A stretch of DNA of 42,868 nucleotides. Origin: Planctomycetota bacterium. Lineage in GTDB: Bacteria > Planctomycetota > GCA-002687715 > DRQF01. The stretch spans positions 1-42,868 of the forward strand of contig JALTLO010000138.1 in assembly GCA_027001995.1 (NCBI GenBank), read 5' to 3'. Shown piece by piece: positions 1-42,868 of the stretch (the stretch's first letter is position 1; each line of letters begins with the position of its first letter). Below the pieces are notes generated by a model, which did not search any database, was not told the origin of the DNA, and saw only the letters and a list, made by a program, of their open reading frames with translations. The translations under genes were made by a program, and so were the position numbers.

Positions 1-356
1 CGACTGAGCAGCATCCGGCTTTCAACGTCAAGAGGAATATCGTCAAAATTGGGGCTGACAAACTCCAGGTGCAAAAAGAGGTCCTGGCGTCTCCGCACTT
101 CTGTCATGATCCGAATGACTCGACCCGGATTCGATACGATGAGTTCTAACATCACCGAATCACCAGCCTTGAGAGCACCCCCACCCCCAGGTTTCATGCG
201 CACCTTGGCCCCACCCGCAGATAACTCATGCACGGCTACATGATGCCTTGACCCGTCGTCACAGCCCAGTGTCGCTTCAAAATCACCACCAGGGATCCTA
301 TTTCTAAACTGAGCACGGCGCTCTTGGGGCCGTGCTTTCTTGCGGAAGAGATTCAT
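1..356 (-). CDS. PilZ-domain protein (3' end runs off the window)
   Basis: Not in the ORF track. Manual translation from ATG 356 gives MNLFRKKARPQERRAQFRNRIPGGDFEATLGCDDGSRHHVAVHELSAGGAKVRM..., open to the window edge. It has RxxxR and an E-L-S-A-G-G variant of the PilZ (D/N)xSxxG motif. The start could lie slightly further upstream. Confidence 0.7.
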   Translation of the reverse strand, partial: MNLFRKKARPQERRAQFRNRIPGGDFEATLGCDDGSRHHVAVHELSAGGAKVRMKPGGGGALKAGDSVMLELIVSNPGRVIRIMTEVRRRQDLFLHLEFVSPNFDDIPLDVESRMLLS

Positions 357-438
357 GACAGCTAAGGGCCTCACACCAAGAGATCGTTGGGAAAATACCC
401 GCTATGAAGCCACCTGACTTCATGAACAATCGCCTCAG

Positions 439-467
439 TTATCGGCAGAAGATGGCAAAGAGCTGAA
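439..467 (-). promoter_or_regulatory. Sigma28/FliA-like promoter upstream of the PilZ gene
   Basis: Minus strand reads TTCAG-N16-GCCGATAA, with a perfect sigma28 -10 box. Confidence 0.5.
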
Positions 468-510
468 TCAGCTTCAGCATTGGCTAAGGAAAACCAAAGA
501 AGGATGGAGC

Positions 511-551
511 AATAAAGTGGGGGCCGTGTCGCTTGCCTCGACACGGCCCCC
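511..551 (-). terminator. Rho-independent terminator after the LysM gene
   Basis: 13-bp perfect stem GGGGGCCGTGTCG (519-531) / CGACACGGCCCCC (539-551), 7-nt loop, followed by ACTTTATT on the minus strand. Confidence 0.7.
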
Positions 552-654
552 GAATGAGACTTTCCAGCTGATATTGGAATACCAAGTCAGCACGAGGAAA
601 GGTCCCGCATCAACCTGGGAAACGTACCCTTCTAGACGTTTCCCGTCCCCCTTC

Positions 655-1509
655 TCAGTTGACGTCTGGTAATTTGAGCTTCCAGCCTTCTCGCAAGCGA
701 TTTTGGTTGGTGATCAAATTGCGGTTGGCCTGATAAAGGGCCTTGGCATGTTTGATACTTCCCAGTTGCTTTTGCGCGATCAACGAAAGTGAATCACCTT
801 TGCGAACAACATAGTAGCCCTTTTCGGGCTTGTTGTCAGCACTTCGTTTTCCCCCGTGGCGATTGATATAGGCAGAACTAATAAACGCAGGGCGATTGAC
901 TGCTGCTGGTTTGACTCCGGTCTCAGTTTTCTTGTTCTTGGCGTTGACCACAGATTCCACTGGCGCAGGCAGCACAATGACGGTTTTCCCAGGAATCAAC
1001 CGACGAGGGTTGAGCCCCTTATTCGCCGCGAGAACCGCTTTTGTCATCCGGCCAGTGCCATAGATCTTGCGACAAATCTTCCCCAGGATATCACCCTTCT
1101 TGACCTTATAGGTCTTGGGCCATTCACCACGAACAACGGTTGGGCCTACCTTCGGAGGCTCGATTTCGCCTTCAGGATTCTTCTGACCCCGGTTCGCTTC
1201 TTCTGCCTCTCGCTTCTTGGCAGCCTCAGCTTCCTTGCGAAGGGCTTCTTTTTTCTCGTCTTCCTCTTTGAAGCGCCGCTTCAGGTCATCCAGATCCAGG
1301 GTTCCCTCACCCTTGTCGATGACCTTCTTGCCGGATTTGTCCTTCATCCGATCTCGACGAAGAGTAGCCTCACGACGCTTAGTTTCACGGTCAGCTTCGC
1401 TCATACCATCCTCAGAGGGTTTATTCCCCTGATTGAACAAGCCGACGAAAACAATAATGCACAACAAGACGCCAACCACAGCAGCGCCAACTTTTTCTAA
1501 CTTACCCAT
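655..1509 (-). CDS. Membrane-anchored protein with two LysM peptidoglycan-binding domains
   Basis: N-terminal TM helix, charged coiled-coil, and two LysM motifs (YKVKKGDILGKIC...; YVVRKGDSLSLIAQKQLG...LREGWKLKLP). Confidence 0.85.
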   Translation of the reverse strand: MGKLEKVGAAVVGVLLCIIVFVGLFNQGNKPSEDGMSEADRETKRREATLRRDRMKDKSGKKVIDKGEGTLDLDDLKRRFKEEDEKKEALRKEAEAAKKREAEEANRGQKNPEGEIEPPKVGPTVVRGEWPKTYKVKKGDILGKICRKIYGTGRMTKAVLAANKGLNPRRLIPGKTVIVLPAPVESVVNAKNKKTETGVKPAAVNRPAFISSAYINRHGGKRSADNKPEKGYYVVRKGDSLSLIAQKQLGSIKHAKALYQANRNLITNQNRLREGWKLKLPDVN

Positions 1510-1797
1510 GCCGGTTTTCCCTCCCGGTCAAATCGAACCAACCACGCCCGATTATGCCCCAAAGGGGGACACGTTGGAAACAAAATAATCACCAGATCCT
1601 GTTGTTGGCGAACTGTTTGCATCGATATCTTGGGCACCTTGACTATCTAACTCCATCCAAGGCTAGCTCACGTGTACATCCCAACACGAAGTTCAACCAG
1701 ATTGAAACGGCATCTGCCAAGCAAAACGTACATGCCTTGAAAGAACCAGCGCACCACCTAGAATCACAAACGACTGCCAACAAGGAGAAACTACCTC

Positions 1798-2460
1798 ATG
1801 TCGAATTCAATTAAGCTGTTCGCAACGCTCGCAGCTATCATTTTCTTGAGCGCTTGCGAATCCAGCACCAACGGTCGAGCTGATACATCATCCCGACAAA
1901 GCAGCCGAACGACGTCGAACCGGGCGGACCCGACATTCGACGCCCCCGCTGTCCACAACAAGATTCGCGACGCCCGAGTGCTCCTCTATGACCCACGAAC
2001 CAAAGCAACCATGATTTTGGTGAACAAAAAGCACGCTTGGCGAAAAAACGAGAAAGGTCAGTTGGCAATCACCAACGGGGTCAGAAACCGGACCTATAAG
2101 CTTCTTACCGACCTCCAGATGGACTCCCTCTTGGAGACATTCCGCTCAAGAGGGTCGGAAAGCATCCGCGAGCCCTACAATCAACGTCACGCTTCGCTGC
2201 TGCGCAAGAGCTACACAAAGGGAGACGCATTCAAGGGCATCATCATCGTTGAGAATAATGGACGCCGAAATAGCTACATTGCCCGAAGCCCTCGAGGCGA
2301 TGTTCAAGAGGCCAAGAAATACCAGATTTTCAGCCAAATGCGGCAAGCCGTCTTGGTATTCGACCGTTCTGGCCTGTCAGAACGTGTCGGCAGCTCCGCC
2401 ACCGGAACTGCCCCACTTGACCAATTGAACGTTCCCCGAGACAATAGCCACAGACGCTGA
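1798..2460 (+). CDS. Hypothetical lipoprotein
   Basis: 220-aa ORF with signal peptide and lipobox LSAC; AAGGAG RBS upstream. Confidence 0.75.
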   Translation: MSNSIKLFATLAAIIFLSACESSTNGRADTSSRQSSRTTSNRADPTFDAPAVHNKIRDARVLLYDPRTKATMILVNKKHAWRKNEKGQLAITNGVRNRTYKLLTDLQMDSLLETFRSRGSESIREPYNQRHASLLRKSYTKGDAFKGIIIVENNGRRNSYIARSPRGDVQEAKKYQIFSQMRQAVLVFDRSGLSERVGSSATGTAPLDQLNVPRDNSHRR

Positions 2461-2471
2461 TGAATGGCCTG

Positions 2472-2497
2472 TTGAGCCAAGTCAATTGGCTCAATTT
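2472..2497 (+). terminator. Inverted repeat (terminator-like or operator) between the lipoprotein gene and kdsB
   Basis: TTGAGCCAA-GTCAA-TTGGCTCAA followed by TTT. Confidence 0.35.
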
Positions 2498-2507
2498 GGT
2501 CTACTGA

Positions 2508-3278
2508 ATGAAAGGAGCGTGCGTGGCCATAGGCATTATCCCCGCTCGATTGGGTTCCACCCGCCTGCCAGCAAAGGCTTTGGCGGAAATCGCCGGCAAA
2601 TCACTCATTCGGCACGTTGTTGAGAACGCCCAACGATGCTCCTCCCTCGACCGCATCATTGTTGCTACTGATGACGAGAGAATAGCGGCAGAAGCGGCCC
2701 TTTCTGGGGTCGAGGGTTTCATGACCCGCCCGGATCATCCTTCAGGAACTGACCGCATTGCTGAAGTGGCCGCCAACCTCAACGGCGACATTTTCATCAA
2801 TATTCAGGGTGACGAACCTGAGATCAGCCCATTCACCATTGATTCTGTGGTGGCAACTTTAGAAAATGGCCCCGATCTGGACATGGCGACGGCTGCCTGT
2901 GAGATCAAGGAGTTGGAAGAGTTCGTGTCCCCACATCGTGTAAAAGTCGTCCTGGACAAAATGGGGCGAGCGCTGTACTTCAGCCGCGCCCCGATTCCTC
3001 ACGCCCGTGCTGACGATCCCTCAGGGTCTCCCAGGTTACCTGACGTAGCCCTTGGCCATATAGGGATTTACGGCTATCGCAAAAACGCTCTCAAACGTCT
3101 TGTTAGCTTAGAGCCCTCGGCTTTAGAGCTGTGCGAGAAGTTAGAGCAATTGCGTGCTTTGCAAGCCGGCATGCAGATTGGTGTGGCGGTTGTTTCTGCC
3201 AGCGCAACTGGGATCGATACACAAGCCGACCTCGACGGATTCCGTACTCGGCATCAACTCCGCGCAAGCGGCAATTAG
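2508..3278 (+). CDS. kdsB: 3-deoxy-manno-octulosonate cytidylyltransferase (CMP-KDO synthetase)
   Basis: IIPARLGSTRLPAKAL, SGTDRIAE, NIQGDEP, ALYFSRAPIP, HIGIYGY and EKLEQLRAL motifs. Confidence 0.95.
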   Translation: MKGACVAIGIIPARLGSTRLPAKALAEIAGKSLIRHVVENAQRCSSLDRIIVATDDERIAAEAALSGVEGFMTRPDHPSGTDRIAEVAANLNGDIFINIQGDEPEISPFTIDSVVATLENGPDLDMATAACEIKELEEFVSPHRVKVVLDKMGRALYFSRAPIPHARADDPSGSPRLPDVALGHIGIYGYRKNALKRLVSLEPSALELCEKLEQLRALQAGMQIGVAVVSASATGIDTQADLDGFRTRHQLRASGN

Positions 3279-4979
<1,701 letters not shown>

Positions 4980-4981
4980 TC

Positions 4982-5239
4982 ATGGAACCAGCACCTGAAG
5001 CCTCGTTTTTGACCATCATTTACACCATGGCCACGCAATCTATGATTGCTCTGGGCGAAATCCCGAACCCCATCACCAAGACAAGCACCGTCGATGAGCG
5101 CCAAGCGCGCTGGCATTTGAAGTCACTGCGCATCTTGCTCGAAAAGACGCAAGGAAACTTGGACGAAAAAGAGCAATCTGCTTTAACCTCCACGGTCAAA
5201 GAGGTTGAGACTATCTTCGCCTCCAAGATCGGGCACTGA
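4982..5239 (+). CDS. DUF1844-family small protein
   Basis: P-x-ASF...QSMIALGEIPNP...LLEKTQGNLDEKE pattern typical of DUF1844; starts 2 nt after the pyrG stop. Confidence 0.8.
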   Translation: MEPAPEASFLTIIYTMATQSMIALGEIPNPITKTSTVDERQARWHLKSLRILLEKTQGNLDEKEQSALTSTVKEVETIFASKIGH

Positions 5240-5262
5240 TCGACAAACAGAGAGGAACTCTC

Positions 5263-5293
5263 GGAGGGGGTCTGCCCCAATTCCCTCCTTCTT
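5263..5293 (+). terminator. Probable terminator of the kdsB-pyrG-DUF1844 operon
   Basis: GGAGGGGG / TTCCCTCC stem (two G-U pairs) followed by TTCTT. Confidence 0.4.
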
Positions 5294-5295
5294 CG

Positions 5296-5324
5296 TTGAC
5301 CATCTCCCACCCGAGGCGTACGCT
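5296..5324 (+). promoter_or_regulatory. Sigma70-type promoter upstream of the selenoprotein gene
   Basis: TTGACC-N17-TACGCT. Confidence 0.45.
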
Positions 5325-5418
5325 TCGGCATAGGAGATACTTGAGATCAGTTTCAAGCGAATCAAGATCAGCCAAGCTTCCTGGCATCGCGCCAGACATT
5401 TGAAGACGGAGACCAATC

Positions 5419-6636
5419 ATGAATCTGAAGACCGTTGTGGTTCTTTGTGCTCTATTCGTGGCACCTGGAGCCCAGGCATTCCAAGACGAATCCGGCAACC
5501 ACGGAGCCAACGAGAAGTCGATGGCTGCTTTCGTGGCGGTCAGAAAAACATTTGACGATAAGATGGCAGCTTTTGGCAAGAAATATGAAGCAGCCGAGAC
5601 ACGAGAAGCGAAGAATAAGCTCTTTGAAACCGACTACCCCAAGTCGGCAAATTTCGTTCCTCAGATGCTCAAAGTCGCCCAGGATTACCCCAAAACCGAA
5701 GGGGCCTTCGCGGCCCTGAAATGGGCCGTCAACAATGACCGAAGCGGCAAGGCAAACAAGACAGTGCTGCCCATAATCGCCCAGGATTTCCCAAACCATG
5801 ACGGGATTGGCGATATCTGCCTGGCAATCTCCCGCAGCGGATCTTTGGTCACCCGAGATTTCCTAAAACACATCATCAAGGTCAGCGACAACAAGACGAC
5901 AAAAGGGCGAGCTATATTCTCCTTAGCCCAATGGCACGCTTTCGCCGCCAAGACTTTGGAGTACTTCAACGGCAAAGATGAAAAACTCGCTGAAAGAATC
6001 GCAAAGCGAGACGGAGAGAAGACAGTCGCCTTCCTCAAGAAGACCGGTGCAAAGAAACTGAGAATGGAGGCTCTTACCCTCTTCAAACGAGTAGAAGACA
6101 ACTTTGCTGACGTCCCCTATTACCGCAAGAAAACAATCGGGCCATCAGCGCAAAGTGCCGTTTTTGAAATGACCAAACTCAACATTGGTCAAGAAGCCCC
6201 AGATATCACGGCGGAAGACATCGACGGTGTCGAGTTTTCCCTCTCTGACTACCGTGGCAAAGTCGTTGTTCTCGATTTCTGGGGTAACTGGTGAGGACCT
6301 TGCCGGGCTATGTACCCACACGAGCGGTCGCTCGTCAAAAGACTTGCCGGTAAGCCATTTGCTCTCATCGGTGTAAATTCAGATCGAGATCGAGCAAAGC
6401 TGAAAGAGGTTCTTAAGAAGGAAAACATCACTTGGCGTTCTTTCTGGAATGGCGGCGGCACCAGTGGGCCGATCTCCAGTAAGTGGAACGTCAGCGGTTG
6501 GCCCACCATCTACGTCATGGATGCCAAAGGGGTCATCCGCTACAAAGGCGTTCGCGGCAAGGCCATGGATGAAGCAGTTGACACACTCTTGGCTGAGATC
6601 AAGACCGAGTCCAAAGAGTCTTCTGCAGACCAATAG
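5419..6636 (+). CDS. Exported TlpA/redoxin-family thiol-disulfide oxidoreductase, predicted selenoprotein (UxxC, Sec292), 405 aa
   Basis: ORFs 5419..6294 and 6310..6636 are in one frame, separated only by TGA 6292-6294. Read-through gives GKVVVLDFWGNW-U-GPCRAMYPHERSLV...GWPTIYVMDAKGVIR, a complete TlpA fold. The N-terminus has a signal peptide and a helical domain. Confidence 0.88.
6299..6354 (+). promoter_or_regulatory. Candidate bacterial SECIS element
   Basis: Upper stem ACGAGC (6320-6325) / GCTCGT (6330-6335) with a G-initiated loop GGTC 31 nt after the UGA. Lower 8-bp stem CTTGCCGG (6299-6306) / CCGGTAAG (6347-6354). Confidence 0.65.
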
Positions 6637-6663
6637 GCTGCAACTCATCCGAAAGTGTAAATG

Positions 6664-6695
6664 AAGAAAGGCGTGCTCTTAGTGCGCCTTTCTTT
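6664..6695 (+). terminator. Rho-independent terminator after the selenoprotein gene
   Basis: AAGAAAGGCG...CGCCTTTCTT stem with a T-rich 3' arm. Confidence 0.7.
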
Positions 6696-6789
6696 GATTC
6701 GGCAGGTTCATGAAAAAGCGTCGGTCGTCTGCCACGTTCATTGAGAGAATGCCCACCTCACCCCTCAGAAAACAAGAGGAAATTGACTG

Positions 6790-7770
6790 ATGAAGCTATT
6801 TTCAACCGTTGCCTGTTTTGCTCTGGTCCTTGGTCTGCTTTTCTGGCCAGAATCTCAAAGTGAAATGGACTCGATCGAAACTGTGAGAGCAGCACGAAAC
6901 CCCGATCAAAAAGCTATTTTAGTGACGGGGGCCAGCTCCGGCATTGGCAGAGCTACAGCCCTTCTCTTGGCGCAGAAAGGCTTCTTCGTCTACGCCGGAG
7001 CTCGAAAAGAAAAAGACCTCAAAGAGCTAAGTGCCATCAAGAACATTCAAGGCATCAAACTCGACGTCACCATCCAAAGTGAGATCGACGCCGCCGTAAA
7101 GACCGTTGAGGCAGGTGACCGGGGGCTCTACGGCTTGATCAACAACGCTGGGGTCGTTGTTCTGGCTCCTCTCATCGAAGTGTCGGAAGAAGACATGAAT
7201 TTTCAAATGAATGTCAATGTCTTCGGCCCCTTCCGCGTCACCAAAGCATTCGCCCCCTTGATCATTAAGAACAAAGGTCGCATCTCGACCACAGGATCAC
7301 TTTCTGGATCTGCCACTTGGGGCATGGGCGGCCCTTACTCCATGAGCAAGCATGCTATCGAAGCATTCACTGATGTCTTGGCCATGGAGGTAGCCCGATT
7401 CGGTGTCCACGTCAGTCTCATTGAACCCGGCAACTACAAGTCAAAAATCGCAGAGAACATGCGCAAGCGCTTCCAAGAACGGGGCTTCACCTCCAAAGGA
7501 TCACGGTACAAGAACCACTTGGATCGCATCCTCGCCGAGCCCAAAAATGGCAATCACGATGCTAATCCGCAGGAAGTCGCCCAAGCCTTCCTTGCAGCTA
7601 TGACAGACAAGAACCCAAAGAGACGCTACCTCATCGTCCCCAATCAAAAGCAAGCAGAGATCACCATTCGTTCCGTCCTCAAACGAGTGGCCCAACTGAA
7701 CAAGGGACATGCCCACAGCTACACGCGCGATCAACTGGTTCGATTGCTGGACGAAGAACTAAAGAAATGA
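6790..7770 (+). CDS. Short-chain dehydrogenase/reductase (SDR) with N-terminal hydrophobic leader
   Basis: TGASSGIG, NNAG and YSMSK catalytic motifs. Confidence 0.9.
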   Translation: MKLFSTVACFALVLGLLFWPESQSEMDSIETVRAARNPDQKAILVTGASSGIGRATALLLAQKGFFVYAGARKEKDLKELSAIKNIQGIKLDVTIQSEIDAAVKTVEAGDRGLYGLINNAGVVVLAPLIEVSEEDMNFQMNVNVFGPFRVTKAFAPLIIKNKGRISTTGSLSGSATWGMGGPYSMSKHAIEAFTDVLAMEVARFGVHVSLIEPGNYKSKIAENMRKRFQERGFTSKGSRYKNHLDRILAEPKNGNHDANPQEVAQAFLAAMTDKNPKRRYLIVPNQKQAEITIRSVLKRVAQLNKGHAHSYTRDQLVRLLDEELKK

Positions 7771-7842
7771 GGAACCCGAATAGTTCACAAGCTCCGGCCC
7801 GGTCTGATGAATTCGTCGGGGTAAGAAAATAAAAAATAACCC

Positions 7843-7869
7843 TGTCGAAATCAGGGTTTACAATTCGTC
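7843..7869 (+). promoter_or_regulatory. ECF42-type promoter
   Basis: TGTCGA-N17-CGTC about 50 nt upstream of the YciI/DGPF gene; matches the reported ECF42 consensus. Confidence 0.65.
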
Positions 7870-7918
7870 TGGCAAGTAAGGAGCGCGATGTTGCGCTTCC
7901 CATGCAAAGGATAGCCCC

Positions 7919-8272
7919 ATGAAGTATATGATGCTCATCTACAGCGCTGAGAGCGCAGAACCAGCTTACGGAACAGAAGAATTTGGCGCCCACATCGAAG
8001 CCTATTTCGCTTTCAACGAGGAAATGGCGGAAAAAGGTGTCTTTGTTGGTGGAGACGCCTTAGAAAGCGTGAGCACGGCAACCACGGTTACTGTTCGAGA
8101 CGGAAAAACAGAAACAACGGACGGACCATTCGCAGAGACGAAGGAACAGTTAGGTGGTTATTACATCCTCGACTGTGAGAATCTGGATGAGGCCATCGCC
8201 TGCGCCGCCAAAATCCCATCCGCAGCCATTGGACGCATTGAAGTCCGGCCTCTGGTGGTGTTCGACAACTAA
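7919..8272 (+). CDS. YciI-family (DGPF) protein
   Basis: MKYMMLIY...TDGPFAETKEQLGGYYIL...IEVRP signature. Confidence 0.92.
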   Translation: MKYMMLIYSAESAEPAYGTEEFGAHIEAYFAFNEEMAEKGVFVGGDALESVSTATTVTVRDGKTETTDGPFAETKEQLGGYYILDCENLDEAIACAAKIPSAAIGRIEVRPLVVFDN

Positions 8273-8288
8273 CCCTCGACACCCAGCC

Positions 8289-9536
8289 ATGTTGCCCAAC
8301 GAAGAAACACGATCAGTCTTTCACAAGAAGGAATGGGGCCGCCTCTTGGCGGCCCTCATTGCCGATCTGGGCGATATCGAGTTGGCAGAAGATTCGCTCC
8401 AAGATGCATTCGCTGGAGCCTTAACCCATTGGCAAGAAAATGGTCTTCCGGAAAATCCCCCAGGGTGGATCTACCGATCCGCCCGCAATCGAGCTGTCGA
8501 CAAGTTACGACGGCAAGCCCTGTTCGGAGACAAACGAGCCGTCTTGGAAGCCCAAGCCCAGGCATTGGAAGAGCAATTTAGGCAGACAACAGAACAGGAG
8601 GCCGAAGACAAACGACTCCTCCTGCTGTTTACTTGCTGCCACCCTGCTTTAGCTGAAAGAGATCAAATAGCTCTCACCCTGCAAGCTTTAGGAGGACTCA
8701 CCACCCAAGAAATCGCCCGGGCTTTCCTCACCGCCGAGCCCACCATGGCGCAACGACTGGTTCGCACAAAAAAGAAAATCAAGAAAACGAAGATCCCATA
8801 CGTTGAGCCCGATTCCGCAGAGCTGCCCCGCCGCCTCAGAGCGGTGCAATCAGTCATTTACCTCATCTTCAGTGAAGGATACGCTGCTCGCACCGGATCA
8901 TCCCCGATGCGCTTAGCTTTGGTGCAAGAAGCCATCACGCTCTGTGAAACCCTCGCCCATCTTTGCCCCCGGGACCCGGAGGTTGCTGGACTCTGGGCTC
9001 TCATGTTGCTCCACGATTCGAGACGCCTCGCCAGATTCAAGAGCCGAAGACCGGTACCCTTAGATCAGCAAGACAGGGCTCTCTGGGACCAAGAAAAGAT
9101 CGCCCTAGGTACGAGCTTACTGGATAGTGCCATGCTCTTGGGCCAGCCAGGTCCCTATCAAATCCAAGCGGCTATCTCTGCTCTTCACGGCCAAGCATCT
9201 AGTTCAGAAGAGACGGACTGGAGACAAATCGTCTTGCTCTATGATCGGCTCTACAACATGACCGGATCAATCGTGGTGCGCCTGAACGCAGCGGTTGCTC
9301 GCTCTTTTGCCAATAGCCCATCCACAGCTCTCACCATCTTGGACGAGATTGCATCGACCGGCCAACTCTCAAACTACCAACCCTATTTCGCCGCCCGGGC
9401 TGACATCCTACGACGATGCGGAAAAAAAGAAGACGCGAGAGCTTTTTATCATCAAGCCCTCGCCCTCACGGAAAACCAAGGTGACCGTCTCTTCCTTAAT
9501 GATCGCTTGGTCGAACTCAAGCATTCTCCGAAATGA
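8289..9536 (+). CDS. ECF42-type RNA polymerase sigma factor with C-terminal TPR extension
   Basis: LAEDSLQDAF, LLFTCCHPAL, TMAQRLVRTKKKI, IYLIFSEGY and GPYQIQAAI motifs; follows a DGPF gene. ATG 8289 is preferred over the track start 8154, which overlaps the upstream gene. Confidence 0.9.
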   Translation: MLPNEETRSVFHKKEWGRLLAALIADLGDIELAEDSLQDAFAGALTHWQENGLPENPPGWIYRSARNRAVDKLRRQALFGDKRAVLEAQAQALEEQFRQTTEQEAEDKRLLLLFTCCHPALAERDQIALTLQALGGLTTQEIARAFLTAEPTMAQRLVRTKKKIKKTKIPYVEPDSAELPRRLRAVQSVIYLIFSEGYAARTGSSPMRLALVQEAITLCETLAHLCPRDPEVAGLWALMLLHDSRRLARFKSRRPVPLDQQDRALWDQEKIALGTSLLDSAMLLGQPGPYQIQAAISALHGQASSSEETDWRQIVLLYDRLYNMTGSIVVRLNAAVARSFANSPSTALTILDEIASTGQLSNYQPYFAARADILRRCGKKEDARAFYHQALALTENQGDRLFLNDRLVELKHSPK

Positions 9537-9579
9537 AGATCTGATGCCCCATTTGGAGAGGGCTCTCGGTAGAAGAGAT

Positions 9580-11286
9580 CTAAGGAATCAAAGTGTGAAT
9601 AGCATGGTTACTGGTGAAGCTATACTGACTCATGGCAGAATCATAGGTCACAAAGGCCCAGTAAGTTGATATGCCAGCAAGACTGGCCGGGACACCGTTG
9701 GCAGGAATGGTCCAACTTGCAGAAGCGTAAGCAGACCCACTCAAGAAGCCAAAGCTTCCGAGAAGCGGGCTGTTGCTGAAATCTAAGGTAAAATTGAAAA
9801 AAACATCGGGATTGAGAGGCAGGTTCAAACCGTTCCCCAAGTCAATGCCGGGAGAGAATCCAGAAATAGAACCCAAAAGATAGTAGGCGTTCCCTGCCTC
9901 AGACACCGGAGCCGCCATAGTGAATATGGTTGAAGAGCCGTTAGCAATCGATGTTTCGTGGCCGGTCAAATTGAGAGCCAAGTCTTCCACCGAGAACACA
10001 CCAACGAATCCAACGAAGCTGGACGGTGTTGATTGAGACATCACAACATCCAAGACACCGTCAAAATTCACGTCTCCCAATGGAGCGAAAGTACCGTGAT
10101 CACCCAGGCCGGAACCGGAACCAAATCCCGCCCAACCACGAATCACCGTGGCATCATCTCCATTGTATAGTTCAAGAGTCCCTGAGCTCCCGCCATTGGG
10201 ATCAGCACCCCAAGCACCCAAAAGAAACTCATCTTTACCATCGCCGTCCAAATCCGGAACCGGTTCGAACCCTGCGCCAAATCGATCGAGGTTAGAATCA
10301 CCGACCAAATGATGAATCACTGAGGCATCAACGCCAGAGAGAATTGTCAACTCCCCGGGGAGGGCACTCAGAGTGGCGTCAAACGCGAAACTAAAAGCGG
10401 CAAAGTCAGGAGTTCCGTCGCCATCGACATCCCCCGCCCCAAAAACCCGGTTGCCAAAAAAGCTGGTGCTTGTAGGACCGTTCACCACATGAATGAATGC
10501 GGGCGGTACCCCACCGACCACAAGCACTTGCCCTGCTCCTCCATTGTCATGTCCAATAACAATGTCGTCGAAGCCATCCCCATTGATGTCGCCGACGCCG
10601 TCCAAACTAAACCCAAGAGTCTGACAATTGGGCAAACCGGTGACATTGAAAATAATAGATCCATCTAAACCAGAACGCACGATCACTTCACCAGCATCGT
10701 TAGCAGAAGAGCAAATACCCCCGGCTATGTAATTCCCTGGACGTCCATAGACGAAGTCTGGAATGCCATCATTGTTGGCATCACCAGCACCTGAAACAGC
10801 GAATCCCAAGAAATCTCCGGACCCGTCAAAATCCAAGTCTGGATTCCCATCAAAGGTAAAGAGGACGGCACCATTCGCCCCAGAATGAACAGTCACCCTG
10901 CCAGACTCGACCCCCGCGAAAGAAGCAAAAGGATCAGATGTAATGAAATCGGTTAGGCCATCGCCGTTGATGTCACCAATGAAATCAAGCTCATGGCCGA
11001 ATTTGTGATTGAGGCCGGGCACACCGTCAATGGAATAGAGCAAGACGCCTGTACGTCCCGAATAAGCAGAAATCCGCCCCACGTCGTTGGTGCCAGACAC
11101 TGCAGCAAAGACTTCCGCCAACAAGAAGTCTGGGATGCCATCTCCATCCAGATCCCCCCCGGCCGCAACTTCACGCAAGAATCCAAGGGGACTTGCGCCA
11201 AGATAGCGATACAAAGCCATTTGAGCTGACCCCGCAGACAAAAATACAGAGAAAACAACCACCGACAACAGCACTCTAAGTTTCAT
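9580..11286 (-). CDS. Secreted FG-GAP/integrin-alpha repeat protein
   Basis: Signal peptide (GSA-Q), about 7 repeats of the form G-D-x-D/N-G-D-G-x-x-D, and a distinct C-terminal domain. Confidence 0.88.
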   Translation of the reverse strand: MKLRVLLSVVVFSVFLSAGSAQMALYRYLGASPLGFLREVAAGGDLDGDGIPDFLLAEVFAAVSGTNDVGRISAYSGRTGVLLYSIDGVPGLNHKFGHELDFIGDINGDGLTDFITSDPFASFAGVESGRVTVHSGANGAVLFTFDGNPDLDFDGSGDFLGFAVSGAGDANNDGIPDFVYGRPGNYIAGGICSSANDAGEVIVRSGLDGSIIFNVTGLPNCQTLGFSLDGVGDINGDGFDDIVIGHDNGGAGQVLVVGGVPPAFIHVVNGPTSTSFFGNRVFGAGDVDGDGTPDFAAFSFAFDATLSALPGELTILSGVDASVIHHLVGDSNLDRFGAGFEPVPDLDGDGKDEFLLGAWGADPNGGSSGTLELYNGDDATVIRGWAGFGSGSGLGDHGTFAPLGDVNFDGVLDVVMSQSTPSSFVGFVGVFSVEDLALNLTGHETSIANGSSTIFTMAAPVSEAGNAYYLLGSISGFSPGIDLGNGLNLPLNPDVFFNFTLDFSNSPLLGSFGFLSGSAYASASWTIPANGVPASLAGISTYWAFVTYDSAMSQYSFTSNHAIHTLIP

Positions 11287-11435
11287 CGTGAACTCCTAAG
11301 AAATCTCTCCCAATTCGAAACTTAGAGGAGCAATTGAGAAACTGCAAGGTCTATCTGCCCGCAGCCAGTTTCGCCGTTTCCTCTGCCCTGGATTGTGTGA
11401 AGGAAACACAATCAAAAAGAAAGGCCAGACGCAGG

Positions 11436-13559
11436 CTACAGTTTCTTGAGCGTAAAGTTGTAAGTCTCCGGCCCCCAACCTGGGTGAAACCAATTCTCAT
11501 ATTTCTGTGTGATTGGAAACAACCACGCCCGATTCAACTGCTTGAATTTGGTCCGCAGGATCGCTGTCCGGTCAGGAAAATGCCATTGCGTCTCGACTGG
11601 GACCCAGTTGCTCTTTACCTTCTTGAACCTGCGAACATGATAGGTGCCATCGTTATAGCGCACTTCCACAGGCAGTCCCTTGGTCACTCGAACCGCCATG
11701 ATCCTCTCGTGCCCCTTCACCCTGACCAGACCGTTCTCATCCCCTCTTGTAATCGCACAACCGCGAAAGGCTCGTTCGAAAAGGGGACGAGCACAAAAGT
11801 CTTGGCGTGACCAAATTGAGAGGCGGGCACGGGCCAAGTCATCGACCGCTTTCTTCGCCTCTTTGCTCAATTTCTCTTTCACCTTGAAATGAAAGTCATC
11901 GAAAACCTTACCCGCACCTCGCCAACCGACAAATTTGATCCGTCCCTCCAACTGCTCGTAACCCCACCAATTTTCATTCGTCTTGGCCACCTGAAGTGCG
12001 AGTGTTCCTTTGAGGTTGAGGGAACCGGATGGATATCGATAGGGTCTTTGCCATGCCGCCCGGAGCAAGCTAACTCCATTACCAGATATGGCCCCAACCA
12101 CTTTTTCGCCAGTGATTTTGATCCCACTGAAACTCAATGCGATCTGTGCGACGGGCTTCCCCGACCCAAACTCATACAGACGAAGCATGGCGTCCTTCGG
12201 GCCAAAAATGGAACCAAAAGTCCCAGCCACGACGGAGGAATCAAATATTGGCGTCTCGGGTAGCATGCCTGGATGATAGATGCCCTTTTTTGTGGCTGCA
12301 CAAAACCGCCCATCCTTCAACTGGGTGTTCGTTCGGTGGTAGTTAGGATATATGTTGGCGTCGGTCCATTTTTCATTCACGATTTGATTATCTTTGATCG
12401 TCATAATCGGCGCCGGAAGCGATCTGGAATTCTTTTTCTTCGACTTGACCCAAACGATATCCCTACCATCATTCAGTCGGTCAAGAAGAACAAAGACTGA
12501 CTTCTCTTTGAGAGCGTCGAAGGTGACAGAAGTGAAGTCCTCAATGGTCGTAGCGATCGCGCGCGCAAGAGCTCCTTTCTTCCCCTTGCCTGCTGGCCGC
12601 GTCAGATCAAACTGTATGCGGCCGTCAGCAGAACGCCGAAAATCGAAAACTCCCATTGACCGTCCAAAGTTGCCAAATTCTTCAAAGGCAAAATGCACCG
12701 TTCCAATGACTTCTGATTTCTCACCCAGGTCCCACCTGTACCGCTGCCGCCATGCCGTCTCAAGAATTTCTTCTCCCAGAGTGGTAGCAGCCGGATATTG
12801 AACGGTCCAATCAACAATTTGGACCACTTTGAACCGACCATAAAACATCTGGAAGCCACGGGCGTGAAGAAGGAAATCGGCTCCAGGGGTATTGGATTCG
12901 CCGATGAATTTCTCTTCGTTCCCCTCCAAGTGGGCTGACATGATCGTTGGCTTTTTTCCAGCCTTGGTGCGAACGACGAGTAAGAGGTCAACTGGCAAGT
13001 CAATCTTGTTCCGCAGAAGAACACGGGTCGTCTTGACTTTTTGTTTCAGGTAGTCATCGAAAACTTTGATCTGTTCGATCTTCACAATGGAGACAGGAGA
13101 CTTCTTTTGACCGGCGCCACGAAAGAATGAGGCCCGGGTGATGTCAACTGTGACTTTATCCAGGGGCGTATTGGGCCAAGGGTCAGGAAAGAAATAGCGG
13201 AGTTTGCCATTGGGAGGAATTGCCCGTCCTGCTTTTCCCCAAGTCAAAAGACCAGCCCGACTGTAGCGGAACACCATAACACGACCTTCGGCATGTTCAG
13301 GATCGTTGACGTGGATCATGAAATCGAGAGGCTCAGCTGCAACGCGGTTGCGATTCTTGACCTCGATAACCAAAAGCCCTTTGCGTGGCGCTTTCGGCTT
13401 TTTGATAATTTTAACTTTGAGCTTAGTCAGGTCACCGCGAACAAAAACAGGCTCTTGCGCCTCAACCCAAGAGCTCATAAACCCCAGGACTAAGAAGACC
13501 AGAAAGGCATTCTCAGTCGAGCGACCAGCCCTTTTCATTCTTGAATTAACATGGTTCAT
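11436..13559 (-). CDS. Large secreted hypothetical protein with tandem DUF3386-like repeats
   Basis: Long ORF; hydrophobic leader ending VEA-Q after M13559 (track start 13682). Repeated motifs LETAWRQRYRW and LRAAWQRPYRY. Confidence 0.65.
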   Translation of the reverse strand: MNHVNSRMKRAGRSTENAFLVFLVLGFMSSWVEAQEPVFVRGDLTKLKVKIIKKPKAPRKGLLVIEVKNRNRVAAEPLDFMIHVNDPEHAEGRVMVFRYSRAGLLTWGKAGRAIPPNGKLRYFFPDPWPNTPLDKVTVDITRASFFRGAGQKKSPVSIVKIEQIKVFDDYLKQKVKTTRVLLRNKIDLPVDLLLVVRTKAGKKPTIMSAHLEGNEEKFIGESNTPGADFLLHARGFQMFYGRFKVVQIVDWTVQYPAATTLGEEILETAWRQRYRWDLGEKSEVIGTVHFAFEEFGNFGRSMGVFDFRRSADGRIQFDLTRPAGKGKKGALARAIATTIEDFTSVTFDALKEKSVFVLLDRLNDGRDIVWVKSKKKNSRSLPAPIMTIKDNQIVNEKWTDANIYPNYHRTNTQLKDGRFCAATKKGIYHPGMLPETPIFDSSVVAGTFGSIFGPKDAMLRLYEFGSGKPVAQIALSFSGIKITGEKVVGAISGNGVSLLRAAWQRPYRYPSGSLNLKGTLALQVAKTNENWWGYEQLEGRIKFVGWRGAGKVFDDFHFKVKEKLSKEAKKAVDDLARARLSIWSRQDFCARPLFERAFRGCAITRGDENGLVRVKGHERIMAVRVTKGLPVEVRYNDGTYHVRRFKKVKSNWVPVETQWHFPDRTAILRTKFKQLNRAWLFPITQKYENWFHPGWGPETYNFTLKKL

Positions 13560-13732
13560 AGATTTCCTCTTCTCCTTGCCAATCATCCGCCTTCCATGTT
13601 TGCGCCTTGCATCGCGTGAATCAAGAACAAGTTCAAAACTACTCTCAACGCCATATGATTCGTGCGAAAAGGCACGGTCCAAGATTCCTGGAGTGGAAGA
13701 ATTTCCTCAAGAATATCCTTGCGAGTGTTCAG

Positions 13733-13757
13733 ACTGTACTATATCCATTAGTACAGT
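13733..13757. promoter_or_regulatory. GntR/YtrA-family operator palindrome
   Basis: ACTGTACTA-TATCCAT-TAGTACAGT, 27 nt upstream of a YtrA-like gene. Confidence 0.75.
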
Positions 13758-13784
13758 TACAGAACGGTTATCCGAGGCAAATGC

Positions 13785-14186
13785 ATGCTGATCCATATCG
13801 ATCCACAATCTGCCGATCCGATTTTTGAGCAAATCGTCTTTCAGGTGAAGGGTGCCATTGCCAAGGGCGAAGGCAAACCTGGGGACAAATTGCCCAGTGT
13901 ACGGGAACTAGCGCGGGAACTTTCTGTCAACCCCAATACCGTCGTGCGTTCCTATCAAACCCTTGAGCAGGAAGGCCTCATCATCAGAAAGCAAGGGTCT
14001 GGATGCTTCATTAAAAAAGGAGCCACAAAGCTCTCCGGTAAAGTCCGCAGAAGTCAGTTAAGAAAACTCATGGAGCGATCGGTTACCGAAGCGTTTCACT
14101 TGGGCTTCTCCAAAGAAGAGATCAAGAAGGCACTCAATGATGGCCTGAAACAAGTCCGCTTTGCGAAAAGAGGAGGAAAGAGATGA
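13785..14186 (+). CDS. GntR-family (YtrA subfamily) transcriptional regulator
   Basis: PIFEQIV...PGDKLPSVRELARELSVNPNTVVRSYQTLE...QGSGCFI; short C-terminus; precedes an ABC ATPase gene. Confidence 0.93.
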   Translation: MLIHIDPQSADPIFEQIVFQVKGAIAKGEGKPGDKLPSVRELARELSVNPNTVVRSYQTLEQEGLIIRKQGSGCFIKKGATKLSGKVRRSQLRKLMERSVTEAFHLGFSKEEIKKALNDGLKQVRFAKRGGKR

Positions 14187-14443
14187 CTGAATCATCTTTG
14201 ATATTCGACCATATCTACCGGCGGTTCAACAAGAAAGAAGTCATCCGAGGCCTCTCGTTTGAAGTGAAGCCGGGTCAGGTTTATGCCCTCTTAGGCCGCA
14301 ATGGTGCTGGCAAAACAACAGCCCTCAGAATCGCCATGGGATTCCTCAAAGCTCACCATGGAACATGCCACATCTTAGGACGAGATAGTCGAACACTGCG
14401 CCCCAAAGATCGGGGGCGATTAGGTTACGTGGCAGAAGGCCAC
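14183..14443 (+). pseudogene. Truncated ABC transporter ATP-binding gene (N-terminal third only)
   Basis: Walker A GRNGAGKTT and LGYVAEGH are present, then similarity stops. No signature motif or Walker B; the frame ends at 14518. Confidence 0.8.
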
Positions 14444-15061
14444 AAGCGGCAGGCTCTACAAGTTGGAGAGCAGAGTCTTCGAACCCATTTCCCTCGATTC
14501 ACCCCTGGTGCTCCATAAACCCAAAATTGACATCCAAGAGATCGACACCCAATCTCACGAAGCATGGCGGCTCAACGTCGTCAAGTATGGCCCCATCGCT
14601 CCGGACTTCCTGGCCCAAGGCATCAATCCCACCACCGAGACCCGTTTCAAATTCTCGCCGGAGACGACAAAGGAACGACTCTACGCAGCGAGCATTTTCG
14701 CGGTGGCACTGACTCGCCCCGTTCTATCTCACATCTCCGGTTTTCTCTCCGAGGACACCGGCTTCACAAATCGATTTCACATGGACTCTCTATTCCACAG
14801 CTCCCTATTCATGGGTGGAAAACGCCTGGGATTCTTGGTTTCCTGTTGTCCCTGAGCCTACTTCTTGCCTGGTATCAGAGAAGACGCCTCTTGCGATTCG
14901 GAGCCTCAGCTTTCACGGCAAACATATGGGCCTTAGCCATCATCTTGACAGGGCCCTTGCTGACCATCTTAGTCGTATTCATCGAAAGACCACGAGCGTA
15001 CGCTCCTGTGACCATCTTAGGGGAAGAGGACGCTCCTCCCTGCCTTTTGAAAAGTGCTTAA
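14442..15061 (+). pseudogene. C-terminal remnant of a membrane (permease-like) protein with a frameshift near 14830
   Basis: The frame of ORF 14463..14855 (...SSLFMGGKRL) continues in the frame ending at 15061 (ILGFLLSLSLLLAWYQRRRL...IWALAIILTGPLLTILVVFIERPR). No proper start. Confidence 0.55.
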
Positions 15062-15159
15062 GCCAGCCTCAAGGGGTCTGGATATTCTCACTATTTCAAC
15101 TCTCGCATCGGTCCAGCAGGTCCTCAAGAGTTGAGGTATCAAGAATAATTGACACCGGA

Positions 15160-16836
15160 TTAGTGACCGATCGCAGTGGACACGCCCGCCCGGATCAATG
15201 CTGCCCATTTCGCCTTCGGATATTTGTGGAGATCAAACATCGTGTTTCCTTTCGACAGTCTAAGGCTCACGCATACCCAATCAGTTGCCAAGATGTCCTT
15301 CAGCAGGAAGAGCGGTCTTCGACGATCACTGCGATCAACGATGGAGATGATGATATCCCTTGATTCTGCGTGAGACTCCAACTTGAATGCACCAGACTTG
15401 ATCCCCACAAGAATCGAGCGCGGAATGGCAAGCAGAGAGAGCTCGAACTCCTGAGCGCCCAAGTAGCGGCCTGCCCGTATCACCGTTGGCTCTTCCTCCT
15501 CATCGTCGTCGTCGCAGTCATCTTCTTCCTCAATGATTTCAGAATCATCATCATGATCGTCAACCTCGAATTCTACCAAGCCCTCTTGAATCTCAGATTC
15601 TTCGTAGTCGTCGCCAACCTCAACTTCTTCGTATTCATCGCCATCAAAATCATCATTAGGATCGTCTTTCTCATCGGGCGCACCCGCGAAGACCCTGAAA
15701 ACCGGCTCAACAGGGTCAAGACCAATCTCAGCAACCTCATCATAGTCGTGAGAAAGCGCGATATGCCCATCCTCACCCTTCCCTGGGAAAATCATCAGCT
15801 CCGTCTCGTAGTCCAGAAATATGTCGTCTACGGCAATAGGATTCTCGCTCTTCTCCTTTACTTGGGCTCGATACGCCTTCAGGTCATCCGAGTCGGGGAG
15901 GTGATAGTCGAAACTATAAATACGTCCGAGTTCCACGATGATAAGAGCCTCGCGACGGTAGTAGATACTTTCTCCTTCATCTATCTCTTTTTCGGCTTTC
16001 ACCCTAGCCGCAGCATTCTTGCTGTAGGAGTTCACGTCAATCATCACATAGGGCCAACAATGACCGCGGCTTTCATCCCATCCCACTTCAATTTCAGCTT
16101 CCATGCTGTCATTACGCCAAGACACACTTCTGTCGGGAGTTTCTTTTTCGATATCCAAGGTGAGCACGACCGGAACTTGAGTCTGCTTCCCTTTGGAGTT
16201 GCTGAACTTCAAGAACAAAGTAGACTTCAAGTTCGCCATTTCAGTCTGTTCGCCGATTTCCAGAATCTGGTCATCAACGACAACTCGATAGAAATAACTG
16301 AATCGGCTGTGACTGGGAGTCTTGGTTGTGACTTCCATGCGACTATAGACAAGAGATTTATTCGGCGGAAACGCGGCTGTGAGGTGAGAACTGTTGTCAC
16401 TGCGCCTCTGGAGAAAATCAAGGCTCAATCCATTATGTAGATAGGCAAAGTCATTGGGACCAGCATAGCGCGTGAACTTGGGCATGGGTAAAGCCTTATC
16501 GGCGGTCCCAGTAAGATCAACGTCCTCGCTCGTCAGCCGACTCCGAATCACAATCGCTTCGAAATCTGGTTCCGCTTGGAAAGTCGATCCATCCCGCAGA
16601 ATCTCGGGCTTCCTAAAGGCTCCTGGCACATTGCCGGCCTCCGCGACATGATCGTTCAGATCAAGCGCATCGAGGGTCATGCCCTCGTCGATCTCCTGAA
16701 GTACGAGGCAGAATGCAACGCAAACAACCAAAGCAATCACGACTGCCCCGAACAAATAATGTCCAGCACGCTGACGCCTATTTCCTACAACACTCAGTTG
16801 GTCAGTGGTCCCCATTTCTTCTCTTCTCCCAAACAC
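15160..16836 (-). CDS. Hypothetical membrane-anchored protein with Asp/Glu-rich tract
   Basis: 558-aa ORF with one N-terminal TM helix and a long acidic segment (DEKDDPNDDFDGDEYEEVE...EEEDDCDDDDEEEE). Exact start uncertain. Confidence 0.7.
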   Translation of the reverse strand: MFGRREEMGTTDQLSVVGNRRQRAGHYLFGAVVIALVVCVAFCLVLQEIDEGMTLDALDLNDHVAEAGNVPGAFRKPEILRDGSTFQAEPDFEAIVIRSRLTSEDVDLTGTADKALPMPKFTRYAGPNDFAYLHNGLSLDFLQRRSDNSSHLTAAFPPNKSLVYSRMEVTTKTPSHSRFSYFYRVVVDDQILEIGEQTEMANLKSTLFLKFSNSKGKQTQVPVVLTLDIEKETPDRSVSWRNDSMEAEIEVGWDESRGHCWPYVMIDVNSYSKNAAARVKAEKEIDEGESIYYRREALIIVELGRIYSFDYHLPDSDDLKAYRAQVKEKSENPIAVDDIFLDYETELMIFPGKGEDGHIALSHDYDEVAEIGLDPVEPVFRVFAGAPDEKDDPNDDFDGDEYEEVEVGDDYEESEIQEGLVEFEVDDHDDDSEIIEEEDDCDDDDEEEEPTVIRAGRYLGAQEFELSLLAIPRSILVGIKSGAFKLESHAESRDIIISIVDRSDRRRPLFLLKDILATDWVCVSLRLSKGNTMFDLHKYPKAKWAALIRAGVSTAIGH

Positions 16837-17057
16837 CCATCACTATCGGAGCATCCTAGGCCCAAAGCCCAAGCTTCTTCAGAGAACTAAACGCCCTATC
16901 GTTCAAAAGCGAACGAGAATCTCAAAATGCTGCGGGAAAACTCGGATTCGATATCCTCAGCAAGGGGACCTCCCCAGGATGCTTCACCTCTTTGATCCCT
17001 TTGACATCACGGTCAGGCATCGCCCTCGATGTGGCGACGTTGGGTTCTGGAGTTTTC

Positions 17058-18375
17058 GGATCTTCAGAAGAATTTGTGGGTTGTTTCAGGATCCGGTAGG
17101 TCTCCCATCGCATGATAGAGCGCGATTTCGGTGGCTTTGAAGGTTCTGAAACCATATGCCTTTCTGGTGGTGAGTTTCAGTTTGTTGTCTAGCCCTTCAA
17201 CGACACCGGCAGAAACGGTGCCCTTGGCTCGAAACCAGTTGAGGATCAAGGGCTGATGTCGCCTTACCATCTTGGCGATCTTCTTCATTGGTTCAATGCG
17301 AGATCTCATGACAGTCTCGCACCATTGCTCAAGAAACTTCCTTGCCCATGCAGGACTGCTGTAGTCCCAGAGCCTCTGAAACTCTTTCTTGAGCAGGTAC
17401 GATTGACACTCTTCAAGTTGTATTGAATCAACTGGTTCATCGAGATCGTTTGTTTCTCTGTCAGATTCTCAGGCCGTTTGACGAGCAGCCACCTCTTGCT
17501 CTTAAGGACGGACTCAAAGCCCTTGGCCTTGTCAATCGTCTTGTTGATGTTCGCTACGATGTGGAAGCGCTCAAGGACATGAATGGCTTGCCCAGCACGC
17601 TCGGCAACGACCTTGAGATAGGGTTTCCACATATCGCTGCAAACGTAGACCAGTTCCATAGCTCGGTCACCAAAGGAGTCCAAGAATGACTGAATCGCTT
17701 CTTCTTTGCGGTCCTTTCCCAGCCAGAGGATTCTTCGGCGGCCAATCGAAATGTTGTAAACCACCATCATGTATTTATGGCCGCGATGCCAAAGGACTTC
17801 ATCGATGCCAATGGCTTTGATGTTGCTCAAGTCGCGGTGATCCAAGCCCCAGGCCACTGCATTGTGACAGCCCTAAACACGCTATCCCACGATGTTTTGA
17901 CGGCTTCAGCGGTTTCTTTCCAGCTAGGACGCTTCGCCCCGCCAACCAAAAACCAGGCAAAGGATGTTGTGACCGGACTTTTGCCCTCAGCCCATGGCAT
18001 ACGTTCAGTAAGCAGTCACGCCACAGCATAGACAATTGACACGGCGCATCGTGTAGAGAAAGAAAACGGCGATCCCCCAAAGAGGAACGAATTGAAATCG
18101 CCGAAGCTCCGAAGCGGTGTCGTAGATGCCGCCACGCTTCCCGCATCTTGAGCAAACAGGCCTACTGTTGACACTCGGAGAGATCGGAATCACGGTCGAT
18201 TTAGCGCCGTCTTCGAATTTTGGCTGGTCGTAAACAAATGATCCGTGTCTTTCGACACCAATACCATTCTGGAATAGGATTGCCAACACACAGGGAAAGG
18301 CACCAATTGAGTTGAGGTGAAAGAGTTGGTGAACAAAGACCACAAGAGAGTCATCCACCAAATTCTTGAAGATTT
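17058..18375 (-). mobile_element. Degenerate ISL3-family insertion sequence (transposase pseudogene)
   Basis: Fragments in several frames: CSRCG...FQFVPLWGIAVFFLYTMRRVNC; PWAEGKSPVT..SWKETA; AIGIDE..CSDMWKPY..RFHIV; VEGLDNKLK..RKAYGFRT..THKFF. One end reads GGATCTTCAGAAGAATTTGTGG at 17058, with a degenerate inverted copy at about 18355-18375. Confidence 0.88.
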
Positions 18376-18539
18376 CTGTTCGGTTCCAAGCCCGATCCCG
18401 TTTGCACCTATAGAAAAACAAAGAATAGGGCGGGTTCGGGTTCAGATACGCTGAACGCAGCGATCTGTTCTTTCTTTGCGGGTTCCGTATCGAAGAGAAC
18501 TAAAGAACGTGCATAGAACGCGGCACAAAGGAATGACCA

Positions 18540-20288
18540 ATGTCTAACAAAATTAGATTTCAGACAACCACCGTCATGTTTACCCTATTTCTTGCTGCAA
18601 TGAGCGCAGCCCAGTCATTTGCTCCCCCAGTGGTCTATCCAAACGGCAATTGGACAACAGAGATGATCTCCGGAGACTGGAATGGAGACGGGGCAATTGA
18701 TATTGCGAGTTGTTACCCCAGTTCAAACGGCGGCGTCCCAGCCGGCATCACGTTAAGATTCAATTTGGGTGGTGGTATCGTATCAAACGCCATTTCCGCC
18801 ACCACAACAGGCGTCGACAACATTGCAACCGCTGACATTGACGGTGACGGTGACCTAGATCTTGTTGCTTCCTACAAGTCGATCTCGAATGCCGTCGGAG
18901 GCCATGTCCATGTCTACTATGGTGATGGGAACGGGATTTTCGCTGAGGTAAACCTTCAAAACTCGAACCCTCTCATCTTTGACGGAAATGGCACTCTTCG
19001 AAACAGCGAAATTAAGGATGTCGGCCTTGAAGACGTAAATGGCGACCAACTGCCAGACCTCATCGTCTTGGAAGAGTACGCGACCGGCTTCACAGTCTTC
19101 TTGAATCAGGGTGGCAGTATCCCTTTCCCGGCTTCATCTTCCCAAGTCTATGATTTAGATCTCTACAGCGGTCCAGAGGAAATGGCTTTCATGGACTACG
19201 ATGGCGACGGCGACTCAGACATTCTGATCGTCCGCGCTAATACGAATTGGAACATGGACGACGAAGTGATCGCGATCAAGAATGATGGTTTAGGCGGCTT
19301 TGGAAGTCAACTATCGCCAGCACTGTTTTCCCTGTCCTTCGTCGCATTTCGGGTCAAACAAATCGCAACAGGTGATTTCGATGGCAATGGGTTACTTGAC
19401 ATTGTTACCGGGTCAAATAATCAGGCCATCACGATCCTTCGGAACTTCGGCAACGGATTGTTTATCTCGCAAACATACTACGAACCAAGCGGGATTTGGA
19501 TTGCGCGAGAACTCGATGTTTCAGATCTTGACAACGATGGGGACATGGACGTTGTACTCGCCAATAACGCGATCAGCACCCAGGGGGCTACCCTGTTCGT
19601 AAATGATGGTTCCGGTTGCTTTAGCGTCGGCAGTTGCCCAGCCCCAGGAGCGATTTCGGCTGGCCAATACATCCCAGTAGGCTTCAGCACATGCCGGAGC
19701 ATGGTAATCGAGGACTTGGATGGCGACGGATCCTCCGACTTGGTCTTTGGCTCGGATGGAAACCCGGATATCTCTGTTCTCATCAATCTGACGGCAACTT
19801 TGCAGCCCGCAGCCTATCCAGGAAATGCCGTCGACTTCTGGACGGATGTGACAATCAATGGCGCTCTTTCCCTCAACCCAACAAGGGTTTTCTCTCTCAC
19901 CGCTGGCAGCAATGTAGCCCTTAAGTTTTCGTCCCCCGGCGGTACACTTTACGGACAGCCATTCACTTCGATGTATCAAGTCCAGGCAACCGGCACTCCT
20001 CTGGCATCGCAAGTCATTCCAGGTGACATGGCTCCTCAAGGTTTTTGGCTGGTAAACGATGGAAGCGTCGGCCTATTTCCTTTGATTGACGGATTCGGCT
20101 TCTTTGCCTCATCCCCCGCTGGCATCGCACCAACACTCCCATACGGGGGCGCCAACATTGGTTTTGTGATCCCGCTCGCCGCAGCTGGCATGAATCTCTC
20201 TGTCTTTATCCAAACCGTCATCTTATCGCCAGGTCTCAATTCCCTGAACTACGGTCTGAGCAACTGCAAAGAACTACGGATTCTTTGA
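18540..20288 (+). CDS. Secreted FG-GAP/VCBS repeat protein
   Basis: Signal peptide (SAA-Q), seven D-x-D/N-x-D-x-x-x-D repeats, and a C-terminal non-repeat domain. Confidence 0.88.
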   Translation: MSNKIRFQTTTVMFTLFLAAMSAAQSFAPPVVYPNGNWTTEMISGDWNGDGAIDIASCYPSSNGGVPAGITLRFNLGGGIVSNAISATTTGVDNIATADIDGDGDLDLVASYKSISNAVGGHVHVYYGDGNGIFAEVNLQNSNPLIFDGNGTLRNSEIKDVGLEDVNGDQLPDLIVLEEYATGFTVFLNQGGSIPFPASSSQVYDLDLYSGPEEMAFMDYDGDGDSDILIVRANTNWNMDDEVIAIKNDGLGGFGSQLSPALFSLSFVAFRVKQIATGDFDGNGLLDIVTGSNNQAITILRNFGNGLFISQTYYEPSGIWIARELDVSDLDNDGDMDVVLANNAISTQGATLFVNDGSGCFSVGSCPAPGAISAGQYIPVGFSTCRSMVIEDLDGDGSSDLVFGSDGNPDISVLINLTATLQPAAYPGNAVDFWTDVTINGALSLNPTRVFSLTAGSNVALKFSSPGGTLYGQPFTSMYQVQATGTPLASQVIPGDMAPQGFWLVNDGSVGLFPLIDGFGFFASSPAGIAPTLPYGGANIGFVIPLAAAGMNLSVFIQTVILSPGLNSLNYGLSNCKELRIL

Positions 20289-20302
20289 TTCATGTCGCCG
20301 AT

Positions 20303-20340
20303 GTGGGCAAGTCGAAGAATCGTCTTGCCTACTATTTATT
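20303..20340 (+). terminator. Probable terminator after the FG-GAP gene
   Basis: GTGGGCAAG / CTTGCCTAC stem followed by TATTTATT. Confidence 0.5.
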
Positions 20341-20495
20341 CGAAAGATCAACGCTCACCTTCATTCTTGTGAGGTCAGATCTCAAGCAACGAGTCTCGAT
20401 TGCTCTCGAAATGCCCACTCACCCGCAACCTTACAAATAAGCCATGGACGAGGATGGGTAAAAAGCCACGCGCCGCCAGACGCTCGCCCATATAC

Positions 20496-22061
20496 CTAGC
20501 CCTTCTTATTGAACTCTTCGGCGTAGTCGACGGCGATTTCGTACTTGGGGTCTTCCAAGACAGAAACTTCGACGAGCTTTCCAGCACGGTGCAAGAGTTT
20601 TTTGCAGTCGGGGCTTAAGTGGCGCAGATGAAGATTCTTGCCAGCTTTCTCGTAACGCACTGCTAAGGCATCGATGACTTGCAAACCTGAATAATCCATG
20701 ACTCGAGAATCCTTGAAATCGATGATCACTTCTTTGGGATCATTCTTCGGATCGAAGAGTTCTTGGAAGCTGGTGGTAGAGCCAAAGAATAAGACACCCG
20801 CAATGGTGTAAATACGTTCTCCATTTGGGCCTGTGGTTTGTTCGGCATGAAGATGCTTTGCAGCCGACCAAGCATAACCCAAAGCTGAAACAATAACGCC
20901 AACCACGACAGCCATGGCCAAATCACTGTAGACGGTGACGCAGGTCACCAAGATCATGACAAATGCGTCTTGCTTGGGAATGCGGTGCATGATCTGCAAA
21001 GAGCGCCAAGCAAAGGTGCCGATGACGACCATGAACATAACCCCCACAAGGGCCGCCAAGGGGATGCGCTCAATAAGCGGGGCCCCAAAGAGAATAAATC
21101 CGAGCAAGAACAAAGCTGCAGCGATGGCTGAGATTCTCGTGCGGGCTCCAGACTCGACGTTAATCATGCTCTGACCGATCATAGCGCAACCACCCATGCC
21201 GCCAAAGAATCCGGTCACCACGTTGGCCACACCTTGAGCGGCGCATTCCTTACTGGCTCCGCCTTTGGTTTCTGTCATTTCAGAGACCAAGTTCAATGTC
21301 AGCAAAGACTCAATCAAGCCGATGGCCGCTAAGACCACCGAGTAGGGTAAGATGATCTTGATGCTCTCAAGGTTAAAAGGAACGGAGGGAAGGTGAAATG
21401 AAGGAAGGCCCCCAGCAATGCTGGCTAAGTCGCCCACGGAAGGCACATTCATGTCAAACCCAATAACCAGGGCAGACACAGTGCCAATCCCCATGAGAGG
21501 TGCTGGGATCGCTTTGGTGAGCTTGGGCATCAAGTAGATGATCATCATGGTCATGGCGACCAATCCCATGGTCAAAGCCATAGGAGAGCCGGTCATCCAC
21601 ACCATATTCCCGGAACCATCATCAACTTTGAATTGTCCCATTTGCGCTAGGAAAATGACCACAGCCAAACCATTCACGAAACCCAGCATGACCGGATGGG
21701 GAACCATGCGAATGAACTTGCCCCAGCGCAAAGCCCCGGCGATCATTTGAATAACTCCCATGAGCACAACCGTGGCAAAGAGATACTCCACGCCATGAGC
21801 AGAAACCAAGCTCACCATAACGATAGCCAAAGCCCCTGTGGCCCCAGAGATCATGCCAGGACGACCACCCAAGACCGCCGTAATCAAACCAACAATGAAG
21901 GCAGCATAGAGCCCAACCAGGGGTTCCACCCCAGCAACAATGGCGAAGGCCACGGCTTCGGGGATGAGAGCCAAAGCCACAGTCAAGCCAGCCAATACTT
22001 CAGTTTTTAGGAGCCCAGCGGAAATAGTCGGCTGAGCATCAGGCGCGGCGCCTTGCTTCAC
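20496..22061 (-). CDS. SulP-family inorganic anion transporter with STAS domain
   Basis: LAGLTVALALIPEAVAFA, GGRPGMISGATGA, GGMGGCAMIGQS, and C-terminal GVLFFGS...DYSGLQVI STAS motifs. Confidence 0.95.
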   Translation of the reverse strand: MKQGAAPDAQPTISAGLLKTEVLAGLTVALALIPEAVAFAIVAGVEPLVGLYAAFIVGLITAVLGGRPGMISGATGALAIVMVSLVSAHGVEYLFATVVLMGVIQMIAGALRWGKFIRMVPHPVMLGFVNGLAVVIFLAQMGQFKVDDGSGNMVWMTGSPMALTMGLVAMTMMIIYLMPKLTKAIPAPLMGIGTVSALVIGFDMNVPSVGDLASIAGGLPSFHLPSVPFNLESIKIILPYSVVLAAIGLIESLLTLNLVSEMTETKGGASKECAAQGVANVVTGFFGGMGGCAMIGQSMINVESGARTRISAIAAALFLLGFILFGAPLIERIPLAALVGVMFMVVIGTFAWRSLQIMHRIPKQDAFVMILVTCVTVYSDLAMAVVVGVIVSALGYAWSAAKHLHAEQTTGPNGERIYTIAGVLFFGSTTSFQELFDPKNDPKEVIIDFKDSRVMDYSGLQVIDALAVRYEKAGKNLHLRHLSPDCKKLLHRAGKLVEVSVLEDPKYEIAVDYAEEFNKKG

Positions 22062-22248
22062 AATCTGTCCTCAATGATGCATGCAATTGGGCAAATCATC
22101 GCCGCGAACCCCAATTGAGGTTCGAACCGACAATCTACTGATCTTTCGGAAGGCGACTCTGATAAGAGATTTCCGCTCGCGCCGCAAGCAAAGCTGGGGA
22201 ATTCCCCCTGTCGTTGACGAACAAAGGTGCCAAAAGTAATCTCCTTCC

Positions 22249-23388
22249 ATGTTGAATTCAACCGCTCCTATAACCCAAACATGGTCACCACCTGGCCTTT
22301 CGATCTGGCCCACAGTCGCTTTGACCATGCTGTTGATGGTCTTAGGAGCTTGCTCAACCCCCAGAGGACACCAGCAACAACAAGAGAAACCCTCGTTTCA
22401 ATTCGCTCTGTGGGCCCACGGCAATGCCAAGAGGAGCGATGAAGACTGGGGCCTAAGGCTGGAAGAGCTTCGCGACGTCGGTATCACGGATCTTTTCCTT
22501 GGCGCTGGAGCTGATGAACTTGGGCGCATGGTTCGGTTGGCTGCCGCCAAGAACATACGCATCCATGGTTGGGTTTGGACCTTAAATCGACCTAACGACA
22601 AAGTCGCCATGAAGAACCCCTCTTGGTACGCCGTCAACCGCCAAGGCAAGAACAGTTTGGAATATCGGGCCTACGTCAACTACTACCAGTGGTTGAGCCC
22701 GTTTAGCCCGGGTGCCCGCCAACACATCGAAGAAAAAGTCAAGGCCATCGCTGCCGTCGAAGGGCTGGCCTCCGTCCACCTGGACTATGTACGTTTCTGC
22801 GACGTTATTCTGGCCACCGGACTCCAGCCCAAATATGGTTTAGTCCAAGACCAGGAAATGCCCGAATATGATTTTGGCTACCACCCCATTGCCCGAGCCG
22901 CCTTCAAAGCCAAATTTGGCGATGACCCCTTGTTCATGAAGAACCCGGAACTCAGTAACGAATGGCGACAGATGCGGCTGAATGCTCTGACGGATTTCGT
23001 CAACCATCTGAGTGATGTGGTTCATGATGCGGGCAAGAAGATCAGCGCGGCAGTTTTTCCTTTTCCGGAAATGTCCCGTCAGATGGTGCGCCAGGATTGG
23101 GACAAATGGCGGTTGGACATTTTCCTACCCATGATCTACCACAACTTCTATGAAAAGAATGAGGCATGGATTGGCTTTTGTACGCGCCAAGGTGTTCGAG
23201 ACCTCATGGGCCGAGCCAAGCTTATGAGTGGCCTCTACTTACCTGATCTTAACCCAAATCAACTGGGCAAAGCCATTCGTGAGTGTCGGGCAAACGGAGC
23301 CCATGGTGTTTCCCTATTCGACTTAGGTGCTCTTTCGAAGAAACATATGGCCCAAATTCAAATCTTAAGCCAAGATTTCAACCAATGA
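22249..23388 (+). CDS. Family-10 glycosyl hydrolase-like (GHL10/DUF187) lipoprotein
   Basis: Lipobox LGAC; IHGW, GLASVHLDYVRF, SAAVFP, QDWDKW, PMIY and G-x-SLF TIM-barrel motifs. Confidence 0.8.
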   Translation: MLNSTAPITQTWSPPGLSIWPTVALTMLLMVLGACSTPRGHQQQQEKPSFQFALWAHGNAKRSDEDWGLRLEELRDVGITDLFLGAGADELGRMVRLAAAKNIRIHGWVWTLNRPNDKVAMKNPSWYAVNRQGKNSLEYRAYVNYYQWLSPFSPGARQHIEEKVKAIAAVEGLASVHLDYVRFCDVILATGLQPKYGLVQDQEMPEYDFGYHPIARAAFKAKFGDDPLFMKNPELSNEWRQMRLNALTDFVNHLSDVVHDAGKKISAAVFPFPEMSRQMVRQDWDKWRLDIFLPMIYHNFYEKNEAWIGFCTRQGVRDLMGRAKLMSGLYLPDLNPNQLGKAIRECRANGAHGVSLFDLGALSKKHMAQIQILSQDFNQ

Positions 23389-24482
23389 AGACTTTAGCGT
23401 GGGCCTTGCTCATTCCAATCTTGGCAATTCTATCTATTCTGAGCTGCAAGGTCCGAGACAAAGTCGCTCCCAATCAGGACCTGCCCCGGCGCTATGTTTG
23501 CCAACGAGTTCGTAGGCCTTTGGTTCATGACGGCAAGCTCAATGATCCTTCCTGGCTCCGAGCCCCTTGGACCAGCGATTTCCTGGACATTTTGGGTGCT
23601 GAAGAGACACCGCCTTACTTTCGCACCCGCATGAAGATGCTCTGGGATGACACCTACCTTTACTTCGGCGTCGAAATGGAGGAAACAGATTTGCAGGCCA
23701 GCCTCAGCAAGCATGACTCCGTCATCTATAGAGATAACGATTTCGAAGTCTTCATTGATCCTGATGGCGACACCCACAACTATTTTGAGTTGGAGGTAAA
23801 TGCCCTTGGCACCACTTGGGATCTAGCTCTCAACCGTCCCTACAGAGACGGCGGAAAAGCCAACAACAAGTGGGAGATCGAAGGCCTTCTCTACCACTAC
23901 CACCTCAATGGAACCCTCAACAATCCCCATGATGTCGATGGAGGTTGGACAATTGAGATCGCCATTCCCTGGAAATCTATGGAAGGAGGAGCGCTTCACA
24001 AGGGGGCTCCTCATCATCGAGAACAATGGCGCATCAACGCTTCTCGAGTTCAATGGCGATGGACCGTAGAAAACGGCACCTACGTCAAGAAAAGGGATCG
24101 CCGACGCAAGAGCCTGCCAGAATTGAATTGGTCGTGGACCCCTCAAGGGGTCATCAATATGCACCGCCCAGAAGATTGGGCCTTCGTTCAATTCTCTGAG
24201 AAACTGGTTGGTGAAGAAGATGACTTCGTCATGAGGCCAGAAGAAGAAACGAAGAGAATCCTCCGAGACTATCATCGAGCCCAGAGGAAATACCATCGCG
24301 AGAAGAAAACCTATTGCTGGGATATGGACGTAAAACCGTTCCAAGAGTTGATAGAAACAAGAAGGAAGAATCGTCCGACAATCAGTGCTACAAAAGACGG
24401 ATACGACATGTCCATGAGGAGTACAGACGGTAAGAGCACATGGCACATCAATCGCTTGGGACGTGTCTGGAAAGATCGCTAA
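23385..24482 (+). CDS. Carbohydrate-binding family 9-like lipoprotein
   Basis: ATGA overlap with the upstream gene; lipobox ILSC; DGKLNDPSW, KMLWDDTYLY, DNDFEVFIDPDGD, YFELEVNALGT and WTIEIAIPW motifs. Confidence 0.85.
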   Translation: MKTLAWALLIPILAILSILSCKVRDKVAPNQDLPRRYVCQRVRRPLVHDGKLNDPSWLRAPWTSDFLDILGAEETPPYFRTRMKMLWDDTYLYFGVEMEETDLQASLSKHDSVIYRDNDFEVFIDPDGDTHNYFELEVNALGTTWDLALNRPYRDGGKANNKWEIEGLLYHYHLNGTLNNPHDVDGGWTIEIAIPWKSMEGGALHKGAPHHREQWRINASRVQWRWTVENGTYVKKRDRRRKSLPELNWSWTPQGVINMHRPEDWAFVQFSEKLVGEEDDFVMRPEEETKRILRDYHRAQRKYHREKKTYCWDMDVKPFQELIETRRKNRPTISATKDGYDMSMRSTDGKSTWHINRLGRVWKDR

Positions 24483-24495
24483 GAAAGAAGGGCAA

Positions 24496-24529
24496 GAAGA
24501 AACACCCAAGAGGCCTTGGGTGTTTCTTC
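24496..24529. terminator. Bidirectional terminator between convergent genes
   Basis: 15-bp perfect stem GAAGAAACACCCAAG-AGGC-CTTGGGTGTTTCTTC. Confidence 0.8.
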
Positions 24530-24546
24530 ACCGGAGAACGCGCCTT

Positions 24547-27069
24547 TTACTTACGTTGCGTCTGCTTGGCAATGATTTTCGCGGCTTGAATCAAGCCACT
24601 CAGTTCCTTGCGTAAGCCCCTTGGATCATTTTCTGCACCGAAAGATCCCAAGGACAACTCAAAGGCCGTCTCCAAGCTTGCCTGCCCAACATATTGTGAC
24701 CTCGACAAGATCATGGCGAAGAGAGCCACAGAAGAAGATAACTTGAAATCCGTAGAAGCGTCGCCATAAGACTTTCCTTGGTCCACAACTGTGAGGATGC
24801 GCACCCGGCTGTCGTTTTGGTTAGGCAACTTGTAGCGCACCTTCACAGTGGCCACTTCACCAGGAGCCCCGATTTTCGTGGGAGCTACTTGCTTTTGGTA
24901 CTTCAAAGGATCAACTAAGGGCTGACCCTCACCGTTCTTCGCTGGGCGAATTTCGTAAAGGGCCACAACTGTATGACCTGCTCCGATCTCACCAGCATCC
25001 TTGGTATCGTCGTTGAAATCCTCTGCCGCCAAGAGGCGGTTCGTATAGCCCAAGAGACGGTAAGATGCCACTTCGGTGGGATTAAACTCCACTTGCAACT
25101 TGCAGTCCTTGGCCACCGTGACCAAAGTGCCTTCCAATTCTTCCACCAAGACCTTGTTGGCTTCTTTGTTGCTATCAATGTAGGCGTAATGACCATTGCC
25201 CTTGTTAGCCAAGGCTTCCATCTTATCGTCTTTGATGTTGCCAGTGCCAAACCCAAGCACGCTCAGGAAAATGCCCGTCTTGGCCTTTTCTTTGATCATC
25301 TTGATGAGAGAACTGGTATCACTCACGCCAACGTTGAAGTCGCCGTCGGTACACAAGATCACCCGGTTCGTCCCTTCCACATCAAAATTCTCACTGGCAG
25401 TCTTGTAGGCCAGCTCAATACCCGAAGCGCCATGAGTCGAGCCCTTGGCGGTAAGCCTATCCAAGGCAGCCAAAATCACGCTCTTTTCATGACCTCGGGT
25501 TGCGGGAAGAACCAAACCCGAAGAACCGGCGTAGGTGACGATGGTCACCCGGTCATCTTCACCCAATTGCTTCACCATGGCTTTGAGACCACGAACCAAC
25601 AAAGGCAATTTGTCCGCTGATTTCATTGAACCAGAAACATCAATCAAGAAAACCAAATTGCTTGGGCCACGGGCATCCCGAGCAATCGTCTTAGCCCGAA
25701 AGCCAATGCGCAAAAGCCGATTCTCCAAATTCCACGGGCAAGAAGCCACCTCAGCGTGGATACGAAGAGGCTCGCCGAATTCTGGTTGGGGATCATCATA
25801 GTGAAAGTAATTCACCATTTCGTCCACGCGCACAGCATCCTTTGGAGGCCAAACTCCGGAATTAAGATGGCGACGCACGTTGGCGTATGATGCTGTGTCA
25901 ACATCTAAGCCTATGGTTGAAAGCGGGCTCACACCCACCAGGGAGAAGTCGTTTTCACGAACTGCGGCGTAGCTCTCTCCTGAGCTATCAGCTTTGGTCG
26001 TTTCGTCCAAAGAGGAATGGCGAGGTTGCATTTCTGTGACAAACTTTCTTGCCTTTCTCCCGTTGGTTAGTCCCTTCGCTATCAACTCTCTCTTACGCAA
26101 TCGTTGTGATTTCTTGCGAGCATCCAAGGACCTCGACGCCCTTCTCTTGTTTCCGGAATGCCGGCCAAAGTAGCCTCCCCCCGCACCACCGCCTAACCCC
26201 AGGGACATGGCGCCCAAACTCTTCTTTCCTGGTTTCGCGCCCCCACGGTCAGCCCGAGATCCCCCAACCCAGGCTCCACCCGTGGTCGCAGAACCAGGGT
26301 TCAAATTTCCAGGGGAACCAGGTACTGGGCTTCCTCCACCTCCCGGTGCAGGGCCGCCACCAGGGGTGTTCAAAAAAGTAACTCCGACAGTTGAATTGCC
26401 ATGTTGGTCGCTGCTTGAACCCTTGGCAGAGCCTTGGGCCTGATCAGGAGCTATTGTTCGGGTTCTCTTCAACTCCTCTTTCAAGCGGTCAACGACCTCA
26501 CCGCGGTCCCGAGAAATTGTCACCTCGGAGTGGGTGATGCGAGAATTATCCTTCAAGTCCCCAGGCTTTAGTTCGCCAGCTAAATTCAATCTCACTTGAT
26601 CTATTGATAGAGGCTGACTCTCAGTGTCCGTCCCAGTCGTTTGATGCCGCTCGCGGTATTCGGAAACAGTTAAAGCCGAAGCGTCCTTTTTCATGGCTGT
26701 AAGTTCTTTGGTGATGACCAATTCTTCGCCACGGGGACCGTTATTGCCTCCAGCAAAACTAATTGCTCCACTGATCGCCAATATCATCCCTGCGGCAACA
26801 GCGAAGGGCCGAAGATCAGCAAAGAACCCTGGCTTGGCCACAGTCGAGCCCGTCACTTTCTCAATGACACCCCGTCTTTTGGGATCAAGTCCAGGAGCGT
26901 CTTCTTCAGACATCTTGGCCTTAAGCTCGGTGGTGAGACCCACCATGTCATCGAAGAATGATTTGGCGGCCAGATCATTCGTGACCAAGTTTAGGGCTTT
27001 TTTCTTCTCATCGCCTTGGAGTTCTCCTAAGGCCAAAGAAGTCAGCATGATTTCATCAGTTATGTTCAT
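24547..27069 (-). CDS. YfbK-like VWA-domain protein (vWF_A + VWA + DUF3520) with anti-sigma-like N-terminus
   Basis: LSTIGLDVDTASYANVRR, MIDAS DVSGSM, TDGDFNVG, YRLLGY..R...DFNDDTKDAGEIGAGH motifs. N-terminal LTSLALGEL helix, TM segment and Gly-rich linker. Confidence 0.88.
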   Translation of the reverse strand: MNITDEIMLTSLALGELQGDEKKKALNLVTNDLAAKSFFDDMVGLTTELKAKMSEEDAPGLDPKRRGVIEKVTGSTVAKPGFFADLRPFAVAAGMILAISGAISFAGGNNGPRGEELVITKELTAMKKDASALTVSEYRERHQTTGTDTESQPLSIDQVRLNLAGELKPGDLKDNSRITHSEVTISRDRGEVVDRLKEELKRTRTIAPDQAQGSAKGSSSDQHGNSTVGVTFLNTPGGGPAPGGGGSPVPGSPGNLNPGSATTGGAWVGGSRADRGGAKPGKKSLGAMSLGLGGGAGGGYFGRHSGNKRRASRSLDARKKSQRLRKRELIAKGLTNGRKARKFVTEMQPRHSSLDETTKADSSGESYAAVRENDFSLVGVSPLSTIGLDVDTASYANVRRHLNSGVWPPKDAVRVDEMVNYFHYDDPQPEFGEPLRIHAEVASCPWNLENRLLRIGFRAKTIARDARGPSNLVFLIDVSGSMKSADKLPLLVRGLKAMVKQLGEDDRVTIVTYAGSSGLVLPATRGHEKSVILAALDRLTAKGSTHGASGIELAYKTASENFDVEGTNRVILCTDGDFNVGVSDTSSLIKMIKEKAKTGIFLSVLGFGTGNIKDDKMEALANKGNGHYAYIDSNKEANKVLVEELEGTLVTVAKDCKLQVEFNPTEVASYRLLGYTNRLLAAEDFNDDTKDAGEIGAGHTVVALYEIRPAKNGEGQPLVDPLKYQKQVAPTKIGAPGEVATVKVRYKLPNQNDSRVRILTVVDQGKSYGDASTDFKLSSSVALFAMILSRSQYVGQASLETAFELSLGSFGAENDPRGLRKELSGLIQAAKIIAKQTQRK

Positions 27070-27070
27070 G

Positions 27071-27631
27071 TTATTCTCCTTGTGCTCGCTTGGTGCCCTG
27101 AGCCGGGATGGCGAGCTTCGCTCTCAACGAGCGCAAAGCGGTATGGATCAAAACGCCGACGTGGGAGATTGAGACCTCCATCACCGAACCTATCTCGCGA
27201 TAACTCAGGCCTTGTTGAAACTTGAGCCTGAGGATTTCTTGCTCACGAGGCGGCAACACGGAAACTGATGCCAAGATGCAATTGAGATGATCCCGTTTTT
27301 CTGCAACCTGCGCCGGATCAAAATCCTGGGAAACTTCTTGTGGGTGGGTCACGTCTTCTGCCATGTGGGTCATGCGACTCTCCTTTCGAATCACGTCCAA
27401 AGCCCGATTTCGACAGACGGTGAAGAGCCAGACCCGTAAGACGGGCTCCGTCTTTTCTTGCTCTTGCAAACACAAACGCAAAAAAGTGTCTTGGACTACG
27501 TCTTGAGCCCGTTCGAGATCGCCTAAGATCTGATAGGCATAGAGGATGAGCTTGCGCTCATGCCGATCCAATGCTTTCATGACCCAGGCTCTGTCCCCGC
27601 CCTGTCCAACTTTGCTGCTCGTTTCCGCCAT
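27071..27631 (-). CDS. ECF RNA polymerase sigma factor
   Basis: AQDVVQDTFLRL, WLFTVCRNRALD and LPPREQEILRLKFQQGLSYREIG motifs (sigma regions 2 and 4). Confidence 0.93.
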   Translation of the reverse strand: MAETSSKVGQGGDRAWVMKALDRHERKLILYAYQILGDLERAQDVVQDTFLRLCLQEQEKTEPVLRVWLFTVCRNRALDVIRKESRMTHMAEDVTHPQEVSQDFDPAQVAEKRDHLNCILASVSVLPPREQEILRLKFQQGLSYREIGSVMEVSISHVGVLIHTALRSLRAKLAIPAQGTKRAQGE

Positions 27632-27730
27632 TCGATCTGCCTATTTACCTATTGCCGTTCTTGGGCACGCTTGAAGAACGATCCACATCGCAGTTTCTTA
27701 GGAGAAAATTTATCATATGAGGAAGAAGGG

Positions 27731-27770
27731 AAAGAGAAGAGCCCAATCACCTCGAACGACGTGATTGGGC
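27731..27770 (-). terminator. Terminator after gene 27807..28277
   Basis: 10-bp stem GCCCAATCAC / GTGATTGGGC followed by TCTTCTCTTT on the minus strand. Confidence 0.65.
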
Positions 27771-27806
27771 CAGTTTCATGGAGATGTTTCTCAAAAAAGA
27801 AAATCT

Positions 27807-28277
27807 TCAGCGCTGGTGAAGTCCCATCACCATGCCATCCTTGAGGCTCACCGCCAGCCCATCAGCAAACACAGCAATGTCGGATATCTGTCCCCGGGTG
27901 AACTCTTGAGGTTGCCCCAAACGCTCCACAAGTTCTTTGACACTTTGACCGACATAGGCGCCCTTTGCGGGTGGTAAGGTTCTCTTGAATTTCAGGTCCC
28001 CTTTGGGGTTGACCCATAACACCACACCACCAGATAGCCGAACCGTTGGCTCGCCGTCGCCAACTTTACTTTTCTCATAGTAGAGTTCGAGAGATCCAGC
28101 TCGCCTACCAGTCATTGCAGACGGCACACCAAGAGCATGTATGAGTTCGGTATAAGAACGCCCCAACCATTCAGAGTCATTCTTAAGGACTGGCCTTTCT
28201 TCCGCTTGGGCCGGAATCCAAGCCACCATGCAGGCCACAACCATCAATGCGGAAACACCGAAAAAACGCGTGATCAT
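27807..28277 (-). CDS. Small secreted protein with two SmpA/OmlA-like repeats
   Basis: Signal peptide (AQA-E), GGAG RBS, and repeats WLGRSYTELIHALGVP and YVGQSVKELVERLGQP. Confidence 0.7.
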   Translation of the reverse strand: MITRFFGVSALMVVACMVAWIPAQAEERPVLKNDSEWLGRSYTELIHALGVPSAMTGRRAGSLELYYEKSKVGDGEPTVRLSGGVVLWVNPKGDLKFKRTLPPAKGAYVGQSVKELVERLGQPQEFTRGQISDIAVFADGLAVSLKDGMVMGLHQR

Positions 28278-28309
28278 GTTGATACTCCGTTTTTGTTTAC
28301 TCGACTTGG

Positions 28310-29020
28310 ACAGGCGCGGCAGAATGAATGTGGCAAATCCATACAGTCATGGGTCCCAACCCGAGCTCACGATACAAGTCTCACTTTCGAGGCTACGGTT
28401 TAGGATGGGGTCTAAGCGACATGAGAGGAAATTTGGTTGTATCCCACACCGGTGGTCTTCCGGGCATGCTTTCAAAGACCATTCTCATCCCCGACCTGAA
28501 CTTGGGCATTGTTTTGCTGTCGAACACCAGCAACGGCGGTGGCGGTCTTTTCGAATCGGTCACCCGAACCATCGTCGACAGCTATCTTGGGCTGGAAGAC
28601 TTTGGCTGGATCGAGAAATTCGTCGCAGCAACTCAAAGACGAGCAAGCCACGGAGACGCGGTTTCGGCCCGGGTTTGGCAAACCGTGGAAAAGGCAAAGA
28701 ATACAGCAATCGTTCATGAGAATTTCGTTGGTATCTACGCCGACAAATGGTTCGGCAAGATCGAAGTTTTCATGAAAGGAAAACGCATGTGGATCAAGTG
28801 TCTTCGCTCACCCAAGCTAAATGGCCCCATGCAATTTTACAAAGCCAACACATTCGCGGTGAAATGGGAGTATCAAGATATGGTTGCGGACGCCTTTGTC
28901 AACTTCATGCTAGACGAAGAAGGTAAAGCTCAAGGGTTTAAGATGAAAGGAATCTCACCCAACATCGATTTCAGCTTCGACTTCCATGATCTCGACCTCA
29001 AACGAATCCAATCCAAATAG
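28310..29020 (+). pseudogene. C-terminal fragment of a beta-lactamase-family serine hydrolase (with DUF3471-like domain)
   Basis: YGLGW, HTGGLPG, LGIVLLSN and GIYADKWFG..IEV motifs are present, but the SxxK and YxN regions are missing. An in-frame TGA lies directly before ATG 28328. Confidence 0.75.
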
Positions 29021-29435
29021 TTCACCACCTTTTCGTAAACGAGGAGAGGCGGACCGACTTCCAATGCCCGTTCCTCAGAGCCTCTTGTGGCCAGTCTCCC
29101 CTCCTCGCCCCTTGGACGGTTGGGCAGCCTTCGATCTGGCATGTTTTCCGAATAATCACAACAATCTCATAAATGGGTCAAGGCAAGCTTTTCCACCACC
29201 AAGAAGATGTCAAGGGCCCCAGACCAAGACCACAGCTATCACAGATTGCACCGGGCCTCCTTCCAATCGCCACGCCCCGTCAAAGATCAGAAAACTTATT
29301 ATCTCGTCCTGTTCAGAATGGTTGCTTTTCATTATCCTTCTGCCGCGGTTGAGCATCGGGGGCAAAGGCTCATCCGTCCAGGCAGTTGACTAGCGGGCAC
29401 ACGTTTGTCTGCAACAAGAGGATCCGCAGACGACC

Positions 29436-31064
29436 ATGGTCTCCAACAAGAATTCATCCACACCGTTCACGCTCTACTCGTGGTCCGACCAAGTCTTTCA
29501 ACAACTCTTTGCCCAATCTCCCGATGCACTCATTGTGGCTCAAGAAGATGGCTTGGTCCATTGGGCCAATAGCGCCGCGATCTCCTGGTTAGGGTTAGAA
29601 CCGAGCGACTTCGATCGCCTCCCCCAAACACTGATGCAAAACGGGGAAATCGAGGCAGCCGATGGGCGTGTGGGTGAAGCGCGGGTCTTGGGGTTCCAAT
29701 GGCAGGAAGAATCGGCGCGCCTCATTTCGATCCGGGACATCACGTATCGCCACCGTCGGGAAAAGGCACTTCAGCAACGAACCAAACAACTCGAATCCCT
29801 CAACGCCAACCTGGAACACTTAGCCCACTTTGACCCGCTTACCTCGGCCCTCAACCGCCGGGGATTAGAAAGAAAGCTCGCCATTGAAATCGACCGGGCA
29901 GACCGGGAAGGCACATCTTCTGCAGCGGTCATGATCGACTTTGACAATTTCAAGAAGCTCAATGAAGACTTTGGGCATGCGGTGGCTGACCGGGTCCTGG
30001 TTCATGTCACTCGCATCTTCAAATCCCTGCTGCGCCCTCAAGATTTGGTGGCCAGAATTGGTGGCGACGAGTTCTTGCTCATTCTGCCGGATACAAGAGA
30101 AGCAGAGGCCATGCGAGTAGCCGAGCGACTGCGATCCAGCGTCGAAAGGCAACCTTACCACAGTAGCAACCAAGAAGTGCCGGTCACAATTAGTTTGGGT
30201 CTAAGCCAAGTATCGGCCCACGACGGCGGGATTTCTCAAGTATTGGCAGACGCCAGATGTGCCTTGGAACAAGGAAAACGCTCAGGAAAGAACTGCGTTG
30301 GCATGTCCATTTCTCAAAGCCAACAAAATCAACCCGGCCTGGAAAACGTCCTGGGACTCCTCAAAGGAGCCGCCGCTATCCGGCCAGTGAATCTCCCAGT
30401 CTGGAACTTGCATACCAACGAAGTTGTTGGTCAAGAGATCCTCAGCAGGGGCCCCGTGGGCCCCTTCGAGATGCCCATCGATTTATTCCGTGCCTGCCCA
30501 GATGAAGGGGTTGAAGGAGCTCTCGATCTCCTTTGCTTAAGAAGCTGCATCGCCGCCGGCCTGAAGCTGGCGCAAAAAGGGCAGCAAATATTTCTCAACA
30601 TCCTCCCCACCACCCTGCAAAACGTGGATGCCTCTGTTCTGTTATCCCACTTTCCCGATCACATCCAAGCAGGTCAGTTTTGCATCGAAATCAGCGAACA
30701 ACACGTGATCGGAGATCCGGCCAAACTCTGCGGCATTCTCAATAACTTGCGAGAAAGCGGCCTCACCATCGCCATCGATGACGTGGGTTTCGGGCGTAGT
30801 TCGCTGGAGGCTCTGGTGCTCTTAGAGCCCGACATCATTAAGATCGCTCGAAGATTTGGCCGAGGAGCGGCCCAAGACGTTGGACTCCGCCGGTCCTTTG
30901 AACGCTTGGTCCGGGTGGCCAAGGCCTTGGGTGCCACCTGCATCGCTGAAGGCATCGAGACAGCCGAAAACCTCAAAGTGGTCCGAGACTTAGGCGCTGA
31001 CTTGGGGCAGGGCTTCTATTGGGGGAAACCTCAGGAAATCAAAGCCTTTAGCGCCGACTGTTAG
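29436..31064 (+). CDS. PAS-like/GGDEF/EAL diguanylate cyclase-phosphodiesterase
   Basis: DPLTSALNRR, RPQD I-site, intact GGDEF, EILSR, EISE, DDVGFG, AEGIE and QGFY motifs. Confidence 0.93.
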   Translation: MVSNKNSSTPFTLYSWSDQVFQQLFAQSPDALIVAQEDGLVHWANSAAISWLGLEPSDFDRLPQTLMQNGEIEAADGRVGEARVLGFQWQEESARLISIRDITYRHRREKALQQRTKQLESLNANLEHLAHFDPLTSALNRRGLERKLAIEIDRADREGTSSAAVMIDFDNFKKLNEDFGHAVADRVLVHVTRIFKSLLRPQDLVARIGGDEFLLILPDTREAEAMRVAERLRSSVERQPYHSSNQEVPVTISLGLSQVSAHDGGISQVLADARCALEQGKRSGKNCVGMSISQSQQNQPGLENVLGLLKGAAAIRPVNLPVWNLHTNEVVGQEILSRGPVGPFEMPIDLFRACPDEGVEGALDLLCLRSCIAAGLKLAQKGQQIFLNILPTTLQNVDASVLLSHFPDHIQAGQFCIEISEQHVIGDPAKLCGILNNLRESGLTIAIDDVGFGRSSLEALVLLEPDIIKIARRFGRGAAQDVGLRRSFERLVRVAKALGATCIAEGIETAENLKVVRDLGADLGQGFYWGKPQEIKAFSADC

Positions 31065-31254
31065 TCGCCCATTTCCCTGCAAGAATACCCAACCCAGCCA
31101 AAACCCAATTTCTAAATAGCGGACTTTTTGAGTTGCGCCCTGAGTTCTATAGTGTGCCTTCGAAGATGGAAGCCACTTCCGTCGGCGAGTGGGATATGAT
31201 GATGTATGAACCCACCCAAGCGGCCACTGTGATCGGGAAAGAGACTCGCCTGTC

Positions 31255-32097
31255 ATGCTTTATCGCTTGATGCGAACAATACGCGAACGTGCGGAAGACC
31301 AAGCGTCAAAGCGCACCCTGAGTGAAGACAAGGCCACTCTCAGCAAGACGAATGCCCCGGTGGTCATTGGCGGTACCGGCGGCTCCGGTACTCGTACGAT
31401 ATCGCGTATTTTGACCCACGCTGCCTTTTCTTTGGGAGAAAACCTCAACGTCGCCAACGATTCCTTGGATTTGGCCGCATTCCTCCATCATTGGGTTCCA
31501 CAGTGGGTAGAAGCTGGCGGCCAAGATTTAGGCGGAAGCCGCCAAGAACGCATGGATCGCCATTTTTTGGCTGCCTTGGTGCGATTGCGGGGCGAAGAGC
31601 CCCAAGAGAAGGACAATTGGTTGATCAAGAATCCACGGCTCATGTTCATTTTGCCATTTGTGAATCGCCATTTTCCAACCTTCAAATTCGTCCATCTGGT
31701 CCGTGATGGCCGTGACATGGCATTTTCCGGAAACCAAGGGCAATTGGCCTACCTGGGATCCAAATTCTTGGACCACCCTGTCGACAAGACAAATCCCGTT
31801 CACTCAGCAGAATTGTGGGCGAAAGCGAACATGGAAATTCACCACTACGGCAAGACTGTCCTCGATGGACGCTATCTCCAAATCCGCTTCGAGGATCTCT
31901 GTCACCAACCCCAAGAAACGGCAACCAAGCTCTTTCACTTCCTTGGTCAAAAAGGAGATGTGGTTGAAGCAAGCGCCGAGATCACCCCACCGAGCAGTTT
32001 AGGACGATGGAAGAAAGAGCCCTCCCACCTCCTGAGCTTGGTTCAGAAGGCCTGCCAGCCCGCACTCGACGCATTTGGCTATGAGAGCAACTCCTGA
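31255..32097 (+). CDS. Sulfotransferase family protein
   Basis: IGGTGGSGTR P-loop, KNP, HLVRDGRDMAFS, IRFEDL and SLGRWK motifs. Confidence 0.85.
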   Translation: MLYRLMRTIRERAEDQASKRTLSEDKATLSKTNAPVVIGGTGGSGTRTISRILTHAAFSLGENLNVANDSLDLAAFLHHWVPQWVEAGGQDLGGSRQERMDRHFLAALVRLRGEEPQEKDNWLIKNPRLMFILPFVNRHFPTFKFVHLVRDGRDMAFSGNQGQLAYLGSKFLDHPVDKTNPVHSAELWAKANMEIHHYGKTVLDGRYLQIRFEDLCHQPQETATKLFHFLGQKGDVVEASAEITPPSSLGRWKKEPSHLLSLVQKACQPALDAFGYESNS

Positions 32098-32191
32098 ATT
32101 CCAGAAAATCGCTGCTTTTGTTATGGTCAGCCGGTCAGACAGGGCCGAAACTGCCCGATTTTCTTGTCTACGGTCGAAAGCCCCATAAGTC

Positions 32192-32977
32192 GTGAATCTC
32201 GCAAATCACAAACTCGCCTTTGTCGTCGGCCTCCATGCCAGCGGAACTTCCGTACTTTCACGGCTGCTCAAGCAACACGACGACATTTCCGGTTTCGAGG
32301 ATACCGGGGTCCCAGAAGATGAAGGGCAACACCTTCAAACCGTCGTTCCACCGGCCAATTCCTTGGGTGGCCCCGGGATGTTTGCTTTCCATCCAGATGC
32401 CGCAATGACAGAAGAACACCCTCTGGTCAGCGAAGAGTCCCGAGAAAAGTTGCTTCGAGAATGGCAGCATCACTGGGATCCCAGCAAGAAAGTGCTTTTA
32501 GAGAAATCCCCTCCCACAGTCGTCCGCACCAGGTTCTTTCAGGCGCTATTTCCCCAATCTCGATTCATCTGCCTGACAAGGCACCCCATTGCGGTGGGCT
32601 ACGGCACCCAAATGTGGAGCGAAACAACCACAGAAGACCTCTTAGACCATTGGCTAAGAGCCCACGAGAGCTTGGCGCGGGACATCGAATCCTTGGACTG
32701 CATCCTTACCCTCAAGTACGAAGACTTACTGGCAAACCCCGTCGCCGCCATCGAAAAAATACATCGGTTTTTGGACCTTCCTCAGCAGTCACCTAAACTT
32801 CCTGATGCCTTCGAGACAAATGACGCCTACTTCGATATGTGGCGTCAACTCTCGGAAAACAGCAAAGACGAGTTTCACCGATTCGTAGAAAAACATGAAT
32901 CGTCCTTTCGTAGTTTCGGCTACAGCCTCTCCGACCTCGATTGGTCCGGGGAGTCCCGACTCGAACGGAAAAACTGA
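32192..32977 (+). CDS. Sulfotransferase family protein
   Basis: FVVGLHASGTS, EDEGQHLQ, LEKSP, RHP and KYEDL motifs; GTG start. Confidence 0.85.
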   Translation: MNLANHKLAFVVGLHASGTSVLSRLLKQHDDISGFEDTGVPEDEGQHLQTVVPPANSLGGPGMFAFHPDAAMTEEHPLVSEESREKLLREWQHHWDPSKKVLLEKSPPTVVRTRFFQALFPQSRFICLTRHPIAVGYGTQMWSETTTEDLLDHWLRAHESLARDIESLDCILTLKYEDLLANPVAAIEKIHRFLDLPQQSPKLPDAFETNDAYFDMWRQLSENSKDEFHRFVEKHESSFRSFGYSLSDLDWSGESRLERKN

Positions 32978-33025
32978 CCGATCGCTACCATTTCGGAACG
33001 CGGTCCAAGAACATTGGAGGTTCCC

Positions 33026-33661
33026 ATGGATTTATTAGAAGCAATCCGTTCCCGGCGAAGCGTCAAGCACTTCGATCCTGAGCACAAAATCACGGATGAA
33101 GAACTCAAACACCTTTTCGAGTTCGTGGCCCTGACGCCCAGCTCATTCAATATGCAAAACTGGCATTTCGTCGCCGTCCGCGATCAAGACTTAAAAGAAA
33201 AAATCTGCGCTGCAGCTTGGAATCAAGCACAAGTAAAAGATGCTTCTGTCACTGTCGTCCTCTGTGGCGCAATGGAGGCTTACAAGAAGGTTGATCGCTA
33301 TCTGCGCTTGGCCCCAGACGAAGTCAAAGACATGTTTGGCAACATGATTCCAGGGTTCTACGCCAGCAATGACCAACTATTGCGCGACGAAGCTTGCCGG
33401 AGCATCGGCTTGGCCAGCATGACGATGATGCTCATGGCCAAAGAGATGGGTTACGATTCTTGCCCCATGATCGGCTTTGATCCCAAGAAGGTCTCCGAGA
33501 TTTGCCAACTACCAGACGACCAAGTCCCACTCCTCATGGTCACCATTGGCAAAATGAAAGAACCGGCTCGCCCCAGAATGGGCCTGCTGAATCTTGAAGA
33601 AATCGTCTCCTTGGACACGTTCGGCAACAACGGCCTGACCGGTGAGATAGACGACTCCTGA
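33026..33661 (+). CDS. Nitroreductase family protein
   Basis: AIRSRRSVKHFD, TPSSFNMQNWHF and GYDSCPMIGFD motifs; GGAGG RBS before ATG 33026. Confidence 0.93.
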   Translation: MDLLEAIRSRRSVKHFDPEHKITDEELKHLFEFVALTPSSFNMQNWHFVAVRDQDLKEKICAAAWNQAQVKDASVTVVLCGAMEAYKKVDRYLRLAPDEVKDMFGNMIPGFYASNDQLLRDEACRSIGLASMTMMLMAKEMGYDSCPMIGFDPKKVSEICQLPDDQVPLLMVTIGKMKEPARPRMGLLNLEEIVSLDTFGNNGLTGEIDDS

Positions 33662-33757
33662 TTGACCGTGAGACCGATCAAAGTTTTGTTAGACTGAGCC
33701 GTTGGGGTAGCCACCTCAATGGCTCAAGTCATTTCATAGCAAGGATTTACAAGCACC

Positions 33758-35131
33758 ATGGCAACGCGCGACAAAGTCCTGGTAGCCAACGGGCAAGGTT
33801 TCTGGGGTGACAGCATCCTCGGACCAGTTCGATTGGTCAACGAAGGCCCCCTGGACTACCTGACCCTCGATTATCTTGCTGAAGTGACCCTCAGCATCAT
33901 GCAGAAGCTGCGCTCGCGCGACCCAGAAGATGGTTACGCCACTGAATTCGTCACGATGATCGAAAGGGTGATGCCCACCTGCCAAGAAAAAGGCATTCGA
34001 ATTATCGCCAACGCGGGAGGGGTCAATCCCCAGGCCTGCCGAAAAGCTGTGGCTGCCACCATCAAGAAACTCGGTCTCAAAGGCATCAAGATCGCCGTCG
34101 TCGAAGGCGACGACATTTTGCACGACTTAAACGACCTCATTGATGGGGGCGAAGAGTTACTCAACATGGACACCGGCGAGAAGCTTAAACCTCACTTGGA
34201 TAAGGTGTCCAGTGCCAACGTCTATATCGGTGCTCGCCCCATCGTCGAAGCCTTAGAGCAAGGCGCTGACATCATCATCACCGGACGGGCTACAGATCCT
34301 TCCTTGGTTGTGGCTCCCCTCATACACGAGTTCGGCTGGAGCTTCGACGACTTCGACAAAGTTGCCGCCGCCACCGTGGCTGGCCACATCGTTGAATGTG
34401 GTGCCCAATGCACTGGAGGCAATTTCACTGATTGGCAATCTGTCCCCGACATGGCCCACATAGGCTATCCCGTGATCGAAGCCTATCCCAATGGCGAATT
34501 CGTCGTGACCAAACATGAAGGCACTGGTGGCTTGGTTTCAGTCGAGACCGTGACTTCACAATTGGTCTACGAGATGGGCGACCCTGCCAACTACATCACT
34601 CCAGATGGTTTGGCTGACTTCACCAGCATCAACCTTGAACAAGTCGGTGAGAACCGCGTCAAGGTCAGTGGCATCAAGGGCAAACCAGCCACGCCAACCT
34701 ACAAAGTTTCCGTTTCCTACCACCAAGGCTACAAGACTGTCGGCCAACTCACCGTGGCTGGCCCAGACGCCGTGGCGAAAGCCAAACTCTGTGCAGACAT
34801 CGTCTTTGACCGAGTGAAGTTCGACGGCTACGAATTCAGCGACGAAGAAAAAATGGTCGAGATCGTTGGCACCAACGTTTGCCACGCAGGAATCGCCGAT
34901 GCCCCAGCTGAACCGGCGGAAGTCATTCTGCGGGTGGGGGCCAAGGGCACAGACAAAGAGAAAATCAATCGCTTGGGCATGGAAATCGTGCCCTTGGTGA
35001 CCAGCGGTCCTCCCGGTGTCACTGGATTTGCGGGGGGACGCCCGAAGGCCACAGACATCATTAGCTACTGGCCTGCACTCATTGACAAAAACTTGATCAA
35101 GACAAAGGTCTCTGTTGAGGAGGTGAACTAA
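33758..35131 (+). CDS. Acyclic terpene utilization AtuA-family protein (DUF1446)
   Basis: ANGQGFWGDS, DYLAEVT, NAGGVNP, SANVYIGA, GRATD, GHIVECGAQCTGGNF and QLVYE motifs. Confidence 0.92.
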   Translation: MATRDKVLVANGQGFWGDSILGPVRLVNEGPLDYLTLDYLAEVTLSIMQKLRSRDPEDGYATEFVTMIERVMPTCQEKGIRIIANAGGVNPQACRKAVAATIKKLGLKGIKIAVVEGDDILHDLNDLIDGGEELLNMDTGEKLKPHLDKVSSANVYIGARPIVEALEQGADIIITGRATDPSLVVAPLIHEFGWSFDDFDKVAAATVAGHIVECGAQCTGGNFTDWQSVPDMAHIGYPVIEAYPNGEFVVTKHEGTGGLVSVETVTSQLVYEMGDPANYITPDGLADFTSINLEQVGENRVKVSGIKGKPATPTYKVSVSYHQGYKTVGQLTVAGPDAVAKAKLCADIVFDRVKFDGYEFSDEEKMVEIVGTNVCHAGIADAPAEPAEVILRVGAKGTDKEKINRLGMEIVPLVTSGPPGVTGFAGGRPKATDIISYWPALIDKNLIKTKVSVEEVN

Positions 35132-35463
35132 TGGCTCGGGTTAAGCTCTCAGAAATCGCCTACGCCCGCTCCGGCGACAAGGGCGACGGCAGCAACGTTG
35201 GCATTGTGGCGAGAAACGCAGCCGCCTACGAATTCTTGGTGAAGGAGCTCACTACTGAGCGCATCAAGGAGCACTTCAAAGACATCTGTTTTGGTGCCGT
35301 TGATCGCTACGAAGCTCCCAACATCTTGGCGCTCAACTTCTTACTTCATGACTCCCTGGGTGGCGGCGGCTCAGAAAGCCTCAAGACCGATGCTCAGGGT
35401 AAGACCCATGGGTTGGGTTTGCTCTACATGGAAGTTGACGTCCCGGACGAGTTGCTCAACTAA
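35131..35463 (+). CDS. AtuA C-terminal-like (ferredoxin-fold) protein
   Basis: [23 protein letters not shown] and D.QGK motifs; TAATG overlap with the upstream gene. Confidence 0.88.
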
Positions 35464-36416
35464 TGGGATCAACGATCAACAAACTCAGGCAGCAGGCTTG
35501 GGGACGCTCTCGCAAGGTCATCTTTCCCGAGATTTCCGATGTCCGGGTGCAAGATGCGGCCAAGATCTTTCAATCTGAAGACCTTGGCCAAGCCATCTTG
35601 GTCGATCCTCCCATGGGTTACGAACCTGCTCCCGGTACGCTGATCATCAAACGCGGTGATGGCCAGTTAGAAGAACGCTGCCTCGCCGAGTACATGCAAG
35701 TGCGAGCTAAGAAAGGCATCACCCCAGAACAAGCCCGCAATGAACTTGAGGACCCACTCCTTTTCGCTGCCCTCTTAGTACGTTTAGGTATCGCCAATGC
35801 ATCCGTAGCAGGAAGCGAAGCCACCACAGCCCAGGTGCTGCGCGCTGGCATCAAGGGAATCGGCGTTGCACCCAACACCACTTTGGTCTCAAGCTTCTTC
35901 CTCATGGAGTTGGCAGACCGAGCTGTCACTTTTGCCGATTGCGGTGTGGTCCCAGACCCAGATGCCAAAGGCTTGGCTGCCATCGCCATCAGCTCTGCCG
36001 AAAGTCACAAGCTTCTCACCCGTGAAGAACCACGGGTTGCCCTCCTTTCGTTTTCTACCAAAGGCAGCGCCGAGCACCCCAAGGTGCAAAAAGTGAGAGA
36101 TGCTTTGGAGATCGTAAAACGAGAAGCACCTCAGTTGGCAGTTGACGGCGAATTGCAATTTGACGCAGCTTGGCTACCAGCCATCGCCAAACGCAAAGCC
36201 CCCCAATCGAACGTCGCCGGCCGTGCCAACGTCTTCGTCTTCCCAGACTTGGACTCCGGTAACATCGCCTACAAGATCACTGAGCGCTTGGCTGGTGCCA
36301 CAGCTTTAGGGCCCTTGGTTCAAGGGCTCGCCAAACCCTTCATGGATCTCTCTCGAGGCTGCACCTCCCAAGACATCGTCGAAGTCGCCGTCGTCGCCTC
36401 TTGCCTGAGTCGATAG
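35463..36416 (+). CDS. pta: Phosphate acetyltransferase
   Basis: [50 protein letters not shown] and DLSRGC motifs; TAATG overlap. Confidence 0.9.
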
Positions 36417-36491
36417 TTTTTCCACGAAAGGAATTCGAGTTCGTTTTCAAGAATTCACTTGAGCACTTTGGCCGAACAAACCAGTAGCCGC

Positions 36492-39077
36492 CTATTCGAG
36501 AATCAACCAAACGACGCGGCCCGGAGGCATGGTGATTTTGAATTCATAGCTGCCTCGACCGTTATAGTCCGGTAGGGGCGTTTCGCTTCCGTCCAGACAA
36601 TCAATGAGATAAACCCGACGAGGTTGATCGCCCAGATCTGGATAGTCCTCTGTAGTGAGTGTTTCTTCCCAAATCTCTGTGGCATTGATGAAACCACCTT
36701 CCTTGATGGTTTGGGTCCAATTACCACAATTGAATCCCAGCCGATTTTCATCTCGATCGTACCACCCCTGGGCATAGATGAACTCTTTTTGGATGGTTGG
36801 AGTGCCAACACGTTCGTCAATCTTACGACGCACGACGCTCGTTCTTTGCATTTCATGAAGACGTTTCGATGTATGAAATCTCTTCACCAACTCCTGTTGC
36901 GTCCACCAACATCGTCGAAGAAATTCATAGTGAGGAATGGCATCCCTAAACCACAAGTTGTAGTCCGGTTCTCCAGGCTTGGCGATGAAATACTCGTTGG
37001 GGCGGAGATCAAAAAATGCCTGCACTGGCATCATATGTCCACCCATGAGCCAATAGAGGAAGATACCGTTCAGCGATTCCGTCCGGCTAATAAATCCTGG
37101 GACCTCCAAGAGAAGGTCCTTGCTTGCTCCACGGCCGAATCCATGGAATGTGGAGTGCTTGACATACTCCCCGAATTGAGCGGAAGGGCCAAATACCTGA
37201 GTGGAATCCACTCCTTTCACGCCAACAGAATCCCAAGTCACAATGTCCGCTTCCCCGATGGAGAATTCAGAAGGCCATTCATGGACTATGATCGTTTCCT
37301 CCCCAGCCATTTCTTGGCGCAAGAGTCCAGAGATACTCCGGTTGGCCATGGTCCAGGTCTTCGATCCCACACCACGATCGTCTGGCGAGAGGGCCGGATT
37401 GTCGTTCGGGGGTGGCCCATCAGCACCACCACGGTCAATGTAAAGTCCAGCCAAATTCAGACCGTCAAACTGCCGGGCAATAAACCGAGCATACTCACGA
37501 TTATTCGCTGCATTCGTCCAATCAACGTAGGGATAGAGAGTCCCACCAGATCTTGCAGGAATAGAAACATGTTCCGACTCCAACGGCTCCAAGGACGACG
37601 GGAGGTTGGGTTGATCCTGTAGAACATAATTCGACCGAGTAAGGGGCAAATCGTCCATAATGCCAAGTCGCGGTGTTACTCCACTCAGAGAACTCTTGTC
37701 ATTGTAGATAGGAATGGTGTAAATGATGACACTCAGATCTTCTTCCCAAGCTCGCTGAATATTCTTGATCGCGCTCTTTGTGAGAGGCCCATAGATCGGC
37801 GCTGACTCTCCTAAGTCCCCAGGGCCTGTGCCGTACCAGATGCTTCCTACAGAGCCCGGCCCGCCCCGAAAGAAATCCTTAATGCGCAGGCATTGCTCCA
37901 GATACTTGGAGAAGTCGAAGCCGAAGAAACCACCAAAGTTTGGAGCAAAACACACCATCTGCTTTGCCTTCTTCGGGAAGTTGTTGCTGGCGTTGATTCG
38001 CCCTCGGGCGAATGCCGGATGGCCCTGCTCCATTTTCCTCTTGGTGTCATAGTCCAAAGCATGATTCCAATCGCCACGCATGGGCCGAAGCTCGACACCA
38101 TAGTCAAAAACACTATCGGAATTGTGATCAACCCCCACAGAGTTGTCTTGAGGAATAAAACAGATCTTGAAAATGATCTCATGAGTATCAGGGTCACGGG
38201 AGATGGAAAATGTCTTTCCTTGCCCAGCAATATCATCCGTGCGAATCAATAGGCCCTCTAACGTTTCATGGTCCCAGAAGTAAAAACACTGAGACATGGA
38301 AGATGCATTGGGCGTGATTCCTCGGGAAGGCTCATCATACTTAATGATCCCCATGTCGTCGCTTGGATTGAGGAAACTGGCAGCAGCGTTGCCGCCACGT
38401 CTCGAGGCCGCAGGGTGCATGCCCACAATGGGGTTTCCGATTGGAATCTCAACATCATCCATCCAGGACACGACATAAGGAACGACCCCGGAGAGCATCA
38501 CGCGGCAATTGGCAGGATCACCCCTTCCTGGTGGTTTGATACGAAACTGAAGTGAACAGAAATGAAAACCGTGGGCAGCACTGAATCGAGGCCGCATGGC
38601 AATACTCGGCCGAATGCGCATGCTCCCATTCTTGTGGTCGGCTATGCAATCGAGGTCGTAATCGAAAATATCGACGCCACCGGGAGAACCAATATGGCTG
38701 TTGAGCTTTGAGCGGATATGAATATTGTCGCCATCAAAAAAGGAGCCATCGTTGGCAAAGAGTTCAGTGCCCCACTCGGCGAAAGTACGGTCGCCGGTAG
38801 GTTGCGAGACTGTCTCCACCGTTCCGATGCGTTCTTCGCCAAATTCGATGGTTACGCCGTTGGCTGTCATCGAGCGGAAATAAAATCCCAACGGCAAGAA
38901 ATAGTCTTTGCCGTTGTTGGATTGAGAAAAACGATGCTGAGGAGCCGACGGCGCTGCTTGTTGAATTTCCCAAACAAGGATCAAGCCGGAGTGGGACGAA
39001 GATGAGAGAGGTTTCTTGGCGTAAACCGCTGATACGAGGGTGGTGAAGACCACAAGGATCAACTTCAATCTCATCAT
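36492..39077 (-). CDS. Large secreted hypothetical protein, possibly glycoside hydrolase-like
   Basis: 861-aa ORF with signal peptide (VYA-K); RGDWNHALDY and GLYID segments; C-terminal beta-rich tail. Confidence 0.7.
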   Translation of the reverse strand: MMRLKLILVVFTTLVSAVYAKKPLSSSSHSGLILVWEIQQAAPSAPQHRFSQSNNGKDYFLPLGFYFRSMTANGVTIEFGEERIGTVETVSQPTGDRTFAEWGTELFANDGSFFDGDNIHIRSKLNSHIGSPGGVDIFDYDLDCIADHKNGSMRIRPSIAMRPRFSAAHGFHFCSLQFRIKPPGRGDPANCRVMLSGVVPYVVSWMDDVEIPIGNPIVGMHPAASRRGGNAAASFLNPSDDMGIIKYDEPSRGITPNASSMSQCFYFWDHETLEGLLIRTDDIAGQGKTFSISRDPDTHEIIFKICFIPQDNSVGVDHNSDSVFDYGVELRPMRGDWNHALDYDTKRKMEQGHPAFARGRINASNNFPKKAKQMVCFAPNFGGFFGFDFSKYLEQCLRIKDFFRGGPGSVGSIWYGTGPGDLGESAPIYGPLTKSAIKNIQRAWEEDLSVIIYTIPIYNDKSSLSGVTPRLGIMDDLPLTRSNYVLQDQPNLPSSLEPLESEHVSIPARSGGTLYPYVDWTNAANNREYARFIARQFDGLNLAGLYIDRGGADGPPPNDNPALSPDDRGVGSKTWTMANRSISGLLRQEMAGEETIIVHEWPSEFSIGEADIVTWDSVGVKGVDSTQVFGPSAQFGEYVKHSTFHGFGRGASKDLLLEVPGFISRTESLNGIFLYWLMGGHMMPVQAFFDLRPNEYFIAKPGEPDYNLWFRDAIPHYEFLRRCWWTQQELVKRFHTSKRLHEMQRTSVVRRKIDERVGTPTIQKEFIYAQGWYDRDENRLGFNCGNWTQTIKEGGFINATEIWEETLTTEDYPDLGDQPRRVYLIDCLDGSETPLPDYNGRGSYEFKITMPPGRVVWLILE

Positions 39078-39208
39078 GCTCGCTTAACCTCAAAGTGGTT
39101 TCACTTGCGCAATACGCCAAAGGAGCTCGATTGCAATCGGTGGAGTGATGGCGAACGTGCTTGCTCTTGTTGGTCGATGCTGAATAGGAGTTGGCAACTC
39201 CCCACCCG

Positions 39209-39237
39209 GTATCGACATCCCCCAGAAGTTTCCTTAG
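39209..39237 (-). promoter_or_regulatory. Sigma28-like promoter upstream of the 861-aa gene
   Basis: Minus strand reads CTAAG-N16-GTCGATAC. Confidence 0.4.
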
Positions 39238-39331
39238 AAAATCCTTAACTCAGGTCGTTCATGACCTTTGATCGATGCCAAAACTTCTTGGATGCCGACT
39301 GGCGAGTTTTTTTCAACACTTTGAATAGAAC

Positions 39332-39440
39332 GCGCCCGTCAAGGATACGATCCCGCTCTCCTTCTTGGGAGCCTTAGGTTCGTTCATGACGGGCGCTGGT
39401 AAGCAGTGGCACTTTTCCTGGGGAAGGTACTGCCTGCCAC
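39332..39440. other. Unassigned structured intergenic element (two hairpins)
   Basis: GCGCCCGTCA (39332-39341) / TGACGGGCGC (39387-39396) encloses further pairing. A second hairpin is GCAGT..ACTTTTCC / GGGAAGGT-ACTGC (39403-39433). Confidence 0.4.
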
Positions 39441-39448
39441 ACTTGGGC

Positions 39449-40747
39449 TTAGTTTTCGTAGAGCGGGAATCGCTGGCACAGAGCTTGAACTTCGCCACGG
39501 ACCTCCGCAGAGATTCCTTCGTCATCCGGGTTGCAAATAACCCGGTCGATTAAATCAACCAACGCCACAAAGTCTTCCTCTTTAAGACCGCGTGTTGTCA
39601 TAGCCGGTGTTCCGAGGCGGATGCCACTGGTCACCATGGGACTGCGATCATCGAATGGAACCATGTTTTTGTTGGTGGTGATATCCGCTTCTCCCAGGAT
39701 ACGTTCAGCCTTCTTGCCACTGATCCCCTTGTTGCGCAGATCAATCAGAACCAGATGGTTGTCTGTACCATTGGAAACCAAATTGTAGTCCTTGGCGATG
39801 AAAGCATCGGCCATCGCTTTGGCGTTGGCGCGCACTTGCTTGGCATAAGCAGCAAATTCTGGTTTCAGGGCTTCGCCAAATGCTACGGCCTTCGCGGCGA
39901 TGACGTGCATCAACGGGCCACCTTGTGTTCCAGGAAAGACCGCTGAATCAAGAAGCTCGGACATCTTCTTGACTCGTCCACTCTTGGCCGCCACTTTGCC
40001 GAATGGATTGTCAAAGTCTTTACCAATCAAGATCATGCCACCACGGGGACCCCGCAGGGTTTTGTGAGTAGTGGTGGTGACGATGTGACAATGCGGCATG
40101 GGATCATTGAGTTCACCACTGGCAATCAGTCCTGCGGTGTGAGCCATGTCCATCCACAACAAAGCCCCTACCTCGTCGGCGATGGCCCGAAAACGCTGAT
40201 AGTCAAAATCGCGCACGTAGGCACTGGCGCCGATGGAGATTAACTTGGGACGAACTTCACGGGCACGTTCGGCAAGTTTGTCCATGTCGATTCGCCCAGC
40301 CAAAGGTCCGGACTTCTCAACGCCGTAGAACTGAGCGTTGTAGAGGATGCCGGAGAAGTTCACCGGGCTCCCATGAGTGAGGTGGCCGCCATGGGACAGA
40401 TCGAGGCCAAGGAGTGTGTCACCTGGCTTCAAAACAGCCAAATAAACCGCAGCATTGGCTGAAGCTCCTGAATGTGGCTGTACGTTGACCCATTCACAGC
40501 CATAAAGCTTCTTTGCTCGGTCTCTGGCTAAGTCTTCTGCCTCGTCCACAAAACCACAACCACCGTAGTAGCGCTTCCCTGGCAGCCCTTCTGCATATTT
40601 ATTCGTCAAGATGCTGCCCTGCGCTTCCATCACAGCCCGGCTCACGAAGTTCTCGGAAGCGATAAGTTCGACTCCGTCGTTCTGCCGCGCAAGTTCCTTT
40701 TGAACCATCTCGAATAATTCTGGATCTGCTTTGCTCAATTCACTCAT
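39449..40747 (-). CDS. glyA: Serine hydroxymethyltransferase
   Basis: [45 protein letters not shown] and SGIRLGTPA motifs. Confidence 0.98.
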
Positions 40748-40818
40748 CTTCTTTACTCACTTGGACTTGGCGACATTTTGACGATTCGCATTCGCGTTCT
40801 CACTTGGGAGGATTTGGC

Positions 40819-40847
40819 TCAAGAAAGAACACCCTTGCGAACGATAA
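40819..40847 (+). promoter_or_regulatory. Sigma28-like promoter upstream of the glycosyltransferase gene
   Basis: TCAAG-N16-AACGATAA, with the same spacing as the other two copies. Confidence 0.3.
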
Positions 40848-40863
40848 ATATGAAAGGGAATTC

Positions 40864-42868
40864 ATGCACAGCCACCCAGAGGCCCCCAGAGCACACGAGG
40901 TCGAAACAATGACAATTGTCGAAGATAGTATCGGCTCTGCATCGCAGAGCCAAGCTCAAGCCATCACTCTTGAGACGGAGGCAAAGACACGTTTCCTGTT
41001 CTTAGGAGGTACAGATGAATCTTGCGGTGCTCATATAGTCATAGACAGCTTCAAAAGGGCATTCTGCGCTTCAGACGATGTAGCTCTCATCGTTGGCTCC
41101 GGCCCGAAATCTTCAAAAAAAGTCGACGTGGCGTGGCTGGCAAAGTCCTTCAACAACGAATTCGACCCAAACGCCGAGTTGATCGACCTCAATCCCACCT
41201 CGGCCCAACTCGACCAGCTCCTGCTTCAATGCCAGTTTCTGATATGCATGGGGGCGCAAGCCCAAGATTCACCCCTGGTGAGCCAAGCCGTCGCTGGTGG
41301 TGTTCCCGTCATTTTCCCAGAATCGTGCACAAACATCATTGGCTTGGATCATTCCACCGCTTACCCGGTTATGACAGGAACTGTCGCCGAAGCCGAAAAC
41401 GAAAAAGACGGCCCCGTACACCCCCAAGATTTGGCTGGAGTCCTCAGGCGCGTGGTGGCAGAGCCTAACGAAGTGGCAAGAAAAAGTCGTTTAGCCCAGG
41501 CTCGAGTCACGGGTGACAAGAGTCATCAAACCACTCTGCCCCAAAACGAAGAACTACCCCCCATCCCATCTAAAACCGGAATCTGTTGGGGGGCCGCCGC
41601 ATTCAACTATTCGGGTTACGCCAAAGTAACGCGAACAGTTCTCAGCTCGATGCATCGCCATAGAGCGAACTACGGCTTCCACACCCACGGTGGAGATAGA
41701 AAGTTCGTCGAGGAGCTCAAGCAGAATCCCCGAGAATTCGAGTACTGGGATCGCGTCACCAGACACCAAAACAATGACGGAATTTACTGTGCATTCCATC
41801 CTCCCATCCGTTTGGATGGCCAAAGCCTCTATCGGGCTATCACCCTCGAAAACCAATCCCTCAAAGGACTAGCTGCATTCACCATGTTCGAAACAGACCG
41901 TCTGCCACAGGGGTGGGCAGCGGAATGCAATGCCGCGGACGAAGTCTGGGTCCCTTGCCAATTCAACATCGATTCGTTCACCAAAGGTGGCGTTGATCCT
42001 CGCAAGCTGAAGAAACTACAATTGGGAATCGACGCTTCCCCATTTGTGAGCAAGCAACCAATCTATGAGATCTCAGAAAGGCGAGGATTCAACTTTCTGA
42101 GCATTTTCGACTGGGCCTTACGGAAAGGCTGGGATGTTCTCTTGCGCTCCTATTGTGCGGCGTTCACCGCCGACGATGACGTAAGTTTGACTCTCCGTGC
42201 TTATCCGGCCATCACCGATCAATTGCCTATTCGGACGCAGATCGACAATTTCATGCGTCGCGAAGGAATCGATCCTTCCCGGGCACCCAAGATCATTCTC
42301 ATTGACCGCTTCGTTTCTGAAGCTGAAATGGCGTCCCTTTATCAGGCTGCGGATGCCTTCGTTTTGCCCTCCCGAGGAGAAGGATGGGGACTTCCCTATA
42401 TGGAGGCCATGGCCTCCGGTCTCCCAACCATCGGCACCCGATGGAGCGGGCAACTCGAGTTCATGCACGACCAGAACAGCCTTCTTATCGACTTAGAAGG
42501 TCTCGTGCCGGTTTTCCCAGAGCAAACCAGACTCTCAAAGTTCTATGAATCTCATCATCTTTGGGCCCAACCCAGCACATGTCACCTCAAGGAGATCATG
42601 CGCAACTTGGTGGCCAACCCTGCCCGCGGTCGAGAACTCGGCAAACAAGCCCAAGAAGATGTCTGCACAATCTGGACAGCAGACAAAATGATGAATCGCC
42701 TCTACCAACTGGTGGACGGGCTAAGCGATCGACTTTCAAGATCCGGAACACCACCCGTGCTCGGGAAACTCAAGAATCCTCAGGCCCCAGTGCCCTCCGT
42801 CGCCTGGACAGGGCCCATCTACGACGCCAGTGGCTATGCCGACGAAGGGCGAAACTTCCTTCACGCCA
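40864..42868 (+). CDS. Multidomain GT4 (GT-B) glycosyltransferase (3' end runs off the window)
   Basis: Not in the ORF track. Frame from ATG 40864 (alternative 40909) with no stop found before the window end. Contains FNYSGYAK, TMFETDRLP..W...CN..DEVWVP, RKGWDVLL and LPSRGEGWGLPYMEAMASGLP, and a further domain starts at GPIYDASGYADEGR. Confidence 0.9.
   Translation, partial: MHSHPEAPRAHEVETMTIVEDSIGSASQSQAQAITLETEAKTRFLFLGGTDESCGAHIVIDSFKRAFCASDDVALIVGSGPKSSKKVDVAWLAKSFNNEFDPNAELIDLNPTSAQLDQLLLQCQFLICMGAQAQDSPLVSQAVAGGVPVIFPESCTNIIGLDHSTAYPVMTGTVAEAENEKDGPVHPQDLAGVLRRVVAEPNEVARKSRLAQARVTGDKSHQTTLPQNEELPPIPSKTGICWGAAAFNYSGYAKVTRTVLSSMHRHRANYGFHTHGGDRKFVEELKQNPREFEYWDRVTRHQNNDGIYCAFHPPIRLDGQSLYRAITLENQSLKGLAAFTMFETDRLPQGWAAECNAADEVWVPCQFNIDSFTKGGVDPRKLKKLQLGIDASPFVSKQPIYEISERRGFNFLSIFDWALRKGWDVLLRSYCAAFTADDDVSLTLRAYPAITDQLPIRTQIDNFMRREGIDPSRAPKIILIDRFVSEAEMASLYQAADAFVLPSRGEGWGLPYMEAMASGLPTIGTRWSGQLEFMHDQNSLLIDLEGLVPVFPEQTRLSKFYESHHLWAQPSTCHLKEIMRNLVANPARGRELGKQAQEDVCTIWTADKMMNRLYQLVDGLSDRLSRSGTPPVLGKLKNPQAPVPSVAWTGPIYDASGYADEGRNFLHA

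Follow-up and report, generated by a model that had tools for sequence, protein, structure and literature searches.

A predicted exported TlpA/ResA-like selenoprotein of Planctomycetota that is held in databases as two separate proteins

The closest described relatives of the gene analyzed here are thioredoxin-like selenoproteins with a UxxC motif. The GOS marine selenoproteome of 2008 includes UxxC selenoproteins assigned to pfam00578 under the name "Prx-like 1" (PMC2398784), which share both the PF00578 domain and the UxxC motif with our protein and which appear as "Prx-like thiol:disulfide oxidoreductase" in Table 1 of PMC13188914, where this family and the isomerase-like and Redoxin UxxC families are given as predicted; the thiol-disulfide isomerase-like (cd02966) and Redoxin-family (PF08534) selenoproteins likewise have the same TlpA-like fold together with UxxC (PMC1088965; PMC13188914). 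By eye, two reads with the motif of our subfamily (WUGPC or WUPPC, then HERSLV) can be recognized in Dataset S1 of PMC2398784, after the Prx-like 1 header and before that of Prx-like 2. The Prx-like 1 bin differs from this subfamily in that it mixes unrelated redoxins and consists of fragmentary reads, and in the available parts of the literature we found no description for Prx-like 1 of a signal peptide, a 230-residue helical arm, a frozen SECIS element, or a planctomycete-wide spread. In the planctomycete P1, two "thiol-disulfide isomerase-like thioredoxin" candidates are split in IMG and have Singulisphaera Cys homologs as their closest relatives (PMC4807772, S9 Table); these were scored without a SECIS element, whereas the element here is canonical, a comparison that was made between table entries rather than sequences.

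Among other redoxins of this type, Bradyrhizobium TlpA, Bacillus ResA, CcmG/DsbE, and the Caulobacter ScsB-TlpA-PprX system (PMC3322552) share the fold, with Z scores of 15-19.8. The position of CxxC, the cis-Pro loop, and the extracytoplasmic location (predicted in our case) are common to TlpA, ResA, CcmG, and the protein studied here, but the latter has Sec for the first Cys, Met for the Glu that follows CxxC, and a large helical N-terminal domain. The original prediction for this locus held that the architecture is poorly characterized. That view stands insofar as our literature search returned no biochemical characterization of the subfamily, but not as regards its recognition as a selenoprotein; members were already predicted as such in 2008 (PMC2398784, Dataset S1), and the finding is in this sense real yet fairly ordinary. 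We found no paper joining "selenoproteome" with "Planctomycetota," and the accessible text of BSepDB mentions neither planctomycetes nor TlpA.

Within the window (the whole 42,868-nucleotide stretch of DNA that was analyzed), positions 5419-6636 of the forward strand constitute one frame in which TGA 6292-6294 is the sole internal stop and TAG the end codon; read-through yields 405 aa, in agreement with the earlier description of two ORFs in one frame split by this TGA only. The TGA stands in the context DFWGNW-U-GPC, and GWPT occupies residues 360-363. The features of the locus are as follows.

5263..5288, + strand: terminator-like hairpin separating kdsB-pyrG-DUF1844, which lie upstream, from the selenoprotein gene (consensus match only)
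5419..6636, + strand: single gene of 405 aa, with UGA as Sec (frame analysis)
5419-6294 (291 aa) and 6310-6636 (108 aa), + strand: gene-caller halves, held as separate database proteins P0002 and P0123
5419..5478, + strand: predicted cleavable signal peptide, residues 1-20 (hydrophobicity heuristic)
5497..6177, + strand: all-helical, repeat-like N-terminal domain, residues 27-253, a TPR/ARM-like solenoid (model pLDDT 96.9 when modeled alone)
6178..6606, + strand: TlpA/ResA-type thioredoxin domain, residues 254-396 (PF00578, PF08534, fold match)
6292..6294, + strand: in-frame TGA, predicted Sec292, the attacking residue of U-G-P-C (homolog alignment)
6301..6303, + strand: resolving Cys295 (Cys in 86/86 rows of alignment A1 that reach the column)
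6310..6312, + strand: in-frame ATG, Met298, a false start for gene callers (starts of C-terminal pieces in databases)
6320..6335, + strand: SECIS-type hairpin with a 6-bp stem and a GGUC loop at 6326-6329, overlapping the H-E-R-S-L-V codons (folding and codon conservation)
6502..6504, + strand: Pro362 of GWPT, the expected cis-Pro of the thioredoxin fold (Pro in 86/86 rows of A1 that reach the column)

Terminator-like hairpins numbered 5, compared with 2.6 expected from shuffles.

The Sec292 column holds Cys in 84 of the 91 rows of alignment A1, in which the query, with C in place of U, forms row 1 and 5 rows stop short of this column, as expected from the claim that the TGA falls at the attacking Cys of a redoxin motif. 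An in-frame UGA aligned to a conserved Cys, with similarity on both sides, is the pattern by which bacterial selenoproteins are recognized, and it is seen here. All six tblastn matches within the source genome have a stop at this column, and six-frame counts of that genome gave seven occurrences of WUGPC and none of W(TAA/TAG)GPC, which places UGA at Sec292 beyond chance. Both gene-caller halves exist as separate database entries, in keeping with the earlier remark that standard pipelines split such genes, and all 120 of the best listed matches to the C-terminal piece begin no more than 2 residues from Met298 and lack CxxC. The in-frame ATG 15 nt past the stop, the conservation of Met at that point (78/86), and the thousands of such pieces held in databases (7652 matches among 8000 candidates) could also be taken to mean that translation truly stops at the UGA and starts again at ATG 6310, so that two complementary peptides are made, or that some other recoding assigns Cys or Trp to the UGA. 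We consider this very improbable: the G-P-C that lies between the UGA and the ATG is conserved (86/86 for both Pro and Cys), neither TAA nor TAG ever occupies this codon in the WxGPC motifs of the genome, TGA is an ordinary stop elsewhere (it closes 1033 of the 2423 genome ORFs with at least 300 codons), selA and selD have tRNA-Sec next to them, and the TGA forms track selA.

The full Sec machinery, for which a search had been proposed, is present in the source genome; selA (510.9 bits), selD (357.2 bits), and tRNA-Sec (68.2 bits) lie together on contig C148 and selB (334.3 bits) on contig C17, all above curated cutoffs, and selD itself holds one TGA. A search of 41 genomes recovered a match in 33, among them every one of the other 22 from the order, with the in-frame TGA in 54 of the 54 best matches. 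Across 401 genomes of the phylum, a pattern that admitted TGA, TGC, and TGT equally, and whose downstream part was modeled on the subfamily and may favor Sec forms, gave 154 matches in 87 genomes; 148 of the 150 listed carry TGA and 2 carry TGC. The expectation that homologs would have TGA at this codon was thus borne out. The idea that a Cys gene has acquired a nonsense mutation or was misread in sequencing has nothing in its favor beyond the stop itself and is refuted by these counts, by the occurrence of the TGA form in 81 genomes, and by uniform public contigs; as a check on the raw letters, contigs (not reads) of 4 runs from 2 studies, one of them possibly the source run, showed no variant letter and neither TGC nor TGT at 6292-6294. 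The runs listed as carrying the sequence included none of RNA. In runs X1 and X2 the contigs break at the SECIS block (window 6315-6339), probably because paralogs and relatives are identical letter for letter there.

A selA match was found in all 87 motif-bearing genomes versus 298 of the 401 overall (kin among these are not independent), and the motif was absent from all 103 phylum genomes without a selA match. The overall share, from genomes sampled evenly across the phylum, is high for a group that is little discussed in the selenoproteome papers as far as their accessible text goes. Named homologs are mostly Planctomycetota and no ftsZ was detected in the 92%-complete source genome, both of which fit the probable planctomycete origin proposed originally.

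The GGUC loop of the hairpin lies 31 nt after the UGA, and a 26-nt piece folds with -8.5 kcal/mol and a z score of -3.2 (1 of 200 shuffles folds as well). The bSECIS model calls for a loop of 3-9 nt with G first or second, a stem of 4-16 bp, a distance of 16-37 nt from the UGA, and an MFE of at most -7.5 (PMC13188914), and with its 4-nt loop, 6 bp, 31 nt, and -8.5 kcal/mol the hairpin falls within the model on all four points. Its codons are fixed in the 86 Sec genes we compared (drawn from 60 diversity-picked regions out of the 150 phylum matches, 20 loci of the 41-genome search, and two paralogs), with Arg as CGG in 67/69, Ser as TCG in 67/67, and Leu as CTC in 78/80, while in the same genes the neighboring codons are free, a nearby Arg using six codons, a nearby Leu four, and Pro also varying. 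All 62 Sec genes coding HERSLV share an identical 14 nt, paired cells amount to 90% at the hairpin position versus 16-41% when it is slid, a Leu-to-Phe change within the hairpin of locus L072 keeps the pairing, and FdhA of the source genome has the same GGUC loop. Given the machinery and the hairpin observed, it is very likely that the internal UGA is decoded as selenocysteine.

Covariation was not above that of shuffles (112 of 500 reached the score, with two-sided changes in only 2 cells), so the support for the hairpin is conservation rather than covariation. It is the short hairpin alone that stands out; windows of 59 and 79 nt after the UGA have folds no more stable than those of shuffled sequences, and an Rfam scan of the window gave no match at the gathering score. 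The GGUC hairpin is missing at this position in 19 of the 86 Sec genes, mostly in a subclade with H-E-K rather than H-E-R-S. Loci L023-L027, L037, L039, L053, L062, L065, L067, L069-L071, L073, and L074 of this subclade keep the UGA and have H-E-K-x-x-V with a weak or purine-loop hairpin; these genes are candidates for a noncanonical or displaced SECIS element.

Reversion from Sec to Cys is rare in bacteria (PMC13188914). Nine Cys genes with the HER(S/T)LV pattern were found in the genome collection; the three with HERSLV keep the exact hairpin and the six with HERTLV do not. In the hairpin-keeping Cys-codon homologs (L029, L033, and L036) this pattern suggests Sec ancestry and possible Sec-to-Cys reversion; selA was found in the genomes of the latter two and not in that of L029. 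Restriction of the Cys forms to genomes without Sec machinery is ruled out by the presence of selA in 7 of 9. Trees of Cys and Sec forms need 14 changes (201 rows, FastTree) or 8 (60 rows chosen by hand), but the AU test does not reject a single Cys clade (p 0.324) and the outgroups are long branches, so that repeated reversion is not established. Cys forms look typical in databases because the Sec forms are split there, although the Sec form is by far the more frequent of the two in genomes. Some members (L013, L014, and L022; P0023, P0025, P0031, P0036, and P0057) are tandem forms in which two redoxin domains go together with two in-frame UGAs, and for these the databases carry the middle piece as a protein running from after one UGA to the next.

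The predicted protein begins with a basic N terminus, a hydrophobic core, and AQA within residues 1-20, a signal-peptide-like start that the hydrophobicity heuristic found in the query and in 64 of the 72 Sec-form homologs scored. A model of the read-through product with Cys for Sec forms one chain (mean pLDDT 94, pTM 0.88) that is helical over residues 27-253 and adopts a thioredoxin fold over about 254-396; the signal peptide, the helical N-terminal domain of ~230 aa, and the thioredoxin fold with GWPT that had been expected on read-through were all recovered, the first of them as a prediction. The thioredoxin domain matches PF00578 at 74 bits (cutoff 26) and PF08534 at 64.5 bits, and residues 254-396 superpose on 3gl3 (Z 19.8, rmsd 1.7 A over 136 residues) and on ResA 2f9s (Z 19.5, rmsd 1.8 A over 135). 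The fold is of the TlpA type in both its CxxC position and its cis-Pro loop and matches DsbE, ResA, and TlpA; the Pro362 segment aligns with GMPT of TlpA 1jfu, and its cis geometry is inferred. None of the dedicated NCBIfam models reaches its cutoff (ResA 72/170, TlpA 63.5/230, and DsbE 47.2/123 bits), and NF041054, a ResA-like WAxxUGC selenoprotein model, scores 35.2 bits against 300, the motif here being UGPC and not UGC. In ResA, the Glu three residues after CxxC has a role in substrate control. This Glu of ResA and TlpA is Met in the query and in 78 of the 86 Sec forms, and substrate control therefore probably differs from that of ResA.

The N-terminal domain belongs to no Pfam family, has no Foldseek match at an E value of 0.001 or better, falls in unnamed ESM Atlas clusters without a shared Pfam family, and resembles only generic helical repeats, the best match (Z 10.6) being to a designed repeat. 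We predict that it acts as a binding arm for a substrate or partner. An arm of 230 residues could also serve as a chaperone, in which case the same selenoprotein might be an oxidase or isomerase that folds Cys-rich envelope proteins rather than a DsbD-fed reductase. The top natural fold matches of the domain include the periplasmic TPR-type YfgM (8zht_B; Z 8.9, rmsd 4.2 A, 156 aligned), and the three paralogs per genome and the tandem two-domain forms would suit such a role, but Z values below 13 are not diagnostic for helical repeats, and the G-P dipeptide and the TlpA/ResA fold are typical of reducing thioredoxins. We consider this alternative unlikely. Less likely still is that the protein scavenges peroxides or sulfoxides in the envelope, as the name "Prx-like" implies; its top Pfam match is AhpC/TSA, and the 5 PF00115 matches in the genome (haem-copper oxidase-type subunits) make oxidative stress plausible, but the motif is UxxC with no PxxxTxxU peroxiredoxin motif, the genome has a separate TxxU peroxiredoxin (L105), and the Prx-like proteins are themselves defined by a thioredoxin-like UxxC (PMC1088965).

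The reading we favor, with a probability of roughly 60%, is that of an exported Sec-containing TlpA/ResA-like periplasmic disulfide reductase that is recharged by DsbD and whose helical arm likely binds substrate. SelB carrying Sec-tRNA would recognize the GGUC hairpin that lies 31 nt past the UGA and insert Sec at codon 292, after which the predicted signal peptide would direct export by the Sec pathway. By the chemistry of thioredoxins, U292 as a selenolate would be the nucleophile toward a substrate disulfide, with C295 resolving the intermediate and leaving a selenenylsulfide that DsbD would reduce again with electrons from cytoplasmic thioredoxin. Electron transfer from ScsB/DsbD to TlpA has precedent (PMC3322552), and by this analogy DsbD is a reasonably probable partner of the enzyme.

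One full-length DsbD is encoded in the source genome (L097:475-2865, contig C20; PF02683 and PF11412), and its C-terminal thioredoxin domain continues through a TGA as U-P-N-C, with a hairpin of its own, and is conserved in the family. We take cd02953 to be the DsbD-gamma model. The C-terminal part of DsbD has a match in 23 of the 41 genomes, and in 20 of these 23, including all 9 of the family, the match contains an in-frame TGA; in the 10 loci whose motif was inspected, U was present in 8 and Cys in 1 (G009), and 1 was not parsed. Among the papers listed by our search, we found no description of a Sec-containing DsbD paired with Sec-containing TlpA partners in one lineage. The window neighbors of the gene are housekeeping or unrelated genes, none of the 5 tested recurs beside it in 9 longer loci, and no DsbD, ccm, or feoB gene occurs among the neighbors scanned in those 9 loci (39 proteins, 37 of them from 61 listed ORFs); with neighbors unconserved and neither DsbD nor ccm among them, gene order lends the DsbD link no support.

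Elsewhere in the window, region 14183-15363 appears to contain a frameshifted or split gene, as an ABC ATPase match there is confined to profile positions 2-72 of 137 within an ORF of 111 aa, after which come overlapping ORFs; a partial ISL3 transposase (17306-17857; 145/240 positions) and a serine-hydrolase fragment with DUF3471 (28328-29020; PF00144, 49/329 positions) appear truncated.

Genome-wide, some twelve Sec genes have good support and several more have weaker support, most with signal-peptide-like starts by inspection; these counts are lower bounds, as the UGA scans were crude and both missed the focal gene. RGUY-loop hairpins after a stop with coding on both sides were found at 13 of 197 UGA, 1 of 143 TAA, and 2 of 142 TAG. 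The candidates (L099-L118, on contigs C27, C43, C44, C58, C68, C76, C88, C99, C105, C141, C155, C177, and C197) include FdhA, a TxxU peroxiredoxin, a VPGUxxT protein with two UGAs (NF041383, above cutoff), two paralogs of the Sec TlpA-like family along with three other TlpA-like genes (one with two UGAs), a BNR-repeat protein, an FG-GAP protein, and five without a family match (L102, with two UGAs, L103, L108, L110, and L112). L104, L115, and L117 were dropped on inspection as adjacent genes or shadow frames, and L113 contains N and lay outside the family scan. The Sec peroxiredoxin (L105, C105:26700-28900) has no obvious signal peptide and lies just upstream of a Sec TlpA-like paralog on the same strand.

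Retention of selenoproteins by aerobes is described as rare in PMC13188914; Sec use had already been found to be common in aerobes, with selenoprotein-rich genomes mostly anaerobic (PMC5029168). We tentatively suggest that this oxidase-encoding planctomycete lineage may run a selenium-based reducing relay in its envelope, from Sec-DsbD to several exported Sec-TlpAs, as part of a selenoproteome that is mostly exported. The family would be ancestrally Sec containing, its HERSLV fixed phylum-wide by its SECIS element, and the Cys forms that prevail in annotation would have arisen by repeated reversion. More immediately, the analysis corrects a large annotation error, as the family is held mostly as a 290-aa "hypothetical" protein and a 100-aa piece without the active site. 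The SECIS hairpin and the Sec-containing DsbD were both absent from the original prediction; the former offers a clean natural SECIS element for studies of SelB, and the latter, together with the Sec enzyme, raises the question of why lineages with genes for oxygen respiration keep many exported selenoenzymes.
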